Shown: one piece after another, positions 1-64,000 of the stretch
Layout of the letters: each line of letters opens with the position of its first letter
Numbering within the stretch: position 1 is the stretch's first letter
Virus record (IMG/VR): IMGVR_UViG_3300028833_000053
Strand: one strand, 5' to 3'
Origin: a virus
Taxonomy: Duplodnaviria; Caudoviricetes
DNA length: 64,000 bases
Position numbers and translations under genes: made by a program
Notes under the pieces: generated by a model
What the model was told of the DNA's origin: nothing
The model's input: the letters and a program-made list of their open reading frames with translations, nothing else
The model's database searches: none

Positions 1-158
1 AGGTGGTACATTCTGCTGTTGTTGTTCAACGTCTCGCATACGGCGAACGGACCCGCCAGCTTCAACAAGGTGGAACCGTCCTTGCCGGATTCCTTGATTA
101 GGTCGTAGTCGTGCAAATCCGATTCAACAATGAGTTTCTTGGCTGTTAGTTTTCCCAT
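1..158 (-). CDS. Prohead core protease (T4 gp21-like), N-terminal part; runs off the window
   Basis: Manual translation MGKLTAKKLIVESDLHDYDLIKESGKDGSTLLKLAGPFAVCETLNNNSRMYH resembles the gp21 KLI.E...L.G.F....N.N.R.Y start; late-type motif upstream at 198-205. Not in the ORF track. Confidence 0.7.
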   Translation of the reverse strand, partial: MGKLTAKKLIVESDLHDYDLIKESGKDGSTLLKLAGPFAVCETLNNNSRMYH

Positions 159-197
159 ATCACATCACTCTCTGTTTATGTTCTTTCTTGTATTGTA

Positions 198-236
198 TAT
201 TTACCAAACTCGTTTCAAAAATGGAATTGGTAAATA
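198..236. promoter_or_regulatory. Divergent pair of putative late promoters (GGTAAATA on each strand)
   Basis: TATTTACC at 198-205 and GGTAAATA at 229-236, each shortly upstream of a start codon; resembles T4 late TATAAATA. Confidence 0.6.
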
Positions 237-265
237 TCATTGTAACCGAATAAGGAGACAACAAA

Positions 266-469
266 ATGAAAATCACAAGACACCTTCTCGACAATGGCAT
301 GGACATCATGCATGTAAAGTATTCCAAGGCAGAAATCAAGGCGGCAGTTGAACGCATAAAAGCACACAAGGCGGAATTGGAAAAGAAGAAAGAAGAGGAG
401 AAGAAGCAAGAGGAAGAAGGGGAAACGTCTCGTAAGACGAAGAAAGGAACAAAGAGGAATGCAAAGTGA
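266..469 (+). CDS. Small K/E-rich hypothetical protein
   Basis: AAGGAG RBS before ATG; 67-aa ORF overlapping the next start. Confidence 0.65.
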   Translation: MKITRHLLDNGMDIMHVKYSKAEIKAAVERIKAHKAELEKKKEEEKKQEEEGETSRKTKKGTKRNAK

Positions 470-1349
470 ATTCCCCGTTGACCTTGTTGTAACTTACGTT
501 GACAACACGGACCCTGTATGGCAAGAGGCAATCTCGCAATACGACACGGAGATTGAACCAAAGCGATACAGGAGTTGGGACATTTTTCACTACTGGTTCA
601 GGGGCGTGGAGAAGAACATGCCCTTCATACGTACAGTCCATCTTGTAGTGTCGAACATAGAGCAGGTTCCGAAGTGGCTTGACCAAAGCAAAGTCCATGT
701 GGTTCTGCACAAGGACATAATACCGGAGAAACTGCTTCCCACGTTCAACAGCACGACCATAGAAATGTACCTGTACAAGATTCCGGGATTGGCGGAGCAT
801 TTCATCTATTCCAACGATGACATGATGCCAATCAATCCAATGACGGTTGGGGACTTCTTCAGGGATGGACTGCCCATATACTAGTTGATTGAAAAGGCAA
901 GTTCACGCAACGTATTCAGAATGCAGTGCAAGAATTCCTACAGGCTTGCAGCAGAACTTGCACATCATCCAATACAGGGACTGAAATACTTCTACATCAA
1001 GCACTCCATGGACCCGATGCTGAAGAGCGTATGCGATGAAGTCCATCAAAAAGCCGGCTAGAAGATTCAAAGCGTCTGCACGAAGTTCCGTGAACCATTC
1101 AACTACACGCAATATCTGTTCCCGGACTATGGCTACTTGACAAGTAGGGGCGTTCTTGGAACATACTCTTTCGTGTATGCCAACATTGGAAACCTCAGCT
1201 ATGCCTGTCAGTTGCTTAAAAGCAATTCCATAAGAATTGTGTGCATAAATGATTCTGGCAAAGTCAAGGACTTTGAACTGGCAAAACAGATAATGACGCA
1301 AACCCTGAACTAGAGGTTTCCACACAAATCGAGGTTTGAAAACCAATGA
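459..1349 (+). CDS. Stealth-family capsular polysaccharide phosphotransferase (3 in-frame TAG)
   Basis: CR1 VDLVVTYVDNTDPVW and CR2 HKDIIP..LPTFNS..IE..IPGLAEHFIYSNDD. Reading through TAG at 882, 1059 and 1311 recovers CR4 VCIND...FPHKSRFE; ends TGA overlapping the next ATG. Confidence 0.9.
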
Positions 1350-2026
1350 AACTTTCAAAACAGGTGTTAGACACGCTTCGTAGAAACTTTGCCATGAGGT
1401 TTATGGCAAAGCATCCTTTGATAATAGGAAACAATTGCCTTTCATCATATGTCTATTCTTGTTCCCAATCCCAATTCAATACCCCATTTGTATGGTCTGT
1501 TGTTTCCCCCAAAGACATGTTGTTTTTGATGGACAACTTCTGGAACATTGACTTCAATGACGTGGAGTTTAGTTTGGTATAGCAAACAACATAGATTTTT
1601 AGTAAAGAATATGTAAAAGCATGTATAAACAAAAAAGTGGATATACATTTCATACACTATATTACACACATTGAAGGTAAAGGAACTAGAAACAACTTGG
1701 TTTCGGATGAAATACTTGACATAGCCAAGGAAAAATATTTTAACCGTTTGCAAAGAATGATGCAAATGAAGGGAAATGCAGATCCCTTTTTCATGGTCTA
1801 CGTTAATTCTTCTGAAGATATGAAACTTGAAGGGTTTGAAAATGCCATACACGAAATGAAGAATAGAAAAGATGTCCATATAATATATCAAAGAACAGAT
1901 AAATCGGACAATACATTCAAGGATGATTATTCAAACCTGTTCATATATGACAGGAAGAAAAAAACCAGAATCCAAGAAGGTATGTTGTATACTTTATTGG
2001 AATACTTGAACGATCAATGCAATTGA
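1346..2026 (+). CDS. DUF1919-like exopolysaccharide biosynthesis protein (2 in-frame TAG)
   Basis: IIGNNC..Y...FNTPF motif, IHFIHY and Y..RL.RM; fragments 1346-1582 and 1637-2026 are in one frame separated only by TAGs. Confidence 0.7.
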
Positions 2027-2035
2027 GAAAAAACA

Positions 2036-2896
2036 ATGTCAAAAAAGAGGAATAAGTTCATCCGCTGGGTTTCCCAATTGAAAATATGCACCTTGATGAC
2101 CAAAGAGGATATTAGGGAGGCTGAAAATTTCTACGAGAATAAATAGGGCAGGGAAGAAATAACCATCTGCATGGCTACACATCCTCCAAAGGGAATATTG
2201 TGGAAAAACGCATATTCGGATTTACGAGAACAATGCGATAGGTTTATCCTGGTTCTCGGCGGCGACTACTGCATCAATGGAATTCCGGATGGGTTTCTTG
2301 ACGATAACCATAAACGCGACATTGAATCGGGAAAATTGAAGATTGTCATTGCCGGAAAGGACGGACTTCCAAAAGACAAGGGATGCCAGAACAAGTTCAT
2401 GTTCTATGGTGATTTTCCAGGTTACTACTGCACATTTGACGATGACTTCAGATGGTCGAAGAATTGCGTATATCAATTGATTCAAAAATACGAAGCATAC
2501 AAGAGAAAAGCCATCGTATCCTTTCTTGGATTTAGATATTCAACGAAAAATGGGAAGATAAATACCAAAAAGAAACATCCTGTTCATTGCATTAGATGCC
2601 ATTTAGACTAGCCTTGCCACATAATAGGTGGTGGTTGTTCCGTGTCAAGACCAATTGACTTCAATTTGACGAAAAACGAATTCCTAGATTAGCCTAAAAA
2701 CATGGGTGATGACGAAATTCTGGCTTTGTGGGCATAGCGGAACAATGTGCCATTGATTGCTGTAGACAACACCCATTGTTTAATTGAATCCCAGAAATAC
2801 GATATCAAAATAGCTCTTTGTTACATTCACCGACTTGACGACCATAGGTTCAAGGTATTAAACACATATTCAAACTGGCATTTGGTTACGCCTTGA
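2036..2896 (+). CDS. GT-A fold glycosyltransferase (4 in-frame TAG)
   Basis: ICMATHP, KF..Y..TFDDDF, IIGGGCS, DDEILALW; continuous frame from ATG 2036 to TGA 2896; paralogous to 11974-12639. Confidence 0.75.
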
Positions 2897-2901
2897 TGAC
2901 G

Positions 2902-4017
2902 TTAACTTCCACTCCCGCTACTGGAACCACTGCTTCCTGAATCTCCATGAAGTACAAGAAGTCCGTCAATGCAGTAGCAAATCACTGGGAAGGTATTTCC
3001 TGACGAAGATACACCCAAATACCAAATAGGGGCATTCTATGCCACGTCGGCTCTTGTTATTCCATCAAACCAAACCTCGGTAAGATTATCACATCCGTAG
3101 AATGCCCCCATCCCAATGTCACTCGGAGACGATATTGAATCGGGTATGGCTAATCTTTGCATATTATAAAAGCCTCTAAATACGCCGTCATCAAGATAAG
3201 TTACGGAAGTTCCTATTTGCATTTCCTCAATGTCCTGTTCATATACGGGAAAATAAGCACTCCATGTATTATAACTTACCATTCCTTCAATTAAAGCTGA
3301 ATAACTAACATGCCCTACAGTAGTTAGTGAAGTTTCACGCCCGCGTATTTCCTACGCGCTTCCTTCACTACTGCTTCCCTCACCACCATTCAACACAAGC
3401 AACCCGTCCTGACAATGCACGATTACGGGCCATGTTGCCCAGCCTGAGATTTCAAATCCCAATCCCCAATCAGACCCGCCATGAATGGAAACATAATCAC
3501 GCTGGAAACTCTCCATCCACACTTCTTGTAAACCATTACATCCCCAAAACGCCCCCAACCCTATTGATGGTGTACTATCTATTGTCACGCTCGTCAGACC
3601 TCTGCAGCCGGAGAACGCAGACTCCCCGATGCTCGTCACGCTGTTAGGAATCGTCACGCTAGTCAGGCCGCTGCAATCGGTGAACGCATTCCACCCGATG
3701 CTCGTAACGCTATTGGGTATTGTCATGCTCGTAAGCCCACTGCAATTGTAGAACGCCTGATACCTGATGCTCGTCACGGTGTTTCCAACTTCCACTGCAA
3801 CAACATCTGTTCTTGAATGTCCGTCAATGTTGTCTATCTTTGCCTGTGTCAGTTCCCCAGTTATGGCAACGTCGGAATATGCCGCATCCCTTGATTGCAC
3901 ATTTCCGCTTCTAGGTGCAGTCCACCACAGTCGGGTCAAAGCCGGGTCTCTGTAACCATTTGTCATCACGTTGATGCTACCACCAACCAGTTTGTCCACA
4001 GTAATTTTTATTGCCAT
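2902..4017 (-). CDS. BspA-type leucine-rich-repeat protein, two tandem modules (2 in-frame TAG)
   Basis: Repeats [19 protein letters not shown]; both modules end W.LG..T.PVI..C.DGLLVL.G..GSS; TAG at 3352 and 3037, TAA at 2902. Confidence 0.85.
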
Positions 4018-4047
4018 TTTTATCCACCTATTGAACTTGTATAACTT

Positions 4048-4086
4048 TATTTACAAACAAAACATCAAATACGGAAATGGTAAATA
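4048..4086. promoter_or_regulatory. Divergent putative late promoter pair
   Basis: TATTTACA 4048-4055 and GGTAAATA 4079-4086. Confidence 0.55.
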
Positions 4087-4105
4087 CCTGAAAGAGATTT
4101 TACCA

Positions 4106-5245
4106 ATGCAGATAAGAAACTGGAATAGCGAACTGCGCATAGCAAACATCATGTTCGCCTCGTTGTTCAGGAACTTCCGAATAACAAGGTCATAGGACTC
4201 GGAAAACAAGACCGTCGAGACGTTTGACGTTCCCGTTGTCATCGCCGACCGCAGCCGCATATTCAAGAACTTGGAGAAGTCAGGATTGAAGTTGCCATTG
4301 ATAACGGTGTAGAGAACGGGCATTTCGGTGGCAACGTCAAGGATAACAAACCTCCACAACGAAATCAAGAACCAGGAAATGGAGGGGCGCATAAACTACA
4401 ACCTCTATACTCCATGCCCAATTGACCTTCAATTTTAGGTGACGTTGGTTTCAAGATGGATGTCCGACATTGACATGATGCTTGGGCAGATAATGCCGTT
4501 CTTCAACACGGACGTCTACGTTTCCCACAGACATCCAAAGTATTCCAACGTGAAGTATTCATCCCAGGTTGTGATGTCTCCAGACATAAGCATAGAATCC
4601 TCTCCCGACATTTCAAATGACACGGATGAAATCCACACCGCCCAATTGACGTTCACCTACAAGACGCACATATTCGGTGGAACGGAACAGGCTAAACTTT
4701 CCGCAATCAATCCATACACCGCGCCCATTACGAAGATTGGCATTGAACTTCACGCCGTCCCCTATCTTGAACCGGATGATGGCAATATCCCATACAACAC
4801 AAGCGGACATCTTGAAGGACATAATTCGGACATAAACCACAAGGAGATGACCATAGAGAACTACCTTGGAAAACTTGACAACGGTGAAATCCCATATCCG
4901 GAGTATGAAATGATTGATTGGATATTGGACTACGAAAGGAATCCTGAAACAGGAGAGCTTGAACCTGTCACAGATCCAAACAAACCCTTTGCATATACAC
5001 CACAAGCGGGTGATGGTCTTACATATGTCAACAAACGCCACAGGCTTTATGATTAGGAAGTTGAAATAACTCCCGATCACATGAAGAAAACCATACAGTC
5101 CCAAAACTACGTCAATCAATGGGGGTTGCCTTATACAGAAATCGAAACAAGACCTTGGAACGATGCTGGAATAATAAGCGAGGTGACAGAAGAAGATCTC
5201 CAGAAGGAGAACCCCATGGGAACGGATGACTACACACCTTATTGA
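4106..5245 (+). CDS. Tail terminator / sheath stabiliser (T4 gp15-like; 4 in-frame TAG)
   Basis: FASLFRN..I.R, VPV, LPLITV, P.PIDLQF.V, D..LGQIMPFFN match the gp15 pattern; continuous frame with TAG readthrough. Confidence 0.75.
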
Positions 5246-6480
5246 TTGAACATTTCAATATTCAGGTTTTTAATGTCTTTACCTCGCAAGATGATAACAT
5301 TATTTGCCAACATACATTGATGCTTTGCTTCCATGACTTTGCATCTCCACTCGTACTCTTCATCAGACAAGTCTCCTTTCCATGTCATGTACATTTCTTC
5401 TTCTCCAGTTGTTTCGTTTATCCTGAAGAAGTTGTCGCCCTTGACTTCCACTATTCTGTCACCAACAAGAAAGTCTGGATGATAATAGTGTCTCGTTCCT
5501 TCGCAATAATATGGGATGGCTATAGCTGGTTGATACTTGAATTGGATATTGTGTTCAACAAGAAAGTCATAGACCTTGAACTCCCATGATGTAGCGAATT
5601 CCATATCAGGATACTTTGGATTTGTGTATTTCCATTTTCGTGTATAGTCATTAGATTGCTGATAATAATCAACACCCCATTTATGTTGACAGGTTTTTCT
5701 CGCTTTCTTCATTAACTCTTTAGAACGAGCAGGATTATCGACACCAAATCTATCAAGACAAGTCTTTTTGGCTTTCTTCATAATCTCATTTGATTGTAAT
5801 GGATGTTTGACCCCATGTCGTTTCAACATGGTTGCTTTACATTTATTATAAACTTCTATTGAACATGTTGGTGAATTTCCTCCATACAGAACCCTATTGG
5901 TGCGCTTTGCCTTTTCCTGTATTTCCTTGCACTTCATAGGATTGTCTACGCCAAGATTTTTCATTAATGTTGCTTTAGACTTCTCAATAACACTTTGAAC
6001 TAATAGTGATGATTTAACACCAAATTTGTTCATGTTTCCGTCAATAACTCGCTGCCCAAACGAAGGATCTTCGTTGTTACACTTCAAACAACAAAATTTG
6101 CTTATTCGATTTCTTTTATCGTCCCAACCAACAAAATTGTGAGTTGGGCAATTTGGGTTTTGGCAAATCGGTGGTTCAGTTATATTGTGTTCTATGCAAT
6201 ATATTCTTGCCCTGATGGGAACCTTCTTATCTTGGTAAAATATATTCCACAAAGAAGTTCTATTACACAATTCAAGATATAAGTTTGGACTGACTTTACT
6301 TAAATTGCAAGATAACCACCAATATGTGTTATGCCCTTGAATATTGTGTATCAATTGAAGCAACTCCAAGTTGGAAATTTTCTTCAATTCTTCTTCACTA
6401 TAGTGTATAATTTCTTTAGTCATTTGTGATACCTCGTATATCATAAGTGATTTGGTGGTTGGGATGCCAGTCTCAATCAC
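5239..6480 (-). CDS. Free-standing homing-endonuclease-like protein (KT...K.GV.NP repeats + PD-(D/E)XK domain)
   Basis: Five or six KT...(F/Y)GVxxP repeats; C-terminal SWE...YHPDFLV..IVEVKG; AT-rich. True start may be 6443 or 6423. Confidence 0.7.
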   Translation of the reverse strand: MIETGIPTTKSLMIYEVSQMTKEIIHYSEEELKKISNLELLQLIHNIQGHNTYWWLSCNLSKVSPNLYLELCNRTSLWNIFYQDKKVPIRARIYCIEHNITEPPICQNPNCPTHNFVGWDDKRNRISKFCCLKCNNEDPSFGQRVIDGNMNKFGVKSSLLVQSVIEKSKATLMKNLGVDNPMKCKEIQEKAKRTNRVLYGGNSPTCSIEVYNKCKATMLKRHGVKHPLQSNEIMKKAKKTCLDRFGVDNPARSKELMKKARKTCQHKWGVDYYQQSNDYTRKWKYTNPKYPDMEFATSWEFKVYDFLVEHNIQFKYQPAIAIPYYCEGTRHYYHPDFLVGDRIVEVKGDNFFRINETTGEEEMYMTWKGDLSDEEYEWRCKVMEAKHQCMLANNVIILRGKDIKNLNIEMFNQ

Positions 6481-6558
6481 CTTTACTATTTACAATTATA
6501 CGAAATAAATAGTAATAGCATATATTGTGATTAAGGACATGCTTGTATAATTCAATGT

Positions 6559-7008
6559 ATGGACAATTCACATACATTCTACATTTGCTACCAACTTGAA
6601 AAGGACTCCGAACTAAATGGAAACAAGATTGTTTCCGGTTTCTACAGATATACCTATGACCTTTCCGGGGTTGACGTTCCAAATCCTTGCCAATATTCCA
6701 AGGACCGATATGAATGGACTGATTGTGACACGTTCAAGAGCCTTGCGGAGTTCCAGGACTTCTTTGACAAGAAGATTGAACCAAAACCCATCAAGTTCGA
6801 GCAAGAGAACTATATCGAGACCATGACGTATCGTGGAAAGGCCGTACCCATATTCAACGACGACTACGGGCAATGCTTCTACTGCATATTCAACAACGAA
6901 GTGCTTTCATTCGGTTCGTTCCAACCCGATTACGAATATGAAGTGAAGAGCCTTATTGACTACGAAATCGACAAACGCCCTCCAAACATTTCTTCTTCCC
7001 ACGCATAA
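6559..7008 (+). CDS. Hypothetical protein
   Basis: 149-aa ORF with TATAAT shortly upstream. Confidence 0.7.
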   Translation: MDNSHTFYICYQLEKDSELNGNKIVSGFYRYTYDLSGVDVPNPCQYSKDRYEWTDCDTFKSLAEFQDFFDKKIEPKPIKFEQENYIETMTYRGKAVPIFNDDYGQCFYCIFNNEVLSFGSFQPDYEYEVKSLIDYEIDKRPPNISSSHA

Positions 7009-7044
7009 TGATTGTTGTTCCGGAATGGTAAATACCTTTATCGT

Positions 7045-8517
7045 ATGGCAGAACAACACGAAGAGATTACCCAATATCTGGACAACATACAGTTCCTCTC
7101 ACCTAACGAGCCTATAACCCGCTAGGGGATTGAGCGCATTCTGAAACAGATGAACAACGCCACGTTGGACTTGGAGTATTACCTTGGGGCGGGAAAGAAA
7201 ACCATCGTGATGTGGAACCCGAACCTCTCCTATGACAAGGACGAAATCGTGTTGTACTACAAGACGGAAAACGAGCAACGGGCCCCTGAAGTTGAGAAAA
7301 GGGAATTCGTGTTCGTGCTTGTGTCAACGAAGAACGGCAACACGTCGATGCCGAACTACACCTTGGTTGATGGCATTCCCGATTTCGGAAAGTCCAATTG
7401 GCGTTTGATGAACCCCCTTTCCTACCTTTTGCAAGACCTCATAGGGATGCGTGAAGTTGTGAAGGAAGTGTTCGAGAACTTGTTGAAGGAGCATGTTGAA
7501 GAGGAACATGGTCTGCTTGGAAGTGAGGACATTGCCAGCAACTTGGTGAAGAAGGACTATTCCAACCTGAACGCAACTTGGAACATGGGTTCTTTGGCGT
7601 TGGGCATAAACGGCGGCGGCCAAGTTGAAAAGACGGACAAAATCACCTACCTCTGCAAGTTGAACTCCAATGGCGTGATGGAGTACCAAATAAAGTATTC
7701 CTTCGACTCAAAAGCCAATCAACTCATCCGCATAAAGGACAAGAGGTACTATTACGAAAAGTCCCCCATTTGGGATGAATCCGACCAGTCCATCTTTTCA
7801 CAGAAATACACGGAAGACAATTTGTTCTCTGTAAACGTCAACAAGCGGGAGACTGGACTTGGCGATGAGCAGATTCGCATACGCGACTTGATATACACGG
7901 AAATCCAAAACTACCTTGGGTTGCACATCTACGAAGGGAACAACTCCGATTCACGAAATGCGGTGCGCGCCGATATGGAAAAGCTTTTGGAAGGGTTCAA
8001 GTAGAAGAAGGACATACTTGAATACACAATCAGCCTGAACAAGGCAAGTGAAAACGATTGGCGTTTGGCGTTTGGTTGGAAGGTTATACAGGAAGACGCG
8101 GTGTTAATGTCGGAGTTTCTGTTCAAGACATCCAACATCGTGTTCCAGAAAAACACCACCCAGACCAAACTTGAATACGTCTCGTTCTACAACTTGAGGT
8201 ATGGCACTAACGTGTTTCATTCACAAATAGAGTTCCCCGAGGATTTCCCCCAGTTCGTGAATGACCAGTACATGGTGTTCTTCGACACGTATGGAAATGG
8301 AGATTTCGTCTTTGGATATGACCGTGACGAGATAATGTCAAAGGACGAACCCACCTATGACGCGGTTGTTTCGTTGCCAATGCTGATGAACAAGACGGAA
8401 AGGGGATTTGACGTGGTGCTTCCTGTGCATACGTATTTCAATTCAATGCAAAAATACAACGTCGGCGTTCCGTGGAGCAACGTGTTCACGATGCAGGTGA
8501 TAGGGCGTTACAGATGA
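7045..8517 (+). CDS. Putative virion structural protein (2 in-frame TAG), 490 aa
   Basis: Late motif 7027-7034; ATG 7045; TAG at 7123 and 8002 join ORFs 7150-8004 and 8065-8517. Confidence 0.7.
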
Positions 8518-8538
8518 AGATTTAAGAGGTAAAGAGAA

Positions 8539-10374
8539 ATGAGCGTAGAAAACCACAGACATTGCCAAGCCACAGTATTGTCGGCAAGCGGAACGTCAAA
8601 AGGGGGAGGAGCCACTTGGAACACCATAAGCGGCTTGAACACCCTTACCAATTTGATGCCAACAAACTGGAAAAACAAATTCCTCAACAACACGTCCAAC
8701 ATAACACAGGACTTCAAGTCAACGTTGGAGATAATAAATGACACCGCGGCTTCCTTGAAAAGTTCCATCACCAACCTCACGAACACGGTCAATGGATATG
8801 GTGGAAGAATCCAGAACATCGAGGGGTCTATGGGCAAGCTCTACAATCAGAACATCGCTTGCTACATTGCGCCAAACCAAGCATATTTTGATGTTTTGGT
8901 GGAAAAAGGAATCTTGGAAAAACACACTGACGATGGAACATACTATACCGTGAAAAGCGGACACAACCCCATTGACTACATGTCATATTGTTATCTGGTT
9001 TCGGGTCAGCAAAGGATATATCCAGGAAGCGACTCCAATTCAAACCTTGAAAACCAATACAAAAACAATGGCAAGGAAGATTAGAAAAAATATCCGTTGT
9101 TCACGTTTAACAAGGCAATGGTGTACTTGGCTAGATACAGGTCTTCCGGTTCCATAACATACCATGTGAAAACCCAATTTGGGGACTACGACTATGGAGA
9201 GACTTTTCAATCCGTAAGGCTGGTTGACGCTCAAGCGGGTTCCACCTTGTTGATTTCGCCAGAAATGACAATTGAACAACAAGAAAGACTTGCTGGCTAT
9301 ATAGGCGGGGAGTCCTATTTCACTGGAAGCACATATCAAGACAGCGGACTTGTCCGAACGCGCTTTGTATGGAATGACAGGGAAAAACTCAACCCCAGTG
9401 ACACAAACTATAAAACCGCTAATCAATATTGGTCAGCATGGTAGTCCCACATAGCATTTTATGACTCTGTAACCATATGTAGAGAGGTTGGGTTTGCCCT
9501 GCAACGCAAACGTCCAATTGAAGCATACAACAAACATGGCATGACATATGATGTCATATAGGTGAAAAGTGGGACGGTGTATTTCTATCAATGTGTTTTC
9601 AGGAACAGTTATTTCCACTCAAACACCGCCCAAGAACCTCCAACCATCAGTTTCCATTGGAATACGGTAAATCCAGACTATTTGAGAACATCCACTTACA
9701 GACTTCCATATCTCAAGAGCGATTGGGAAGGAAAACCCGATGCAGAGAAAACGTTCAATCAAAACAATGTAGCAAAATGGCAATTGCCAAGTGTGTTTGT
9801 TGATGATAGCCCTCCGGATGGCGTAACTAGTACAGACGGCAAAAACAAGATAGCTACACCATATATAAGATTGGGGGCAGGTGAAAACGCAACTATGTTG
9901 ATGCAACTTTCCTATATTATATTCCGTAACAAACGCGACGCAGATTATCTTATTAGCATTGGCTCGGGTGATACATTAAAAATTTAGATGGCATATAATC
10001 TTCCAAGCAGGTTGGTGTTCGTCAATGATGGATGTGGGTTCACAAGAGCACCAATATAGTTCACGGCAATGACACAGGGAGTTATGAACCAATCTGGATT
10101 TGATCCCAACACCCATATATTAGAAACCACAAGCGATCAATTGCAAATACATTTCGTTGACTCTACAACTTCAACTGTGCCATCGTGGTTGAAATGCCAA
10201 ATGGACGTAGTTAGTACATCAAATTCGCATAAAATAATCAACGCCACCAATAAAATAACTAACCACAAGGACTATGACCCGGAACATGGAAACTACAATT
10301 TGATAACCCGGTATCTATGGACGAATAACAATATGGTATTTTTCAATGGCGCATCCATTCCAACAGGTAAATAA
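8539..10374 (+). CDS. Putative tail fibre / virion protein (5 in-frame TAG), 611 aa
   Basis: Four track ORFs share one frame separated only by TAG; N-terminal coiled segment and S/T/N-rich composition. Function is inferred. Confidence 0.65.
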
Positions 10375-10381
10375 AAATGTC

Positions 10382-10606
10382 ATGACAACTTTTCAAGAAG
10401 ACATACAAAACGCAAGAAAGTGGGTGGATAAAAACAAAATAGACTTAATCTATCCAACTGAATCAAGGGAAGAACTTGACTAGATTTGGAGACGCTGGCA
10501 GAAACTCCCAGATAGGGACAAGATGAAGTCCGACGAAAAGTCCATTGAGATTTTCGGAATGGACAACGCCAGCCACTACGACATACTTGGACTGCTCTAT
10601 GTATAA
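10382..10606 (+). CDS. Small hypothetical protein (1 in-frame TAG)
   Basis: MTTFQEDIQNARKW...ELD*IWRRW...LLYV fills the gap between two genes. Confidence 0.55.
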
Positions 10607-10615
10607 TTCCAATGT

Positions 10616-11239
10616 ATGACATTTCCATTCATAAAGCACTTTGGCAAGAATTATCAATAGATAAAAGAATGTGGCATTGAGAACAAGTTCCGCATTGTCG
10701 GAGACCTTGCCGTTGTAAAACCATTGAACAATGACAACGTTTTCCTGGTAGACGTTGAAACTTGGGACAAATTGCCCTGGTCAGGTTGGAAAATCAACAA
10801 GTCGGGCTATGTTTCATGTTGCAACGTGCCACTTCACCAGATAGTGGCGTACTTGAATGGAATCGAGTTCAACCGTGACACGGTGATAGACCACAAGAAC
10901 CGTAACCGCCTTGACAACAGGTTTGAGAACCTACGCCCATGCACCGCCATAGAAAACGGATGGAACAACGAAAGGAAACACGGGCACCAGTTGAAGAACG
11001 GCAAGTGGAAGTTCACCTTCAGCAAATCCTATCCAACTATGGCTGAAGCAGAGCAAGGTCTAATCAACGAGGGTTTCCAGTACATGAGCAAAAACAGAAC
11101 GTGCTTCATCACGGAAACATTTGATTCATACGAAGATGGATATTGGTGGTGGAGGTATCAAGCAGGAATCCACTATGGGGAATTCTCGCCATTTGCGAAT
11201 CCATACAAAAGCTGTGAGGAAATAATCAAAGGAAACTAA
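10616..11239 (+). CDS. HNH homing endonuclease (1 in-frame TAG)
   Basis: FLVD, GYV, LHQIV, IDHKNRNRLDNRFENLR motif. Confidence 0.85.
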
Positions 11240-11253
11240 ATAAGAGCCACCAG

Positions 11254-11964
11254 TTAAGCTTCTTTTTCCACCCAACCTTTTTCGATCAAGAAGTCCCGAA
11301 CATATTGTTTCTTGAATACATAATTTGAAAATGCACATTTAATCATTGCGTTTGTGGCATTTCTATTTCGTGGATGTATATGTATTCCAGAATACACATA
11401 ACAGCACCTATCAAATTTCTTGATTTTGCAATCCTCTATTGAATCATATTGCGCAAAGTGCCAATAAATATCCTCACCCAAATGGATGTTTTCATGGGAA
11501 AATGGCTGGAACTTGTCCGATCTAAATATCATACTGAAGGGCGCATTTGGAGATGTCCAATTTGCTTGTCTCCATCTGTTTCTCCAATGCCATTTGATAA
11601 ACATAAGTTCCATATCTTTATTCACTGAATAGAACTCATATATACGTTGAAGTACATCATTTGACTCCAATTTATCATCTCCATCAACAAACCAAATGAA
11701 ATCTGAGGGTTGGGAATTCAAAGATTGGTAGTACCCTTGATTCCTAGTTTCCCCCGGACCGAGATTTTTAGAATTCCTGACAATGGTGAATTTTCCAGGA
11801 TGTTCACTAGAATAATTCATCAACACGTTATAAGTATTGTCACTAGAATAGTCGTCCACACATACAACATGGTAATTTGCAAACGTTTGATTCATGATTG
11901 AATCAAGTGTTACACCTATTGTATGTTCCACATTGAAACATGGTATTATAAACTTGATAAACAT
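11254..11964 (-). CDS. Glycosyltransferase family 2
   Basis: IIPCFNVE, VDDYSSD, N.GPGETRN, FVDGDD, GED. Confidence 0.92.
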   Translation of the reverse strand: MFIKFIIPCFNVEHTIGVTLDSIMNQTFANYHVVCVDDYSSDNTYNVLMNYSSEHPGKFTIVRNSKNLGPGETRNQGYYQSLNSQPSDFIWFVDGDDKLESNDVLQRIYEFYSVNKDMELMFIKWHWRNRWRQANWTSPNAPFSMIFRSDKFQPFSHENIHLGEDIYWHFAQYDSIEDCKIKKFDRCCYVYSGIHIHPRNRNATNAMIKCAFSNYVFKKQYVRDFLIEKGWVEKEA

Positions 11965-11973
11965 AGTTTTATA

Positions 11974-12639
11974 TCAGTCTGAAAGACTTGCAAACACCCA
12001 ATTGGGGTTGTATTCCTTATATACAGATTGGTTGAACATATCATTGTGTCTATTAACATAATATGTTGGCTGAATAAAATCCTATTTTCGTGGAACAATA
12101 TACATTGGAATTTTATTGTTATGACAATGTAACGCCAGCATTCCATCTGCACCAACATCGGGATTCTTCAATTGCCCCAACGTGGGGGAAAAACCTATAT
12201 TACCTGGAATAAATATAGAGCAGCCTGTTCCAGCAATTATAGTCTAATGTCCTTCATCTAATGAGTTTCTAGGAAACACATATTTTTTGCTTTCCTTTAT
12301 TATGCCCAATAACGTCATCACCCAATTTGGATGACCGTCCAGCATATTGCACATATAATCAACATAGTTATCCGGATAGCTGAAATCATCATCGACGGTT
12401 AAAACATAGTCATCTTTGAACTTGTCAATTCCATAAAACTTTCCCTTATCATGCAAATTAGTTCCATCACATATGGGAATACAATTTTGAAATTTGCCAA
12501 TTTCTTCGGGAATATCTTCGTATCCATCCAGATACAACTAAAACTAATCGCATTGCTTACATAATTCACCCAAACGGTCAATCATTCCATTGTACCTTTT
12601 GGGAAAACTTGCCATGCAAACTATTTTTTCTTTGCTCAT
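11974..12639 (-). CDS. GT-A fold glycosyltransferase (4 in-frame TAG)
   Basis: VCMASFPKR, GKF, LTVDDDFSYP.NYV, AGTGCS; continuous from ATG 12639 to TGA 11974. Confidence 0.8.
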
Positions 12640-13449
12640 TTATACAGCTCCATTTATTTCCTGTGATATCACCTACTTATAATTATCCAGTCCTGATAAA
12701 AATATGTCAGATATTTTACTACATTCGCCAAATCTTATTTGATGCTTTCTACCCATCATGCAGTATGGGCAAATTTCATCATTCAATTTTATGAAACTAT
12801 CCTAATCATTGAACAAATCCCTAAAATGCTCTTTGAAATAATGTTCTTTCCCCAATAAAATACATATTGATTTACATGCCGTATTGTGATAATAATAGAT
12901 TTTTCCATGCAGCTTGAAAATTCCCTTTCCACAAACCTTGAAACAACCGCATTTATTATATGGAACTCTATCATTTGTTGGTTCACCATACAAAAAATTA
13001 TAATGAACATTTTTTCTATCAGAAATTGAAAAGCTTCCCCTTCTACCACTTACAATTTTATCATAGTTTCCATAGATTCCACGCCAATAATTTGCCTATT
13101 CCTCTGACATAAAATCTACATATATCTATTTGTACTTACGATCTAAAATGGTTTTAATTACATCTTTGTTAATACCATTAGTCACAACTAGAATTCTTCC
13201 AGTATCTATATTGAATTTCTATTGGTCAAGCCAGTCTAAAATATCCATAAGATATGGATTTGTAGTCGGTTCACCCCCAATTATGGCAATATATTTGGAA
13301 AAACGATAATCCTTTATTTCATCGTATATCATTTTTATATCATCCAATGTCATTATAGACAACGGATTTTTGGGAACTTGATCGCAAAGGCGGTTACATG
13401 CCGCGCATTTCAAATTGCATTCTAATGTTATGTCTATTTCTAGGTTCAT
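12640..13449 (-). CDS. Radical SAM protein (5 in-frame TAG)
   Basis: CNLKCAAC, GGEP, VTNG; C-terminal cysteines; frame open to TAA 12640 with readthrough. Confidence 0.85.
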
Positions 13450-13450
13450 C

Positions 13451-14902
13451 TTATCTATACCTCATTGTGTTATTCCATCCAGTAATTAGCATGTTGGATA
13501 TTCTTTTTGTTCCCTTGTATTCCAATTCAAGTGGATGTAAAATCCCTCCTAATATCTCCGCCCAACGCAGTGGATATTTAGGATGTCGATGCTGGTAAAT
13601 GCGTGTGTCTTTCCAACACGATTTTAATTGATCAAACCGCTAATCCAATATTCCATTCAGTCTGTCAAACCATTTCTATGTAAATTCCGTTTTGGGTTTG
13701 CAAATGAACCATCCATTACATATTAAATGTTCCACAGTTTCGGGATTGTTATATTTCTTTATTGGAGAACCACCAACAATTTCTTTTGCACCGACAACCC
13801 ACACTTCTGGATTGTTGTTCAAGAATTCAAAACATTCCTTCCAATTGTTTTCCCTTGTGTAGTGTTTTATGTCGGCATATCCACCGCCATAAAAGTGCAT
13901 TAAATAACAGCGTAAATAATCCGCTTTATGTGTTGCTGACAAAAACCAATATGCGGGATGAAATGGATGTTCTTCAATCTGCATTTGAATAATTGAGTCT
14001 GGATTAAGGAATTTAGTTTCAACACCAAGATTCTATCTAGTATTCCATGCGGAGTTTCTGTCTTTGGACATGGAATTTACGTCTGTCCATAACTGCCATA
14101 TGTACTAATCCCATGTCTCGTATGGTTCATCTTGAATTGAATTATTGTCCATTAAATATTTATAGTTAGATAAATAATCAAGCCAAGGATTTGGTTTATA
14201 TCCAATATGTTCAAATATGGATTTGAATGTTCTTGGTAAAAGTGCCTGCTTTATTACATGGTTATTTCTTTTTTTATTAAATGCCTTGCAAATTCCCATC
14301 TCACATTGTGGCACGCCGCAGTTTTCGGGAAAACGAATCTCTTTGAATATGTTTTTATGCCGCAGCATACATTGTTGATTATATGTATAGAAATAATTGT
14401 CCTGTATATAGGTCAAAAAATTTGGCGTTTCAACATAATTCAATAAATCAACATGTCCATCACAATTGGCAACACGTATTCCCCCATTTCCCTGTTCCTT
14501 TAGCATTTCAACTAGTTCAGTGAAATCAAATTCATGTTTTAGCAGCCAATCATCTTCAACAGTCAATGCCACGTCACTATGCTCATATGCCTTGTCCAAA
14601 GCCTTGTTCAATACATGACCATATCCCCAACTATTATCGTCACACTATACAATTTCATAATCATTGAAATTCAACTTCTTGCAAATGTTCTCAAGTGCTT
14701 CTATATGCTCCTATGTGCTTCTATCGCAACAAAGATACAAGTAAATGCCATCTTTGTATTTGCAATTGTTTAGAAGATGTTCAAGACAATAACAGGCACA
14801 CTTGGTTTTATTATGTGTTGAAACCGTAACAGGAAGACGTTGTTTTAGTTCCGCGTACTATTTTAGATTGAGCATTTGTTCTGCTTTAGTTACAATATCC
14901 AT
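13451..14902 (-). CDS. Two-domain glycosyltransferase (GT2-like + GT32/DXD-type; 7 in-frame TAG)
   Basis: N-domain LTVEDDW; C-domain HKADYLRCYLMHFYGGGYADIK and YPLRWAEILG; a single 483-aa frame. Confidence 0.8.
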
Positions 14903-14928
14903 ACATATCCTTTACCCTACATCAAAAC

Positions 14929-14936
14929 TATTTACC
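14929..14936 (-). promoter_or_regulatory. Putative late promoter of the glycosylation operon
   Basis: GGTAAATA on the minus strand about 26 nt upstream of ATG 14902. Confidence 0.55.
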
Positions 14937-14937
14937 A

Positions 14938-15246
14938 TTACTTCCTTGAATTCCATTTCTTGACAACGTTATTGACACCCTTTGCTTTCATGCTCACCCT
15001 GCACTTCTGGCATATTATCTCCCACTCGTTCTTGTACTCGTATGCCAATCCAAGATAGGGCTTTCCACCGCAAAACGGACATTTTTCAAGTCCAGACGTA
15101 TGCGTTCTGAAATCTGGACAGTCCTTGCACTCAAACTTCGTGTCATTGAACTTGCATTTTTCAGGATCGGCGTTCCTTGAACATGTGTCAAGGCTGTAAG
15201 CACCCACATAATGATAGTGTACGCATTTTCTCTTTTTCATTGACAC
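14938..15246 (-). CDS. Lar-like (restriction alleviation) zinc-finger protein
   Basis: LEKCPFCGG...ICQKC...KWNSR pattern. Confidence 0.65.
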   Translation of the reverse strand: MSMKKRKCVHYHYVGAYSLDTCSRNADPEKCKFNDTKFECKDCPDFRTHTSGLEKCPFCGGKPYLGLAYEYKNEWEIICQKCRVSMKAKGVNNVVKKWNSRK

Positions 15247-15596
15247 TCCTTTATCGTGATAAGCTTAATTCCCAATTTGTCTGCAAGGGCTTGGCAATTC
15301 GCGCAAGGCTTTATCGGACGCCATTCCCCGCTATGCCCAATCCTTGAAATGAATATGGTCTTGATGAGATCACCATACTTCATCATCAACTTGTATTCTG
15401 CGTGAACGCCAATCCCAGGCTTTCCCTCTACCCCATCCGGGGGAAGTCCATTGAACGCACGTCCAATGAACTCTCCGCGCTTGTCAAATGCCATTGCCGA
15501 AATCCTGTACTTTGACCTTGACTGCGAGGCTTTCTTCCCCAGCATTTCAAGGAGAAATGGGAGCGCGTTGCTTGAAAGTCTGGGCATCTTTCTCAT
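15237..15596 (-). CDS. Cytidine/dCMP deaminase-like zinc protein
   Basis: HAE ... PCANC motif. Confidence 0.75.
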   Translation of the reverse strand: MRKMPRLSSNALPFLLEMLGKKASQSRSKYRISAMAFDKRGEFIGRAFNGLPPDGVEGKPGIGVHAEYKLMMKYGDLIKTIFISRIGHSGEWRPIKPCANCQALADKLGIKLITIKECQ

Positions 15597-16582
15597 TAGA
15601 AGAACAATGGCGCGTATTTCATGAAATCTGCACTGAACTTTTTCCTTGCATCATCCAGCTTCTTGCTCTTGAAAGGCTCGACCTTGACTTCCCATGTGTC
15701 GGTGTCAATGAAGGTGTTTGGACTCCATTGGTCTGACTCCATGTCGCGCTCATATCCACGGGGATTGCAGAGAATTGTCTGGTTGTTGTCCCCAATCTTC
15801 GCAATGGTGACGCTGTGGACGTGACCACAGCACCAAACGCGGATATTCGGATTCTTGATGATGAAGTCCTCAAGGTCCGAAACGTAGGAAGCGTTCATGT
15901 TGTTGTTGACGTATTGTTCGGAGATGCACTTTGGCGAAGGGCAGTGATGAGACATAATTATTATGTCTCTATCCTTGTTTTCCTGCACCAACTGCTCAAT
16001 TTTTTTGAAGGTGATTTCAAACCACTTCTTGTAATCGTCTGGACGCAGATACCTCTGCTTCAATCCACGGTCGTCGAACTCGTCCTCAACGTGACCCCAG
16101 CGGAAATCGTTGAGACCTCGGGAGGCCGCTGCCATGTTCACAACTTCGGGAGTCAATGGCTCTTCGCCATGCTCGGCGCGTATCTTATTGCCGCTTTCTA
16201 TGCAGCGTTTTGTGAATTCCCCCTGATATTGATAGTCCGTGTAGAGGGTTGAACCAATGACAAGAATGTTTGTGCCCGGAACCATCTTTGACATAACGCC
16301 AACCTGTTCGTCCATGAAGGTGACGTTGCCATCTTCCGGAAACTTCTCATGCAGAAATTCCTTCTGCTTCTTGATAGTCCACCCAAGATCGTTGTAGGCT
16401 GGATCATGGTTGCCAACAATGAACATGCCATTGTGGACGTTTTGCTGAATCCATTTTGCGGTACCCTTCACGTTGCCAGACACGTCACCGGGTATGAGAG
16501 TGAAAGTCTCCTTGTCCCGCAAGGACAATGGAAATCTTTGGTTGATGTCAATGTGAATGTCGGAGAATACTCTAATCTTCAT
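15596..16582 (-). CDS. Calcineurin-like metallophosphoesterase
   Basis: SDIH, PGD, GNHD, SHH, GHVH, NPRGY. Confidence 0.92.
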   Translation of the reverse strand: MKIRVFSDIHIDINQRFPLSLRDKETFTLIPGDVSGNVKGTAKWIQQNVHNGMFIVGNHDPAYNDLGWTIKKQKEFLHEKFPEDGNVTFMDEQVGVMSKMVPGTNILVIGSTLYTDYQYQGEFTKRCIESGNKIRAEHGEEPLTPEVVNMAAASRGLNDFRWGHVEDEFDDRGLKQRYLRPDDYKKWFEITFKKIEQLVQENKDRDIIIMSHHCPSPKCISEQYVNNNMNASYVSDLEDFIIKNPNIRVWCCGHVHSVTIAKIGDNNQTILCNPRGYERDMESDQWSPNTFIDTDTWEVKVEPFKSKKLDDARKKFSADFMKYAPLFF

Positions 16583-16608
16583 CGTCTGAATCCTTTATTA
16601 TCCATTGA

Positions 16609-16739
16609 ATTATACCCCAAATGGCTATGATTGTAAAGTTGCCTTTCCATATCTTCCAAAATATGCCCAAAATTGAACATTATTTTTCACAAAATATTTT
16701 CAAAACCCTATTGCGTTTTCGCGCCATTTGTGGTATACT
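16609..16739. promoter_or_regulatory. Divergent sigma70-type promoters
   Basis: Minus: TTTACA-17-TATAAT (16637-16609). Plus: TTGCGT-17-TATACT (16711-16739). Confidence 0.65.
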
Positions 16740-16795
16740 GTAAGTGTTCTTTGGGAGAGGAAGGATGCCCGCGAGTTCCTTCAAGGAGAATGGCC

Positions 16796-18202
16796 ATGGC
16801 TGACAAAAAGATTGTTGAAGTGAAAGAGACCGTGATGAAGGGTCTGGAGTATGCGCGTTGGAAGTTGCTTGAGAAGTCCCCCTTCATTGGGGAGATGCTT
16901 CTCCGTTTTTCCATTGTCCCCACCTACGATTGCCGTTGCAACACCGCGGCGACCGATGGCTCAAAGATTTTCTTTGACTGCGAGTTCTATTCCAAGTTGA
17001 ACGAGAAGCAGCGCGAGTTCGTTCTTGCGCACGAAGTTTGGCACAATATCTTCCTTCACTTCCGCCGCCGTCAGACCCGCGAGCCAATGATGTGGAACAT
17101 TGCAACGGACATGGAAATCAACCACATGCTCCAGAACGAGGGCATGGAAGTTCTGGCCGATGCTTGCCTTCCCGATCCCATTGTGGCGGGCAAGAACGCG
17201 GAGGACATCTACGCGCATCTGATGAAGCAGCAGCAAAAGCAGCAGAAGCAGAACGGCAAGGGGAAGGGTCAGGGCAATGGTTCCGACAATTCCAATGAGG
17301 ATGGCGAGGGTGACGGTGACAGCGATGGTGATTCGCAGTCATCCTCTTCTGGTGGTTCTTCTGGCAATGGCAAGAAGTCATCCTCTTCTTCATCCAACAA
17401 CGGCAACAACAAGGGCAAGCATGGCAACCAGTTTGACCGCCACATCTACGAGGGCGAGACCGCCGGTGATGGCGAAAAGCAGGAGGGCAAATGGGGTGAG
17501 AAGGGCTTTGACGAGGACTTCAACCCGTCCATGAAGGACGCGAAGGAGACCGAGGACAAGATCAAGGAAATGGTGACGTCCGTTGCGCAGAGCATTGAGC
17601 GCAAGCAGGGACACCTTCCCGCAGGGGTTGCTTCCCTTGTGGAGAAGATGCTCAAGCCAGAAATCAACTGGAAGGAGGCGTTGTCCCAGTTCGTGACGAA
17701 GACGCTTGGTGGCGAACACTCTTGGTCCCGTTGCTCCCGTCACGCGCTTGCCCGTGGTCACTACCTTCCTGGCAAGACGGACATGAAGATCAAGGCCGCG
17801 CTTGTGCTTGACACCTCTGGCTCCTACCTTCAGGACTTGCCGAAGTTCCTGGCAGAGTTCAAGGCTCTGGTTGAGTCCTTTGGCAAGTACGAAATCACGA
17901 TGGTGCAGTGCGATGCCGAGGTGCAGGATGTCAAGACCTATGACGCGGAGACGCCGATGGAGTTCGACAAGTTCGAGGCAAAGGGTGGTGGTGGTTCCGA
18001 CTTCCGCCCCGCGTTCAAGAAGCTGCGCGAACTGGGCGACGACTTCAATTGCTGCATCACCTTCACGGACGGCTACATCACGATGCCCACCTATCCGCCG
18101 CCCTACCCCACGCTGTTTGTCCTCACGCCTGACGCCGACAAGGACTTCGTGGAATGGGGCGAGAAGATGGTGTACAAGCCCGACTACCGCGAAGAGTTCT
18201 AA
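16796..18202 (+). CDS. DUF2201-type metallopeptidase + VWA domain protein
   Basis: TAATDG, HEVWH, WNIA.D..IN, G/S-rich linker, DTSGS, GGGGSDF, FTDG; AAGGAG RBS. Confidence 0.9.
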   Translation: MADKKIVEVKETVMKGLEYARWKLLEKSPFIGEMLLRFSIVPTYDCRCNTAATDGSKIFFDCEFYSKLNEKQREFVLAHEVWHNIFLHFRRRQTREPMMWNIATDMEINHMLQNEGMEVLADACLPDPIVAGKNAEDIYAHLMKQQQKQQKQNGKGKGQGNGSDNSNEDGEGDGDSDGDSQSSSSGGSSGNGKKSSSSSSNNGNNKGKHGNQFDRHIYEGETAGDGEKQEGKWGEKGFDEDFNPSMKDAKETEDKIKEMVTSVAQSIERKQGHLPAGVASLVEKMLKPEINWKEALSQFVTKTLGGEHSWSRCSRHALARGHYLPGKTDMKIKAALVLDTSGSYLQDLPKFLAEFKALVESFGKYEITMVQCDAEVQDVKTYDAETPMEFDKFEAKGGGGSDFRPAFKKLRELGDDFNCCITFTDGYITMPTYPPPYPTLFVLTPDADKDFVEWGEKMVYKPDYREEF

Positions 18203-18543
18203 TGGAAACGGAGACGAAAATGGCTAATGAAAGCGGACGAAAACTCAGGGGCCGCAAACTCATCCTGAACTGGGGAAATTTGAAGCTGGAGATTTCCAAG
18301 CTGCCCCATCGCCACGCCGCGGACACTCTCATATTTGACTTGTTTGGGAGCGGTGTCCTTTTGGCAAACGTATATGAAACCCCAGATGGTCACTTGGAGG
18401 ACGAGATTCTTGGACAGCCAGCAGGATGGCGCGGCGACGGTACGATGCTTGAGGGGTATCGCATTGGGCAATACGTGACGGACAACGGATATTGGAAAAC
18501 CATCGGAGAGGCAAATTCAACGAAAGAAGGAAACGCACAATGA
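18202..18543 (+). CDS. Hypothetical protein
   Basis: TAATG coupling with the upstream gene. Confidence 0.65.
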   Translation: METETKMANESGRKLRGRKLILNWGNLKLEISKLPHRHAADTLIFDLFGSGVLLANVYETPDGHLEDEILGQPAGWRGDGTMLEGYRIGQYVTDNGYWKTIGEANSTKEGNAQ

Positions 18544-18704
18544 ACCAACTTGAAACCAAATTCTATGAACACGTCCCATATCTTTTGGGTAAAATCGTAA
18601 AGCAGCTTAAGACCATGAACAAACTCAAGGCATTGGAACTGAAAGCCAAGCCATTTGAAAACAACATCACTCCAGAAATGGTGGATGACATTATGGAGGG
18701 TTGA
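18540..18704 (+). CDS. Small hypothetical protein
   Basis: ATGA overlap and AAGGA RBS. Confidence 0.6.
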   Translation: MNQLETKFYEHVPYLLGKIVKQLKTMNKLKALELKAKPFENNITPEMVDDIMEG

Positions 18705-18705
18705 A

Positions 18706-18810
18706 ATGGAATCACATTGGCTCATACCAATTATGGCGTTCACCATTGTGCCAATCGTGGTTTTGCTTCTTGCAGTGGTGGCTCAAATCTTGGCCGACAT
18801 TTTTGGATAA
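18706..18810 (+). CDS. Small membrane peptide (34 aa)
   Basis: MESHWLIPIMAFTIVPIVVLLLAVVAQILADIFG, with GGAGG RBS. Confidence 0.5.
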   Translation: MESHWLIPIMAFTIVPIVVLLLAVVAQILADIFG

Positions 18811-18823
18811 GGAGAATGTAAGC

Positions 18824-19090
18824 ATGGACGATGACATAAAGGTAAGCCGTTATTGGGACGGCACACGATTGCGAAACACCATCACTTTGATGGAGCAGTT
18901 CTACGTTCTCATGAACGATGAGCGACTGGACGAGAAGCACCGTATTTGCGCAAAGCGTTTGTTTGAGCATGAGCGCCGTCTTGCAATGAACCTCTTGATG
19001 AAGGAGTTTCCCAAGGACTTCAAGACCGACATGTTCATCAACAGCATGTACATTGACGATATGTTCAAGAAATATCCAGACAAGGATTGA
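18824..19090 (+). CDS. Hypothetical protein
   Basis: AAGGAG RBS before MDDDIK. Confidence 0.65.
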   Translation: MDDDIKVSRYWDGTRLRNTITLMEQFYVLMNDERLDEKHRICAKRLFEHERRLAMNLLMKEFPKDFKTDMFINSMYIDDMFKKYPDKD

Positions 19091-19092
19091 CT

Positions 19093-19473
19093 ATGGAAGC
19101 CTCCATCGAGGAGATAATCCGGAACCTCAACAACGTCTATGACTACTGCAAGCCATGGGGAAACCAACACGTCATATTTGAATTTGACTTCCACGAATTC
19201 GGTGAACCCCTGACATACTCCAACATGACCAGACGGGGATATAGGTTCAAGGTTGCGCATACGTCGGATGAACTGACGCAAATAATGTTTGACCTGTCAA
19301 TGAACTCATACATTGTGAACGTGAACATGGACATACGTGTGGGTTGGGTGAAGTTCAACGTGTCGTTGGTTGAAAGTCCCGATCACGGAACAAACATAAC
19401 GCCCGAACTCGTGGAGACATTCAACAGGATATTTGAACTTGACCACACCGATTAGGGCAAAGAGATTGTATGA
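19093..19473 (+). CDS. LFELS/TNI paralogue family member 1 (TAG near the 3' end)
   Basis: IMFDLS...LVESPDHGTNI; readthrough of TAG 19453 ends at a TGA overlapping the next ATG. Confidence 0.7.
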
Positions 19474-19859
19474 AGATTCAGAAAACGGAAGACCTGATTG
19501 AATGGGTGGATGGCGTGTACAACCAATGCGGCAAGTGGAGCAACTGCGCCCCAAGTTTCGAGTTTGGTGTAATGGGTGTTGGCAACGGTATTTCCCAATA
19601 CAATGTCTATGACATCATATCACGCCCCAAGAGTTTCCTTGGGCGGGTCTCAACACGAGACGACCTGTGCAAGATGCTCTTTGAAGTGTCACTCAGATAC
19701 TCCATTGCGCACATTGATGTCAACTTCTACCAACTTGGGGAAAACGTCACCTTCATTCTGGTTCTTGTTGAAAGCCCCAACCACGGAACCAACATAGTGC
19801 CTGAAATGGTGGATGCGTTTCTGAGAATGTTTGAACTTGACAAGCGTGGAAGAGGATGA
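19470..19859 (+). CDS. LFELS/TNI paralogue family member 2
   Basis: MLFEVS...LVESPNHGTNI. Confidence 0.75.
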   Translation: MKIQKTEDLIEWVDGVYNQCGKWSNCAPSFEFGVMGVGNGISQYNVYDIISRPKSFLGRVSTRDDLCKMLFEVSLRYSIAHIDVNFYQLGENVTFILVLVESPNHGTNIVPEMVDAFLRMFELDKRGRG

Positions 19860-19866
19860 GGGACCG

Positions 19867-20199
19867 ATGAGCAGCGAGGAAGTGGAGTCTGGTTTCAACG
19901 ACTTTGTCCAGAAGGTGAAGACGGGAAAACTGTTCTGGGGAGTCTACGTCTGGTGGGAGCAAAAGCACCGCAAGTTCTTCCAGGGGATGAATGGGAAAAT
20001 CCTTGACGATGACGATTTGATTGGCGTTCTGTTTGAACTATCCATCTCAAGGAAAATCACGGAAATAAGCTCTAACAGGTATGGACAGGAAATAGGATTT
20101 CCAGCAATTGCTCTGCACATAACATTTGGTGAAAGTGGTTCAGTTGAAACCAACGTCAGCGAAAAGGCGTTGTCAACACTGTCGGAGCTGCCAAAATGA
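19867..20199 (+). CDS. LFELS/TNI paralogue family member 3
   Basis: VLFELS...GESGSVETNV. Confidence 0.7.
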   Translation: MSSEEVESGFNDFVQKVKTGKLFWGVYVWWEQKHRKFFQGMNGKILDDDDLIGVLFELSISRKITEISSNRYGQEIGFPAIALHITFGESGSVETNVSEKALSTLSELPK

Positions 20200-20534
20200 A
20201 GATGATGACAAATAGACAGATAGTGGACATCATAAGCCACGAGCCGGAACTTGAAAACAAGACATGCTGCATTTGGCTCTGCACAGATGGGAAATGCGAT
20301 GTAATTGACATTTGCAGGTTCAAGACGGTAGATGAGTTTTCCGAGTTTCTGTTTGGGATTTCCCTTACGCATTTCGTGGAGGATGTTCATAGGTTTGATT
20401 CAAGAAACCACACCGACATTGACATCTTCATGGATGAATCAACCAACGGACGCACGAACATTGATGTCAAGGTTGTTGATTCAATCCTGGACTATTTCTT
20501 GAAAATTCAAGACGGTGAACAAGTTTAGATGTGA
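20196..20534 (+). CDS. LFELS/TNI paralogue family member 4
   Basis: FLFGISL...DESTNGRTNID; TAG at 20526, then TGA. Confidence 0.7.
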
Positions 20535-20598
20535 CAACCGACAAGTAAACCAAAAAGTTGCCAGTTGTCATCTTTATGCCCGAATGGTAAATACAAGC

Positions 20599-22464
20599 AT
20601 GGCAATCATTCAATCATAGGAAGCTGACGGTCTGCGAATTGGCAGTATGCAGAATCTCTACGCCGAGTCAATGGTGCAAGAGAACTACATACGTGACCAA
20701 ATACGTGCGTATGGAACCGACATACGGTACTTCAAGTTGAAGACCCCATATCCTGAGGTGTTCAAGCCCATACTTGACGCAAACAACCTTGCCATTCATG
20801 CCTATGGCGAGGGATATGTTCAGGAATGGGAAGATCCAGTGCGGATGATTGCATACCTCAAATGGGATTCCGACTCCATCATTCTCAACGCCTATGGGGT
20901 GTAGCCAGATTCAACCTTGACGATGTGGCTTGACCAGACGGACTTCGCAATTTCCCTTGCGAAGAAACTTTCACAATGGAGGGAATACAAGGTTGTCGGG
21001 CATTCTGAATTCATTTTGGATTTTGACGGAGTTGATGATTTGGCGCGAAACCAAAACAACGTTGCGATGGAGTTCACAACTGACCTTTTTGACGGCTCAC
21101 TACGCGCCATAATAACAAACCATACATTGAACAAGCTGTTAACCAATGACAGTTGTGAAAAACTGGAAACGCCAATAACAATACCTTGCGACATACTTGA
21201 CCACGGGCCATTGAAGATAGACACAGGGCGCATAAACCCCCTTCTCTACAAGGGAAACCACTATGACCCGTTTGAGGACAACATGGTGGATTGTCACCTT
21301 CATCTTGAAGTCACTTCCATATTGAGGGACAAGCACGGTTGCATAAAGATAATGGGTGGAATACGCGGCGGTGTAATCTACCACGATACCACGGTGATTG
21401 GAAAGTACATTGACAAGGTGAAGCCTGAAGTTGGGGACTTGATTGACGTTCCAGTTCCTGGAAAAGACGGAACTGAGCAGATATACAACCAGAAATACGA
21501 AATCGTACACATAGAGGAAACCATCACAAACGAATCCTACATGAATCCGTTTCTGAGGAAGTACATCTACCAGTGCAATCTTCGTGCATATGTGGCAAGC
21601 GGTCAGACGGAACCCGACGAACAAGAAGCAACGAAGGAAAAGGCAGACAACTTGGCTTTGATAAACCAGGCTGCGGAAAACGCGGCAAAGAAGATTGGGC
21701 TGTACGAGGACTTCGAGGATGACGTATATGGCGGATACCACAAGATAAACAAGCGCACCACCGCCAGCGTACAACGTGATGCTAAAAACTCAACCATAAA
21801 CAACTTTGACGCACCGGAAGACACTACTGGATTGAAGAAGTCCGTAATGCCATTGTTCATATTCAAGGATATGGAAATGGTGTTGTCCTTGGTGTCAAAC
21901 GGCAAGGAGAACGAATCACACTTGAAGTTGTCCGCTCTGAACCAATACACCAACCTTGACCCGAACTTCCAATACATAAATTATTTGAGAGCGGACGATG
22001 ACAACTTGGTTCTTGCAGATGGGACAAGGGCGTATTTGCTTGCAGGAAGATTCAAGCAGCAAGAGTTGGATGATGAGACATATTGTCTCAAGCCCATACG
22101 TCTGAAGCACGAAGTCTACGCCCAGCACAATGGTTGGGCAGACCAACCCTTCCACCAAGTTGACGCTCCAACCCCACCAGAGGTTTCAGACTGCAAGGGG
22201 GAAGAAGAGCTGGATATGAACCTTCAGGACTTGCTTGGAAAGAACACCACACACAAATGGAAATCCGCTTCCGAAAACCGGTTGACGTTCCCATGGACAA
22301 ACACCTATCTTGAGGTGGAATACGAAAAAGTGGAAGCAGACCCAGAAGATGAAGAAAGCAAGACCTTTGAAATATGGACTTGCTTTGCCGTGTTTGCGGG
22401 GGATAAATCAGAAGAAGGGCAAAAGGGGCATTGGCCGATTTGTTCGTATATCAGGACTCTTTGA
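20599..22464 (+). CDS. Neck / head-closure protein (T4 gp14-like, extended; 2 in-frame TAG)
   Basis: QNLYAES..E..I.AYGTDI.Y, KPEVGDLI, YEIVHIE, YIYQC; late motif at 20586-20593. Confidence 0.65.
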
Positions 22465-22759
22465 CGATTTCCAAAAGCCTTTCCAATTTCTATATGAATT
22501 GGTTGTCACGCCCACGGTTTATGACTTCGTACATATCATTTTGGACATCCTCTATGTCGCGCTTGTCGCGGCCACAAAGACGGCAAGGAAGTTTGTTCCC
22601 GTTGTCGTCAAGTTCATAGCAGTTCATGTTGTAGAGAATGGAATTTCCAAGTACGCCACCGGCGGCGTGACCCAACAATCCATATTGATCTCCGCAACCA
22701 ATGTCTCGTAGAAAATCCTTGAGTTCCTCAAGCAAGGTTATGGCTTCTGACTTCTTCAT
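22451..22759 (-). CDS. Hypothetical protein (1 in-frame TAG)
   Basis: Late motif at 22765-22772; readthrough of TAG 22490 to TGA. Confidence 0.6.
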
Positions 22760-22773
22760 AAAGATATTTACAA

Positions 22774-23877
22774 TTATCTGTGCTTCTTGTCTTCAGGGAA
22801 GATCATTGTGTTCAGGATTTCTCGTATGTACCACAATCCCTTTGTGAAGTTGTCCTTGCCAACTTTTTGACGCTCTTTGTTTTCCTTCTCCATTGTTGTA
22901 CTGAGTTGGTGGACAAGGCTGGACAAGTCGTTGTACGTCATATAATGTTCCTTGTCAAATATGCAGCAATCATACCTGAACACCAAAAGACACTCAACCT
23001 GCAAGATGAATCCATAAAGGCTCTTCAGTGAGCCATAGAACAGACTGTAGAACAAGGATGATTGGGACAAACCATAATACGTGTCCTTGTGGCATTGTGG
23101 GCAAAGTTCCGTGTTGAAGCAGTTTTCAAGTCTGTTTATGAAATAACCGGTGACCTTTGCGAACACGCCATCTTCATCGTCAAACATCACCATTGACGGC
23201 AATGCGTTGAGACAGTCCAATCTTCCCTGCATTGTGTCTATGGCTTCAAGATCAACGCTGGCTTCTGGCGTATGTGTCGCGTCCAATCCCCTGTATACCA
23301 CAACTTTCTTCACGAACGCCAAAACAAGGTTTATGCCAAATTGGGTTTGCTCCATTTCCTCCGTAACCACGCCAAGCTCCTCATAGAAGTAGTGCATCAA
23401 CTTTGACATGGTTTTCACGGTCGGCCAACCCATAGTGAATTCGTATATCTTGGACTTGTACGGTATTTCCACAACCTGGTCTTCAACATACGCATTGTCC
23501 ATCTTGCAAAGGTACTTTGACATATCATAGCGGTAGTTGATGTCAACCCCGCAATGTGGACACTTGTACGTTATGGGGTCTTTGAAGAAGGACATTTGGA
23601 AAAACACCATCAAGCAGTAAAGTCTGTCAAACTCCGTGAATTCCTTTACGTCAACGTTGTCGGTAAGAAGCATTACCTGCAGGTATTCCGTCACTGCGTC
23701 ATATATCACGTCCATTTGCCTCCTGTCAAAGTTGTCAATGATGGTCTTGGCTATGGACTTGAGTTCAGTCACGGTGGTTTCGCGCAAAACGACAGGCAAG
23801 CCGGAACTTGGCAACGTAATGGGTATTCTGTTTGTTGGAAACCCCTTGCTGAACAAGTCCCGGTTTGTCATCGTCAA
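22774..23877 (-). CDS. Baseplate hub assembly protein (T4 gp26-like)
   Basis: ITLPSSG..V.LR..TV.E.K, FDR.Y, YKCPHCG, CPQC. Confidence 0.65.
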   Translation of the reverse strand: MTMTNRDLFSKGFPTNRIPITLPSSGLPVVLRETTVTELKSIAKTIIDNFDRRQMDVIYDAVTEYLQVMLLTDNVDVKEFTEFDRLYCLMVFFQMSFFKDPITYKCPHCGVDINYRYDMSKYLCKMDNAYVEDQVVEIPYKSKIYEFTMGWPTVKTMSKLMHYFYEELGVVTEEMEQTQFGINLVLAFVKKVVVYRGLDATHTPEASVDLEAIDTMQGRLDCLNALPSMVMFDDEDGVFAKVTGYFINRLENCFNTELCPQCHKDTYYGLSQSSLFYSLFYGSLKSLYGFILQVECLLVFRYDCCIFDKEHYMTYNDLSSLVHQLSTTMEKENKERQKVGKDNFTKGLWYIREILNTMIFPEDKKHR

Positions 23878-23899
23878 CTCTCCGTTATGTCACATGGCA

Positions 23900-24898
23900 T
23901 TAGCCGCCAAGGAAGTCCGTGATGTTGGCGACCTGTCCATCCTGCTGCGCACCGCAATAGGCGCAATCCTGGTACTTGAACACATCGTTCATCGGCGTGA
24001 CAAACTCCTTGATAATCTTGTTGATTACTCCAATGTCCTCGTCAAACAAGATGCTCTGAGGCAGGGAGTCGATGATTTGAACCCTCTCAGGATACGTGAG
24101 TTCCTCAAGATTTGCCGTCAAAGAATCTTCTGGGTCGGAGATTTCCGAAACGGTAATCTTCTTGATGAACATGATGATGTACTCAACCTGGGAAAGACTG
24201 TCCATGGACTCCTTCACGTTCTTGTTGGAACCCTCGTACTTTCTGTAGTAGTTCTTGAAGAAGTCCTCGATGTTCCTGACATTCGCCCAACCGGCTGTGA
24301 ACGTGAACTTGCGGTTACCCGCCTCAATCTCAATCTCGGTGTCGGGTTTGTAGGTCTTTGCGAAGTTGCGCAGAAGTTTCGCCGTGTCCAGACGGTAGGA
24401 GTTTTCCTTTTCGCAATTCTGGCATGTGTACTTGATTTCGGGATTGAGCTTGTTCATCTGCTGAAGGTTCAACGTGATGAAGATTCTCTCGAACTCCGTG
24501 TAGTCGCGGATGTCAAAACCCTTCTCAAGGGCAAGACGGTTAATCATTGAAGTCATGGCGCAGTACATGACGTCCGCCCTTGACTTGTTTTCCAACGCCA
24601 TCTTTGACATGTCCTTCTGCTCGGCGGTGGAGATTTCCTTGAACTCCACGGTCTTGCCGACGCTGGGCAGGTCAATTGGTGTTGAATTCGTGGACATCTT
24701 CTGACGGAAGGCGTTCACAATGTTTGCCGCGTTTGTGGGCTTCTTCTCCTGTTTCTTCACGGGAAGAACCTTCAATTCCGGAGTTGCCTCCGATGTCTGG
24801 GAAGCCGCTGCTTCCTTCTCCAGCTCCTGATTTACAAGATTCGCCGTAGCGGTGTCAGCCGGAACTTCGTCCTTGTAGTGTGTAATAGGTGGTTGCAT
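23900..24898 (-). CDS. Baseplate hub assembly protein paralogue (T4 gp26-like)
   Basis: IDLPSVGKTVEFK...EQK, YTCQNC, CAYCG; tandem paralogue of the adjacent gene. Confidence 0.65.
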   Translation of the reverse strand: MQPPITHYKDEVPADTATANLVNQELEKEAAASQTSEATPELKVLPVKKQEKKPTNAANIVNAFRQKMSTNSTPIDLPSVGKTVEFKEISTAEQKDMSKMALENKSRADVMYCAMTSMINRLALEKGFDIRDYTEFERIFITLNLQQMNKLNPEIKYTCQNCEKENSYRLDTAKLLRNFAKTYKPDTEIEIEAGNRKFTFTAGWANVRNIEDFFKNYYRKYEGSNKNVKESMDSLSQVEYIIMFIKKITVSEISDPEDSLTANLEELTYPERVQIIDSLPQSILFDEDIGVINKIIKEFVTPMNDVFKYQDCAYCGAQQDGQVANITDFLGG

Positions 24899-25695
24899 TA
24901 TTTTACCTCGCTTTTCCTTGTTTTAGATTTCCTCGCCTTGCCTTTTTTCGCAGGCTTCTTTTCCGCCTTTTCGGACTTCTCGGTCTTTTCCTTGTCATCC
25001 ATTCCAATCTCAACGGCTCCAGTGGAGTCCTTGTTTTGAAGATTTGACATGAAAGACTGCAGCTTCTTCATTTGCTCCCTCTTCGCCTTGTTTGTCTCGC
25101 GGTTGATGATGTCAACCTTCTTGCGGAAACGCTCCACCACCTCATCGGCGTGAAGCCAAATATCCTTGCCGTCCAGCACCTCCTGGATTTCCTTCTTGGT
25201 GAGGAAGTGCTTGTAGATTTCGTTGAAGAAGTTTTCCAACCAAGGGTTGTAGAATTCCTCCTCCTTCTTGATGTCGGATTGCTTTCCAAACGAACATCCA
25301 GATGACGTGTGGATCATCATATAGCCATGTGGATAGCAAATCAAGCCATCGCAAGCCAAGGCAACCATAGTCGCCGCGCTTGCACATGCGGACTCAATTT
25401 GGCAAACAACTTGCGCTTGGCACAACTTTATCTGCGTCACTATCTGGATTGCGGTGAACAAATCCCCGCCAAAGCAGTTGATGTGAATTACAACAAGGTC
25501 GTCCTCTCCGGCGGATTGAAGGATGTCAAACCACTTCAAGAAGCACCTTGCATCTCCAATCTCGTCAATCAGCCAAAGATGGAATATGTTCTTTACCTGT
25601 TTTCCATAGGAAACCATATTCTCCTTGTCAAACTGTCCATCCTCGTCGGAAAGCCCTGGGAGCAGCCCCTTGAAACTTTCTATCTTCGTTTTCAT
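24898..25695 (-). CDS. clpP: ClpP-like serine protease (S14)
   Basis: HINCFGGD, CASAAT, MMIH, D.WL.ADE; basic C-terminal tail. Confidence 0.8.
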   Translation of the reverse strand: MKTKIESFKGLLPGLSDEDGQFDKENMVSYGKQVKNIFHLWLIDEIGDARCFLKWFDILQSAGEDDLVVIHINCFGGDLFTAIQIVTQIKLCQAQVVCQIESACASAATMVALACDGLICYPHGYMMIHTSSGCSFGKQSDIKKEEEFYNPWLENFFNEIYKHFLTKKEIQEVLDGKDIWLHADEVVERFRKKVDIINRETNKAKREQMKKLQSFMSNLQNKDSTGAVEIGMDDKEKTEKSEKAEKKPAKKGKARKSKTRKSEVK

Positions 25696-25929
25696 AATTT
25701 AACTCTCGGTTGTGAAGGTTGTTTGTTGGAAACCCATATGTCAGGGAGTCCAATTTGGTCTGTATCATATATGTTCAATTATACGGGATCTCGGTCCAAA
25801 ACGACACTAAATTGAATTAAAACAACCCACATTTGGGTTTGCGCTTCTTGTAAATAATACTATGATATGGTTGTTCCCCATACGGGCTGCCATAAACATA
25901 CACAACAACATGATACAGAGGGTAAAACT

Positions 25930-26580
25930 TTGAGAAAGAGAAAAACCCGTAGTTCATACAGAAACAAATCTGACCTTCGCCCCGATTCAGGAGCAAGGCA
26001 CAAGAAGAAGAACAAGAAAAGATATGTCGAAAACCAGAAGGAGAAGTTCAGAAAGTCAAAGGAGTGGAAGGAATTTAGAGGTCGGATGGCAAAGCTGTTC
26101 AACCACCGCGACTACATAACGGGCAGAAAGCTCGTAAAGGGGTTCAACGTCCACCATTTAAGGACGGAACAGGACGCCGAAAACTATTGCGACATATCCA
26201 ATGAAGAGGAATTCATACCTCTGAATTCATATTGCCACAAGATGCTTCATTATCTGTTCATCTTCTACCAAAAGGACAAGACAATCATGAACAGAATAAG
26301 AGAAATACTTGACAAGATGTGCGACCTTTCGGTGAAGCACGGTGTAGACCCCGTTGACCTTGATCATTGTCTTCAAGACATAGAAGAAACCGAACCCCAA
26401 GACGAGTATGACCCGGAAATTGACGGAGACGGTGGCAACGAGGAAATGCTTGAATAGATGGAAGACATAGAGCAACTGGATGAAACCCAGCCGGAATATG
26501 ACATTCCAGAGCAGGAACCTGACGAATACATTTCATCTAAGGAACTTGGAAATCAAATGTTTCCAAAACCCGAAGTATGA
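25930..26580 (+). CDS. HNH-like nuclease with acidic tail (1 in-frame TAG)
   Basis: FR.S.EW, DYITG, NVHHL, LN..CHKMLH; readthrough to TGA 26580; start uncertain. Confidence 0.6.
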
Positions 26581-26581
26581 T

Positions 26582-26845
26582 TTACAGGGCTATTGTATGA
26601 GCCTGTGAGAATGGAATTCTTGTGCTGGTTATTGGCGGCATAAGGGACTGGTTGTACAACGCCTCGTTCTCCGCGTTCATTCGGTCAATTTCCTCATAGT
26701 CCTTTGCCAATCTCAAGTCAATGTCAAGTTGGGACAATTCATCCTCTACGTATTCTTGGGGTTTTGGCAATTTGGCGTTGGGGTCTGACTTGAACAAGCC
26801 CGGACGCAAATTCCTGTCCCATGCCAATGGATTTCTGTACGCCAT
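26582..26845 (-). CDS. Hypothetical protein
   Basis: 87-aa ORF directly after the portal gene. Confidence 0.65.
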   Translation of the reverse strand: MAYRNPLAWDRNLRPGLFKSDPNAKLPKPQEYVEDELSQLDIDLRLAKDYEEIDRMNAENEALYNQSLMPPITSTRIPFSQAHTIAL

Positions 26846-26860
26846 TAATCCACCCCGTCA

Positions 26861-28807
26861 TTAACCAAAGGGATTGTCTCCGCCCTCGTCACCACCTGCG
26901 TCATCTCCACCTTCATCGCCTCCAGCTTCATCTCCACCAGCGGCGTCGTCACCACCTTCTTCTCCGCCACCTTCTCCCCCTTCACCATTCTCCTCATCGG
27001 CGGTTGTGACGTTTATCTTGTTGGTGTTGAAAATGCTATGTGCAAGCAGTTCCTCAAGGCTGGACATAGACATTGTCTTCAACTTCGTAATCTGAGAAGC
27101 GTCAATCTCGCCACCCATGTACTTCTCGCCAATGCCCTCAACCATTGCGGCCATGATACCATCAAACAAACGAAGTTGGTTCATTTCGTTTATCTCTGCG
27201 TCAGTCATTCCCAAGATGTTCTTCTGCGCCCAAGTCTTTGACATTTCATCGCGGTCGGCATACTTGGCGTAAAGATCCATCTTCTGTGTGATTTCCTGGT
27301 TGGAAATGAACTTGGAATAGACGTATGGCGGAGTGAATTCAACGTAGAAGTCACTTTCCTTCATCTGGTTCTTCTGCCATATTCCACGCAGCTTCAAATG
27401 GACGATGAACGAGTCTTGCAACGCCTTTGCGAACTTCATTTGAATGCCAAGTTCCATCTTGGAGAAGGAGAATTCCTCTTGCGTGATTTCGGTTGAAGCA
27501 CGGTAGGAATTGGATTCAAGGTTGTCCCAGCGCGTGTATGGAACGCCAAATTGCTTTATGAGACGTTTCAAGAAGAACTTGAGGTCTTCAATCTGGTCGT
27601 ATTGCGCCGTTGATTCAACAGTGGAAACCGTAGTGCCATCGTTTGCGTTGGATTTCGGGAACACCCAGGAATCCAACATGGAACTTGGATTGTAGGTCTT
27701 GCCAATCATGGAATTGTTGGACTGGCGGTCAATCTTCGCAACCTTCTTTTCGGAAAGTTTCTGCGCAAACTTCCTAACATATTCATGCGCAACCTTGTCC
27801 GCCATTCCACCAGTTGCTATGTTGAAGAGAAGTCTCTGCGGTGCCCTCGTAACGCGGAGAATAACCGCGGCGTCCTGCAAGAGAACCAATTGGTAGTACG
27901 CCTGCTTCACGCCCTCAATGATGGAATAGGTCACTCGCCCATTTGGAGATTTCTTGTCATGCGAGAAATACGTTATCTGCGGGAACAGCAAAGGCACAAC
28001 GTTCTGCGCCGAACTGAAATCCAATCCACGGTAGCCATTGGTGTAAATGGTGTTGAATATGGCGGAGTTCTGCGAGTAGTACGCGGACAAAGTGTATTGA
28101 AGTTCCTGTGCGTACTTGTCAAGGTCAAAGTAGATGCCGCAATTCTCGCCAGTAGCCTGGTTGATGAGAATGTCGTAGAAATCGTTTCTCAACCGCTTCA
28201 CGCCTATGATTCCCAAGGACGGAATGTCGTGGTTGATGATGTTTTCCCAGGCAACCTCGCCCTCAATTACATAGGTGCGGATGATGTCCACAATGTTGTT
28301 GCGGATGTCAAACAACTTGATGAAGTTGGAAAACTCCTTCTAAATGAGTTCCTGTTGCTGTGGCGTTATCTTGTCGGAAATGTCCTCGGAGAAATTCAAT
28401 CGTATGAACTCTCCAGTAGATGACACCGTAAGGAAGTCGGACGCGATTTCGTTTATGCACCAGTTGCACTCGGGGAATTCAGAAATGGCGCGGTACTGCC
28501 AAAGACGTTGGCACTTGTCCGTTATGAGGGGAATGTAGTTGTGGTTGAACTCGTCTGAGACGTAGCCAAAGAACGCCGTGGAAATTCCAGGATTCTGCAG
28601 GGACACGATACCCTGCTTCTCCACAATCTTTTCAATCTTTGAGGTATAGGACTTGAAAGTCTCGAAGTTACGGTTCTATGCGAGAATCTATATCCTGTCC
28701 TCTCCCTCTGGTCCGACGTTTCCCGCGCCCTACGTGTTAAGCTTGTTCATTCTGTCCACGGGGCTCGCGGATGCAGTCAATACGCTATGGTTGTTGTTGT
28801 TCGCCAT
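26861..28807 (-). CDS. Portal protein (T4 gp20-like; 4 in-frame TAG)
   Basis: YR.ISEFPE...INEI, YVIEG, QL.LLQDAAVILR.TRAPQR..F, IEDL.FF..L...GVP; late motif at 28839-28846. Confidence 0.92.
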
Positions 28808-28850
28808 TATGGAATATACCCTAAATCAATTATATGAGTATTTACCATTA

Positions 28851-29660
28851 TCAACCGCATTCGCAATAAAGAACCTGGACATCGGCGTGCTTGTTGAAAT
28901 CGGAATCCCAGCCATTGAGAGCGTAGATGGACTTCGAGTCCTGACCATTTCCACCCTGACCCATTTCAATTCCGAAGAGACGCTCACCTTCATTGATTCG
29001 CCTCTTCAACTGATCAAGGTCTGAACACCACTTGTCAAGTTCCACATCATAGCCCTCTGCAATAAGACGTTCGGTGTTCTCTATGGTGTTCATGGTGATT
29101 TCGTAAAGACCCATGTAGTTGGCGCGTGAATAGGAACACTCATCGTGGCACTTCTTGGCGCAGTCCAGGATATTTCCCACAACGCGCTTGCGGTATTCCT
29201 GGTCGGATTCCACGTCCTTGTTGTGCCACCCAACAATGCTGTAATGCATGGTTTCCGCGTCAACGGTGATTCCACACGCGATTATCGGCTCTTCAATCTC
29301 AATCTCATCATCGGACTCCGAAAGAACCTTGGGCTTGGGGAAATCGGGGTCGGCATCCATGTTCTTCATATCAATTTTGAACTCGTCAATCCACTTCTTT
29401 CCGGTTATCTTCGTGGTGAAAGTCCCCGCCTTGAAAGAACCCAGGAACAACAGCTCAAAAGTATTGAGGCAGTATTCAAGGTTCCGACGGTTGTTGTCAT
29501 CAAGCTCCTTGACGAATTCCTCGGGGTAGTCATAGTCCTTGTCCTCTGAACACGCCTTTACGACATCCTTGACAAAATCCTTGAAGGGATAGTTCTTCGT
29601 GAGAACCACCACAAAGCTGCTTGAACTTGAATTGCTGACGTAATCACTTCTGATTTTCAT
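28851..29660 (-). CDS. VSNSSSSSF-motif protein 7
   Basis: N-terminus MKIRSDYVSNSSSSSF; ends CECG. Confidence 0.85.
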   Translation of the reverse strand: MKIRSDYVSNSSSSSFVVVLTKNYPFKDFVKDVVKACSEDKDYDYPEEFVKELDDNNRRNLEYCLNTFELLFLGSFKAGTFTTKITGKKWIDEFKIDMKNMDADPDFPKPKVLSESDDEIEIEEPIIACGITVDAETMHYSIVGWHNKDVESDQEYRKRVVGNILDCAKKCHDECSYSRANYMGLYEITMNTIENTERLIAEGYDVELDKWCSDLDQLKRRINEGERLFGIEMGQGGNGQDSKSIYALNGWDSDFNKHADVQVLYCECG

Positions 29661-30135
29661 TGGTTGCCTCCTTCACTACTTCCAACCTGTCCAAAATCCT
29701 TCCAAGGAAGGTGTCTCTATCCCGAAAGGCGTGTTCGGTGTCTGAATCGTCTGGCTCAAAACCAAATTTCTTGAAATACTTGTAGAGGAACGCAAGGTTG
29801 CCCATCGCCTCCTTATCCCAATCATCGCACTCAAAGCCCAGAGCCGTGATTTCCTCGGGCTTCTTGGGGTCTGCGTGGGTGTCGGTGTCACCATCGTACT
29901 CGCCCTGAATGTAGTCCTCGCAGAACTTGCTGGGGTTGTTCCAGTCAAGCCAGTCATCCGGACCGCTGTTGGTGGTGAGAACGCCAACGTTCATGGTCTC
30001 GCCCAATGGGTCATAGGCGCCGTAGATGCAATCCCCGAAATCTTCAAGGAACATCTTGGCCGCCTTGTCGGCATCCTTCTTGATGATGAAGGAGCTGGAA
30101 CTTGAATTGCTGACGTAATCGCTTCTCACTTTCAT
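29644..30135 (-). CDS. VSNSSSSSF-motif protein 6
   Basis: MKVRSDYVSNSSSSSF. Confidence 0.85.
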   Translation of the reverse strand: MKVRSDYVSNSSSSSFIIKKDADKAAKMFLEDFGDCIYGAYDPLGETMNVGVLTTNSGPDDWLDWNNPSKFCEDYIQGEYDGDTDTHADPKKPEEITALGFECDDWDKEAMGNLAFLYKYFKKFGFEPDDSDTEHAFRDRDTFLGRILDRLEVVKEATNENQK

Positions 30136-30153
30136 TTCATTTCTCCTTGATAC

Positions 30154-30618
30154 TCAACCACACTCGTTGAAGAATGTCGATCCACTGGCGTCCGAACCAC
30201 CCGTGACAATATCCACCTCATCGTACTTCGCGTCCAATCCCTTCTCGTTGAGCGCGTCAACAACTCGGGTCTTGTACTCCTTCAAGGTTTCGGTGTCCTT
30301 CATCTTGTTGTCGCCAGACTTCATGTCATAGCCAACCAAAACTTCCTCAACATCTTCTCCCCAATCACGTTGGGCAATCTGGAAGTCAAGCCCAGCATTC
30401 TCAAGAACCCGATACAACACCTCAGAGAAGGATTCCAGCTCAATGAATTCCTCAATGGACTCGCATTCGGAACCGTATTCGTGGTTCAAGTCCTCCAGCA
30501 GCTTGCCCTTGTCCTTCACCAGCTTGTCCATAAGCCCGTCAACGTCGGAAAACACCTTCCCAACTATCACGAAACTGGATGAACTGGAATTGCTAACGTA
30601 GTCTGTGCGGATTTTCAT
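30154..30618 (-). CDS. VSNSSSSSF-motif protein 5
   Basis: MKIRTDYVSNSSSSSF; ends NECG. Confidence 0.85.
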   Translation of the reverse strand: MKIRTDYVSNSSSSSFVIVGKVFSDVDGLMDKLVKDKGKLLEDLNHEYGSECESIEEFIELESFSEVLYRVLENAGLDFQIAQRDWGEDVEEVLVGYDMKSGDNKMKDTETLKEYKTRVVDALNEKGLDAKYDEVDIVTGGSDASGSTFFNECG

Positions 30619-30626
30619 TGTTTACC

Positions 30627-31109
30627 TCAAAGGTCAAGGTCCGAACCACGAATGCTGTTGTAGTCAAAGTGGTCGTCCCCACTGATTTCAATCTGCTTGT
30701 ACTTGCTCTCAAGGATGGTGGCAACCTGCACTGCGTTTGCCAAGTCCTCGCCAAAATCGTCACCGCACTGGCAGTAGACAGAACTATTCTCCTGTTGAAG
30801 AACGAGACGGATGAAGTTCATTTGACCATAGCCATCCTCGGCCATGATGTTGTCGGAGTCAACGTTCACCTCAATGTCCAACTCGTCATCGTACTTCCAT
30901 ATCTCAACGTTCTGTCCAAAGACGGTTTTCGCCTTTTTCTCAAACTCATTCAACTGTTCAAGGCTTTCGCAATGGCAGCGAAGGGTGATTCCATGAACGT
31001 GCTTGAGCAGCTTCATAAAGCCCTCGTCAATGCAGGCTCCCTTGTCCTCAAAGTCAATGATGAAGGAACTGGAGCTGGAATTGCTAACATAGTCGTTTCT
31101 GATTTTCAT
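30627..31109 (-). CDS. VSNSSSSSF-motif protein 4
   Basis: MKIRNDYVSNSSSSSF. Confidence 0.85.
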   Translation of the reverse strand: MKIRNDYVSNSSSSSFIIDFEDKGACIDEGFMKLLKHVHGITLRCHCESLEQLNEFEKKAKTVFGQNVEIWKYDDELDIEVNVDSDNIMAEDGYGQMNFIRLVLQQENSSVYCQCGDDFGEDLANAVQVATILESKYKQIEISGDDHFDYNSIRGSDLDL

Positions 31110-31122
31110 TTCTTGATTCTCC

Positions 31123-31401
31123 TTAATGGTTGTTTGACCACTTTATGAATTCGGGATCCAACATGCACATGGTGTCGTAGAGGCTGCGGACGCATTCCTC
31201 ATCGTTGTCATATCCCTCCACGTTGTGTTCATCGTCATAGCCGTAGAACTCAACGCACTTCAATCCGTTGTGAAGCCCGTCACAGTAGTTCGCTTCAATC
31301 TCGGGCGCACCATACTTCTCGTAGTACCGATTGTAGGTGTCGCAGTCCACTATGAAACTGGACGAACTTGAATTGCTCACATAGTCGTTTCTCAGTTTCA
31401 T
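31123..31401 (-). CDS. VSNSSSSSF-motif protein 3
   Basis: MKLRNDYVSNSSSSSF; ATGA overlap with the upstream gene. Confidence 0.85.
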   Translation of the reverse strand: MKLRNDYVSNSSSSSFIVDCDTYNRYYEKYGAPEIEANYCDGLHNGLKCVEFYGYDDEHNVEGYDNDEECVRSLYDTMCMLDPEFIKWSNNH

Positions 31402-31694
31402 TGCTGCAAAGCCTTTCCAAAGTATTCCTTGATTTCCTTCTTCACCTTGCCCCACACGTCCGACAAGTCTCTATTTCTCCTCAGATTCTCGTTGCTCCAT
31501 CCATAGGGGTCAATGTCAACGTTGAACTCGTTGTCAACGCAATCTATGTCAAAGCCCTCTACGCCAGACAAGCCACAACATTCCTCGAAGAACCCAACCA
31601 ACTCATCCAAGAGTTCATCAACAGAGGAAACAACAAGCGTGTCCTCCGCGTCTGCGCAATTGTCTGCCCAATAGCAATTCACATTGAATGTCAT
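31398..31694 (-). CDS. Acidic hypothetical protein inside the array
   Basis: AAGGAG RBS; lacks the motif. Confidence 0.7.
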   Translation of the reverse strand: MTFNVNCYWADNCADAEDTLVVSSVDELLDELVGFFEECCGLSGVEGFDIDCVDNEFNVDIDPYGWSNENLRRNRDLSDVWGKVKKEIKEYFGKALQQ

Positions 31695-31712
31695 TGTATT
31701 TTCTCCTTTATT

Positions 31713-32283
31713 TCAACCGTTGTCGTTGCCACCGCGGATGTAGGACTCCTTGAAGCGGAGGAAATCGTACAAGGCATCCTCGGACTCAAACATTTCCATG
31801 CAGCTGCCCTCGGACGAAGCCGACTGGTGGTCGATGTAGAACTCATCGTCAATGCAAGTCCAGGCGTGGTAGCCCTTCTCCTCATCGTGGAAAATCTTCG
31901 TCTTGATGGCATCGGCGTTCAGCTTGACGTTGAAGTGAAACTTCTCCTTGCAGACCTTCCGAAGCATGTTCATAGAGACGGTCAAAGTCCTTGCCAGTGA
32001 AGTCCCTCTTGTACTCTGTCTCCCTTCCATCAACTTTCTCCATGAAAAGGTAGAGAAGCTGGATTGCCACGAAGTTCAACTTGCTGTCAAAGGTGGAAGT
32101 GTCCTCCCACTCCCATCCGAACTGATGCTTTCCGTTCTTGTTCGGAATCTCGTATGACATCCAGTCCTCCTCGAACTTGGCATGGTCGTACATGATTCCA
32201 AATGTGTCGTCCGTACCTTCCTTCACAATCACGATGAAGGAAGAGGAACTTGAATTGCTGACGTAATCTCCACGAATCTTCAT
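31713..32283 (-). pseudogene. VSNSSSSSF-motif protein 2, frameshifted near 31971
   Basis: N-part MKIRGDYVSNSSSSSF...DRLY continues in another frame as MLRKVC...YIDHQS...GGNDNG. Confidence 0.65.
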
Positions 32284-32673
32284 TTAGCACTCCCGTCCAC
32301 CATCAACATGACAGGCAATCTTGCAGTCCTTGCCGGTGAGCTTCTTGAGCAAGTCCTTGATGCGCTTCTCAAAGTCCTTCTTGGTCTCGTTGGGCTTCAT
32401 GTCGGCATAGCCCAAGCCAATGCAGTACTCATCGTAGTATTCCTCAATGCCCCTGCAGAAGCGAAGGTCTGGGAACTTGTCCTCAAGGGCTTCAGCCAGC
32501 TCGTAGGTATCCCAGTCATCGTAGTTGTCCTCCTCACCATCCTCCTTATGGTAATCTGACTTCACCTTGTTCAACTTCGCCATTTCAACAATGGCGTCGG
32601 TTCCAAATTCACTGCCAACCACCATGAAGGAGCTGGAGCTGCTGTTGCTCACATAATCTATTCGGATTTTCAT
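32284..32673 (-). CDS. VSNSSSSSF-motif protein 1
   Basis: MKIRIDYVSNSSSSSF; ends GREC. Confidence 0.85.
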   Translation of the reverse strand: MKIRIDYVSNSSSSSFMVVGSEFGTDAIVEMAKLNKVKSDYHKEDGEEDNYDDWDTYELAEALEDKFPDLRFCRGIEEYYDEYCIGLGYADMKPNETKKDFEKRIKDLLKKLTGKDCKIACHVDGGREC

Positions 32674-32687
32674 TTTGCTTTCCTTTA

Positions 32688-32852
32688 TCAAGCCCTTTTG
32701 TCAACAAGTTCTTCAACTATGCCAAGAACTTCAGCGGCGAGAAAACCCACGGCAAGGGGGATTATTGCCCCGGTGTAGATGCACCAGGCACACACCCCTA
32801 TCCTCAATAGGGATTTCGCAATGCTCACAAGAAGATGTCCAGTTGAATTCAC
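32688..32852 (-). CDS. Small membrane protein (54 aa)
   Basis: GTG start with AAGGA RBS: MNSTGHLLVSIAKSLLRIG...LAAEVLGIVEELVDKRA. Not in the ORF track. Confidence 0.6.
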   Translation of the reverse strand: MNSTGHLLVSIAKSLLRIGVCAWCIYTGAIIPLAVGFLAAEVLGIVEELVDKRA

Positions 32853-32880
32853 GTTGTTTTCCTTTATTGGTTTCTACTAT

Positions 32881-32909
32881 ATTATACCAGATTGTCGTCG
32901 TTTTGTAAA
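32881..32909 (-). promoter_or_regulatory. Sigma70-type promoter for the VSNSSSSSF array
   Basis: TTTACA-17-TATAAT with TG extension. Confidence 0.65.
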
Positions 32910-34078
32910 GTCATTAGCCTCTTTCGGACGTCGGTTATGACCTTCCCCATGAGGTTCTGACCCCTCCAGTTAGATGAATTCAAAATACCCTCGTCCTTTA
33001 TTCCCATCTTTATGCCCCAAATCCCATCAACTGGAGATGCCTCAACAAAGGTCTTTCCATCAAGTTCCGGGTCAAGCAGCTTCTTTCTGTGGTAGCCACA
33101 CTGCTGAAACCTCGCCAAATTGACTTCAAACATGATATTGTAGCGGACTTCATTCCACTTCTCATCGTCATAGCCCTTGACTTCCCTGCCAAGATGTTTG
33201 CACACCAGGGGGTCGTCATCTTCGTCAAGTATCTTCTGGGCGGTTTCCTCGTCGCCAAAGAACTTCGCCTTTGCCCACATGAAAGCCTGCTCGGTGCAGA
33301 AGAACTCATGCCTTTCGCCATTGAACGTCCAGAGGAACTTGCACCTTGCGAAATTGGACATGAAGCTGCCAAAGAAGAACACGTAGTTGTCAGTCACGCG
33401 ATAGCCATACTCGTACATCTTGTCCATCTTCTGCGGAGGGTCTTTGGACATTGGAGTTTTTCCCAATTCACGAAGTTCATTGAACTTCGCAAGGCGTTCT
33501 TCCCTTGTCCCATAAATGTCACGTTCCACGTTTCCTTTCAAAATGCCAGCATCTTCCAAAGATGCGATCACCTTCTTGAACAAACCATCAATCTCCTTGC
33601 GGTACTCGGCGTCCGTATCCCTGAACTTGTCATCAACTACTTTCACATTTGAGCAGTTGTCAAGGTCAAGGAACACGATTTTGTCGTAGCGTCCCATTTC
33701 CGCACAAAGCCTATCATACATCCCACACAAATCCTCGTACCTGATGTCCCCCAAAAGCCCATGTTGCCAAAGATATGTGGTATAGACATAAGCATCTAAC
33801 GGGGTTCGATCTGTCAAGTAGTTTCCATCTGGCATCTCGTCAATAATGTCAAGCTGCTCAACAAGGGTGTCGAAGATGATGTTTTGGCTTTCCCAATTCC
33901 CGTTCCTGTTTATCTTAAGTCCCTTTTCCTCAATCTTCTTTCGGTAGTCGCAACCAACGGTCTTGAACTCGTTTTCAGTTCCCTTGAACCTTTCAACAAT
34001 GTCCTTGATGAACGTGGACTTTCCAGTGTTTTGCGTCCCAACGACGCCGACGATGAATTTTCCTTCTTGCTTGCTCAT
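32882..34078 (-). CDS. P-loop AAA_28/NadR-like kinase fused to a NADAR domain
   Basis: GTQNTGKST and DRTPLD; NADAR SNF...EQAFMWAKA.FFGD, LGREV, VEASP.D.IWGI, GQNLMG. Confidence 0.85.
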   Translation of the reverse strand: MSKQEGKFIVGVVGTQNTGKSTFIKDIVERFKGTENEFKTVGCDYRKKIEEKGLKINRNGNWESQNIIFDTLVEQLDIIDEMPDGNYLTDRTPLDAYVYTTYLWQHGLLGDIRYEDLCGMYDRLCAEMGRYDKIVFLDLDNCSNVKVVDDKFRDTDAEYRKEIDGLFKKVIASLEDAGILKGNVERDIYGTREERLAKFNELRELGKTPMSKDPPQKMDKMYEYGYRVTDNYVFFFGSFMSNFARCKFLWTFNGERHEFFCTEQAFMWAKAKFFGDEETAQKILDEDDDPLVCKHLGREVKGYDDEKWNEVRYNIMFEVNLARFQQCGYHRKKLLDPELDGKTFVEASPVDGIWGIKMGIKDEGILNSSNWRGQNLMGKVITDVRKRLMTLQNDDNLV

Positions 34079-34176
34079 GATGAATTTCCTTTTCATACAA
34101 TTATACACAATGATAAAATGGTAAATATCAACAGGCTAAAAACGAGAAGAAAACCTGTATAAAAGGATAATGAAAT

Positions 34177-34584
34177 ATGAAAGAAAGCAAAAACGTCATA
34201 ACATACGGGACATTTGACTTGTTCCACGTTGGGCATCTCAGGCTTCTGAAAAGATGCAAGGAATTGTGCGGCCCAAATGGAAAGTTGACGGTTGTTGTCT
34301 CCTCTGACAGGTTCAATTGGGTGGAAAAGCAGAAGAAATGCGTCATTCCAGACTATCAGCGAATGGAAATAGTGGCCGCGATAAAATACGTTGACAAGGT
34401 TCTTCTTGAAGAGTCCTGGGAACAGAAGGAAAAAGACATCGTGGAAAACAACATAGACATCTTCGTTATGGGAAACGATTGGGAAGGGAAATTCGACAAC
34501 CTCAAGAAACTTTGCCAAGTTGTATACCTTCCAAGAACGGAGGGAATCTCATCATCGCAATTAAAATAGACAATCCATCAATGA
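34177..34584 (+). CDS. tagD: Glycerol-3-phosphate cytidylyltransferase (TAG near the 3' end)
   Basis: TYGTFDLFHVGH, MGNDWEGKFD, YLPRTEGISS; late motif at 34120-34127. Confidence 0.9.
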
Positions 34585-34636
34585 TGTTGATCATACGAAC
34601 ATAAACTTGTCAATCTTCGGCAATTTTCCATTCATG

Positions 34637-35092
34637 TCAGATTCCCTTGTTTGCCCGTTTTGCTCCAGATACCCGTTCCAGATATTCTGAATATCCCTTC
34701 TTCCAGTTCTCCAATGGCTCGTCCTTGTGGCGGTTGTAGAACTCCATCATCCACCTTTTCGTCAGGTAAATCCTGTCATAGTGACGCAAAGGGTTTTCAA
34801 AATACGTTGACGGTGATAAATAGAAGTCACGTTCCTCAACACTCTCAATGTTGTGTTCAAGGTATCGGCGCTGCTCCCAGTATTTCATGTTTTCAATGAG
34901 TTTAGCCCCTAGTTGATACCCAGGACACCCACATCCACCTGTGTCGCCATACTGTCCGCCCTGCAATACATAATATCTGTCAGTGCGGATGTCCTCAAAC
35001 CAGTCATCCTGTTCCGCCGATTTGCCTATCAATGGCAATACCCCAATAGCGGCTATTGCGCCTATGAAATTCCGTCTTGTTGTCTTTTCCAT
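34637..35092 (-). CDS. Twin-arginine-signal protein, paralogue B
   Basis: MEKTTRRNFIG + hydrophobic stretch; DIR.DRYY.L.GGQY.DTGG.GCPG. Confidence 0.75.
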   Translation of the reverse strand: MEKTTRRNFIGAIAAIGVLPLIGKSAEQDDWFEDIRTDRYYVLQGGQYGDTGGCGCPGYQLGAKLIENMKYWEQRRYLEHNIESVEERDFYLSPSTYFENPLRHYDRIYLTKRWMMEFYNRHKDEPLENWKKGYSEYLERVSGAKRANKGI

Positions 35093-35112
35093 GTAAATCC
35101 CCTCGTAGGCAA

Positions 35113-35544
35113 TTATACTTTCTGGATGGACTTCAGATACTGGTCGTATTTCCTCTCCCAGTCCTCTTTCGTCTCGTTCTTGTGAAGGTTGTAGAACTTC
35201 ATGAGCCAATCTCGCTTCAACTGAATTTTACCAAACTGCTTCGCGTTGTCTGGACCGAAATACCCAGACACTTCAAGGTAGAAACCTTTGCCCTCAACAT
35301 TGTCTATCCATCTGTCAAGCATGTTGTAGCACTTCTGCAAATCCATTTCCTTGACAGTCCCAATTCCCAGTTCAACTCCAGGGCATCCAATTCCACCCGT
35401 ATCCTTGTATTGTCCGCCCTTGAGGATGTAGTATCGGTCAACGCGGATGTCCTGAAACTCGTCCTTCTTGGTTGCTGAACCAATGGCTGGCACTGCAATC
35501 ACGCCAACCAATGTCCCTATGAAATTCCTTCTTGTTGTCATCAT
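35113..35544 (-). CDS. Twin-arginine-signal protein, paralogue A
   Basis: MMTTRRNFIG + hydrophobic stretch; same core motif as paralogue B. Confidence 0.75.
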   Translation of the reverse strand: MMTTRRNFIGTLVGVIAVPAIGSATKKDEFQDIRVDRYYILKGGQYKDTGGIGCPGVELGIGTVKEMDLQKCYNMLDRWIDNVEGKGFYLEVSGYFGPDNAKQFGKIQLKRDWLMKFYNLHKNETKEDWERKYDQYLKSIQKV

Positions 35545-35578
35545 CTTGTGTAATCTCCTTGTAGGCAATTATATCCTA

Positions 35579-35767
35579 TTAGTGGATAAGCCTGTTGTAG
35601 TCGCTGTCTGAAAGATTGCTGAGCCAGTCTCTTGCTTCGTCTATCCGTCTCTGAAGTCCAGTTGGGATTGGCTTTCCCCGCCTCGTCAGCATTTCATGTT
35701 CAATCGCGGAAGACATCCAATTGTCGAATCCAGTATCAAAGTCATCGTTGGTTTTCTTCATTGGCAT
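35579..35767 (-). CDS. Hypothetical protein
   Basis: AAGGAG RBS; 62 aa. Confidence 0.55.
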   Translation of the reverse strand: MPMKKTNDDFDTGFDNWMSSAIEHEMLTRRGKPIPTGLQRRIDEARDWLSNLSDSDYNRLIH

Positions 35768-35963
35768 TCTCCTTCAAATAGTCATAGTAGTTCTTCGCAT
35801 CCAATGGATTGTCAAGCAATCCATATCTTGTCCTGCAATCTTCCGGTGGTTTCCACCCAATGTCCTTTCCAACAAAGCATACTGGAACATCTTCTGGCTT
35901 AATGTAGATAACCCTCGGTTCACTTGACGTCCGCCATTCCTTGATTGTCCATTCATCGTCCAT
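35742..35963 (-). CDS. Hypothetical protein
   Basis: GGAGG RBS; tight operon packing. Confidence 0.55.
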   Translation of the reverse strand: MDDEWTIKEWRTSSEPRVIYIKPEDVPVCFVGKDIGWKPPEDCRTRYGLLDNPLDAKNYYDYLKENANEENQR

Positions 35964-35966
35964 ACA

Positions 35967-36767
35967 TCAACCCTCCAGCCATTTGTTGTCAATGACGTAG
36001 AACAGAATCAACGCAATTATTGTTAGGGGAATCCAACCCACCCAGAACAAGACATACGGCCAGAGCATATCCGTCCCTGTTTTCCTGTAGTCCTCGATGC
36101 CCATTCCAACAAGCGAGGCGTTCCCGACAAAACTCTTGTTGCGAAGGTCCGCGAATATGGTTGCCGTGAAACCGTCCTTCATGGTGTAGACAACATCGCG
36201 CTCGTTTTTGAACAAGCCGCCGCCAACCACAGTCTCCTCTTCGTGTGCGCAACCATAGTTGAACTTGCCATAGGGGAATTCCGAGCCACAGAACACCACC
36301 CTCGGCGAATTCGTAGTTGAAGTCCTTACGGTGTCCCATGACCAATAGGTTTCCGTCCTGTGGTGGACATGGGGCCGTCCCTTTGAATCGTATGTGGTGT
36401 ATGTCACAACCCTTGTGTGCATCTGATACCTCTGATGCCTGACGTGGATTCTGAGATACTCCCCCTTCACCAACTTGCTTGTCACGGGAGTCACCGCAAA
36501 CAGCTTTCCACGCACAAAGGCGTGTCCAACGTCAGTGTCCATCGCATGACGGAACTCACTCTCGCTTTGGATTGCCACCGCCTGACGGTACTTCAAGGTG
36601 ACATCATCAACCTTCTTGTCGATTGCGGAGTAGACAAGAAAGCCAATGAACGAGAAGATTCCAACAATTAGCAGGGAGAACAGGACTTCACGCAACGTGA
36701 TTTCCCAGTCAATGCAGTCAATCAAAACGATTGGCTTTTTCTTCTTGTCGTTATTGCAATATCCCAT
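35967..36767 (-). CDS. Two-TM membrane protein in the LemA operon
   Basis: N- and C-terminal hydrophobic helices flanking a soluble domain. Confidence 0.75.
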   Translation of the reverse strand: MGYCNNDKKKKPIVLIDCIDWEITLREVLFSLLIVGIFSFIGFLVYSAIDKKVDDVTLKYRQAVAIQSESEFRHAMDTDVGHAFVRGKLFAVTPVTSKLVKGEYLRIHVRHQRYQMHTRVVTYTTYDSKGRPHVHHRTETYWSWDTVRTSTTNSPRVVFCGSEFPYGKFNYGCAHEEETVVGGGLFKNERDVVYTMKDGFTATIFADLRNKSFVGNASLVGMGIEDYRKTGTDMLWPYVLFWVGWIPLTIIALILFYVIDNKWLEG

Positions 36768-36778
36768 ATCCTCTCACC

Positions 36779-37273
36779 TCATTGATACATGTCTGGAATT
36801 CCATTCAAATCAATTTCCGAATCCAGATTCAGTTTGGACTCGCCCTTCTCAACCCAGGTATTTCCAACCTTGTCAACAAGTTCCCAATGCTTCTTCTCAA
36901 TGTAGAACTCATGCCTGATTTCAGCAAGTCTGTCCAAGAACCTACGCTTCACAAGGTTCATGTCCTTGGTCTTGACATGGAGGTTGAAGCAGTCTGTCCT
37001 CTGACCATCTTCCCCAATCACGGATTCAAGCGCGATTGACACAAGTTTCCTTGGGATGTTCCATGCGGACGCAATCGTGTTGTGGTTGGAGCGGCGCAGT
37101 TCATCACGCGAAAATGGGTCAGCATACCCCCAAAACCCATCGTCATCCAGAACCAGGTTGAGGTATGAACTGACCAACTGCGCGTACAGTTCCTCAAGGG
37201 TGGATGCAGAAGTCCATCCAAATTCACGGACGACTTCTGCATCAAGCGCGTCTATGTCAATCGTAGATGCCAT
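36779..37273 (-). CDS. Hypothetical protein
   Basis: TAATG coupling with lemA. Confidence 0.7.
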   Translation of the reverse strand: MASTIDIDALDAEVVREFGWTSASTLEELYAQLVSSYLNLVLDDDGFWGYADPFSRDELRRSNHNTIASAWNIPRKLVSIALESVIGEDGQRTDCFNLHVKTKDMNLVKRRFLDRLAEIRHEFYIEKKHWELVDKVGNTWVEKGESKLNLDSEIDLNGIPDMYQ

Positions 37274-37815
37274 TAGAACAATTCAAGTGGCTTGGTGTCG
37301 CGCTGGGAGACTTCCGCCTCGTACATATCGTACTGCTTCACAACATACCCGGTGAGGGAGAGGAAGAAGGACGTGGGGAACTTGCGGCAATGGTAGCGGT
37401 AGTCGCGCACGGACTCGTTGTAGGCTTTCTTGTGCTGCGCCAGAGTGTTCTCGGTGATGGAGATGTCGTTCATCAAGTGCTGATAGTTCTTCTGGGACTT
37501 CAGCTCAGGATAACGCTCCTCAACACGGGAGAAAGCGGCGATGCACTGCTTGGCTTCCGTTCCGCTCATGTTCTTTCCACGGGCTTCAATGACCTTGACG
37601 AGCGTGTTGTACTCATGCTCATCGTACTTCTTGACGCAGGCCGCAAGCTCGTGGAGCTTGTTGAACCTGTTTGAGAGCTGAACGTCAATTCCGGACTTGG
37701 CGGTATTGACCTGCTCTTCAAGGTTGATGGCTCCGTTCTTGCTGGACATGACCATGCAGAGAGCCATTAGACCAATGCCGACGATTGCGGCGAGTGTTAT
37801 TAGTGCTGCTTTCAT
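37273..37815 (-). CDS. lemA: LemA family protein
   Basis: N-terminal TM, IDVQL..R, ERYPELKS..NY..LM, TEN, YNESV.DY, FP. Confidence 0.9.
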   Translation of the reverse strand: MKAALITLAAIVGIGLMALCMVMSSKNGAINLEEQVNTAKSGIDVQLSNRFNKLHELAACVKKYDEHEYNTLVKVIEARGKNMSGTEAKQCIAAFSRVEERYPELKSQKNYQHLMNDISITENTLAQHKKAYNESVRDYRYHCRKFPTSFFLSLTGYVVKQYDMYEAEVSQRDTKPLELF

Positions 37816-37842
37816 TTTTGTTTTTCTCCTGTTGTTTGTTCA

Positions 37843-38286
37843 TCAATAAGAATAGCGGTTGCCCTTTTTCAGATTGCACGGAGCGCAGAGCATCTGCAGG
37901 TTGTCGAACGTAGTAGTTCCACCCTTGGAATAGGGAACGATGTGGTCTCCGTGCATTTCATTGAATTCAAAATGCTTCTTGCAATGGGGACAAATCCCGG
38001 CCTGTTCACTGTATTTCCTCATGCGCATTTCCTTTGAGAAGTACCTGGGTTGGGGATTCTTCACCGTGGGAGTTGCCTTGCAAGGGCAAGATTCGTAGTG
38101 GATTACGGAAACACCTGCGCTTGTACGCGAACGCACTTCAAGGTATTGATGTCCATCGGACTCAAACACAACGTGGTCGTAGCCGTCCCATGACCAACTC
38201 TTGATTATCCTTGCTGGCGAGTATGTGGTTTGGGCAAACGCCCAACCAATGAACAGCAATGACACTGCCATCAGGACTTTCTTCAT
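37843..38286 (-). CDS. Signal-peptide-bearing HNH endonuclease
   Basis: MKKVLMAVSLLFIGWAFA-Q signal; CPHC...DHIVPYSKGG...NLQMLCAPCN. Confidence 0.75.
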   Translation of the reverse strand: MKKVLMAVSLLFIGWAFAQTTYSPARIIKSWSWDGYDHVVFESDGHQYLEVRSRTSAGVSVIHYESCPCKATPTVKNPQPRYFSKEMRMRKYSEQAGICPHCKKHFEFNEMHGDHIVPYSKGGTTTFDNLQMLCAPCNLKKGNRYSY

Positions 38287-38468
38287 TTCAGGTTCCTCCA
38301 TTCACGTATGATGTTTCCAATCTCAAACAGACGTTCCAGGGTTTCCTTTCCACCCGGAAATGCTATCGTTGTTGAAGTACCGTCAATGTGGAACTCCGGT
38401 CTGTTGCAAACGTTGATTTCCCTTGACAGGACTTCCTCAATGCGTTCAATGCACTCTTCCGCCGTCAT
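38283..38468 (-). CDS. Hypothetical protein
   Basis: ATGA overlaps at both ends. Confidence 0.55.
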   Translation of the reverse strand: MTAEECIERIEEVLSREINVCNRPEFHIDGTSTTIAFPGGKETLERLFEIGNIIREWRNLK

Positions 38469-38701
38469 TCGCCACCTCCATTTGAGTATGCGCCCTGTGA
38501 AGGTACGCACATTCCCTTCAACTTGGCAGCTTCCGCTTCCATCGCAGCCTCAAGGTGGTCAATGCAGTTCTCGCAAAGCTCCCAGGTCTTGACAATGTTC
38601 TTGTAGCCAGTCCAGTCCCTGATTTCCCTATAGCACTTGTGCAGATGTTCAAGGGAAACCTCCATCCCACAGCAGTCGCATACGTATATCGTCTTCGTCA
38701 T
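38465..38701 (-). CDS. Small zinc-finger protein
   Basis: CDCCG...LCENC. Confidence 0.65.
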   Translation of the reverse strand: MTKTIYVCDCCGMEVSLEHLHKCYREIRDWTGYKNIVKTWELCENCIDHLEAAMEAEAAKLKGMCVPSQGAYSNGGGE

Positions 38702-38967
38702 TTCCAGTAATCCTCCTCTTCATCAAAGTCCTCTGGTGGTTCTGGCTTCGCGGTGCCATTGACCTTTGCAATCTTGTAATACTCCCTTGCGAATCCATCC
38801 ACGGCGATCCTCGTTTTGGTGAAATGCGTCACCGTTCCAATCTTCAATGGAAACTTCCTGCTCTCGGAATCAACATAGTACACTATGTCCCCAACTTCAA
38901 GCTTGTTTCCAAACGCATCTTCCGTGACTTGAGGCTTGACATTCTTCATTTCAGCTCTCCTCGTCAT
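38698..38967 (-). CDS. KOW/SH3-like small protein (D.FGN.LE.GD.VYY)
   Basis: Clear paralogue of the adjacent gene; start may be 38949. Confidence 0.65.
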   Translation of the reverse strand: MTRRAEMKNVKPQVTEDAFGNKLEVGDIVYYVDSESRKFPLKIGTVTHFTKTRIAVDGFAREYYKIAKVNGTAKPEPPEDFDEEEDYWK

Positions 38968-39209
38968 AGTTCTGGTCTTGCAGTTCCATTCACCTTCGCA
39001 AGTCTGTCATAGTCACGCGCTATGCCATCTACTCCAACTTTCCATTTGGTGAAATGCGTGACAAAACCCATTCTGAGTTCATTGTATGTCTTATTGGTGT
39101 AGAGGTAGTACACCACATCCCCGATTTCAAGATGATTCCCGAACTTGTCCCTCTTATTGTGGAATTTGGGTTCAGTGTGCTTGAACTTGTCGTTTCTGCG
39201 CGGGTCCAT
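38964..39209 (-). CDS. KOW/SH3-like small protein paralogue
   Basis: DKFGNHLEIGDVVYY...VTHFTK...AKVNGTA.PE. Confidence 0.65.
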   Translation of the reverse strand: MDPRRNDKFKHTEPKFHNKRDKFGNHLEIGDVVYYLYTNKTYNELRMGFVTHFTKWKVGVDGIARDYDRLAKVNGTARPEL

Positions 39210-39221
39210 TTCAGTTCTCCT

Positions 39222-39506
39222 TCAAGGTTTGTGGTTTATGAGTTTGTCCCTTGTGATTCCCTTTGCCTTGATGGAATAGCAGTTCCTTGCCGGAAACCAA
39301 GTAACGCCAACCCCAATCGGGACGAAATCCCGCTTGCGGACATCAGAAACCACGTTGGAAATGGCGTTCTCAATCTCATCCGGTTTCGCCACTTCAACTT
39401 TCGCGTAATAGTCCCACCCCATGTCCTCCGGTGCGTTGATGATCAACCACACCAAAAATGACACAAGCAGCACAATGAAAACAACCCAGGCTATTATCTT
39501 TCCCAT
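39222..39506 (-). CDS. Membrane-anchored hypothetical protein
   Basis: N-terminal TM; strong RBS. Confidence 0.65.
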   Translation of the reverse strand: MGKIIAWVVFIVLLVSFLVWLIINAPEDMGWDYYAKVEVAKPDEIENAISNVVSDVRKRDFVPIGVGVTWFPARNCYSIKAKGITRDKLINHKP

Positions 39507-39507
39507 T

Positions 39508-39732
39508 TCAGTTCTCCTTTGCCTTGTAGAATTTTCCATATAGGAAATCAGATGCAAAATACACAATCCCTGCAACAATGGTAAGCGGCCACACCACGCC
39601 AAAAAGGATGCAACGAAACGCATCCCCAATTTCAAATCGTTCCCATTTGACCCTCATGATGATGGCAGATATGATGGTGACGACAATTGGCATTACCGTG
39701 TACATCAATGTACTTAAGATATTGCTGTCCAT
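39508..39732 (-). CDS. Small two-TM membrane protein
   Basis: Two hydrophobic segments; strong RBS. Confidence 0.65.
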   Translation of the reverse strand: MDSNILSTLMYTVMPIVVTIISAIIMRVKWERFEIGDAFRCILFGVVWPLTIVAGIVYFASDFLYGKFYKAKEN

Positions 39733-39763
39733 TTCAGTTCTCCTTGATGTTCTCAACGCCTAC

Positions 39764-39792
39764 AGTATACCACATTTCGTGATCAAAGTCAA
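39764..39792 (-). promoter_or_regulatory. Early sigma70-type promoter
   Basis: TTGACT-17-TATACT with TG extension, followed by GTAGGCGTT. Confidence 0.7.
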
Positions 39793-40976
39793 GTACCCTA
39801 CAAAAGAAATGATAAGCACCTTTTAAGTACATCTTCTGAATTCTCGTTCCAGTCTTTCTACCATACAACAAATACCTTATAACCGTATTCTGTTTCAATT
39901 GCCTTGTTCCTGGCTTCGTCCCATTGCCAAACATCTTTCGCTAATTTCGTTGTCTTCCCAGGCATGTGAATAATGCTATCTGACTCGTAAACCAGAGGAT
40001 TAGCGTGCCAATAGTCTCCGTTGAACTCAATTATCCTTCCGGTTGTCTCGTCAAAGAAATCAAAGAACACATATTTGTCAATCTCATGAAGATACTTACC
40101 GAACTCCTTGGGATGTCCATCAAACCAAACCTTATGTGAATTCAATTCTTCATTCTCCATCAGCTTGTTGAACAGTTCCATCGCAACATTGGATTGTCCG
40201 AACTGATTATAACGTTCGTTGTAGTATTCCTCATATTTCTGACGGCCCAATTCTTCTCCATATTTCCTAACAAAAGTAGCCAATGTCAGAGCTTTTCCCT
40301 TGCAGGCATTCTCATACACCTCTCGTCCTTTTTCTTCTCCATACTTGTTTATGAACCAATCCAAAGTCTCAAATCCAATATACTTGTCATGAAATTCCTT
40401 GTGCCGTTGTTTCCCTTCTTCTTCACCATACTTCATAATGAAATACTCAAGGGTGCGCTTTCCCCTCATCTGCTTACATCGTTTCTCGTATAACTCCTGA
40501 CCCTTTTCTTTCCCATATTTCCGAATCAGATTATCCAATGATAAACTCGCCCTACTTGCCTTATGTGCATTCCAGATACGCAAACCATCCGCTTTCCCAT
40601 ATTTTGCGATGCACTTTTCCAATGTCAGATAATGAGTCCTTTTCCCGTTTTCATCTGTGTGGTACTTATCCAAAGTAGCTTCGCGTTTCTCATTCTGCTC
40701 TTCCAATAACCCAACAGCAAACAAAGGTTCGTCAGGAAACTGCTTCTTGTAGTCCTGCATGGTCATATCATGCTTCTTCAGATGAGTATTGGAAATGTTT
40801 CTCAACTTCGCTCCACACACTTTGCAGTGGACAAATGTATGAGTCTTGTCATACACAATGCGTTTCTCCTCTTGGTCTTTCAACCATCTTTTCTAACACG
40901 CTGGTGAAAGTCTGATGTGAGAAGCCACACCTTTCTTGTCCTTACATTCCTTACCACAGTATTCACAGTGTTCCAT
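39789..40976 (-). CDS. Homing-endonuclease-like protein (zinc fingers + KYG repeats + Vsr/DUF559-like nuclease; 3 in-frame TAG)
   Basis: CEYCG, CKVCG..HLKKH, five KYG.E.G repeats, FFDF..IIEFNGDYWH, GYKVFVVW*KDW; late motif at 41000-41007. Confidence 0.75.
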
Positions 40977-41063
40977 AATATAATCCTCTCGTCATATATT
41001 ATTTACACAGAAGGTTATGAAAAGTGCGAAGATTATTCACACCTTTCATAACCCTTATTGAAG

Positions 41064-42281
41064 TCAGTGGAAACAAGGACAATGCGCCGCAGTATCCATA
41101 TCCCTGAACTTCTGACCATCTTCCACCCAGAACTTCTGGAAGTTGAAGTCATCGGCCAAGAAGTTAAACCGCTTGAACCCGGGAAGGTGTTCACAGAAGG
41201 AACAGGTGCATCCCTCACCAAATGCGTTGATGTAGAAACTCAGCTTGAACCCCTCACACGGCTCGCAGTACTTCACCAGATAGGGCTTGCCACGTTCGCG
41301 GTAGTATTCCTGAACCATGCCACAAGAGCAGGAGTCAAAGCCATAGCCAATGCCAATCTTCTCGCAACGCTGAATCACGGTGTCAAGGGTCTCAAACGAG
41401 AGGGTGCAAGGCAGCTTGCTTGCACGTCCAACGGGTTTGCAGCGGAGGAACACGATGTTGCGCAGACCTGCCACCTTGCCACTCTCGATGTCGCCAAGCA
41501 CCTCTTCAACAAACGGAAGGTTTGCGTCGGAAAGCACGATGTGCATGTTGCAGAAATGGGGCGAACGCTCGTTGAACCTGTTGATGGTGTTGTAGCAGAG
41601 GTTCTTGTCGGTTTCATAGACGGACACCGCCACACGTCCACAGTACTTGAGGGTAGCCTCAAATATCTCGTCATTGAGATCTGCGCCAGAAAGGGTGTAG
41701 TTGGGAACGATGCCCATGTCCTCGCGCAGCCAACGGAGCATTTCCACGAAATCGGGATTGGTTTGGACGCCCGTGATGCCAATGGCAATCTGTCCAAGGT
41801 TGCGCGGGAACTTGCATACAACCTTCTGGAAGTCAGCCAGGGTTATGTTGGAGGCGGGCTTGTCGGAGTTGTTCTTGTAGCAGAACTTGCAATTCGCGCC
41901 ACCAACACGGGGGCAACCGTTTATGGAAATCTCGAAGTCAAGGATTTCGGGTCCAAGCGGACACCAAGTTGGGTCCGTCTCGGCGTCCTTGCCAAGCCTC
42001 GCGTTGAAGCCAGTGGTCTTGTTGAAAATCTGGAAGTAGTCAAGGTCCGTGTCATTCACCACGAACTTGGCCGATTCAGAATCCACAACAACCCAATGGC
42101 TGTTCTTGCCATCAACCACGATGTCGTACTCGTACACCTTGGCGTTGACCAGCTCGCTCGGCCTGATGTTCAAGAAAGCCTTTGCGTCCGGAATGGTCTT
42201 TGACGCGAAGCACTGCTTGATGTACTGGTTCACGCACTTTTGCGCGGCGGCCAAAGCCTTGTTGTTTTTGATTTCATCCAT
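41064..42281 (-). CDS. Radical SAM protein with atypical Cx7Cx2C motif
   Basis: PEILDFEISINGCPRVGGANCKFCYK, PNYT, GFDSC, C-terminal Cys cluster. Confidence 0.85.
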   Translation of the reverse strand: MDEIKNNKALAAAQKCVNQYIKQCFASKTIPDAKAFLNIRPSELVNAKVYEYDIVVDGKNSHWVVVDSESAKFVVNDTDLDYFQIFNKTTGFNARLGKDAETDPTWCPLGPEILDFEISINGCPRVGGANCKFCYKNNSDKPASNITLADFQKVVCKFPRNLGQIAIGITGVQTNPDFVEMLRWLREDMGIVPNYTLSGADLNDEIFEATLKYCGRVAVSVYETDKNLCYNTINRFNERSPHFCNMHIVLSDANLPFVEEVLGDIESGKVAGLRNIVFLRCKPVGRASKLPCTLSFETLDTVIQRCEKIGIGYGFDSCSCGMVQEYYRERGKPYLVKYCEPCEGFKLSFYINAFGEGCTCSFCEHLPGFKRFNFLADDFNFQKFWVEDGQKFRDMDTAAHCPCFH

Positions 42282-42293
42282 TTCTGTTTCCTT

Positions 42294-42602
42294 TCAATTT
42301 TCACGCTTGAAAAATTCCCAGTTGTCGTTCCAGCAATCGCATTGGCAATACACCACCTGCGCATAGCCCTTGTTCAGCAGATTGTCCTTGAACTTGTCCC
42401 AATCCACGATTGTAGGTCCGTGGTCAAGGGTAGTCTCTTCGTCCTTGAACCACCCAATGCGCCTGCGCACCTGACCAAGGACATGCGCCCATGCCGCTTC
42501 CTTCGTCGGAAAGTGCCAATACTTCTCGTCCTCGATGTCACCGCGCCACCAATAGTGGATGACATATTTGTTGCGTTTGCGATTCCTCTGACGGTTGCTC
42601 AT
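42294..42602 (-). CDS. Hypothetical protein
   Basis: AAGGAG RBS; promoter upstream. Confidence 0.65.
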   Translation of the reverse strand: MSNRQRNRKRNKYVIHYWWRGDIEDEKYWHFPTKEAAWAHVLGQVRRRIGWFKDEETTLDHGPTIVDWDKFKDNLLNKGYAQVVYCQCDCWNDNWEFFKREN

Positions 42603-42632
42603 TTTCAACTCCTTGTTTCCTTCAACACCAAC

Positions 42633-42661
42633 AGTATATCATATCCGGGAGGGAAAGTCAA
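42633..42661 (-). promoter_or_regulatory. Early sigma70-type promoter
   Basis: TTGACT-17-TATACT, then GTTGGTGTT. Confidence 0.7.
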
Positions 42662-42686
42662 GGGGGTTTCCGCTCAAATTTTTACT

Positions 42687-42890
42687 TCAAAACTCGGTGA
42701 CGTTGCCATCCTTGTCCTCAACGGCAACCGGGGTACGCTCCATAACCACAAGGTCTTGATTGAAGTTGATGTCGGTGGTCGGCCATTCCTGCATTGCCTG
42801 TTCAATGGCATCCTCCGGCGAGTTTGCCAGGATGGGCAGTGTCACGGTGCCAAACACCTCGTAGGTGACTTTGTATGGTTTCATTTCCAT
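42687..42890 (-). CDS. Hypothetical protein
   Basis: MEMKPYKV...A.SPEDAIE. Confidence 0.6.
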   Translation of the reverse strand: MEMKPYKVTYEVFGTVTLPILANSPEDAIEQAMQEWPTTDINFNQDLVVMERTPVAVEDKDGNVTEF

Positions 42891-42891
42891 T

Positions 42892-43191
42892 TCATTTTCC
42901 TTTCCGCTTGTTGGACATTTTGGAGCTGCCCTTGAAGTCGGGATGCTTCCTGCGCCATTCAACGAACTTGCGCATCCTCGGCTCGGCAAGCAGAGCCTCC
43001 TTGGTGTTGTAGAGGGTCTTCAATTCGTAGTTGGAGAACAGGGCGTGTATCTGCGAATGGCACTCTGTGCATACCCAGAGGAAATTGCCCTCGTCCGTCT
43101 TGAGGTACTTGTTCTTGTGGCGTGATTGCGAAACTGGTATAAGATGATGTACCGTCAGTTCGCATTCGTTCCCACACAATTCACACTTCAT
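42892..43191 (-). CDS. Small HNH protein
   Basis: CELCG..LTVHHLIP...CTECHSQIH. Confidence 0.8.
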   Translation of the reverse strand: MKCELCGNECELTVHHLIPVSQSRHKNKYLKTDEGNFLWVCTECHSQIHALFSNYELKTLYNTKEALLAEPRMRKFVEWRRKHPDFKGSSKMSNKRKGK

Positions 43192-43847
43192 TTGTCAGCT
43201 CCTTTTTGACGTGCTTCAATGTTTTCTATGATTCTCTCACATGTTTGCGCCAGTCTTGAATTGTAGTAGTCAGACACCGCTTGTGCTTCTTTTACGTCAC
43301 GTTCTCTGAACTTTTCAGCTAGCCTGGTCAAATTGTTTGCATACTCAGCCCCGGCATATATGAAAATGCAAAAATGATAGCCGCACTTGTTTCCATGCCA
43401 GTTTGAACGGTATTGTAACCTATTTGACAGGCTGTCAAAGATGCCATGAAGCGTCCATGTCACGCAATCATGCTTTGTTAGCCTCCAGACGTCTCCGCCG
43501 CATTCGTCATAGAGATTGCATAGCACTTCATACATGTCCTTGAACCTGAAGAACTTGTAGGTTGGTATTATGTAGTAATACGCCAAGCATTTGCCCAAGT
43601 CGTAGTGTTCTGTATCAATTTTGCCTATGTCCTCAAATATGGGAATTGTCTTGATTCCGTAAATCAGGTCATTGCTTGTGAAATCTCTCAAATCATAAGC
43701 AGGAGGTATGTCGCCTTGTTCAAGACGATATTGGCTGTATTTAATTTTGTTAGCTATGATTTGCTTCACCATGGCTGCAATTTCATCATTCACTTTAGTT
43801 GTCTTCTTCGTCTTCTTGCCTGTTTCTTCATCGTTTATCATACACAT
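43188..43847 (-). CDS. Hypothetical protein
   Basis: Long ORF within the operon. Confidence 0.65.
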   Translation of the reverse strand: MCMINDEETGKKTKKTTKVNDEIAAMVKQIIANKIKYSQYRLEQGDIPPAYDLRDFTSNDLIYGIKTIPIFEDIGKIDTEHYDLGKCLAYYYIIPTYKFFRFKDMYEVLCNLYDECGGDVWRLTKHDCVTWTLHGIFDSLSNRLQYRSNWHGNKCGYHFCIFIYAGAEYANNLTRLAEKFRERDVKEAQAVSDYYNSRLAQTCERIIENIEARQKGADK

Positions 43848-44190
43848 ACCTCGCTCTTCCAAGCATCCTCATCGTCTTTCCATCTATGTTAGTTCTCTTC
43901 AATGGCTTTTCGTCCTGGGAAAACAAGGTTATACGTAAAGCCAACAATCCCATCATTCTCCCAATATGGACATCCACTATCCTGCTTGTAAGGGACTTGT
44001 CCATCAAAAAGCAAAACAAATCGTCTTTCATCTTTTTTCCATGGAAGCCATTGACCCAAGCGCAGCCCAATGTATCAAGGTTGTTGCTGTGGGAATACAC
44101 GTCCACGCTAACAACATTACTTGTCTTGCTTTCCTTTACCAAATTCCTCAACTGGGAATTCAGTTCCTTTCTGGTGATTGTTTTCCTCAT
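43828..44190 (-). CDS. LFELS/TNI paralogue family member 8
   Basis: TRKEL, FLMDKSL..RIV, RTNIDG. Confidence 0.65.
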   Translation of the reverse strand: MRKTITRKELNSQLRNLVKESKTSNVVSVDVYSHSNNLDTLGCAWVNGFHGKKMKDDLFCFLMDKSLTSRIVDVHIGRMMGLLALRITLFSQDEKPLKRTNIDGKTMRMLGRARYVYDKR

Positions 44191-44312
44191 AATAACTTCT
44201 CCAGCCATCCCATCTTGCAGATTAACGCAACCAAGCCAAGTCCAAGAACCATTCCGATCAACATGCCAGCCAACTGGCATAGGACGGAAACCAAAATGTG
44301 CTTTTTGCCCAT
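44187..44312 (-). CDS. Small membrane peptide (41 aa)
   Basis: MGKKHILVSVLCQLAGMLIGMVLGLGLVALICKMGWLEKLL; ATGA overlap. Confidence 0.5.
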   Translation of the reverse strand: MGKKHILVSVLCQLAGMLIGMVLGLGLVALICKMGWLEKLL

Positions 44313-44316
44313 GTCG

Positions 44317-44505
44317 TCATACCTCCAGTTTCATAACGGACTGGGACATCACACCCCAGTTGTGTCCGGTCACTTTCATGATGCGTCCCTTGATTTCCTT
44401 GATTGTGCCTTTCGCCAACAGCACCTTGCTTCCGTAGCCGGCGACCTTCTTGATGTACACAACCTTGTCGCCGACCTTGACTTCCTGATTGAATGCGTCA
44501 GTCAT
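44317..44505 (-). CDS. KOW/SH3-like small protein
   Basis: DAFNQEVKVGDKVVY, similar to the 38698-39209 pair. Confidence 0.6.
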   Translation of the reverse strand: MTDAFNQEVKVGDKVVYIKKVAGYGSKVLLAKGTIKEIKGRIMKVTGHNWGVMSQSVMKLEV

Positions 44506-44870
44506 TTCATTGCCTTTCCGGTTCCATCGTACTCAAACCTCGTTTCCATTATACGCTCCATGAATTCACCATCAATGTTCGTTTGATATTCCTTGTCGGG
44601 CATGACTGTCAAGTTCACGCAGATTGAACTGTCCTTCGTGAACTTGACGTTCCCATACGAAATGTTTACGATTCTGTGGGTGAAGGACAAGTCCATCAAC
44701 CGCGCCACAACCTTCTCCTTCTCGGAAAGCATCTCCCTCTCGTCAATGTACATCACACCATCCTCGTCGGAGAAATTAATGGTGAACATCAAGACGGGAC
44801 TGACAGAAGATGCCATTTTCACGTCTTCAAGCTGCCTGAGAAGTTTCTTTCTGGTTGGTCGCTTCAACAC
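44502..44870 (-). CDS. LFELS/TNI paralogue family member 7
   Basis: TRKKL, RLMDLSF.HRIV, QTNIDG. Confidence 0.65.
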   Translation of the reverse strand: MLKRPTRKKLLRQLEDVKMASSVSPVLMFTINFSDEDGVMYIDEREMLSEKEKVVARLMDLSFTHRIVNISYGNVKFTKDSSICVNLTVMPDKEYQTNIDGEFMERIMETRFEYDGTGKAMK

Positions 44871-45220
44871 GCAACCCCCTTCTGGAATTCAAGTTTGGAA
44901 ATCGCGTCAATGAAATGGCTGTCTATGTTCGTGGTTGAGTTGTCATCGTTCTCAACAAGGAAGATGTAGCAGTAGGGATACATGTCACTTGGCCGGATTC
45001 CACATACGCTGTAGGAAAGGGATTTTTCAAAGAGGAATGAAACAAGGGATTCGGTGTCCCAAACAACCTCATCGTATCCCCTCTCCACTTTGCCATCCAA
45101 CTGGCACAGGTAGAACTGAACCAGAGCAACCTTGTACCCACGCGAAAACTTCCGCAGGACTGGCTTCAAGCATCTGAACAGTTCAGTCCTTGTCAATGCT
45201 CCGTTGTCTGAGTTCATCAC
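44864..45220 (-). CDS. LFELS/TNI paralogue family member 6
   Basis: TRTEL, FLFEKSL, LVEN...TTNID. Confidence 0.65.
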   Translation of the reverse strand: MMNSDNGALTRTELFRCLKPVLRKFSRGYKVALVQFYLCQLDGKVERGYDEVVWDTESLVSFLFEKSLSYSVCGIRPSDMYPYCYIFLVENDDNSTTNIDSHFIDAISKLEFQKGVAC

Positions 45221-45544
45221 TCAACCTCCCCACTGCCTTTTCAGAAAATCAAGGACGGCATCAATGCTCTCTGAATCCAAATTCGTGTTCAGGTATTGAT
45301 GGAGATTTTGCAGATTCAACGTCACGCAATACGTACCAATTGGTTTTATGCCACAACATCCAACACTGGACACGCCATGTGAAAGCGAAAGTTCAAACAG
45401 AAGCCCGGCCACGGTGTCTATGTCATGGCACTCGTATGTTTTCTCCAACTTCCATTCGTTCCAGACCAACACGCAAAACCGTAGTCGGTAAATGTCCGAA
45501 ACTGACAAGGCGTTGATTTCCTCTATGAACTTCTGCTTCGTCAT
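45221..45544 (-). CDS. LFELS/TNI paralogue family member 5
   Basis: LLFELSL, NTNLD. Confidence 0.65.
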   Translation of the reverse strand: MTKQKFIEEINALSVSDIYRLRFCVLVWNEWKLEKTYECHDIDTVAGLLFELSLSHGVSSVGCCGIKPIGTYCVTLNLQNLHQYLNTNLDSESIDAVLDFLKRQWGG

Positions 45545-45550
45545 TTCAAT

Positions 45551-45850
45551 TCACACGTCTAGTCTTGATGACTTGAGGTCCGAAAGCCCCTTGATGGGAA
45601 CGCTCACGACACCCTTGGTGGTGTCAATCTCATTGCGGGTCAGATGCCAGAAATTCCACTCCACCGTCTCGCCATTGTCAAACTTCGGCTGGCACAAGGG
45701 TATTGCCTTGTATACGCCACCAAATCCATCAACAATGATAGCCCATTCATGGTCTATTCCGGCGCCGACACCGCAGGAGCACACGATATCCCCGACTTCA
45801 TATTCGGGGACGCGCTCTTCAACCACTTTCTTTTTCGTAAGCACTTTCAT
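45551..45850 (-). CDS. Hypothetical protein
   Basis: 99-aa ORF within the operon. Confidence 0.65.
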   Translation of the reverse strand: MKVLTKKKVVEERVPEYEVGDIVCSCGVGAGIDHEWAIIVDGFGGVYKAIPLCQPKFDNGETVEWNFWHLTRNEIDTTKGVVSVPIKGLSDLKSSRLDV

Positions 45851-45865
45851 TTCAATCTTCCCGTG

Positions 45866-46087
45866 TCACTGCTTCTCAAAACTCTTCTGCTTGATTGCTA
45901 CTTTTCCACGCAAGTCCGGCTGGTCAAAGATAATGCCTCTCCTTGCCAGTTCGGCCAGTCCTCTTGTGGTGTACTCCGTAAGGCGAAACTTCGTATCAAT
46001 GTTGAACACCGCCCATTTGCCCTGGTCTTTGAGACGCGCCTTTGGCGTACGGTGTATCTTCCGAATCCTTGGAACTGCCTTGTCCAT
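45866..46087 (-). CDS. Small basic hypothetical protein
   Basis: GAGGGGG RBS before MDKAVPR. Confidence 0.55.
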   Translation of the reverse strand: MDKAVPRIRKIHRTPKARLKDQGKWAVFNIDTKFRLTEYTTRGLAELARRGIIFDQPDLRGKVAIKQKSFEKQ

Positions 46088-46097
46088 CGTTTCCCCC

Positions 46098-46967
46098 TCA
46101 CCCAAGCAGATACTTCTTGATGAATGACTTCTTGGTTTCATCGTCAAACTGCGTCAGCTTCTCAAAGTACGCCATGAACAAATCCTCCTTGGAATCAAAC
46201 CCAGTCTTCTCAAAGAAGTAGTCAAGTCCCTCCTGGTTGAAGAGACGTTCCACGAACAGGGCAAGGCGGGCGTTGAACTTGTAGGAGTTGCCGACAACCT
46301 TGTTGATTTCCGCGAAAATCTGCTTGTGGCTCTTCTTGGTCTGGAACCAGTTGCGCACCCTCATCTTGTCCTTCTCGGTGGCATCGCTGCACCACTTCAT
46401 AATCCACGCCTTGAACTCAGCGGCCTTGTCGTCAGTCAAGCCCTCGTCAGTGTGGTCTGAGTCAAAGTCCGCGTCTTCCATCTTGGACACGTCAAGCAGC
46501 TTGTTGCCAGGAATGTGGAGGTCTGCGCAGGAAATGAGGATTCCAGTGATTTTGGGGTACTTGCGCATCACGGAGGCAAGGCACGGACCATACTTCTTGT
46601 ACCATGAATCAGTGGGCATCACTCCGTCCTTCGTGAACAGAATTATCTCTGACCAAATCCAAAGGGCGGCAAACTCATACGCCTTGTATGCGTTGATTCG
46701 GGTTGGGGCAAGTCCATTTAACTCGTCCATGTCAATGCCCTCGTCCTTGAGGTATTTCCTGACGAAAGTCAGCATCTTCAGCTTCGTCTCAAGGATGGTG
46801 TAGCTGCCATAGTCGTTGTGGTCAGGGACATCTTCGGCAATCAGCTCGCGGTGCTTTGACCATATTTCATCACGGGCTGCCACGTTGAAGTCTACGCCCC
46901 ACTGGAGGAACTTCTGCCGAATTTTGAAGCCCTTGGGCAGTTTGCGAACCTTGATTTCCTTGCACAT
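46098..46967 (-). CDS. Hypothetical early protein
   Basis: AGGAG RBS; GC3-rich codons; promoter upstream. Confidence 0.75.
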   Translation of the reverse strand: MCKEIKVRKLPKGFKIRQKFLQWGVDFNVAARDEIWSKHRELIAEDVPDHNDYGSYTILETKLKMLTFVRKYLKDEGIDMDELNGLAPTRINAYKAYEFAALWIWSEIILFTKDGVMPTDSWYKKYGPCLASVMRKYPKITGILISCADLHIPGNKLLDVSKMEDADFDSDHTDEGLTDDKAAEFKAWIMKWCSDATEKDKMRVRNWFQTKKSHKQIFAEINKVVGNSYKFNARLALFVERLFNQEGLDYFFEKTGFDSKEDLFMAYFEKLTQFDDETKKSFIKKYLLG

Positions 46968-47023
46968 GGAAAATTCTCCTGTTGAAGCACTCGTAGGGGG
47001 CTTCTTTCCCTCACAACACCAAC

Positions 47024-47052
47024 AGTATATCATATACCGATGGGGAAGTCAA
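47024..47052 (-). promoter_or_regulatory. Early sigma70-type promoter
   Basis: TTGACT-17-TATACT, then GTTGGTGTT. Confidence 0.7.
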
Positions 47053-47070
47053 TGGGGTCTGAGAATTAAA

Positions 47071-48243
47071 TCACAGCCCCAAAGCCTCCACCAAACGAGA
47101 CGTGAGCATCTTGTCAACGTACTCCTGCGCAGAGCGCACCATAGACTCTTCCTTCTTGGTCTTCGCGTAGACTGAATCAAAGTAGGCGAACGCGAACCCG
47201 GAATACGGACGGATGGTGTTGATGGTGAACACCCACTTGGCGAAGTTCTTCTTGGTGATGGTGTCCCATTCCACCTCCATCAGCTTGTCAATGGCCTCCT
47301 TCACATCCTCCAGATCCTTTACATAGGCATCGTACTTTGCCTTTACCACGTCAAATGCAGCCTTGAACTGGGGGAAGTACACGATGTACTCCGACACCTC
47401 GTTGGCGCGGAGAATCTCCAACACGCGGGTCGGAGACCACACGCCATTGCCAGCCATGTAGTGAAGCTGGACGTAGCGCGGCGACTTCACCTTCACGCGG
47501 TTGAAGTTGGCATCCACCACCACGTATCCCTCCTCATCCTCGGGAAGAATCTTCGCCGCCTCAACGCACTGGTCAATGTTGTGGATGGGGTAGATCTTGG
47601 GCGTGTCGAAAATCTCCGCAAGGGGATGGTCGCCGAAGAACGTTTCCTTGCAAGAAACGTTGTCGCGGACGCCAATGAAGTTCATCTTCGTCTCTTCCCA
47701 ACGCACCACCACCTGATTCCAGGGGGACGTAAGCTCAAAGATGTAGGTGAACCCGGGGGCGAACAGACGGGGGAAGTCCTCCGCCTTGATGCCATAATAC
47801 TTGAAGCCCTCCATGACCAACTCGCCAAATGAGTTGAACGGACAACCCACGTTCTCGGGCAAGTTGCACTTGAAAGCGTCAATCACGCCATTCGTGGAAA
47901 TGAGGAAGTTTCCATCGAGGTTCACAATCTTGATGATGGAACCGTCCAGCTTCTGCGTCACATACGCCGTGCGCCAATCCACCTCGGCCATCCAAGGCTC
48001 TCCATAGTTGAAGAACTTGACGAAGGGGAATGAAACGATTTCCAGCGTATTGGCATCCAGAACCAACCCACGGCACTCCTTCACGATGTCAAGGGAGAAG
48101 TCGGAGCGAATCTGGTCGTACTTGAGCAGAATCAAGTCACGTCCAAACACGTTGTCACGCGAAATTGAAATGCAATAGGGCTCCGACGAGAGCAGGCACT
48201 CCCAATCGGAATTTCCACGGATGAACTCTTGAACTTTCAACAT
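47071..48243 (-). CDS. RNA ligase (T4 Rnl1-like)
   Basis: ECRGLV, PFVKFFNYGE, QKLDGS, FELTSP, EGYVV, RVKVKS..Y. Confidence 0.9.
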   Translation of the reverse strand: MLKVQEFIRGNSDWECLLSSEPYCISISRDNVFGRDLILLKYDQIRSDFSLDIVKECRGLVLDANTLEIVSFPFVKFFNYGEPWMAEVDWRTAYVTQKLDGSIIKIVNLDGNFLISTNGVIDAFKCNLPENVGCPFNSFGELVMEGFKYYGIKAEDFPRLFAPGFTYIFELTSPWNQVVVRWEETKMNFIGVRDNVSCKETFFGDHPLAEIFDTPKIYPIHNIDQCVEAAKILPEDEEGYVVVDANFNRVKVKSPRYVQLHYMAGNGVWSPTRVLEILRANEVSEYIVYFPQFKAAFDVVKAKYDAYVKDLEDVKEAIDKLMEVEWDTITKKNFAKWVFTINTIRPYSGFAFAYFDSVYAKTKKEESMVRSAQEYVDKMLTSRLVEALGL

Positions 48244-48269
48244 GTCTTTTACTCCTTTGAACTACCTAC

Positions 48270-48298
48270 AGTATACCAAAAACGGCCCCGGAAGTCAA
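48270..48298 (-). promoter_or_regulatory. Early sigma70-type promoter
   Basis: TTGACT-17-TATACT, then GTAGG. Confidence 0.7.
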
Positions 48299-48345
48299 TA
48301 CCCCTTGGACCGTTTTTTATAACTTCAAATTTCAATTGTTTTGTG

Positions 48346-48588
48346 TCACATAATCATTTCAAAATGGAACGAATCCCAAATGGAAAAGCCCTTGTGGTAA
48401 ACCCCGGCGGCAATCTTCTCAACCGTCTCGGGTTCAACCTCAATGCCCATTTCCTCAAAGAACTCCTCAACCGCCTCCAGGAAGTCAACTCCACGCACTT
48501 CACGGTGATAAGCCACGCACATGTTCTTGCCGACGGCCTTCTTGTCAATGACAATCAGTCCAAGTTTTTTCGTTGATTGGTTCTTCAT
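48346..48588 (-). CDS. Hypothetical protein
   Basis: GAGGTG RBS. Confidence 0.65.
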   Translation of the reverse strand: MKNQSTKKLGLIVIDKKAVGKNMCVAYHREVRGVDFLEAVEEFFEEMGIEVEPETVEKIAAGVYHKGFSIWDSFHFEMIM

Positions 48589-48627
48589 ATAAATTCACCT
48601 CTTATTGATTCAAGAGTATTTACACCT

Positions 48628-48846
48628 TCACTTCACTTTTCCCATGGAACCGATCTTGTCAACAATGGCGTTGGCTTCCGTGAAGATGGTTTCAATGCGG
48701 GCAAGCAGAACCTTCTTGGTTGGCTTCTTGATGAGGTTGCTGTTCTCAATGGCGTTTTTCACTTCAAGCAGGGGATCGTTGCACTTCCTGAAGTTGTTTG
48801 ACACCGTTTCATACAAGTCTGTGATGGTCTCTTTATCCATGGACAT
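48628..48846 (-). CDS. Hypothetical protein
   Basis: AAGGA RBS; TTTACC-17-TATAAT upstream. Confidence 0.6.
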   Translation of the reverse strand: MSMDKETITDLYETVSNNFRKCNDPLLEVKNAIENSNLIKKPTKKVLLARIETIFTEANAIVDKIGSMGKVK

Positions 48847-48913
48847 TTCCTTTTAGATTTCAATTGGGTTATGTTCAATTATACCACAATCACCGGAAAT
48901 GGTAAATATCTTC

Positions 48914-49561
48914 ATGGCTAGTGAAACATATACATAGAACGCATCGAAGGACATTAACTTCAACCTCACGGAAAACACGTTTGAACGTGACTTGGAAGGA
49001 TTGGTGTTTGCGGGATGGAACAAGGACAGCCCCTGGACAAATGAAGTCCAATACACGGATTGTCAAGAAGTTCGCTTCTCCCAAAACACGAAGTTGTACG
49101 CGATTTGGAAAGAACCCGATTTCAACGTGGTGTACAAATTGCCAAATGAAACCGTTGTAAACTGGAGAAACTTCGAGGGTGGTACAATACCAAGCAAGTT
49201 CTTTAGTTCCTTGAATCCATCGGGAAACCCATTACCGGAAGTGGTCAAGATATATAATGGAGTTACAACCATCGCTGAACAATCGTTCTATGATTGCACC
49301 ACGTTGAAAAAAATTGCCATGGCACGTTGCGTAACAACCATAGGAAAAATGGCTTTTATGGGATGCGGCAAATTGACAGAGATGACAATACCAAGTTCGG
49401 TAACGTCCATAGGGCAAAACGCCTTTGGAAGCACAGGGATCAGAACCTTGACATTTGATGGTATGGACAAAGCAACTGTACAGGCTTTGCCAAACTACGG
49501 AAACTGGGGATTGGGTTCAGGATGCAAACTGAAATGCACGGATGGGGATTTAACCGTATAA
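48914..49561 (+). CDS. InlB B-repeat-like + BspA LRR protein (1 in-frame TAG)
   Basis: FAGWN...LYAIW, LRR IPSSVTSIG.NAF, C-terminal WGLG...CTDG; late motif at 48901-48908. Confidence 0.8.
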
Positions 49562-49597
49562 TTGAATTAGGCTCACAAAACGCAAAGGAACTTTACC

Positions 49598-49816
49598 ATG
49601 GACACCACCAACAAGATAATGATGTGCATTCTCGACGACCTTTATTCGGGAAATGGAACAAGGCTTGAAGCGGAATACTCCAAATACTACGAGTCGCTTG
49701 ACCCAGAACAGTCAAAGACGGTTGTGACCGACGCACTCAAGAAACTTTTGAACGAAAATTCTGACGCATCGTGCGATTTCGGGAACACAACCTTCACATT
49801 GACAACAGAAGGTTAA
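49598..49816 (+). CDS. Hypothetical protein
   Basis: AAGGA RBS. Confidence 0.6.
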   Translation: MDTTNKIMMCILDDLYSGNGTRLEAEYSKYYESLDPEQSKTVVTDALKKLLNENSDASCDFGNTTFTLTTEG

Positions 49817-50166
49817 AACTCCATTGATATTATAGGGATTTCAATTTTCCATCCCTTTTGGGGTTCATCTACCTCATCGTATCCGTAGTTTGGAAACATA
49901 AACTTATCTCTATATATTTTAGACTTCTCGGGATGCTCTATCCAATCCTTTACCCAACCCAAAACCCTGGAATCGGAATGGTTCAAGGGATTTGACATAT
50001 ACTCATTGACGTACTTCTTCACGTCCTCTGGCATTTCATAGTTGTGCGTCAAAATGAATTCACGGAACTCATCATCGGTGACTTCGGGAACTTGATTAAG
50101 GGACTCAATGTATTCTGGATTCAGAAACACTGAATCGGGATTTGTGCTGTCAATTTCGGTTTCCAT
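49813..50166 (-). CDS. Hypothetical protein
   Basis: Late motif at 50174-50181. Confidence 0.6.
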   Translation of the reverse strand: METEIDSTNPDSVFLNPEYIESLNQVPEVTDDEFREFILTHNYEMPEDVKKYVNEYMSNPLNHSDSRVLGWVKDWIEHPEKSKIYRDKFMFPNYGYDEVDEPQKGWKIEIPIISMEF

Positions 50167-50173
50167 GATACTA

Positions 50174-50197
50174 TATTTACCTTAGTTTTGGTAAATA
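50174..50197. promoter_or_regulatory. Divergent putative late promoter pair
   Basis: TATTTACC-ttagtttt-GGTAAATA inverted repeat. Confidence 0.6.
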
Positions 50198-50227
50198 ATA
50201 TAAACAACCTTAAACTGGGAAACAAAA

Positions 50228-50854
50228 ATGGCAATACACATACACACGTTAAATGGTGGAGACATCACCATAACAACTGGCGGTTCTACCCCCCCCCCAC
50301 CTACGGAACATCCCGAAACCAGATTCACACTTCAAGATGGAACCGTGGAGGAATATGACATTGAAGGAACACTTGACTTTCAATGGATGGCTGACAATGA
50401 GTTCGTTGATGTTAATGAATAGGTATGGCTAAAAACCATAACCGCAGTTGACATTGGAGTTGGCAGTCAAGAACATCCTTTGACGAGCATCGGGGAAGGG
50501 ACGTTCATGGGTTGCAGAGGACTTACGAATCTGACGATACCGGATTCCGTGACGAGCATCGAGGATCAAGCGTTCTACGGTTGCAGTGGTCTTACGAGCG
50601 TGACGATAGGCAGTGGCGTTACGTACATCGGGTGGGAGACGTTCGCCGTATGCAGCGGTCTTACGAGCATGACATTCAACAACTTTGACGTTTCAACTAC
50701 AAAAACCGAAATAACAAAGAGTTATATTTTAGGAACAGACTTCTATGATGAAAACTGGAATCGGATTGAAAAGACCATCCGTGTCAACTGCACAGATGGC
50801 TCGTTTGACATGACATTTGGAACAGACAGTTCAATAACATTCACAGACCTTTAA
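50228..50854 (+). CDS. BspA-type LRR protein (1 in-frame TAG)
   Basis: N-terminus MAI.I..L.GG.I shared with the gene starting at 4017; LRRs; V.CTDG end. Confidence 0.8.
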
Positions 50855-50925
50855 TGACAGTAACCATCATCATAAAACAACAAAGACCGGCTCTGTCAAT
50901 CATGAGCCAGCCTTTCTTCGTTAAA

Positions 50926-51010
50926 TGGGGCGGGGAATGATGAGGGCTTCTACCCCACCCCCAAGTTTACGACTCCGCTTGCGCGAATGAACTTGGAATA
51001 CTCTCCCCGC
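50926..51010 (-). ncRNA. 85-nt tRNA-like RNA with CCA end (non-cloverleaf)
   Basis: GCGGGGA/TCCCCGC stem + C-CCA; CCAAGTT/AACTTGG stem enclosing a GCAA-tetraloop hairpin; T-arm-like hairpin; same 3' trailer as the neighbouring tRNA. Confidence 0.55.
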
Positions 51011-51046
51011 AGGAGCAAGTGCTTTCTCGTTGCAACGATATTTCAA

Positions 51047-51502
51047 TTATACAGATTTCTTGGTCAACCTGAGCATAATCCATTTCCTGAACCATTCAGG
51101 CTCTTCCTCAACATGCTCGGCAAGTTTCCGTATCCTACGCTTCCCCAACCTTGAATCCAGAAGGGCAAGCATCCGAATGAAGTAGTTCTCGCTTGCAATG
51201 GCTTCGTCAATCGAGAGGACATTGAGGAACTGATGGACATATTTCATGGCTTCTCCCCAGGAATTTCCAACATACCCAGTGTCCCTAATGACATTGTTGG
51301 TTTCGTTGTTCTTCCAGCCCCTCTTTCCAAGTTCAGCCCAGAACCTTGGGTCAGTGCAGAACCAGACTTCTCCATCGACACGAATGGACATTGCCTGTAT
51401 CTCGCTATTGCCATCACGGTACACATTATAATAATATCCAACCCTTCCCCTCAAGTCCTCGGGAAGTCTGCTTTCCAACGTCTGTTTTGTCTTACTCCAC
51501 AT
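51047..51502 (-). CDS. Hypothetical protein
   Basis: MWSKTKQTLE.RL...LRGRV, ALLD.RLGKRR; AGGA RBS. Confidence 0.75.
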   Translation of the reverse strand: MWSKTKQTLESRLPEDLRGRVGYYYNVYRDGNSEIQAMSIRVDGEVWFCTDPRFWAELGKRGWKNNETNNVIRDTGYVGNSWGEAMKYVHQFLNVLSIDEAIASENYFIRMLALLDSRLGKRRIRKLAEHVEEEPEWFRKWIMLRLTKKSV

Positions 51503-51522
51503 GTCTATTTCCTATCGTTAAA

Positions 51523-51611
51523 TGGTAGGGCCGGCGCGACTCGAACGCGCAATGTCCATACGGACGACGGATTAGAAATCCGTTGGATTCTCCAATTCTC
51601 CGCACGACCCC
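51523..51611 (-). tRNA. tRNA with UCU anticodon (nominally Arg) and long variable arm
   Basis: Acceptor GGGGTCG/CGGCCCT-ACCA; anticodon arm ACGGA-TTTCTAA-TCCGT; variable hairpin GTCC-GTAT-GGAC; T arm GCGCG-TTCGAGT-CGCGC. Confidence 0.9.
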
Positions 51612-51619
51612 ATATAAAT

Positions 51620-51740
51620 CCACACCGCTAGGCTTTAGACCAATGGTTCTCCGTCCCCATTGGAAGACTCGCCGCGGTCATTACCCATCGCAAACCAACC
51701 CAATCCGTCAAGGGCAACAGTCTTTACTACCCGGTCACAC
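51620..51740 (-). ncRNA. Candidate structured RNA upstream of the tRNA
   Basis: Lies between a promoter and the tRNA; AAGACT/AGTCTT, CCAATGG/CCATTGG and ACCG/CGGT pairings. Confidence 0.35.
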
Positions 51741-51746
51741 ATAACA

Positions 51747-51775
51747 ATTATACGCCAAAACCAATCAAATGTAAA
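51747..51775 (-). promoter_or_regulatory. Sigma70-type promoter for the RNA cluster
   Basis: TTTACA-17-TATAAT. Confidence 0.65.
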
Positions 51776-51997
51776 TCAATCCGTGCAATCACCGGACTCA
51801 AACTCCTTCGCCGTCTTGGAATTCCCACCCACCAGAATCAGAGCATCCCCGCCAAGAAGATCGGTGCTTGTTACGGCAATCCCAAAAGGCGCAACCTTGC
51901 CATATTCGGTCTGGATGAACACCGGAACGTTACCATGAATCTTGAGCAGTTTCTGGCAACCACGAACAAAGTCCTTCAATCCCGTGTACTTTGGCAT
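51776..51997 (-). CDS. Hypothetical protein
   Basis: GAGGA RBS. Confidence 0.6.
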   Translation of the reverse strand: MPKYTGLKDFVRGCQKLLKIHGNVPVFIQTEYGKVAPFGIAVTSTDLLGGDALILVGGNSKTAKEFESGDCTD

Positions 51998-52000
51998 AAT

Positions 52001-52381
52001 TCACTTCCTCTTTGAAGCTTCCCACTTTCCATCCTTGAACAAGTACCAATAGTCGGAACCCGCCCAATGCTTGAAAGCATCTTCATCCTCATGCTCGGCT
52101 GGCTTCACATCCTCCCAGTCCTCTCCACGGTCTCTGTGATAGGCAACCGTTATTCCATCAAAGCAGTGTTCAAAGGAATGCTCCACGCCCTCTGGAATGT
52201 CAACCTCCTTGTCAACGGAAGAGCAATCGCCAAGGGCAATCAACTTGTCAATCTTGGCAGGGTCTTTGTAGTTCTTCTTGAGCAGCTTTCCCAAATAGTC
52301 TGGGTAGCCGTCGCAGTTGACGTAAATGGAAGTCACAGTTCCATTGTCGTTTTTCTTTCCAACGAATGCTGGTGTTGACAT
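52001..52381 (-). CDS. Phage hypothetical protein
   Basis: MST...SIY...DGYP.YLG..L, AYHRDRGE, YLFKDGKW; promoter TTTACA-17-TATACT at 52420-52448. Confidence 0.75.
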   Translation of the reverse strand: MSTPAFVGKKNDNGTVTSIYVNCDGYPDYLGKLLKKNYKDPAKIDKLIALGDCSSVDKEVDIPEGVEHSFEHCFDGITVAYHRDRGEDWEDVKPAEHEDEDAFKHWAGSDYWYLFKDGKWEASKRK

Positions 52382-52430
52382 GTGTTTATTGTCCTTTCAA
52401 GTTGAAATCATCCAACAGAAGTATACCACA

Positions 52431-53117
52431 TCAGAAAGAAAATGTAAAGGCCGTTCCCACTACATGAGAAGGTTGCCATTCGTGACTTGAAGTTGATTTC
52501 AATTCAACAAGGCGGTAGAAAAGGGAAATGGCACAATTCTGATTCAATTTGACCTGAAAGCCGAAGTCCGTCCAAAACTGCCCAAACTTGTCGTTTTTCC
52601 TTATCTCCCTGTCCTTTGACCCTTCGTCAAAGTACCACTCATAGGAGACATAGGGTCTTACTGGGCATCCCCAAGCCTGCACCACCTCGGGCATTGTGAC
52701 CTTTGACAAGTTCCTGTACCTGAAATATGGACGCTCGTTTTCCAAGTCACGCATGATGAACCTTGACCTGTTCATGAAATCAAAGCCCTTGTACGATTGG
52801 TAGAAAGCCAGGTTAATTCCGGGGCGGTTGTCATGCCTGTATTTGGAAGAACTTCCAACCCTTCTCAACAACACGAAATCGTCCTGCAACCCAATTGACA
52901 TCCAATCAAGCATGCGCCAATTTACGAACAGAGTTGTATGGAATTCGTCAAGTTTTCGGTCCTTGTCAACCGTCCCGATTCTGCTTTCCTCGGACGCGCC
53001 GATGGAGAGATTGTGTGGAAATCTCTTCTGAACCTCCAAGGTGTTCCAAGTGCCAAAATCGTTGGCGAACATGGACAGTGAGAACAAAGATACTATAATT
53101 AGTGTGAGTTTTTTCAT
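52431..53117 (-). CDS. Outer-membrane beta-barrel protein (DUF2490-like)
   Basis: Signal peptide MKKLTLIIVSLFSLSMFA, DFGTW, alternating beta strands, RYRN, C-terminal AFTFSF. Confidence 0.75.
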   Translation of the reverse strand: MKKLTLIIVSLFSLSMFANDFGTWNTLEVQKRFPHNLSIGASEESRIGTVDKDRKLDEFHTTLFVNWRMLDWMSIGLQDDFVLLRRVGSSSKYRHDNRPGINLAFYQSYKGFDFMNRSRFIMRDLENERPYFRYRNLSKVTMPEVVQAWGCPVRPYVSYEWYFDEGSKDREIRKNDKFGQFWTDFGFQVKLNQNCAISLFYRLVELKSTSSHEWQPSHVVGTAFTFSF

Positions 53118-53155
53118 GGATATGCCTTTCGTATGAACATATCCAATTATACTTG

Positions 53156-54733
53156 TCACTTGCGCAACTTCTGTGGAACTGGGGTGATTTCCCAAGGCTT
53201 GACAAGTTGCAAACGCTCCATCATCTGGGGAACCGTGTCTTTTGTTGTGCCGTTTATCATTATGGTGTGCGTGGTCTTGTAGGTATACCACGGTCCGAAG
53301 AACTGGTTGTCACCATACTCGTTCTTTTCCGTCTTTGGGTCGATTTCCTTTGTGCTGTTTGAATCAACGGGCTCATCGGGCTTCATATCATCCGTGTTGA
53401 TGACTTCCTTCTCCTTCATTTCCTCCTTGCGTCGGATGAGATAGAAGCACTGATATGGTTGGTGGCAAACCTTGTTGCCCCTTGTCAAGATGAACGTGTC
53501 TCTGTTCGCTATGGACTGTATGCAATCGTTGTAAAGGTGGCGTTGGTTGTTCCATTTCGCCTCGTCAATGAGATACAAGGTCTTGTCGTCCATAAGATAC
53601 TTCTGAAGGTCAGGCACCGACTCCTCTGCGGTGATGTCGGGGTTTGGATACAACGTGGCATCGCGCTTCGGACAGGCGTTCGGCGACTTGAACACGTTTT
53701 GCACCTTCTCGTTCAAGATAATCCTGCGCACGAACTTGTCCTTCGTTATGTTCAAGTCCCAATAGTGGCGCGTGTAGTAGTCCTTGATGAACCTAGTGTA
53801 TGACATCTTCGAGAAAGAGGTTATTGTCGGCCTCACAACCTTTGGTTCACCCGCACCCGGTTGGTAGGGGTTAACTTCGTTGTCCTGAATTTCATAAAAC
53901 CTGTTCAACTGCACAAAATTGTGCTTTGCCCTCAAACAAGTGCTGTCATCGTTGAGCTTCGCCATTCGGTACAACCGTTCCTTCTCGTCCCAAAGGATTA
54001 TGCGCGGATGGTTGTCAACGTCAAACGAACTCGGCTCCATGTACATTCGGTTTAACAGGTAGTTTATGGCGGTGAAGTAGTTGTCCTTCTGCGTTGTGGT
54101 GTAGTAGATGCATACGTCCGTCTTGCAAGGATCTTGAAGAAACGTCTTGGTTGCAACCTTCTCCAATCCAACGGCGTTTACCAAGAGACGGCAAATTATC
54201 TTCGTTATGGGTTCTGGCTCCTTCAGATTGTAGTTGGAATATTGGCACATCGAGGACAACTTGTACCAATACACTGAAATCAACTCCAAGCGGTATGTTG
54301 TGACATCAGTATGTGTGTCATGGGATATTAGCTCCATCTTGTTCACAAGGAACGTGTGGTTGAAATAGTCCTCTTTCTTGATTGGCTTCTCAACCCAATA
54401 GTCGCCAGCGGATTCCCCACGCTCGTCCTTTTTCGTTTTCTTGTCTGCAAGGTTCTCCGCCCACTGGACTTGAACCACCAAATGCGGAATTCGGAACAAC
54501 TTGCCAAGGTTTCGTTCGGTGTCCTTGTACACCAATTGACCAGTAAGGACAAGCTGATTCCACTGGTTTGTATATTCAAACAGTACTATGTTCGCCGGGT
54601 CCAGGATGATGTTCTTGTGCTTTATGTTCGTTGTGTCGAACACGATTGCCTGGAAACTCCATCCCGTTCCATCTATTACCCAATGCCCCTATGACAGTTC
54701 GGGAGCCGGCGTTGTTGAATTCGTTGTTGACAT
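53156..54733 (-). CDS. Putative baseplate/tail structural protein (1 in-frame TAG)
   Basis: ATG 54733 with AAGGA RBS; in the late operon after the head-completion gene. Function is inferred from context. Confidence 0.6.
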
Positions 54734-54748
54734 ATCAATTTCCTTTCA

Positions 54749-55246
54749 TCAAATCTTCTTTATCAAGTCCTTCTCCGTTATCACCCTGAACAACTTGCCC
54801 TTGGCGGCGCATATCTTGGCGGCCATCTTCCACTTCGCCATGTTGGTTGCAAAGGTCCGCACTGATTCATTATACTGTATTGTGTTGCGTCCACGCTTCG
54901 GTGGCACGGTCTCCCCACTGTGCTTTATCTCCACCCAAATCTCCTGCAACGTCGGTCCGTTCTTCACCCACATCACGAAATCCACGATGTAGTGGCGTTG
55001 CCTCTGCTGAACGGGATCGAAATAGGGTATCGTGTTCATTGGGTTTTCGTAGTCCCATTTCAATATGTCTGGGTTGTTGTCAAGGTAGCGTATGAACATG
55101 GCTTCCAGCTTCGACTTGAACAAGATGAACTTCGCATGTTTCAAGTTCTTCTCCGGATGGGAAAGATAGTATTTGCCACGGAGGGCTGACTTGTATTTGC
55201 CCCTCGTGGACTGACCAGGATAGAATTTTCTGTTCCGCATTGCCAT
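54749..55246 (-). CDS. Head completion nuclease (T4 gp4 / TnsA-like)
   Basis: GKY...PEK, KSKLE..F...D.NP.ILKW..E, IPY.DP, HY.VDF, VEIK, N.AKW. Confidence 0.88.
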   Translation of the reverse strand: MAMRNRKFYPGQSTRGKYKSALRGKYYLSHPEKNLKHAKFILFKSKLEAMFIRYLDNNPDILKWDYENPMNTIPYFDPVQQRQRHYIVDFVMWVKNGPTLQEIWVEIKHSGETVPPKRGRNTIQYNESVRTFATNMAKWKMAAKICAAKGKLFRVITEKDLIKKI

Positions 55247-55247
55247 G

Positions 55248-58200
55248 TCAGCTATACTCCTCCCTCAACGCAAGGCTTTTCTCGCGCCCAAGAATCTCGC
55301 CCTTGTACTTGTTGTAAAGCTCCACAATCAACATGTCTATCGTTTCTTGATTGACACCTATCGTCTCCTTGAACGCGGCAACGGCCTTGTCGTATTCAAT
55401 CTGTTTGTTGTCAACGTTCTTCCTCATGTTCTCCAGTGAAGTGAAGTCCTCAAGGTTTTCCTTCTTTATCTTCTTCACTTCCATCTTGAGCTTCATTATG
55501 TCCTCTTCGTTGTCCAACTTGTCCATCAAGAGCTTGTTGCGTATGTTGCGGTTACGCTCCCCAATGCAGGCGTTGAATATCTTCTTGTTGGCGTTGGTGA
55601 GTTCCACAATCTTGTCCTCTGCCTTTGCAACGCCATCAATCAACGTCTGAAGATTCTGCCTTTGCGTTGTCAACGTGTTAGTTGCCTATTCAAGGTTGTC
55701 CTTCGCCTGCTGCAACTTCCACATTTCGTATTGGATGTCACCCTGGAAATTGGCAGCTTGCTTGCGCGTTGCAATCTTCTCGATGTCAGATTCCCTTTGT
55801 ATCAAACCAAGGTACTTGAGATAGCCCAAAACGCGGCATTTCATCTTCTTTGCCTCAACGCTCTTGAGCATTTCCTCTTGCTCCTTTTCCCGCAACTTGG
55901 AATACGCCTCAACAACCTTGGATTTCCTTTGTGGTTGGACTGCCAACCTGGACTTTATGTCAGACACGGACCTTTTGCTTTCCGGTTCCTCGCTGTTGAC
56001 CTTCTTCCACGCCTCGATGACCTTCTTGACGTGTTCTATGTCCTTTGGCGATGCGTCTGCAACCGTCCATTCCTTCTCTTCCTCTTCCTTGGCATCCCAA
56101 CCATACTTGTCTTGGTAGTGCAACCTTCCCCTGTTTCCAATCTTGTCCTTCAACTCCATTATCAACTTCTCCAACTTCTCGCGTTGCACCAAAAGACTTT
56201 GCTTGTATTGGTTCTTCCTCAGATTGAACGCCACCTTGTTGCACTTCTTGCGGAACTCCATGAATTCCTCTTCGGACCCAAACCCCATTTCAGAATAGGT
56301 CTTGTTTCCGGCGTTGGCGGCGTACCAATCGTGCAGCAAGATTATTTCGCGTATGCTGGCGGACGCAATAGCGGTAAACGAGAAGTCGTGGCGGAGGGTA
56401 TGGCTTGAATCCCATATTTGCTCCTCCGTGTCGGCCATTTTCTGCGCGAAGTTATGTACAAGCCTGCGCACCTTTATGGTTGCGTCGGAGCACATGGTCT
56501 GCATCTTCTTCAACTGGTTCAATTCATATCCAAGGTTGTACATGTAGTTGCGCCACTTCTCCGTCTTGCGGATGAGTCCATTCAAATGGCCCGTCTGGAT
56601 TCTTTCAAGGCTTCCAACGGGATGTTCCTCTTCTTCCTCTTCTTCGCGTTTTGCCATTGCAGACCTTGGAGTTGCCTAATCGGCAAGATGATCGTTATAG
56701 CCAACCCACATGCTTCCTGAAGTTGAATCGGTGAGGGCATCTTTCATGTCATCTAGTTCATCCTTTCTTCCCCCCTGCTCCTGTTGAACCTTGTCGCCGT
56801 CAACCTAGTAGTCCTTGAATTCCTTGTTGTCAAGCCGTTCCTCAAACTTCTCCTTCCTTCCCTGGAAATTCGCCAATGCAGTATTCAGCGCGGCTGCCTA
56901 TTCGTCGGTCAACGCATTGGGATCTGCGTCTATTATGTCACTTATTTGCCTGTTTATTTCCTTGACATCAACATCGCGTATTTCGTCTATGCGTTCCTGT
57001 ATTTCCTTGATTGAACCTATTATGTTCTTGTTCAACTCCAATTTCACGGAACTTATCTTCTGACCAAGGGCGAGCTTTTGATCTATCTGGTTGTTCAACA
57101 AGTTGTTGTACTCTGCAACCAAGGCGTTCAATATTTCCTGCTTCTCGTCCTTTATTCCAATCAACTGCGCTTCCCTTGTCTTGAGTTCATCGTACTCGGC
57201 AAGCAAGTCGTAGTATTTCATCACAAGCTCCATCAAGGGCTTGTTCTTCGTGAACTCCTGAAACATGCGTTGAATAGCCAATGTCTCCTTGGTGAAGCAC
57301 TCCGAAATCTGAACTTCCTTCTGCCTTACGTTGCGGTTCAACTGCTCCAACGCAAGTTCCATTCCCTCCAACCTGTTTTTGAATTGAAGATAATGGCGAA
57401 CTTGTTTCAAGTCATAGTTTGGAATCCTCTGCCTGAAAATGGAATAATGCGACGAAGTTGTGGATTTCACCATGGGGACTTCATCGACAATTGTGGGACT
57501 CCATTTCCCGGTGCTCCTGCTTGGTCGGTCCAACGCCAATATGTTTCCATTTTCGGAATCAAATTGGCAGAAGTCCTCCTTGCATACGCAAAGTATGGTG
57601 TTTCTGTTGGACGCGGCTATCAACGCCATGTCAAGTTTACCGTCAGACCTGCGCTTGAACTGTCCATCCTTGTCCATCCTAGCCACGATATAGCCGTACT
57701 TTGACCCGAACTTGCGCTGAACCTTCACCAAATACTCGCCAGTGTGGTTCTTGTCCTTGTCTGGGTCAACCAAGGCAAAGGTGGAAATGGCGTTTATATT
57801 GTACTTCTTGAGTTGCTTCAGGTACTTTATGTGCTTTTCATCGTAGTACGCCCTTGAAGTCACTGGACGGAAATCAACGTGCGTGTTTGGAATCAAGGCG
57901 ATTTCCGTAGTGAAATCATTTGAATTGGTGAATGGGACATACAAGTTGTCAACATAAAACCCGGACTTCTTCGTGCCGGTGGAGTTGAATCCCTTTTTGA
58001 AGATGAGATTGAAAAACCTCAAAAGGACATTGGACATCCTCACTCCTTGGTACATCACCTCTTGCGTCCTTTTCTGTTGGTATTCAACACTGCCATTGTG
58101 AATGACCTTGCTCCAATCCGGCGCAAGGTTTGCAAGTTGTGGACGGAAGTTCTTGTTCAGCAAGAACCTTTCATACTCATGCCTTGAATACGCCTTGTGT

Positions 58201-58499
58201 TCCTTGTATGTGTATATGGAATCGTTTGACACGGACGAACTGTCCAATTTTATGATGTCCAAAGCCACGGCGTCACGCACGGTTGGATTGTCATACGAAA
58301 TGCCATACTTGGACAGAATGTCCCTCGGAGTTTCGTCGGAATAGTTCATTCTCCACGCATCCGAATCAAACAAGTCCTGAAAAACCTTTTTGATGTTGTT
58401 CTCGCCAGAGTCTGGAAGCGACTTGTCCAGTTCGGGCGTCTTGCAGACATACTTCGTCGATGAATCAACTATCTTGGTTCTGTTGTGTCCTTGGCTCAT
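55248..58499 (-). CDS. Large coiled-coil late protein, 1083 aa (4 in-frame TAG)
   Basis: Three track ORFs joined through TAG at 56898, 56805, 56676 and 55686, with no TAA/TGA in frame. Confidence 0.75.
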
Positions 58500-58520
58500 G
58501 TCAAAAACGCCTCCTTGCCA

Positions 58521-60206
58521 TCAATCAATGTCTCCGAAGATGCAATCGTCAACCAACTCGTCCAAGTGGCTTCCGCTTTCACAAACTTCCTTGACAAGCC
58601 CACGTCTCTTGTTGGAAATGCAATCCTCTTCAAACACGTCATTGAACGGGTCAGTTGATTCATTTGCCTGTTCTTTCTTGTTGTCACCCGGTTCGGGCTT
58701 CTTCTCCTGTTGGTTGTCGCCCTTTTCGCCGGAATTTACACTGTCCTTGCTGGAATCCTGTTTCTTGCTCCCTTCGCCGATTCCAACTTCTTCTTCCAAA
58801 CGGTCAACACGTTGCAGTAGAGACATTAGGCTTTGCATCTACTTTTCGTCAATGTTCACGTTAGCACCCCCCGCTGCATTGCCGCCAGCCTTTCCTGCAC
58901 CTGAACTACCATTGCCTGAACCGCCATTGCCCGAAGCTCCATTTCCCGAACCACCTGCGGCTCCTTTGCCTCCAGCACCTCCTTTGCCGACGGCGCCTTT
59001 TCCATCACCGCCAGCGCCACCCTCTAGATCTTTCTTACCTTCTTCACCAACCGTTTTCCAGCCATCGTTCATGTCCGCCATTTGGAAAGCCACGGAAATA
59101 GTATTGCTTTCTTGCCCTCCAGCAAACACCTGTTGCTTCAAACGTCCAAGTATGCCCCGGTTGTCAAGTGCCTTGCTTGCCATCTTCTTTCCAAAAGCCT
59201 TGTCCTCAGTCAAAACCTGCTGAACGGGAACCTCACCACTTCCATCTTCGGCCATCTTCTTCTCCTTCTTTCTGCTCCATCCCAAAAGTTGAGCAACAAA
59301 ATCCTTTGCAACCTTGTTGGTCATCTTCCAACGAATGCTGTCCAACTTGCGCTTCTCTTCTGGCAACATTTCATCTGCGGTGTATTTATGTCCAACCCTA
59401 TTGGTGTCGTTTGCCTTGACTGTTGGAGAAGTCCTTGACATAGCGTCCGTCTTTATGGCGAAAATCATCTTGTTCAAAAGGCCGCTCTTGAACTTGTGCT
59501 TGTACCAATCATCGTTGAAATCGGTCTTTATGGTAATGCGCACTGCAAGTTCGGGCCTTGGGGTGGTGTCCTCTGCGTTCAAAGTCCCACCACTTTTTGC
59601 AGATCCCCCTGCGGCTGCCTTGCTCTATTGACCATCCACCTTGCCGCCAAAGTTAGACCATCCTTTTTCCAATCCCTCTGCCAATTTCTTTGGTTGGGCA
59701 TTCACAGCCCAAAGAGAGGAAGGGTTCTTGAATATCTTTTGCAACGCAGCCCAGGCGTTTGCGTTTTCCTTTCCAGAAGCCCCTTGTTGTTCCTATATTG
59801 CGTCAAGGTTCTTCTTGACCTCATCCCATTTAGCCTGCTTCTTCCATTCATCGTCGCGCTCGCCGGCAAACTTTATCAACGCATCACGGGCAGCCTTGAA
59901 ATCCTTGAACGTACCCTTTCCCTCCTTGAAAACAGATTCCGTAAGTTTGCTCAAATCCATCAACTCACTAATTTCGCACTTTATCAAGCTGCCATACATC
60001 TCCGCACCATACTTTTGAAGCATGTTTGCATCTGCTTGACTTTTCTTCTCCATCAACTCCTTGGTATGCACGAAATACGTCCGTCCAAGATTGTTTAGCT
60101 GGGCAATCTTGTTGTACACCTTTATGGGCTTTTCACCCTCGAAGTAGATGTCCTTCACAAGGTCTTCTTTCAATATCTTCTCGTCTGATGTGTTTATGGT
60201 TGTCAT
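58521..60206 (-). CDS. Late protein with Gly-rich linker, 561 aa (3 in-frame TAG)
   Basis: Three track ORFs joined through TAGs; late motif at 60236-60243. Confidence 0.75.
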
Positions 60207-60258
60207 TACAATTCACCCTTCATCTGTTATATGGGTATTTACCATTTATGACCACAAA

Positions 60259-60294
60259 GAAAACAAAGAGGGTCTGGAGAAATCCAGACCCTTT
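60259..60294 (-). terminator. Rho-independent terminator
   Basis: AGGGTCTGGA-4nt-TCCAGACCCT followed by a T-rich run on the minus strand. Confidence 0.75.
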
Positions 60295-60323
60295 ACATAT
60301 TAGGTGAACCATATATTAAATCA

Positions 60324-60596
60324 TCAACCAACCAACTTGGACTCGTTGATGATGTAGTCAACACCATTGGGGTCGGTCCAATACATATTGTCGGAAAGCG
60401 CGTCAACAACCCCCATTTCCTCAATGAACTCGGAATCATATCCCTGTTCAGGAAGTTCCTCGTTCACAACATAGTCAATCAAAGAATCAATGTCATGTGC
60501 AACCACCGTGGATAAATCCTCGGCATTTCCCATGTTGTTCTGGTTTATGACAAGAACATAGACGTTTTTCATCTTCTTCATTGCTTTGTCTTTCAT
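60324..60596 (-). CDS. Acidic hypothetical protein
   Basis: AGGA RBS. Confidence 0.65.
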   Translation of the reverse strand: MKDKAMKKMKNVYVLVINQNNMGNAEDLSTVVAHDIDSLIDYVVNEELPEQGYDSEFIEEMGVVDALSDNMYWTDPNGVDYIINESKLVG

Positions 60597-60619
60597 GTGC
60601 GTTTCCTATCCTATTTACA

Positions 60620-61234
60620 TCAAACTTCACCAACGGGTGCCTCTTCATCGCCCTTCTCTTCGGGTCCATCCAACTCCTCATCTTCATCCTCGCCATCGGG
60701 ATGTTCGTGGCAATGCTTGCAGATGTAGGAAATCCAGCCCTTCGTCTCAACCTTGTTGTACTTGTCAAGGGGAACGCCACAAACGGCGCAAGTATCCTCC
60801 GTCATTTGATCGGCTTCACGAATGATGTTGTCCGCCAACATTTCAAGATAGTCTGCGGCCAGCCTGTGCTTGTTGGCATCAAGAACGTTCGTCATGTTAT
60901 CTGGAGGATTGGTCTCGTCATAAAGGGGAATGATCACGCCATTATCGTCAACCGTGCGAATGGTGAAGTAAAAACGCAGAGTCCCATACTTTTCCTTCAC
61001 CTGGTCTGCAACAATAGCCACGTTGTAGTTCTTGACGAATTCCATGTTGTAGAATTCAAGCACCGTGCAAAGTTGCTCAAGGATGTGATACCATCCCTTC
61101 GGGCATTCAATCCCCCAGCACATGCAAGTCTGGGTCATGTCCTTCGTCCTTTCTTGAAACAGAATGGGAAACCGCCCCATGAACTTGTCCCCGTATTCCG
61201 CATCCTTCGGTACGCCATAATATCTCAAAATCAT
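60620..61234 (-). CDS. Phage protein (QVKEKYG.LRFY motif)
   Basis: CWGIEC.KGW, QVKEKYGTLRFY, TCAVCG..GWI..C..C; promoter TTTACA-17-TATAAT at 61263-61291. Confidence 0.8.
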   Translation of the reverse strand: MILRYYGVPKDAEYGDKFMGRFPILFQERTKDMTQTCMCWGIECPKGWYHILEQLCTVLEFYNMEFVKNYNVAIVADQVKEKYGTLRFYFTIRTVDDNGVIIPLYDETNPPDNMTNVLDANKHRLAADYLEMLADNIIREADQMTEDTCAVCGVPLDKYNKVETKGWISYICKHCHEHPDGEDEDEELDGPEEKGDEEAPVGEV

Positions 61235-61291
61235 AGTAAACTCCTTTGTTGTTCTTCACTGAATTATACCACAATGAAGTTTATATGTAAA

Positions 61292-61315
61292 GAAAAAGGG
61301 GAGCTTGCGCTCCCC
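61292..61315 (-). terminator. Rho-independent terminator
   Basis: GGGGAGC-GCAA-GCTCCCC-TTTTT. Confidence 0.8.
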
Positions 61316-61607
61316 GAAAATATATTGCACCTTGCTTTTGGATATTTAGGTTTGTAGGGAGAGCGGGTGCGGAAGAACTCCCTTGGCACACACATAAAGA
61401 TTTGGTTCAAGACATTTCACTAACATACCAAACAGAACATACACACACAACCATCCAGTCAACTAGGACACATGTCTTTTTATGGGTGAACCACTCCCAA
61501 TCGAGTTTGCATTTTCAGTCATCCAACCCGGTGAAACCCTGACCTTCACACAACACTTAAATTATACGCAAAACACAGAAACGGATATAGCCAAAACGGG
61601 AAAAATC

Positions 61608-61970
61608 TTAAAATTGTTTCAGCACTTCATGGAACCTGATTCTCACGTCCTCGTAGGGAATCTCGTCCAGCATCCTTGCCAAAGTAGCTGCAAGGGACTT
61701 GTGCCTTGTCCCCTCATGATACATTTCCCAGAGTTTCTTCCTCAATGCATCCCGTGTCTCGTCAGGATGCGTGGTGAGCTTCACCGATGGTTCAAGAATA
61801 ATCTGGTTCATCGTCCAGTCAAACCCAACGTTGCAAGATTCTACCGGAACTGTTGTAGAGCATGACAGCTGCTCCTTGTCTTGCTTGTGGACGGTGATTG
61901 AATAATCCCCAAGGTTCCTGTAATGCTGCTTGAGTCCTTCAATCTTTTTTATGAATTCATCTACTGTCAT
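61608..61970 (-). CDS. Hypothetical protein
   Basis: ORF immediately downstream of tmRNA. Confidence 0.65.
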   Translation of the reverse strand: MTVDEFIKKIEGLKQHYRNLGDYSITVHKQDKEQLSCSTTVPVESCNVGFDWTMNQIILEPSVKLTTHPDETRDALRKKLWEMYHEGTRHKSLAATLARMLDEIPYEDVRIRFHEVLKQF

Positions 61971-61981
61971 TTTTGTCAAGT

Positions 61982-62347
61982 TGGTGGACTAGCCGGGAAT
62001 TGCACCCGGGTCTTGCTCAGGTTCAGATGCCACTTGGTCATATGCTTATGCCCATCTTGGTTTCATTCGGTACAGATAGGGCAATGACTCCCGAATGATT
62101 TTATGGGAATGGCTGCATGTGGACGTTCCCATATTCCACCACAGTTGCGTTGGTAAGTTAAGCCCAACAGGATATTCACGCACAATCTCTCCCATTGAAC
62201 TGCTGTCTTACTGATGTGTTTCAATCAAGCAGCGAGAGCATAATCGTTCTCATTTGAATTTCGGTCAATTTTTAGAGAAGCCACTTGACCAACTTCTGCA
62301 TACATAATGCCACCCTAACATCTGCCAATCGATACTAGTTCTAGCCC
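61982..62347 (-). ncRNA. ssrA: tmRNA
   Basis: 5' GGGCTAG / 3' CTAGTCC-ACCA with G3.U70; T arm CCGGG-TGCAATT-CCCGG; tag frame DRNSNENDYALAA* at 62266-62225. Confidence 0.92.
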
Positions 62348-62372
62348 ATAAATCGTTGTTGTCTATTTACAA

Positions 62373-62591
62373 TTATACCCGTTTCTTATCCTTCTTAGGT
62401 TTCTCGTCGGGGGTATCAATGCCGTTGATGGCGATAAACACGCCCTCAATGGATGGCAACCCCATCACCAGAAAGAACCAACACTTTTCTGTATGTCCGG
62501 CCCTGATTTCAATTCCCGCAACAAAGCACATCATACCAAACGCCAATATGCTGCACAGAACCATGAAATACTTGCCAAAGGTCATTTCCAT
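62373..62591 (-). CDS. Small two-TM membrane protein
   Basis: AAGGA RBS; two hydrophobic segments. Confidence 0.6.
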   Translation of the reverse strand: MEMTFGKYFMVLCSILAFGMMCFVAGIEIRAGHTEKCWFFLVMGLPSIEGVFIAINGIDTPDEKPKKDKKRV

Positions 62592-62598
62592 TTTCCTT

Positions 62599-63012
62599 TC
62601 AGAACTCAATAATAACGCCCTCTGGGGACTGGAACAGAATCTGCCTGTCGGCGGTGTAGTTAATCCTGACCATTCCCTCATCCTTGAACACGCTATCCTC
62701 GTTTACCTCCCACCTCTTCACGTTCTCGGAAGCATCCAACTTGTTGAGAATGTACGGTGCATCGGTCTTCTTGACGAAAAACGCATACTCCCTCCACTTG
62801 CGGTCCTCCTGCTCCTTTTTGAACTTCTCTTCAACCAACTCGTCAATATAGTTCTCCACGCCGGTAAACCCCTTCTCCAGAAGGTACTTGAGAACGTCGG
62901 TGGAAAGGATGAAGTCATGCGCCTCCCCCCATCTGTTGTCAACCAAGGTTAACCGCTTGTCGTCCTTGTAGTTCTCCTTGCAGTTGACCGTCACTTTCTT
63001 GTTTTTCCACAT
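62599..63012 (-). CDS. Hypothetical protein
   Basis: AAGGAG RBS. Confidence 0.7.
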   Translation of the reverse strand: MWKNKKVTVNCKENYKDDKRLTLVDNRWGEAHDFILSTDVLKYLLEKGFTGVENYIDELVEEKFKKEQEDRKWREYAFFVKKTDAPYILNKLDASENVKRWEVNEDSVFKDEGMVRINYTADRQILFQSPEGVIIEF

Positions 63013-63068
63013 TTCTGTTTCTCCTTGTTTTTGTTGTTAATGAATATCGCAGACGGCTGTCTCCTCTA

Positions 63069-63905
63069 TCAGGCAAACTTCAGCGTCCACTTGCAGAACC
63101 AATTGTCCCGGCAAGGCTTCACCACGCTGCTCTGGACGGTACGCGCTTTTGCAGGCTCATCATACTTGGTGAGGACATCAATGTTGACTCCACCGCTTTG
63201 ATAGGTTACGCCAATCTTGACCACGGCAACTCCATCCAAAAGGTCGGATGGAACGCACCCCTCAATACGCTCGGCAATCGTGTCGCAAGACAGACCCTCA
63301 TCATCGTGCTGCCCAAGCATCAGAACGCCATTCTCAAACCAGATGTTCTCTATGCCCCAGAAAGAGTTCTCTGCGTCCTTCGCCACGGGCATCACGGATG
63401 CGTATTGGTCTCCGAAGTCCCTGAGCGACTGGATGAGCTGCCTGAAAGTCAAGGGGGCTTCACCGCCCTTTTCTGTGGCAGCCTCGCCCTTCACCAAAAT
63501 CCTATTGACAACAGATTCCCTCATCTTGCCAAAGTCCAGTTTAGAGGAGCCAGTGTCCTTGTTGGAAATTGTATCATGTCCACGGACATTGTTGCCTTGA
63601 AGCGGGATGTATGCCCTAAGACTTCCCTCCTGCCCGATGTACAGGACGAAAGCGACTGGCAGCTCGTCAAGTCCCTGCGTGTAGCACCACGCCACAGGGA
63701 AACTTGCATCATCAGTCCCCACAATCTCGCATGTTGGAATCTCCCAGTTGATGAATCCAACAATGTCATGACCGACGTCCACCTTGGACAAATCCTTGCG
63801 AACCTTGAGTTTGTCGTTGTCAACTATCGCCTTGAGACCACCATTGTCCTCAATCATCTTCTGGATGTCAGCAATGGTCTGGTTTGGTTTCGCGTATCTG
63901 CTCAT
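63069..63905 (-). CDS. Hypothetical early protein
   Basis: AAGGAG RBS; consensus promoter upstream. Confidence 0.75.
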   Translation of the reverse strand: MSRYAKPNQTIADIQKMIEDNGGLKAIVDNDKLKVRKDLSKVDVGHDIVGFINWEIPTCEIVGTDDASFPVAWCYTQGLDELPVAFVLYIGQEGSLRAYIPLQGNNVRGHDTISNKDTGSSKLDFGKMRESVVNRILVKGEAATEKGGEAPLTFRQLIQSLRDFGDQYASVMPVAKDAENSFWGIENIWFENGVLMLGQHDDEGLSCDTIAERIEGCVPSDLLDGVAVVKIGVTYQSGGVNIDVLTKYDEPAKARTVQSSVVKPCRDNWFCKWTLKFA

Positions 63906-63936
63906 GTTTTCTCCTTGTTTTCCTCAGAACACCTAC

Positions 63937-63965
63937 AGTATATCAAATCTCACGACGGATGTCAA
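63937..63965 (-). promoter_or_regulatory. Early sigma70-type promoter
   Basis: TTGACA-17-TATACT with TG extension, then GTAGGTGTT. Confidence 0.75.
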
Positions 63966-64000
63966 GGGGGTCTACATCATTATTTCAATGACGCTTTCCC

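Follow-up and report, generated by a model that had tools for sequence, protein, structure and literature searches.

The seven tandem genes studied here are, as far as their sequences tell, members of a very large family without a name, which is defined solely by an N-terminal tag. The best reading of the tag is that it gives a single dedicated radical SAM/SPASM-type enzyme a handle for acting on many proteins that are otherwise unrelated (probability of roughly 0.55). The enzyme is inferred to bind the tag and probably modifies the tagged proteins; there is no chemical or physical evidence of either. The observations point to a system for tagging or modifying proteins that is undescribed and very widespread. 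In the following, the window is the whole stretch of 64,000 nucleotides that was analyzed.

An array of seven genes with a constant leader and divergent bodies had been described in the initial annotation, and this layout was confirmed (Table 1). All seven lie on the minus strand between 28851 and 32673, with reading frames of 92-269 aa as read, and the proteins are acidic as claimed (pI 4.3-4.8). The genes abut or overlap without a terminator-like site inside the array, and a sigma-70-like site was found where a promoter had been proposed. No in-frame TAG occurs in the array. Gene 2 is disrupted in the assembly by one additional base within TATGAACATGCTT (31974-31962, minus strand). Its intact orthologs encode 188 aa (L001:4305-4868) and 190 aa (L016:1774-2343), and its tail, in the frame of ORF 31713-32033, ends in GGNDNG. 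The C-terminal endings described earlier hold for genes 1, 5 and 7 (REC, ECG and ECG) and for gene 3 (NNH); gene 2 ends in NDNG only if its frameshift is read through. A leaderless acidic ORF within the array, absent from the initial annotation, is conserved as two copies in the relative L001, and the gene 3 ortholog occupies a different slot of the L001 array. Gene 5 is the most conserved copy, with 75-92% identity in related phages of 414-437 kb, and its body is related to that of gene 1. The orthologs of gene 7 share 40-53% identity. All seven proteins match phrog_7397 with E-values from 2e-6 to 0.095, and most of the alignments cover between positions 1-20 and positions 1-105 of its 170-position profile; the matches of gene 4 (E 1.4e-4) and gene 6 (E 5.5e-5) are weak. 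This family of unknown function bears the same tag itself and is uninformative on function.

Table 1 Tag array, neighboring features and the radical SAM enzyme gene in the window
Feature	Position	Strand	Properties
Portal gene	26861-28624
Gene 7 (tagged)	28851-29660	-	269 aa; C-terminus CECG
Gene 6 (tagged)	29644-30135	-	163 aa
Gene 5 (tagged)	30154-30618	-	154 aa; C-terminus NECG
Gene 4 (tagged)	30627-31109	-	160 aa
Gene 3 (tagged)	31123-31401	-	92 aa; C-terminus SNNH
Leaderless acidic ORF	31398-31694	-	98 aa; within array
Gene 2 (tagged)	31713-32283	-	Frame-broken; N-terminal frame 31882-32283 of 133 aa
Gene 1 (tagged)	32284-32673	-	129 aa; pI 4.7; C-terminus GGREC
Sigma-70-like promoter before array	32881-32909	-	TTTACA, 17 nt, TATAAT, upstream TG; 11/12 matches; consensus match only
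Radical SAM enzyme	41064-42281	-	405 aa; cysteine-rich SPASM/twitch-like C-terminus; cluster motif CX7CX2C

The leader of all seven proteins reads M-K-[I/V/L]-R-x-D-Y-V-S-N-S-S-S-S-S-F. Fourteen of its first 16 columns are invariant, and past about residue 20 nothing is common to all seven. The claim that the leader is conserved at the protein level was upheld, since the codons of Ser11, 14 and 15 switch between AGY and TCN among the copies; the leader DNA has a mean identity of only 74%. Both features speak against gene conversion and favor a single shared reader in each genome. In a six-frame translation of the complete genome (433,895 bp), the tag with SNSSSSSF occurs 11 times, always N-terminally, and four further tagged genes lie outside the seven-gene array. 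The consensus of the wider family is M-K-[IVF]-[RK]-x-[DG]-[FY]-V-[TS]-N-S-S-S-[STAC]-S-[FY], followed by a hydrophobic strand. Among 295 tagged proteins, position 7 is F in 86% and Y in 13%, position 8 is V in 96%, and position 9 is T in 74% and S in 24%; at position 6, Gly may replace Asp. A profile search found the tag in 21,719 protein clusters (50% identity), and it is strictly N-terminal in nearly all of the best 150 matches. No Pfam or NCBIfam family matches it; the tag defines one of the larger still-unnamed protein families. The residues that vary within the tag follow the genome and not the body family at position 4 (43 of 43 informative comparisons), position 6 (99 of 114) and position 9 (92 of 102), as a single shared reader would lead one to expect, although these comparisons are not independent events.

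The proteins behind the tag are diverse. Tagged products range from 92 to 1834 aa, and their bodies include many folds that cannot be aligned. In some large bacterial members the tag is followed by protein-binding domains, either BspA-type LRR or BRCT; such bodies suit a docking adaptor as well as a substrate. Several C-terminal endings recur across phages, namely SHH, ECG, ECWMDG and GEGGY. The SHH class, for instance, shares the C-terminal elements Y-G-D-E-D-G, E-H and I-S-H-H in this order, and gene 7 has Q-G-G-D-G.

The radical SAM enzyme is the sole copy of its family in this genome. It has the three-cysteine motif by which radical SAM enzymes bind the SAM-cleaving 4Fe-4S cluster, although its cluster motif is C-x7-C-x2-C followed by Tyr and not the canonical CX3CX2C. 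No variation occurs at the first and last cluster cysteines (C123 and C134) among 104 homologs, which have the consensus CxxxCxFCYQ, and the alignment of the homologs holds 26 invariant columns, the cluster cysteines included. The enzyme is homologous over its full length to the neighbors of tag arrays (tblastn E 1e-22 to 1e-30, 27-32% identity). It has no Pfam match at E ≤ 0.01. Against PF04055, four of eight homologs score 24.6-26.8 bits and a fifth 17.1 bits, all under the curated cutoff of 29.5 bits. As this cutoff is not reached, the assignment rests on the full-length alignment and on the NCBIfam radical SAM models. Homologs match the peptide and cofactor maturases TIGR04317, PqqE and MftC (E 1e-8 to 1e-11), and the enzyme family matches the PqqE, MftC and StsB models at E 1e-4 to 1e-10 and the PqqE structure 6c8v at E 0.0018. 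Similarity to anSME is marginal (PDB 4k36, E 0.25; TIGR03942, E 0.021 in two of nine members). Five homologs exceed the cutoff for the SPASM domain, a cysteine-rich C-terminal domain for auxiliary Fe-S clusters (PF13186, 23.4-29.3 bits against 21.5), whereas the window copy has no match. It keeps the invariant C318, C342, C360 and C401 and lacks the usual CxxCx5CxxxC block. Because of the missing Pfam match, the unusual cluster motif and the shortened C-terminal cysteine region, the activity of this copy is merely assumed.

The connection between tag and enzyme was followed across genomes with a homolog HMM of the enzyme, in 8-kb neighborhoods of loci retrieved via either partner. Of 77 bacterial loci retrieved via the tag and containing an identified tag gene, 67 have an enzyme gene at a distance of up to 8 kb, usually abutting the tagged gene on the same strand; the same holds for the 8-kb distance in 12 of 17 viral loci retrieved via the tag. 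Conversely, tag genes were found within 8 kb in 41 of 80 viral loci retrieved via the enzyme, often starting less than 100 nt past its stop codon. All five enzyme-bearing records tested that had no nearby tag genes carry 3-12 of them elsewhere in the record. This genome and both complete relatives tested have exactly one enzyme copy each. In two viral records that have tag genes but are only 72% and 78% complete, the enzyme was not seen. The number of tag genes varies from 1 to 12, and at many bacterial and viral loci a single tagged gene stands beside the enzyme. No other gene family, including any protease or transporter, is common to the 159 loci. With homologs of the enzyme beside or near tag genes at considerably more than 100 independent phage and bacterial loci and no other universal partner, the tag-enzyme link is supported by comparative genomics, and the tag family has a single, clear and testable partner. 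The proposal in the initial annotation that a constant recognition or modification tag is served by this enzyme as maturase is thus supported through gene linkage; no modification has been shown. Operon-level coupling is missing in large phages, given that 8.4 kb separate enzyme and array here, about 55 kb in the relative G001 and about 20 kb in phage Maroon. The cultured T4-like phages RB43, Lw1 and Maroon carry both tag and enzyme, and genome-level co-occurrence in cultured phages comes from this single clade.

Predicted structures set the tag apart from the bodies. The AlphaFold2 models of gene 7 (mean pLDDT 88, pTM 0.85) and gene 5 (mean pLDDT 81) leave residues 1-11 and 1-13, respectively, below a pLDDT of 50. 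As the tag residues are unstructured in both models, the invariant peptide is dispensable for the fold of its own protein. The strand that follows the tag joins the modeled core, which holds both the N- and the C-terminal strand. The initial annotation would have been refuted if the tag were an ordinary, unmodified strand of a characterized domain without conserved partners; the tag is no ordinary strand of this kind, as neither Pfam nor NCBIfam has a match and no solved fold matches the models of gene 5 and gene 7. When the enzyme and gene 5 were modeled as a complex, together with SAM and two 4Fe-4S clusters, the ipSAE was 0.33, compared with 0.04 in the highest-scoring of three controls. 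At least 46% of the contacts were shared by the three runs, and the pLDDT of the partner was at least 63; no interface was returned. Of 80 solved complexes, 58 reached the pass mark, as did 2 of 110 mismatched pairs; among those that passed with an ipSAE of 0.60 or under were just seven of the solved complexes and both mismatches. The pairing of enzyme and gene 5 is thereby given weak, model-based support.

The linkage evidence would be the same if the tag bound the enzyme without being modified, with the bodies recruiting other protein or nucleic acid targets or coupling the enzyme to an Avs2-like sensor. The LRR and BRCT domains of the large bacterial members are in keeping with such a docking adaptor, as is the gene order at six bacterial loci (Avs2-like STAND NTPase, tagged protein, enzyme), and the genome-specific dialect of the tag suits any direct binding. 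To our knowledge, however, the SPASM-type radical SAM enzymes characterized so far (PqqE, MftC, anSME, sactipeptide and triceptide synthases) act on the bound peptide. Mere docking, moreover, would rarely call for five invariant serines in a row at a set distance from a free N-terminus, and no candidate for a third-party substrate is conserved across the loci. Docking alone is a possibility to be kept in mind, albeit a doubtful one. It was also considered that free N-terminal strands are exchanged between the subunits of a hetero- or homo-oligomer whose conserved C-terminal Cys or His ends bind metal, the enzyme being linked only indirectly. Such an assembly would fit the monomer models, with their unstructured tag and the next strand in the core, and the recurring C-terminal endings. 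It is nonetheless improbable: lone tagged genes beside the enzyme and copy numbers of 1 to 12 are ill-suited to a fixed assembly, and the enzyme as the only universal neighbor would remain unexplained. The metal-binding hetero-oligomer and the autoprocessing site suggested in the initial annotation found no specific support.

Independence from the enzyme is likewise implied if the D...[ST]-N-S-S-S loop and the conserved acidic or His-containing C-terminal elements form a catalytic or ligand-binding site, in a minimal fold that all members have in common and that differs in its inserts. Within subfamilies, C-terminal elements close to the N-terminal strand are indeed conserved, for example in the SHH class and as Q-G-G-D-G in gene 7, and both terminal strands lie within the modeled core. 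Yet these elements are not common to all tagged proteins, whose bodies include LRR, BRCT and unalignable folds, the models do not pack residues 1-13 against the body, and the Asp at position 6 can be Gly, so this explanation is very unlikely. The array is positioned directly upstream of the portal gene, which in L001 is followed by a ClpP-like protease gene, and its architecture recalls the internal-protein loci of T4, where tandem, fast-evolving small proteins with divergent bodies share a short constant N-terminus. The leader would then send the seven proteins into the prohead and be removed by the prohead protease. The T4 capsid-targeting sequence ends in a prohead-protease site, (L/I)-x-E; the tag has no such Glu-type site, since Glu is missing from the first 16 residues in all seven proteins, and its partner is a radical SAM enzyme instead of the prohead protease. 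Elsewhere the array adjoins the radical SAM gene and not head genes, and the tag also occurs in bacterial chromosomes beside Avs2-like genes. Furthermore, the promoter of the array is of an early, sigma-70-like type, and the array lacks in-frame TAG, in contrast to the portal gene with its recoded TAG. Head targeting is scarcely credible.

Among known systems, RiPP pathways (PqqE, MftC, sactipeptide and ranthipeptide synthases) resemble the tag system in that one SPASM-type enzyme is linked to several ribosomal products with a constant recognition sequence and differences elsewhere. RiPP precursors are short, their leader is cut by a linked protease, and the product is exported. In contrast, the tagged products are folded proteins whose constant part, of 16 residues, sits at the very start of the chain; across the 159 tag loci they are linked to neither a leader protease nor an exporter, and the carriers are mainly phages and defence-type operons. 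An assignment as RiPP precursor peptides was rejected, the 92-269 aa proteins being folded with confident models and sharing no protease or transporter. The anSME/AtsB system is comparable in that its targets, Ser- or Cys-type sulfatases, are folded proteins with a short conserved motif in which a SPASM radical SAM enzyme alters a serine, and a single enzyme serves many paralogous substrates. The tagged proteins are not sulfatases and lack the (C/S)-x-(P/A)-x-R motif that surrounds the modified residue of anSME substrates; no Pro/Ala-x-Arg follows any Ser in D-Y-V-S-N-S-S-S-S-S-F. Triceptide synthases, which belong to the radical SAM enzymes, act on aromatic-X-X motifs, where they join an aromatic ring to the C-beta of the residue two positions further on (PMC11499958). 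The match of such a motif to [FY]-V-[TS] at tag positions 7-9 is only formal, no specific relationship to these synthases appears among the best NCBIfam matches of the enzyme, and triceptide precursors are short peptides with often repeated motifs, unlike the tagged proteins. A triceptide-like cross-link in the tag, which would entail a loss of 2 Da, is pure conjecture.

If the enzyme does act on the tag, the flexible first 13 or so residues most likely thread into its barrel, as inferred from SPASM-type enzymes. The 5'-deoxyadenosyl radical would take a hydrogen within the invariant [FY]-V-[TS]-N-S-S-S, and a cross-link or an oxidation would be installed in this stretch, while the folded acidic body would remain outside and provide the specific function. 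Radical SAM/SPASM chemistry would then reach beyond small peptides to whole folded proteins, and phages would possess protein-modification machinery of their own, with as many as a dozen client proteins in one genome.

As for the biological role, the early-type promoter in this phage, together with the bacterial Avs2-like operons, makes host takeover or a part in the phage-defence conflict a probable inference. In the six bacterial loci named above, the STAND genes match PADLOC Avs2 models (E 1e-18 to 1e-35), and their proteins have 820-1180 aa against about 1500 model positions. The place of tag and enzyme behind such sensors suggests a role in phage defence or counter-defence. No STAND gene lies beside the array in the window, and the defence function is an inference only. 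More speculatively, and with a slim chance of being right, a tag made reactive or cross-linked could yield modular, post-translationally armed proteins from one enzyme, one tag and swappable bodies such as LRR and BRCT, used by phage arrays against the host and as an output module of Avs2-like systems in bacteria. If true, a new protein-level, RiPP-like chemistry would be central to phage-host conflict. The tag-enzyme pair is open to experiment, since RB43 and Lw1 are classical laboratory phages that carry both.

All seven tagged ORFs of the array encode the N-terminus M-K-[I/V/L]-R-x-D-Y-V-S-N-S-S-S-S-S-F, and no part beyond about residue 20 can be aligned across all seven proteins, which confirms the constant leader and divergent bodies described in the initial annotation. 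The 48-nt leader DNA has a mean identity of 74% among the seven genes, and the codons of serines 11, 14 and 15 switch between AGY and TCN, so the reported interchange of serine codons is also seen. A single operon of acidic genes behind one promoter had been proposed as well. In line with this, a strong sigma-70-like site lies upstream of the array, no terminator-like site lies inside it, and all seven proteins have a pI of 4.3-4.8. The genes abut or overlap one another. The first description was right about the seven tagged ORFs but incomplete: it had missed that gene 2 is frameshifted and had left out a leaderless ORF inside the array, which is kept in relatives. Gene 2 is broken by a single extra base within TATGAACATGCTT; its tail runs on in the frame of another ORF, and its orthologs in related phages are intact (188-190 aa). 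The array has been rearranged between close relatives, since the 92-aa tagged gene follows gene 5 in the 418-kb phage relative L001 and precedes gene 4 in the window. A hydrophobic ORF between the promoter and gene 1 may encode a small membrane protein co-transcribed with the array.

The source genome of the window is a complete phage of 433,895 bp with direct terminal repeats. A six-frame scan of this genome identified 11 tag-bearing genes, four of them in addition to the seven of the array, and no occurrence of the serine-rich string outside the tag context.

Coordinates of the features discussed
Feature	Sequence	Coordinates	Strand	Size and remarks
Portal gene	window	26861-28624		
In-frame TAG of portal gene	window	28340-28342	-	
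Array of seven tagged genes	window	28851-32673	-	
Gene 7	window	28851-29660	-	
Gene 5	window	30154-30618	-	
Gene 4	window	30627-31109	-	
Gene 3	window	31123-31401	-	92 aa
Leaderless ORF	window	31398-31694		98 aa
ORF whose frame holds the tail of gene 2	window	31713-32033		
Site of extra base in gene 2	window	31974-31962	-	
Gene 1	window	32284-32673	-	
Hydrophobic ORF	window	32688-32852	-	54 aa
Sigma-70-like site	window	32909-32881	-	
NadR-like kinase/NADAR fusion (putative)	window	32882-34108	-	directly upstream of array
Radical SAM/SPASM-type enzyme	window	41064-42281	-	405 aa
Tag-bearing gene	window's own genome (G000:C1)	166053-166592	+	179 aa
Tag-bearing gene	G000:C1	330289-329768	-	173 aa; overlaps next by 4 nt
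Tag-bearing gene	G000:C1	329771-328788	-	327 aa; overlaps previous by 4 nt
Tag-bearing gene	G000:C1	432914-432447	-	155 aa
Counterpart of gene 3	L001	6463-6756		
NadR-like kinase and NADAR genes	L001	2674-3297, 3313-3894		separate, adjacent
Avs2-like STAND NTPase genes, each upstream of a ~140-aa tagged protein and the enzyme	L109	4974-7613		820-1180 aa (all six)
	L112	189-2834		
	L121	1697-4339		
	L100	5156-7612		
	L141	4397-7537		
	L114	4481-8014		
Cas3-like/DpdF-like helicase	L099	2010-5246		
Tagged leucine-rich repeat proteins	L119	8001-10331		777 aa
	L119	10373-15874		1834 aa
Tagged BRCT protein	L152	1301-3304		668 aa

An all-against-all comparison of the neighbourhoods of tag genes revealed a single partner that has radical SAM and SPASM features and a length of about 355-430 aa. 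Linkage was tested with an HMM of this enzyme and 8-kb flanks. The enzyme was present in 12 of the 17 viral loci and 67 of the 77 bacterial loci retrieved via the tag, in the bacteria almost always adjacent and on the same strand. Tag genes were found in 41 of the 80 viral loci retrieved via the enzyme, often starting just past its stop codon. The exceptions were mostly contig ends or large phages with dispersed genes, and the enzyme-bearing viral records without nearby tag genes that were tested (5/5) have 3-12 tag genes elsewhere. A neighbourhood analysis directed at radical SAM genes had been recommended at the outset; across the 159 loci, the enzyme is the only shared partner, and no other gene family, specifically no protease and no exporter, is common to them. 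It is present as one copy in each of the two complete relatives tested and in the window's genome.

The window copy had been named as the candidate radical SAM partner and is indeed a full-length homolog of the family neighbouring tag arrays. Its identity is 71% to the copy of a related phage and 28-30% to copies abutting tag arrays (tblastn E 1e-22 to 1e-30). The enzyme alignment contains 26 invariant columns across 104 sequences. The cluster motif is CX7CX2C in the window enzyme versus the consensus CxxxCxxC, its C-terminal cysteine region falls short of a full SPASM domain in length, and a Pfam search with the window enzyme itself gave no match. The nearest curated relatives of the family are the peptide and cofactor maturases TIGR04317, PqqE, MftC, NirJ2 and StsB, and PqqE in the PDB was matched by the family at E 0.0018.

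The tag occurs in dialects. Positions 4 (R/K), 6 (D/G) and 9 (T/S) vary between genomes and hardly within one. Among proteins with unalignable bodies, these positions are identical in 98%, 99% and 99% of comparisons within the same locus, respectively, versus 68%, 70% and 58% between different loci. A case was considered informative when a body-relative in another genome differed from the majority of the protein's own genome. In such comparisons the own genome was followed at position 4 in 43/43, at position 6 in 99/114 and at position 9 in 92/102, with no genome-following pattern at position 7 (F/Y; 66/114). Because of shared ancestry, these comparisons do not count as independent events. The diverged leader DNA and its differing serine codons make recent gene conversion unlikely, and concerted constraint by one genome-encoded reader is the simpler explanation.

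AlphaFold2 predicted the bodies of gene 7 (mean pLDDT 88, pTM 0.85) and gene 5 (mean pLDDT 81, pTM 0.73) with confidence. The pLDDT falls below 50 in residues 1-11 of gene 7 and 1-13 of gene 5, and the hydrophobic strand after the tag lies in the core sheet. An invariant peptide that, in these models, is not needed by its own fold is what would be expected of a site read by another molecule. A complex of the enzyme with gene 5, including SAM and two 4Fe-4S clusters, scored 0.33, against 0.04 for the highest-scoring of three controls. Of 80 solved complexes, 58 meet the pass mark, as do 2 of 110 mismatched pairs; only 7 of the 80 solved complexes, plus both mismatches, pass at a score of 0.60 or under. 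The runs showed at least 46% contact agreement and a partner pLDDT of at least 63, and no interface was returned. The modelling lends weak support to the pairing of the enzyme with gene 5. Foldseek against the PDB found no convincing match (best E 0.12 for gene 7 and 0.53 for gene 5), nor did a wide structural alignment (best Z 4.9 for gene 7 and 5.2 for gene 5, the latter for a helical sub-domain only). In the ESM Atlas, the sole match at TM 0.5 was an unnamed cluster. These absent matches do not show the folds of genes 5 and 7 to be new.

The evidence best supports a reading in which the radical SAM enzyme recognises the tag and probably modifies it, with one enzyme serving eleven client proteins in the window's genome. 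The chemistry remains open. The substrate motif of anSME is absent from the tag. Triceptide synthases form cyclophanes on aromatic-X-X motifs, a form shared by tag positions 7-9 (PMC11499958). Another cross-link, or oxidation of serine, is no less possible. The chief competing model gives the tag only a docking function towards the enzyme, with other targets being recruited by the bodies. It is made plausible by some of the bacterial members, in which BspA-type leucine-rich repeats or a BRCT domain follow the tag; such members can reach 1834 aa. Targeting of the tagged proteins to the head, their assembly by strand exchange, and an intrinsic catalytic loop within them are considered less likely.

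Several other candidates were rejected, having no supporting evidence and leaving the link to the enzyme unexplained: a flavodoxin-like or PP-loop phosphate-binding loop, the actin-fold phosphate-1 motif, a GGDEF or cyclase palm, an N-glycosylation sequon, an amyloid signalling motif, and a pyruvoyl or intein-type autoprocessing site. The autoprocessing suggested in the initial annotation has no specific support.

A family profile built from 40 tagged proteins matched 21,719 representatives of clusters built at 50% identity with E <= 0.001, of which 876 reached E <= 1e-10; for almost all of the 150 top hits, the match begins at residue 1. The consensus of 295 unique proteins is M-K-[IVF]-[RK]-x-[DG]-[FY]-V-[TS]-N-S-S-S-[STAC]-S-[FY]. 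When 89 tagged proteins were scanned against Pfam, NCBIfam and PADLOC, matches were at chance level only, and no family in these collections covers them; phrog_7397 (function unknown) is the only weak match, via the tag. With gene 7 as query, the PDB gave no sequence match below E 0.5, and an atlas look-up of gene 5 by sequence features returned only unnamed viral clusters with scores below 0.9. Full-text literature searches for tag strings and phage radical SAM/SPASM systems did not find a description of the system.

In viral contigs of 90-437 kb, tagged genes usually form tandem arrays of four to seven paralogs. The subfamily endings -SHH, -ECG or -ECWMDG, -GAGRDG and -GEGGY recur across phages, so the paralogs are old and individually maintained. 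Among related giant phages, gene 5 is 75-92% identical and gene 7 only 40-53%. Neither megablast of the region nor tblastn of gene 4 gave a match in the cultured-phage collection; the low-complexity filter probably hides the run of serines. As queries, the enzyme and an SHH-class protein (ending in -SHH) did retrieve records, 168 and 175, respectively. Both sets comprise the same genera of T4-like phages of Klebsiella, Enterobacter, Cronobacter, Citrobacter and Escherichia, RB43 and Lw1 being among those of Escherichia. For instance, Citrobacter phage Maroon encodes the enzyme (CPT_Maroon_163) and, about 20 kb apart, two tagged proteins (CPT_Maroon_117 and CPT_Maroon_112) with Gly at tag position 6; the annotations of all three read hypothetical or 'putative radical SAM'.

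Bacterial tag carriers are mainly Lachnospiraceae, Oscillospiraceae and other Clostridia, besides Bacteroidota, Desulfovibrionaceae, cyanobacteria, Myxococcales and one candidate-phyla bacterium. Six loci have a gene with a match to PADLOC Avs2 models (E 1e-18 to 1e-35) immediately upstream of the tagged protein and enzyme; NACHT is weakly matched by two of the six. These loci are from Cellulophaga baltica, a Chryseobacterium, a Cyclobacteriaceae, a Bacteroidales genome, the cyanobacterium Mojavia and a Myxococcales genome. The bacterial context ties the module to phage-host conflict and does not indicate which side the phage arrays take. A Lachnospiraceae locus encodes a 468-aa tagged leucine-rich repeat protein with a Cas3-like/DpdF-like helicase (PADLOC C3a193, E 3e-138) immediately upstream. 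The tag is followed by BspA-type leucine-rich repeats in two proteins of an Eubacteriales locus (L119) and by a BRCT domain in another (L152), and each adjoins the radical SAM enzyme. A Butyrivibrio isolate carries the tag-enzyme pair in a mobile-element region with restriction-modification genes and a putative DUF2075-like ATPase, PIF1-like helicase and TraG, all names there being read from ORF translations.

The array is flanked by the NadR-like kinase/NADAR fusion gene on one side and the portal gene on the other. The in-frame TAG of the portal gene corresponds to Gln in the L001 ortholog (LI*KEF vs LIQKEF). The portal gene stays open only when TAG is translated as sense, which points to recoding: late genes appear, from sequence, to read TAG as a sense codon. 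The seven tagged genes stop at TGA or TAA, and neither they nor the radical SAM gene contain an in-frame TAG. Its absence from the array was dropped as a significant signal, as the genes are short and the portal gene itself has just one. The fusion gene combines a putative P-loop NadR-like kinase with a NADAR (YbiA-like) domain, names read from sequence, and in L001 the two parts are separate neighbouring genes.

Follow-up and report, generated by a model that had tools for sequence, protein, structure and literature searches.

A predicted stand-alone structured RNA with a leader pseudoknot, tentatively a non-decoding tRNA look-alike, downstream of tRNA-Arg(UCU) in a TAG-recoded huge phage

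The DNA analysed here is a 64,000-nt stretch (the window) that corresponds to the minus strand of positions 233268-297267 of a 433,895-bp virus genome in IMG/VR (G000), which has direct terminal repeats and is rated 100% complete. ARAGORN finds 36 tRNA genes in this 434-kb genome, the majority within an array at 310-323 kb, as well as a tRNA with a CUA anticodon at G000 410487-410576 that fits a recoding of TAG. Given that reading TAG as a sense codon fuses several ORFs and that a tRNA with the matching anticodon is present, the genome is, to judge from these sequence features, that of a huge phage with TAG recoding. The features of the locus, in window coordinates, are as follows.

48605-49561, plus strand: ORF that is open only with TAG read as sense, with 2 in-frame TAGs
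50228-50854, plus strand: ORF that is open only with TAG read as sense, with 1 in-frame TAG
50874-50925, minus strand: trailer UUUAACGAAGAAA and a hairpin resembling an intrinsic terminator (GGCUGGCUC / GAGCCGGUC, with a 10-nt loop), then UUUGUUGUUUU, as read from the sequence
50926-51010, minus strand: the element that is the subject of this study
51019-51037, minus strand: invariant 19-nt 5' box CGUUGCAACGAGAAAGCAC, consisting of a 10-nt palindrome and an A-rich tail
51044-51052, minus strand: promoter motif GTATAATTG with the -10 sequence TATAAT; the TAA stop codon of the upstream SF0329 ORF lies inside the motif
51047-51502, minus strand: optional cargo ORF between tRNA-Arg and the element, 151 aa, of the Pfam SF0329 family (PF25753, E 8e-29)
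51523-51611, minus strand: tRNA-Arg(UCU), 89 nt with a long variable arm, called by ARAGORN and scored at 44.4 bits by the Rfam tRNA model
55248-58499, minus strand: 1083-aa frame across 4 in-frame TAGs, open only with TAG read as sense

In the window, a converging plus-strand gene runs toward the terminator of the element. The original prediction had described the element as an 85-nt, CCA-ended tRNA mimic, and the sequence features that it listed are all present on the minus strand at 50926-51010, a length of 85 nt. Read from 51010 downward, this strand begins with GCGGGGA, GAGUAUU, CCAAGUU-CA-UUCGC-GCAA-GCGGA-GUCGUA-AACUUGG and G, and continues with GGUGGGG-UAGAAGC-CCUCAUC, AU, UCCCCGC, C and CCA. 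The fold described for it is both the minimum free energy structure and the centroid structure, at -36.4 kcal/mol (z -3.35). Shuffled versions of the element fold at -26.2 ± 3.0 kcal/mol, and none of 200 shuffles folds as well as the native sequence. The parts of the fold, including a leader helix that we describe below, are as follows.

51013-51017, minus strand: 5' strand of P0 (UGCUC), in the leader, pairing with 50999-51003
51011-51012, minus strand: loop 1 of the pseudoknot (CU), with U at position -1
51004-51010, minus strand: 5' strand of the acceptor-like stem P1 (GCGGGGA), pairing with 50930-50936
50999-51003, minus strand: 3' strand of P0 (GAGUA), directly after the 5' strand of P1
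50961-50996, minus strand: rod-like arm in place of the D and anticodon arms, made up of P2 (CCAAGUU/AACUUGG), an internal loop (CA / GUCGUA) and the P3 hairpin (UUCGC-GCAA-GCGGA)
50939-50959, minus strand: T-arm-like hairpin P4 (GGUGGGG-UAGAAGC-CCUCAUC), 7 bp including two G-U pairs
50930-50936, minus strand: 3' strand of P1 (UCCCCGC), then the discriminator C at 50929 and CCA at 50926-50928

Ten further distinct homologues of the element were found, two in related IMG/VR phage records of 75-414 kb and eight on metagenome contigs, and the set used for covariation analysis comprises 11 distinct sequences with that of the window included. Two related IMG/VR records, L002 and L003, were reached by protein synteny through the SF0329 ORF; L003 has the same layout as the window and a diverged copy of the element. 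A scan with the 5' box led to L009, which is a 414-kb phage genome, and to 16 metagenome contigs, nine of which carry the element at 51-96 bits with our model R1 (one of the nine duplicates L009). The box was the means of finding eight of the 11 sequences, and unbiased evidence for its invariance comes from the window, L002 and L003 only. No match was obtained in the phage GenBank collection for the 1 kb that surrounds the element, or in IMG/VR for an exact 34-mer, while two degenerate patterns based on the RNA body returned from IMG/VR only the known relatives and chance matches that the model rejected, with no members that lack the box. Across 185,579 bacterial and archaeal genomes, a 17-mer of the box matched at 26 chance sites without the element, to which model R2 gives 17-24 bits from the box alone. 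As judged by this distribution, the element family is narrow and phage-specific and lies in a narrow clade of TAG-recoded huge phages. The element averages 73% identity among relatives, and it is far better conserved than the neighbouring tRNA-Arg genes.

One relative has lost most of the RNA. In L002 (IMGVR_UViG_3300021400_000025, a complete 418-kb genome, also G001), most of the RNA body is deleted, and the box and a short 3' piece are kept. This natural deletion variant, at L002:2955-3045 on the plus strand, retains the promoter-like GTGTAATTG along with the box; the body is replaced by a short new hairpin, UUUCUUC-GGA-GAAGAAA, and CUCAUCAUUCCCC is all that is left of the 3' part.

Covariation among homologues had been proposed as a check on the predicted fold, and it was found: the 11 sequences carry compensatory changes in four helices. 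Over the whole structure (alignment A4), 91.5% of the cells pair, as compared with 81.5 ± 1.2% in shuffles, none of which (0 of 500) reaches the observed value. Double changes occur at 13 pairs and in 39 cells, against 15.7 in shuffles, and pairing falls to 39-55% when the 3' partners are slid by ±1 to 3 columns. The results for the individual helices are as follows.

P1, acceptor-like: 7 pairs, 100% of cells paired, 4 pairs with compensatory change
P2, base of the long arm: 7 pairs, 100% of cells paired, 5 pairs with compensatory change
P4, T-like: 5 pairs, 91% of cells paired, 1 pair with compensatory change (G-U to C-G)
P0, leader helix: 5 pairs, 98% of cells paired, 2 pairs that covary

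Positions 6 and 7 of P1 exchange G-C and A-U pairs, and position 1 is G-C, G-U or A-U. The sequences of P2 are almost wholly different among homologues (CCAAGUU, CUUGUUC and CUGAAUC are examples). The distal hairpin P3 is poorly aligned by MAFFT; the long arm nevertheless folds as a hairpin in all 11 homologues despite their differing sequences, with a GNRA cap in eight, UUCGU in one and a 7-nt loop in two (L052 and L054). To judge from these sequences, P3 ends in a structural cap and not in an anticodon loop. The D and anticodon arms that were predicted to be missing are indeed absent, since a single rod hairpin, capped by 4-5 nt in 9 of the 11 homologues, replaces both. The predicted 7-bp T hairpin is present in the window, but only its inner 5 bp (UGGGG/CCUCA) are conserved. 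The G-C pair that closes the P4 loop is invariant (11/11), the loop consensus is U-A-N-R-A-G-Y, and one clade carries a fixed G.A mismatch in this hairpin. As read from these alignments, the element is a real, selected, structured RNA.

The leader takes part in this structure. Nucleotides -7 to -3 pair with the 5 nt directly after the acceptor 5' strand, and the paired strands change together among homologues (UGCUC/GAGUA, UGCUG/CAGUA, UGCCG/CGGUA and UACCG/CGGUA). The strand order is leader strand, 2-nt loop, acceptor 5' strand, partner strand, long loop and acceptor 3' strand, which is the topology of a classical H-type pseudoknot. Thus, going by the topology that can be read from the sequence, P0 and P1 form an H-type pseudoknot. 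This bears on the extent of the RNA, which the original prediction had given as 85 nt: the leader belongs to the structure, through the covarying pseudoknot and the 19 invariant nucleotides of the box, and the RNA thus goes beyond a mimic of that size.

The promoter motif GTATAATTG occurs 42 times in the 434-kb genome, where 3.3 copies are expected, and the variants in which A, C or T precedes TATAATTG occur 3, 3 and 0 times. Its copies often lie after terminators and before genes, and it also heads the tRNA-Arg operon (51747-51755, minus strand) and the tmRNA gene (62370-62378, minus strand). Among the 12 loci, it stands 6 nt upstream of the box in nine and 3 nt upstream in L041, or in 10 of 12 in all; L052, where no ORF precedes, is counted among the loci with the motif before the box. 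On the evidence of this motif, the element has its own promoter, with a putative transcription start. The box, which would be the extreme 5' end of the transcript, is identical at 19 of 19 positions in the window, L002 and L003 (found by synteny and not via the box) and in L009. It is unique in the 434-kb genome, with no second match at up to 2 mismatches.

Several roles for the box were considered and rejected. A general promoter is ruled out by its single copy in the genome. An antisense seed has no convincing target: a single 12-mer complement exists in the genome, as expected by chance, and a 9-mer complement is enriched through a coding-sequence bias. Likewise, a T-box-like pairing of AGA(A) in the box with the anticodon loop of tRNA-Arg was dropped, because the complementarity extends over only 4-5 nt and the box is invariant.

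At the other end of the gene, a hairpin and U-run homologous to those of the window are found in L003, L046 and L051, and a different one in L042 and L047. A terminator follows the element in 6 of the 12 loci. Our terminator scanner does not call the hairpin in the window, since the scanner has a loop limit of 8 nt. The neighbours of the element are not constant: most loci have SF0329 as the cargo ORF, but G003 has an unrelated ORF of 108 aa in its place and L052 has none, and no downstream gene is common to the loci, with downstream genes that differ or are missing. Given its own promoter and terminator, its exchangeable neighbours and the lack of a common downstream gene, the element is, to judge from this layout, a stand-alone small-RNA gene, as opposed to a riboswitch, the tail of an mRNA or a dead tRNA.

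We compared the element with known RNA families using the tools that had been suggested for checking the original prediction. ARAGORN does not call it a tRNA, although it calls the neighbouring tRNA-Arg. In a permissive Rfam scan of 1.8 kb (50400-52200), no family is credible on the element at E<=10, the tRNA model included, and the sole match that overlaps it is a snoRNA on the other strand (14.8 bits, E = 8). An Rfam scan of the whole window at the gathering scores was empty but missed a true tRNA and a true tmRNA, and permissive scans were therefore relied on instead. HDV-like, hammerhead, twister and pistol ribozymes were rejected on strand order, which by eye does not fit, and on the absence of an Rfam match. 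The element thus matches no described Rfam family and, by this comparison, is a new structured RNA family relative to Rfam. Candidate structured RNAs from IMG/VR have been catalogued (PMC10690425); the novelty of the element is judged here against Rfam.

Several features of the element are of the tRNA type. The terminal stem has 7 bp, with G at +1 in 10 of 11 homologues and U at -1 in 10 of 11. The P4 hairpin resembles a T arm in its 5-bp core and in its 7-nt loop, with U, a purine and A at positions 1, 4 and 5, but loop positions 2-3 are A-N and not the U-C of tRNA. In tRNA, positions 2-3 of the T loop contact the D loop. The P4 loop thus keeps the positions that build a T loop (U1, R4 and A5) and drops the two that contact the D loop, which is absent here. 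Between the T-like stem and the acceptor 3' strand are 0-4 unpaired nt, and the T-like stem itself has 7-8 bp in some lineages, so that the stack of acceptor plus T arm is not the 12 bp of tRNA. Set beside the canonical tRNA (RF00005), the element is alike in its 7-bp acceptor-like stem, its N73-CCA (in the window), its 5-bp/7-nt hairpin with G-C closure and its CCA-TTT trailer, whereas it differs in having neither D arm nor anticodon arm, in loop positions 2-3, which are off consensus, and in its extra junction nucleotides.

The 3' end of the element bears out the original prediction in part. The predicted CCA is encoded in the window but in only 5 of 11 homologues (the window, L003, L009, L052 and L054); L041 has CCU, and L042, L046, L047, L051 and L055 have neither and carry U at position 72, opposite position 1. 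N-CCA is followed by UU in five lineages whose flanks otherwise differ. Of the 36 tRNA genes of the window's phage, 33 encode CCA, in most cases with (A)TTT behind it. In the 434-kb genome there are exactly two copies of CCA-TTTAACGA, one after the element and one after tRNA-Arg(UCU) 597 nt upstream, and CCATTTAACGA is found only twice, 3' of the element and of this same tRNA-Arg(UCU) at 51523-51611. The trailer is therefore identical to that of the nearby tRNA, as had been predicted to point to shared processing, but CCA-(A)TTT is common to most tRNAs of the phage and does not single the element out. In L003, the two trailers differ (CCATTTGACGA versus CCATTCAATGA), so their identity is specific to the window's genome. 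By its sequence, the CCA-TTT trailer places the window's element among tRNA-type transcripts. The linkage to tRNA-Arg(UCU) extends further, as this gene lies upstream of the element in all eight loci that reach far enough, at distances from 23 nt (in L052) to about 1075 nt.

The tRNA-Arg(UCU) gene is itself variable. Its bodies cannot be aligned among the window, L002, L003, L012, L041, L046, L047, L051 and L052, while the flanking RNAs are conserved. At this locus it has six different acceptor stems and a length of 76-89 nt, and the long variable arm is present only in the window and L046, a pattern that points to rapid turnover or replacement of the gene. Between the promoter of the tRNA-Arg operon (TTTACA-17-TATAAT, 51747-51775) and tRNA-Arg lies a conserved, apparently structured leader of about 130 nt (51612-51745, minus strand) that has no Rfam match. 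Blocks of this leader are invariant in eight relatives (AAAGACUG..., CGAGUCUUCC, GACG..GAAC and GGUCUAGAGC), and the stems between the blocks differ (CCAAUGG/CCAUUGG versus CCCAUGG/CCAUGGG).

The reading that we favour, at a probability of roughly 45%, is that the element encodes a stand-alone, non-decoding tRNA-like RNA that is handled by tRNA-processing enzymes and then acts as a tRNA look-alike. Transcription would start from its own GTATAATTG promoter, a few nucleotides before the 19-nt box, and end at the intrinsic terminator. The RNA would fold into a three-part junction of a 7-bp acceptor-like stem, a rod-like hairpin and a T-arm-like hairpin, and its 5' leader would pair with the 5 nt after the acceptor 5' strand to form the H-type pseudoknot. 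With no anticodon loop, the RNA cannot decode. To the tRNA-maturation enzymes of the host it would be a tRNA-like substrate, with RNase P cutting after U(-1), in loop 1 of the pseudoknot, and with trimming or rebuilding of the 3' end to give N-CCA, as in the CCA-TTT tRNA genes of the phage. The resulting look-alike, presumably stable, may occupy a protein that recognizes the acceptor/T half of tRNAs.

This tRNA-like reading is favoured by the selected structure, the 7-bp stem with U(-1) and G(+1), the T-like loop, the N-CCA-UU of five lineages and the constant presence of tRNA-Arg(UCU) upstream, and it agrees with a gene that has its own promoter and terminator. H-type pseudoknots that carry a 3' RCCA are substrates of bacterial RNase P, which cuts them in loop 1 and does so best with U at N-1 (PMC12710915), and the leader pseudoknot of the element is therefore compatible with RNase P. 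A precedent exists in rnaD and rnaC of phage T4, which encode stable RNAs whose roles are unknown (PMC3014915). On the other hand, 5 of 11 homologues lack CCA and have U at position 72, and the stack of acceptor plus T arm is not 12 bp. The end of the acceptor stem on which the leader helix stacks is the one that would serve a T arm, leader nucleotides -7 to -3 are sequestered in this helix, and the most conserved part of the element is the 5' box, which cleavage by RNase P would remove. Furthermore, the Rfam tRNA and tmRNA models and ARAGORN all fail to recognize the element.

The closest biological parallel is RNAC (species 1) and RNAD (species 2) of T4. Like the element, these RNAs are phage-encoded and non-decoding and lie directly downstream of tRNA-Arg on the same strand, the T4 gene order being tRNA-Arg, rnaD and rnaC, and RNAC contains a tRNA-type T hairpin as the element has a T-like one. 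Unlike the element, RNAC and RNAD are 119 and 139 nt in length, RNAC has the canonical loop UUCGAAU, and no box or leader pseudoknot is known for either. Model R2, run with its filters off on T4 70908-71171 (rnaC/rnaD), detects no homology.

The tRNA-like domain of tmRNA (RF00023) is built in the same way: it lacks an anticodon, and between its acceptor stem and T arm a long rod helix takes the place of the anticodon arm. In contrast to tmRNA, the element has G3-C70 and not G3-U70 in all homologues, measures 85-125 nt without an mRNA-like reading frame, and has a non-canonical T loop, a rod that is simply capped by a tetraloop, and no Rfam match. The phage's true tmRNA lies at 61982-62347 on the minus strand (Rfam 52.5 bits, with a gathering score of 47); it has G3-U70 and is missed by ARAGORN.

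C4 of phages P1 and P7 is a small RNA whose ends form an acceptor-like stem and that is matured by RNase P. It is named among the phage RNA substrates of RNase P (PMC12710915). The element differs from the C4 antisense RNA family (RF01695) in that it has no match to it at E<=10 and no evident counterpart of the target-pairing loops of C4. Viral tRNA-like structures of the TYMV type resemble the element in placing an acceptor-type helix in an H-type pseudoknot, with a U 5' of the putative cleavage site and a 3' CCA. The TYMV pseudoknot, however, is formed by the 3' strand and sits at the terminus of an RNA genome, whereas that of the element uses the 5' leader of a small DNA-phage transcript; the TYMV structure also has an anticodon-like arm and is aminoacylated.

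The main rival to the tRNA-like reading, which we consider quite possible though on the improbable side, is that the leader is retained. The primary transcript would then be mature in its full length, as a pseudoknotted RNA that regulates or binds protein and whose likeness to tRNA is purely architectural, and the box would be its working part, be it a base-pairing seed, a protein site or a site of palindrome-mediated dimerisation. In favour of such an RNA, the box is invariant at 19/19 nt in the loci found by synteny and survives in G001 despite the loss of most of the body, and the covarying leader helix does make the leader part of the fold. That CCA is dispensable in 5 of 11 homologues and that conservation is far higher in the element than in the adjacent tRNA-Arg genes fit this alternative as well. 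Retention of the leader nevertheless leaves U(-1)/G(+1), N-CCA-UU and the T-loop-like hairpin unexplained, and no complementary target stands out in the genome. In addition, as DNA the box forms a perfect 10-bp palindrome that follows the -10 element immediately, and it could instead be an operator.

It is improbable, in our estimate, that the element acts in cis, either as a module that closes the tRNA-Arg operon and serves punctuation or stability, or as a riboswitch-like leader for the next gene. As a module of this kind, it would be a tRNA-like site for RNase P or RNase E that defines and protects the 3' end of the upstream mRNA. Its position is suitable in the window, where it lies 36 nt after the SF0329 stop codon and just before the terminator, and in L041, L052 and L054 a hairpin that covers the AUG of the next ORF directly follows the element. 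However, the element has its own promoter, the upstream ORF is exchangeable or absent, and in L041 and G003 the tRNA-Arg unit closes with its own terminator before the element is reached. With regard to the next gene, a terminator follows the element in half of the loci, and the downstream genes of the 12 loci differ or are missing, unlike the constant kind of gene, with an expression platform, expected after a riboswitch or cis-regulatory leader.

We regard as very improbable the idea that the element is a functionless remnant of a decayed tRNA gene or of a tRNA-derived attachment site. The GCGGGAG...CUCCCGC-U-CCA acceptor of several homologues appears to resemble tRNA-Gly acceptor ends, and loss of the element is seen in G001. 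Yet compensatory changes maintain four helices, some of which have no tRNA counterpart, and the element has its own promoter and terminator and is conserved above the true tRNA genes of the same phages. A decayed tRNA had been named at the outset as an outcome that would overturn the original prediction; the element is not one, since its non-tRNA parts are kept by compensatory change, and a reading as attP or another tRNA remnant was rejected on covariation. Least credible is a working but rewired decoding tRNA. The phage does carry several tRNAs that standard tools miss, and the long arm has a 7-nt loop in L052 and L054. In the other nine of the 11 homologues, though, this arm is closed by a loop of 4-5 nt; the sole 7-nt loop that is conserved shows A at the place of U33, and its 'anticodon' positions vary between close relatives (GAA, AGA, AAA, GGA and CAA).

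Non-decoding phage tRNA-like RNAs have been known since T4 RNAC and RNAD, and their role is known to nobody. The element offers a cleaner case: a compact RNA of about 115 nt in which each helix is backed by covariation, with an invariant box and a leader pseudoknot that can be mutated separately, a strict linkage to tRNA-Arg(UCU) and a natural deletion variant in G001. If tRNA enzymes process the RNA and a host factor is bound by it, the element would show how huge phages can interfere, by means of RNA, with tRNA metabolism or tRNA-directed immunity in the host. Otherwise, it still is a structured RNA family that is new and absent from Rfam. A bolder proposal, which we put forward as speculative and rather unlikely, is that the element belongs to an undescribed class of anticodon-less, pseudoknotted tRNA look-alikes that are matured by RNase P and the CCA enzyme and act in trans on the host tRNA world. 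Such RNAs might, for example, soak up a defence toxin directed at acceptor ends, or a factor of tRNA quality control or charging, and further members might lie inside the phage tRNA array. If true, this class would give a functional model for the 50-year-old puzzle of T4 RNAC and RNAD.

Two possible paralogues were noticed in the tRNA array. The first, at G000:C1:312931-313039 on the minus strand (L084:1932-2040, minus strand), is a single sequence with a weak folding energy. It has a 5' hairpin, a box-like CGAGAAAGCAU, a leader helix GUGGG/CCCAC that encloses GGGCAGU, and a T-like hairpin with the loop UAAGAGU, followed by ACUGCC-G-CCA-AUUU. The second, at G000:C1:317891-317983 on the minus strand (L013:1506-1598, minus strand), lies between tRNA-Cys and tRNA-Glu(CUC) and consists of 93 nt ending in CCA. 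Its acceptor is GGAGGAU/GUCCUCC and its leader helix UCACAC/GUGUGA; it too has the T-like loop UAAGAGU, along with two inner hairpins, and neither Rfam nor ARAGORN calls it a tRNA. No homologues of the two candidates were found in G001-G003. A genome-wide scan for an acceptor with a leader helix and CCA gave 20 matches, as compared with 3-12 in shuffles, which is too noisy to define a class, and the count of GGTANRAGYCC is not above that of a reversed-pattern control.

The array itself (G000:C1:310500-323700, minus strand) is punctuated by CCA-(A)TTT(C)AA, and many of its units are not called by ARAGORN. Among these is tRNA-Glu(CUC) at 317812-317885, which scores 48 bits with Rfam. By eye, a tRNA-Gly(UCC) can be made out at about 313040-313115 and a tRNA-Gly(GCC) at 312711-312785, with the unusual T loops GCAGCAC and GGCAGCA. 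In the window, an ORF of the T4 Rnl1 RNA ligase family (47071-48243, minus strand; Pfam RNA_lig_T4_1, E 3e-15) lies 3 kb downstream of the element and puts an enzyme of the tRNA-repair type near the locus of this odd RNA.

Follow-up and report, generated by a model that had tools for sequence, protein, structure and literature searches.

The variable region of a tRNA is a textbook guide to its identity, a long arm being the mark of the leucine, serine, tyrosine and selenocysteine tRNAs. The 64,000-nt stretch of viral DNA analysed here (the window; IMG/VR record IMGVR_UViG_3300028833_000053) carries a tRNA gene that combines such an arm with the anticodon UCU, which raises the question of which amino acid it delivers at AGA codons and where its shape came from. 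The initial annotation had described an 89-nt tRNA(UCU) on a class II, Leu-like scaffold and had left two readings side by side, a nuclease-evading tRNA-Arg or a tRNA that mis-codes at AGA. The gene itself was upheld. The single ARAGORN call in the window is a minus-strand tRNA-Arg(tct) (51523-51611) that measures 89 nt with the CCA counted, and the Rfam model RF00005 scored the local stretch at 44.4 bits (E = 3e-8; gathering score 29). An Rfam run over the whole window at the gathering threshold with default filters reported no tRNA; given the local score, we rejected this miss as evidence against the gene and regard it as a filter artefact. The gene and its parts are placed as follows.

51523..51611, minus strand: tRNA-Arg(UCU), 89 nt including the encoded CCA (ARAGORN; Rfam RF00005, 44.4 bits)
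51523-51525, minus strand: encoded CCA
51526, minus strand: discriminator base A73
51551..51566, minus strand: variable region of 16 nt, namely C, a GUCC-GUAU-GGAC hairpin (4 bp) and AUU
51574..51576, minus strand: anticodon UCU, within the anticodon arm at 51567-51583 (ACGGA-UUUCUAA-UCCGU)
51585..51604, minus strand: linker UGC (51602-51604) and D arm GGAG-AAUUGGAGA-AUCC, with 3 bp plus G13.A22 and A20 in the loop

The acceptor stem has 7 bp, including G1.U72 and U5.G68, and is joined to the D stem by three bases (UGC) where two are usual. The D stem consists of 3 bp (GGA/UCC) adjoined by the G13.A22 mismatch, and its 11-nt loop, AAUUGGAGA, reads A14 A15 U16 U17 G18 G19 A20 G20a A21. It is followed by an anticodon stem of ACGGA/UCCGU around the loop UUUCUAA, and by a T arm of GCGCG-UUCGAGU-CGCGC that leads to A73 and the encoded CCA. 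The variable-region hairpin, with its 4-bp stem and 4-nt loop, has a predicted stability of -5.3 kcal/mol, and the minimum-energy fold returned by RNAfold contains the acceptor, variable and T hairpins. The peculiarities that had first drawn attention to the gene, that is, the 16-nt variable region with a 4-bp hairpin, the 3-bp D stem with a G.A mismatch, A73 and the extra base between the acceptor and D stems, were all found in this cloverleaf. In geometry the gene belongs with class II tRNAs, as its variable region exceeds 10 nt and forms a stem-loop (16 nt) and its D stem is 3 bp long with an unpaired 13:22 position (G13.A22); in isotype it stands apart from the Leu, Ser, Tyr and Sec members of that class, since its anticodon is UCU and AGA behaves as an arginine codon. 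The class I core of a 4-5-nt variable loop and a 4-bp D stem is absent.

The window belongs to one record of 433,895 bp that is rated complete and has direct terminal repeats; its GC content is 46.6%, and we refer to it as G000 (L-numbers below denote local sequence stretches). Because G000 codes for a T4-type portal and a T4 Rnl1-type RNA ligase, it is a jumbo phage; an origin from a plant mitochondrion or an endosymbiont, considered in view of genome size and GC content, was rejected on the strength of the portal, Rnl1, the direct terminal repeats and the tRNA cluster. The genome holds 36 tRNA genes, 34 of them in one cluster that lies 65 kb from tRNA-Arg(UCU). The gene order at the tRNA-Arg(UCU) locus is a 495-aa ORF, a DUF2490 gene, a small ORF, promoter, leader, tRNA, an SF0329-family gene and Rnl1, and the features closest to our argument are these.

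51747..51775, minus strand: sigma-70-like promoter, TTTACA-17-TATAAT (11/12 matches), ~135 nt upstream of the tRNA 5' end
51612-51746, minus strand: leader between promoter and tRNA
51047..51502, minus strand: SF0329 family gene (PF25753), starting 20 nt downstream of CCA
47071..48243, minus strand: T4 Rnl1-type RNA ligase of the tRNA repair ligase family (PF09511, phrog_562), 3.3 kb downstream

The SF0329-family gene is probably co-transcribed with the tRNA. When the 5.7-kb neighbourhood was compared by blastn with 50,697 phage records, no match was obtained. Two further observations concern the surroundings of the gene. A CCA-ended, tRNA-like element of 85 nt lies at window positions 50926-51010 on the minus strand, with an acceptor stem of GCGGGGA/UCCCCGC and no ARAGORN call; its 3' trailer, CCAUUUAACGA, is common to tRNA-Arg(UCU), which suggests a shared 3' processing signal. 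On the plus strand, opposite the tRNA operon, short ORFs at 48992-49561 and 50480-50854 encode BspA-type leucine-rich repeats (PF13306) and may be pieces of one TAG-interrupted gene.

Two complete sister phages allowed the locus to be compared directly. G001 (418 kb) has a portal 95% identical to that of G000, and all five neighbours of its tRNA match the G000 proteins in order; G002 (414 kb) has a portal 89% identical, and its matching neighbours are the 495-aa ORF, the small ORF and Rnl1. A tRNA-adjacent leader of about 30 nt could be aligned in all three phages. We found that the slot of the long-armed gene is filled in both G001 and G002 by a class I tRNA-Arg(UCU) of 76/77 nt, and that the tRNA cluster of G002 contains a 90-nt tRNA-Arg(CCU) of the same design as the long-armed gene of G000. 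The distribution of the two forms is as follows.

G000: UCU tRNA long-armed, CCU tRNA normal
G001: UCU tRNA normal, CCU tRNA normal
G002: UCU tRNA normal, CCU tRNA long-armed

Each of these phages has exactly one UCU and one CCU tRNA, and the long form therefore replaces a normal arginine tRNA one-for-one. The acceptor ends of the long gene in G000 and the normal gene in the same slot of G001 are identical at 11 of 14 positions, which suggests that the inner part of the G000 gene was swapped in.

If the class II body were charged by LeuRS or SerRS, AGA would be read partly or wholly as leucine or serine, and the proteins of the phage should bear the trace. We therefore aligned stop-to-stop ORFs of G000, G001 and G002 by blastp with overlapping frames removed, which gave ~80-89 thousand aligned columns per comparison. 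The residues found opposite AGA codons of G000 were as follows.

G000 AGA against G001 (n=599): Arg 60%, Lys 14%, Ser 4%, Leu <3%
G000 AGA against G002 (n=552): Arg 61%, Lys 10%, Ser <3%, Leu <3%

Arginine was still the leading residue when identical codons were removed (44-50%) and when partners at least two bases apart were considered (28-31%, with lysine second). The AGA profile equals that of CGT, CGA and AGG, and that of AGA in the sister phages with a normal tRNA; control serine and leucine codons aligned with serine and leucine, and AGG in G002, where the CCU tRNA is the long-armed one, also aligned with arginine. AGA is used 7.1 times per 1000 codons in G000, 11.8 in G001 and 8.3 in G002. 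With arginine at 60%, lysine at 10-14%, serine at no more than 4% and leucine below 3%, AGA means arginine in G000 proteins and recoding is therefore unsupported, where the test reports the meaning of AGA in the proteome whichever tRNA, host or phage, delivers it, and low-level mis-charging would be invisible to it. The proposal of mis-coding at AGA thus failed the residue check, as AGA aligns with arginine just as the CGN codons do.

The sequence of the tRNA was next read against published identity sets for tRNA-Arg, tRNA-Leu and others (PMC9976931). In that set the arginine determinants are A20, C35, U36 and A73, and the long-armed tRNA-Arg(UCU) has all four, so that the A20 and C35 pointed out in the initial annotation are joined by U36 and A73. 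A73, A15-U48 and G18G19 are also determinants of E. coli tRNA-Leu, whose synthetase ignores the anticodon (PMC9976931), and the tRNA carries A73, A15 and U48 (a possible A15-U48 pair) and G18G19. These elements, the class II geometry and a Leu/Tyr-like variable arm are what speaks for mis-charging. Position 20a, however, is G here and U in other members of the family described below, not the A needed by LeuRS, and the codon expected to be read as leucine aligns with leucine in less than 3% of cases. As for serine identity, the tRNA has no Ser-oriented arm with G73; its discriminator is A73 and its arm is shorter and set differently from those of the Ser tRNAs, and of the four lineages that share the design three lack the SerRS element G73.

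There are precedents for long arms with anticodons foreign to Leu, Ser and Tyr, namely the nematode nev-tRNAs, which are leucylated in vitro (PMC3333845, PMC4300185), and the bacterial allo-tRNAs (PMC5389517). These are charged with leucine or serine and have varied, drifting anticodons, whereas the G000 tRNA retains the arginine determinants and gives no recoding signal; the branch of allo-tRNAs is 8/4 or 9/3, and that of the G000 tRNA is 7/5. In four divergent lineages the anticodon is kept at UCU or CCU, within the AGR box, which argues for a synthetase that reads the anticodon, that is, ArgRS recognizing C35 and U36, and is not expected of an anticodon-blind enzyme. The one-for-one swap of long for normal arginine tRNAs points the same way. 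Taken with the codon alignments, this makes mis-coding by LeuRS or SerRS very improbable.

We found neither an ArgRS nor a class Ia or class IIa synthetase core in the G000 genome. We accordingly rejected an orthogonal phage synthetase for the long-armed tRNAs, and host enzymes must charge the tRNAs of this phage. The gene's own sigma-70-like promoter would drive transcription, giving a ~135-nt leader, and the transcript would be processed to a CCA-ended tRNA, which host ArgRS would charge through A20, C35, U36 and A73; the product would read AGA, and probably also AGG by wobble, as arginine. On these grounds the gene probably encodes an arginine-accepting tRNA with a class II shape.

Where such a tRNA came from can be read from its inner parts. 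Exact counterparts of both the D loop and the anticodon arm (17 of 17 bases) occur in class I tRNA-Arg(UCU) genes of more than twenty viral contigs. Part of this similarity arises by construction, as these contigs were retrieved with a pattern of the same motifs; the point that matters is the existence of ordinary class I arginine tRNAs with these parts. An unbiased blastn search against phage records also matched annotated tRNA-Arg genes, those of phiEco32 and Vibrio phage eugene 12A10. The class I tRNA-Arg(UCU) genes of these phages and of the sister phages share with the G000 tRNA the ACGGA-UUUCUAA-UCCGU arm, the AAUUGGA-A loop, A20, A/G73 and CCA, and those of the sister phages also share its genomic slot and tRNA-adjacent leader. 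They differ from it in having a 4-5-nt variable loop, a C-G pair at 13:22 and a 2-base linker, where the G000 tRNA has 16 nt, G.A and 3 bases. The G000 tRNA also resembles class II Leu and Tyr tRNAs of bacteria and phages, with which it has in common the 3-bp D stem, a non-Watson-Crick 13:22, an 11-nt D loop, the layout of the variable region and A73; it is set apart from them by UCU, A20, G20a and its Arg-type D loop and anticodon arm. The Leu-like class II scaffold of the initial annotation therefore stands for the geometry, which is Leu/Tyr-like, and not for the D loop and anticodon arm, which are those of a class I tRNA-Arg.

Two other origins were considered. A converted tRNA-Leu was rejected by sequence, since class I phage tRNA-Arg(UCU) genes have the same D loop and the same full anticodon arm of 17 nt. 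The same blastn search also matched the tRNA-Ser(GCU) of Streptomyces phages. This tRNA likewise has a linker of 3 nt, and its D loop and anticodon arm are similar; a G34-to-U change is therefore conceivable and would lend the mis-coding reading some support. Descent from tRNA-Ser(GCU) is nevertheless less likely than descent from tRNA-Arg, in view of A73, the codon data, and a D loop and anticodon arm identical to those of arginine tRNAs. The arm also points away from serine: among the tRNAs that we collected, a geometry of one unpaired base, 3-5 bp and 2-3 unpaired bases is Leu/Tyr-like and unlike Ser, whose members had a 4-6-bp stem with 0-3 (nearly all 0-2) unpaired bases on the 3' side, compared with 4 bp and 3 unpaired bases here. 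In the viral contig L068, which shares the design, the arm resembles that of a co-resident tRNA-Leu. An ordinary class I phage tRNA-Arg(UCU) is thus the probable ancestor, and its rebuilding to class II involved a hairpin placed in the variable region, a 13:22 pair opened to G.A and an extra base before the D stem. Judged from sequence comparison, the gene is probably a working phage tRNA-Arg that descends from class I, has been rebuilt to class II geometry and reads AGA as arginine.

The design recurs beyond G000. It was found in four lineages: G000, G002, the IMG/VR contig L068, where a pattern scan revealed a 90-nt long-armed tRNA-Arg(UCU) with G73, and eight estuarine/marine metagenome contigs, in which a looser, gapped pattern recovered an 88-nt version. 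L084, the one marine contig examined, carries rIIB and a clamp loader and is T4-like. All members have a D arm with a 3-bp stem, an unpaired 13:22 and the AAUUGGA-A loop with A20, and a variable region made of one C, a 3-5-bp stem and then AU(U); the UGC linker occurs in all except G002, and the G.A mismatch is also present in L068 and the marine members. The possibility, raised at the outset, that this architecture is common among related tRNA-Arg genes therefore holds in that it recurs in four phage lineages, and fails in that the closest relatives at this locus are class I.

Scans of cellular genomes and cultured phages gave a different picture. Neither the strict nor the looser pattern found a long-armed tRNA-Arg in one genome each of 185,579 bacterial and archaeal species. 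Searches with blastn found nothing in E. coli genomes and only partial tRNA matches in 50,697 phage records, with the arginine version in no cultured-phage record. Our initial scans of metagenomes and genomes, in which CGTC had to follow the anticodon arm, and a search of viral contigs for the exact anticodon arm plus variable arm also found nothing, and matches to the pattern GGATTYCTAATCCNNCGTCC in L080 and L081 were rejected as chance occurrences inside coding DNA. The long-armed tRNA-Arg genes are thus a small tRNA family known from viral and metagenome contigs and unseen among the cellular genomes scanned.

Given a functional tRNA-Arg, the arm itself could be a neutral insertion in a region with which neither ArgRS nor EF-Tu nor the ribosome makes contact, and be tolerated for that reason. 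Sister phages thrive with the normal form, and variable-region lengths in these phages shift in both directions, with long Thr, Asn, Pro, Ile, Cys and CUA tRNAs and four short tRNA-Leu genes. Against this, compensatory double changes affect 14 of 22 core pairs of the family, and the variable stems (GUCC/GGAC, GUCCC/GGGAC, GUC/GAC and GAGU/ACUC) differ from one another by compensatory changes, the latter read from per-sequence folds, as the MAFFT/RNAalifold consensus misaligned the arms and lacked the variable stem. Because of these changes in core pairs and variable stems, the hairpin appears to be under selection; it has been kept with compensatory changes in both rumen and marine phages, and it is accompanied by co-adapted changes in the D stem and linker. 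Furthermore, the long-armed Thr(UGU) tRNAs of G000 and G002 have near-identical bodies and differing arms that both still fold as hairpins. We therefore consider a neutral arm a real possibility that falls somewhat short of an even chance.

A further reading removes the RNA from translation altogether: it might act as a decoy or sponge on a host enzyme that cuts or modifies tRNAs, serve the operon as a processing or regulatory element, or be a gene copy in decay. It would account for the isolation of tRNA-Arg(UCU) 65 kb from the 34-gene cluster, for other tRNA-like RNAs nearby, such as the element at 50926-51010 with the same CCAUUUAACGA trailer, and for the nearby Rnl1-type repair ligase. However, the phage has no other UCU tRNA for its AGA codons, which number 7 in every 1000, the canonical anticodon loop, T loop, CCA and all other translation features of the gene are intact, every stem shows compensatory changes within the conserved family, and in the sister phages a normal tRNA-Arg(UCU) fills the slot. 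A role outside translation is hence improbable, and a translating tRNA-Arg is the reading that we carry forward.

This tRNA is not alone in its shape. In G000, long arms are also present in Thr(CGU) and Thr(UGU) (91 nt), in Asn(GUU) (88 nt) and in a Gln-like CUA suppressor, and Thr(GGU) has an 11-nt variable loop; four of its tRNA-Leu genes (CAG, CAA twice and GAG) have 5-nt class I variable loops. Part of the cluster is placed as follows.

310000-324000 of G000: stretch L093 of the tRNA cluster, with Thr, Asn and short tRNA-Leu genes

The annotation of Streptomyces phage Yaboi (L091) includes a comparably short tRNA-Leu(CAA). A long Pro(UGG) occurs in G001 and a long Cys in other viral contigs, and the IMG/VR contigs L054, L055, L059 and L062 carry a tRNA-Ile(UAU) that is 93-94 nt long and whose 22-nt variable region is conserved. 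The long-armed tRNA-Asn of G000 matches, over 92% of its length, phiKZ-group genes annotated plainly as tRNA-Asn. The tRNA-Asn(GUU) of phiKZ-like and T5-like phages is, like the G000 tRNA-Arg, a class I isotype with a conserved extra hairpin, and differs from it in isotype. The same cluster contains a 97-nt tRNA-like gene at L093:6585-6681 (G000 316584-316680, minus strand) that has 8 bp in its acceptor stem, a long variable arm and only 6 nt in its anticodon loop, and for which ARAGORN gives the 2-base anticodon 'tt'; another tRNA with a 6-nt anticodon loop lies at 367853-367926 of G002.

The CUA tRNA touches on the coding of the phage at large. When TAG is read through, ORFs of G000 extend to as many as 4,835 codons and contain about 12 TAGs in frame each. 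In the portal gene (26861-28660, minus strand) a TAG lies in frame at 28340-28342, at the position of a glutamine in G001, and genome-wide TAG aligns mostly with glutamine (26-29%). TAG is a sense codon in G000, and its meaning is probably glutamine. The amber-suppressor tRNA(CUA) itself (L094; G000 410487-410576, minus strand) is 90 nt long with a long variable arm, and its U1:A72 and A73 are Gln-like; its counterpart in G001 has 77 nt and is without the arm.

What, then, might the arm of tRNA-Arg(UCU) be for? The nucleases of several tRNA-targeting defences have published substrates. Lys(UUU), Thr(UGU), Thr(CGU) and Asn(GUU) are the known targets of PARIS AriB and P2-OLD. The AriB cut falls at 40/41 and follows a U36-A-A-U-C motif, that of P2-OLD lies in the anticodon stem of Thr(UGU), Lys and Asn (PMC12445682), and that of Septu in the variable loop of tRNA-Tyr (PMC13096335). 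The AriB/P2-OLD target set overlaps strikingly with the long-armed set of G000, and tRNA-Arg(UCU) carries an AriB-type motif (U36-A-A-U-C-C). An enrichment of long arms among ANN-decoding tRNAs was weak, both in G000 (5/12 vs 1/17, p = 0.056) and over the three phages, whose data are non-independent (p = 0.025); overall p was ~0.02-0.07. In each of the three jumbo phages (G000, G001 and G002) an Rnl1-type ligase is found at a distance of 1.7-3.3 kb from tRNA-Arg(UCU), and in the distantly related L068 the ligase (2003-3112), 27% identical to that of G000, begins 43 nt downstream of the long-armed tRNA-Arg.

Together, the set of long-armed tRNAs, the known nuclease targets and the nearby ligase make escape from tRNA-targeting defences a reasonable hypothesis. 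The covarying extra arm may have been selected for an altered tRNA shape near the 3' strand of the anticodon stem. We propose, tentatively, that this change of shape might let the tRNA escape a host tRNA-targeting enzyme, or might distinguish it from the host tRNA. In its more specific form, which we likewise put forward as a doubtful but definite suggestion, the arm would be a counter-defence that renders ANN-decoding phage tRNAs, here Arg(UCU/CCU), Thr, Asn and Ile(UAU), poor substrates for Toprim-type or other anticodon-stem or variable-loop nucleases while leaving them chargeable.

Our literature searches found no description of a long-armed tRNA-Arg, nor of long-armed class I tRNAs, in phages. 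The rule that a long arm means Leu, Ser, Tyr or Sec fails in phages, where an arginine tRNA has a conserved arm and the same genomes hold Thr, Asn and Gln-like amber-suppressor tRNAs with long arms together with leucine tRNAs that have lost theirs. What we describe is an unusual tRNA shape and not a change of the genetic code, and isotype calls or code inference that lean on tRNA shape can mislead in phages. Long-armed class I tRNAs may also be under-called by filtered pipelines, as default Rfam filters missed the gene in G000. ArgRS-type tRNAs appear to tolerate a grafted arm, a property of possible use for orthogonal or tagged tRNAs in synthetic biology. If the arm does protect against tRNA-cutting defences, it would be a new route of escape through the body of the tRNA, where the published route is by substitutions in the anticodon loop and stem.
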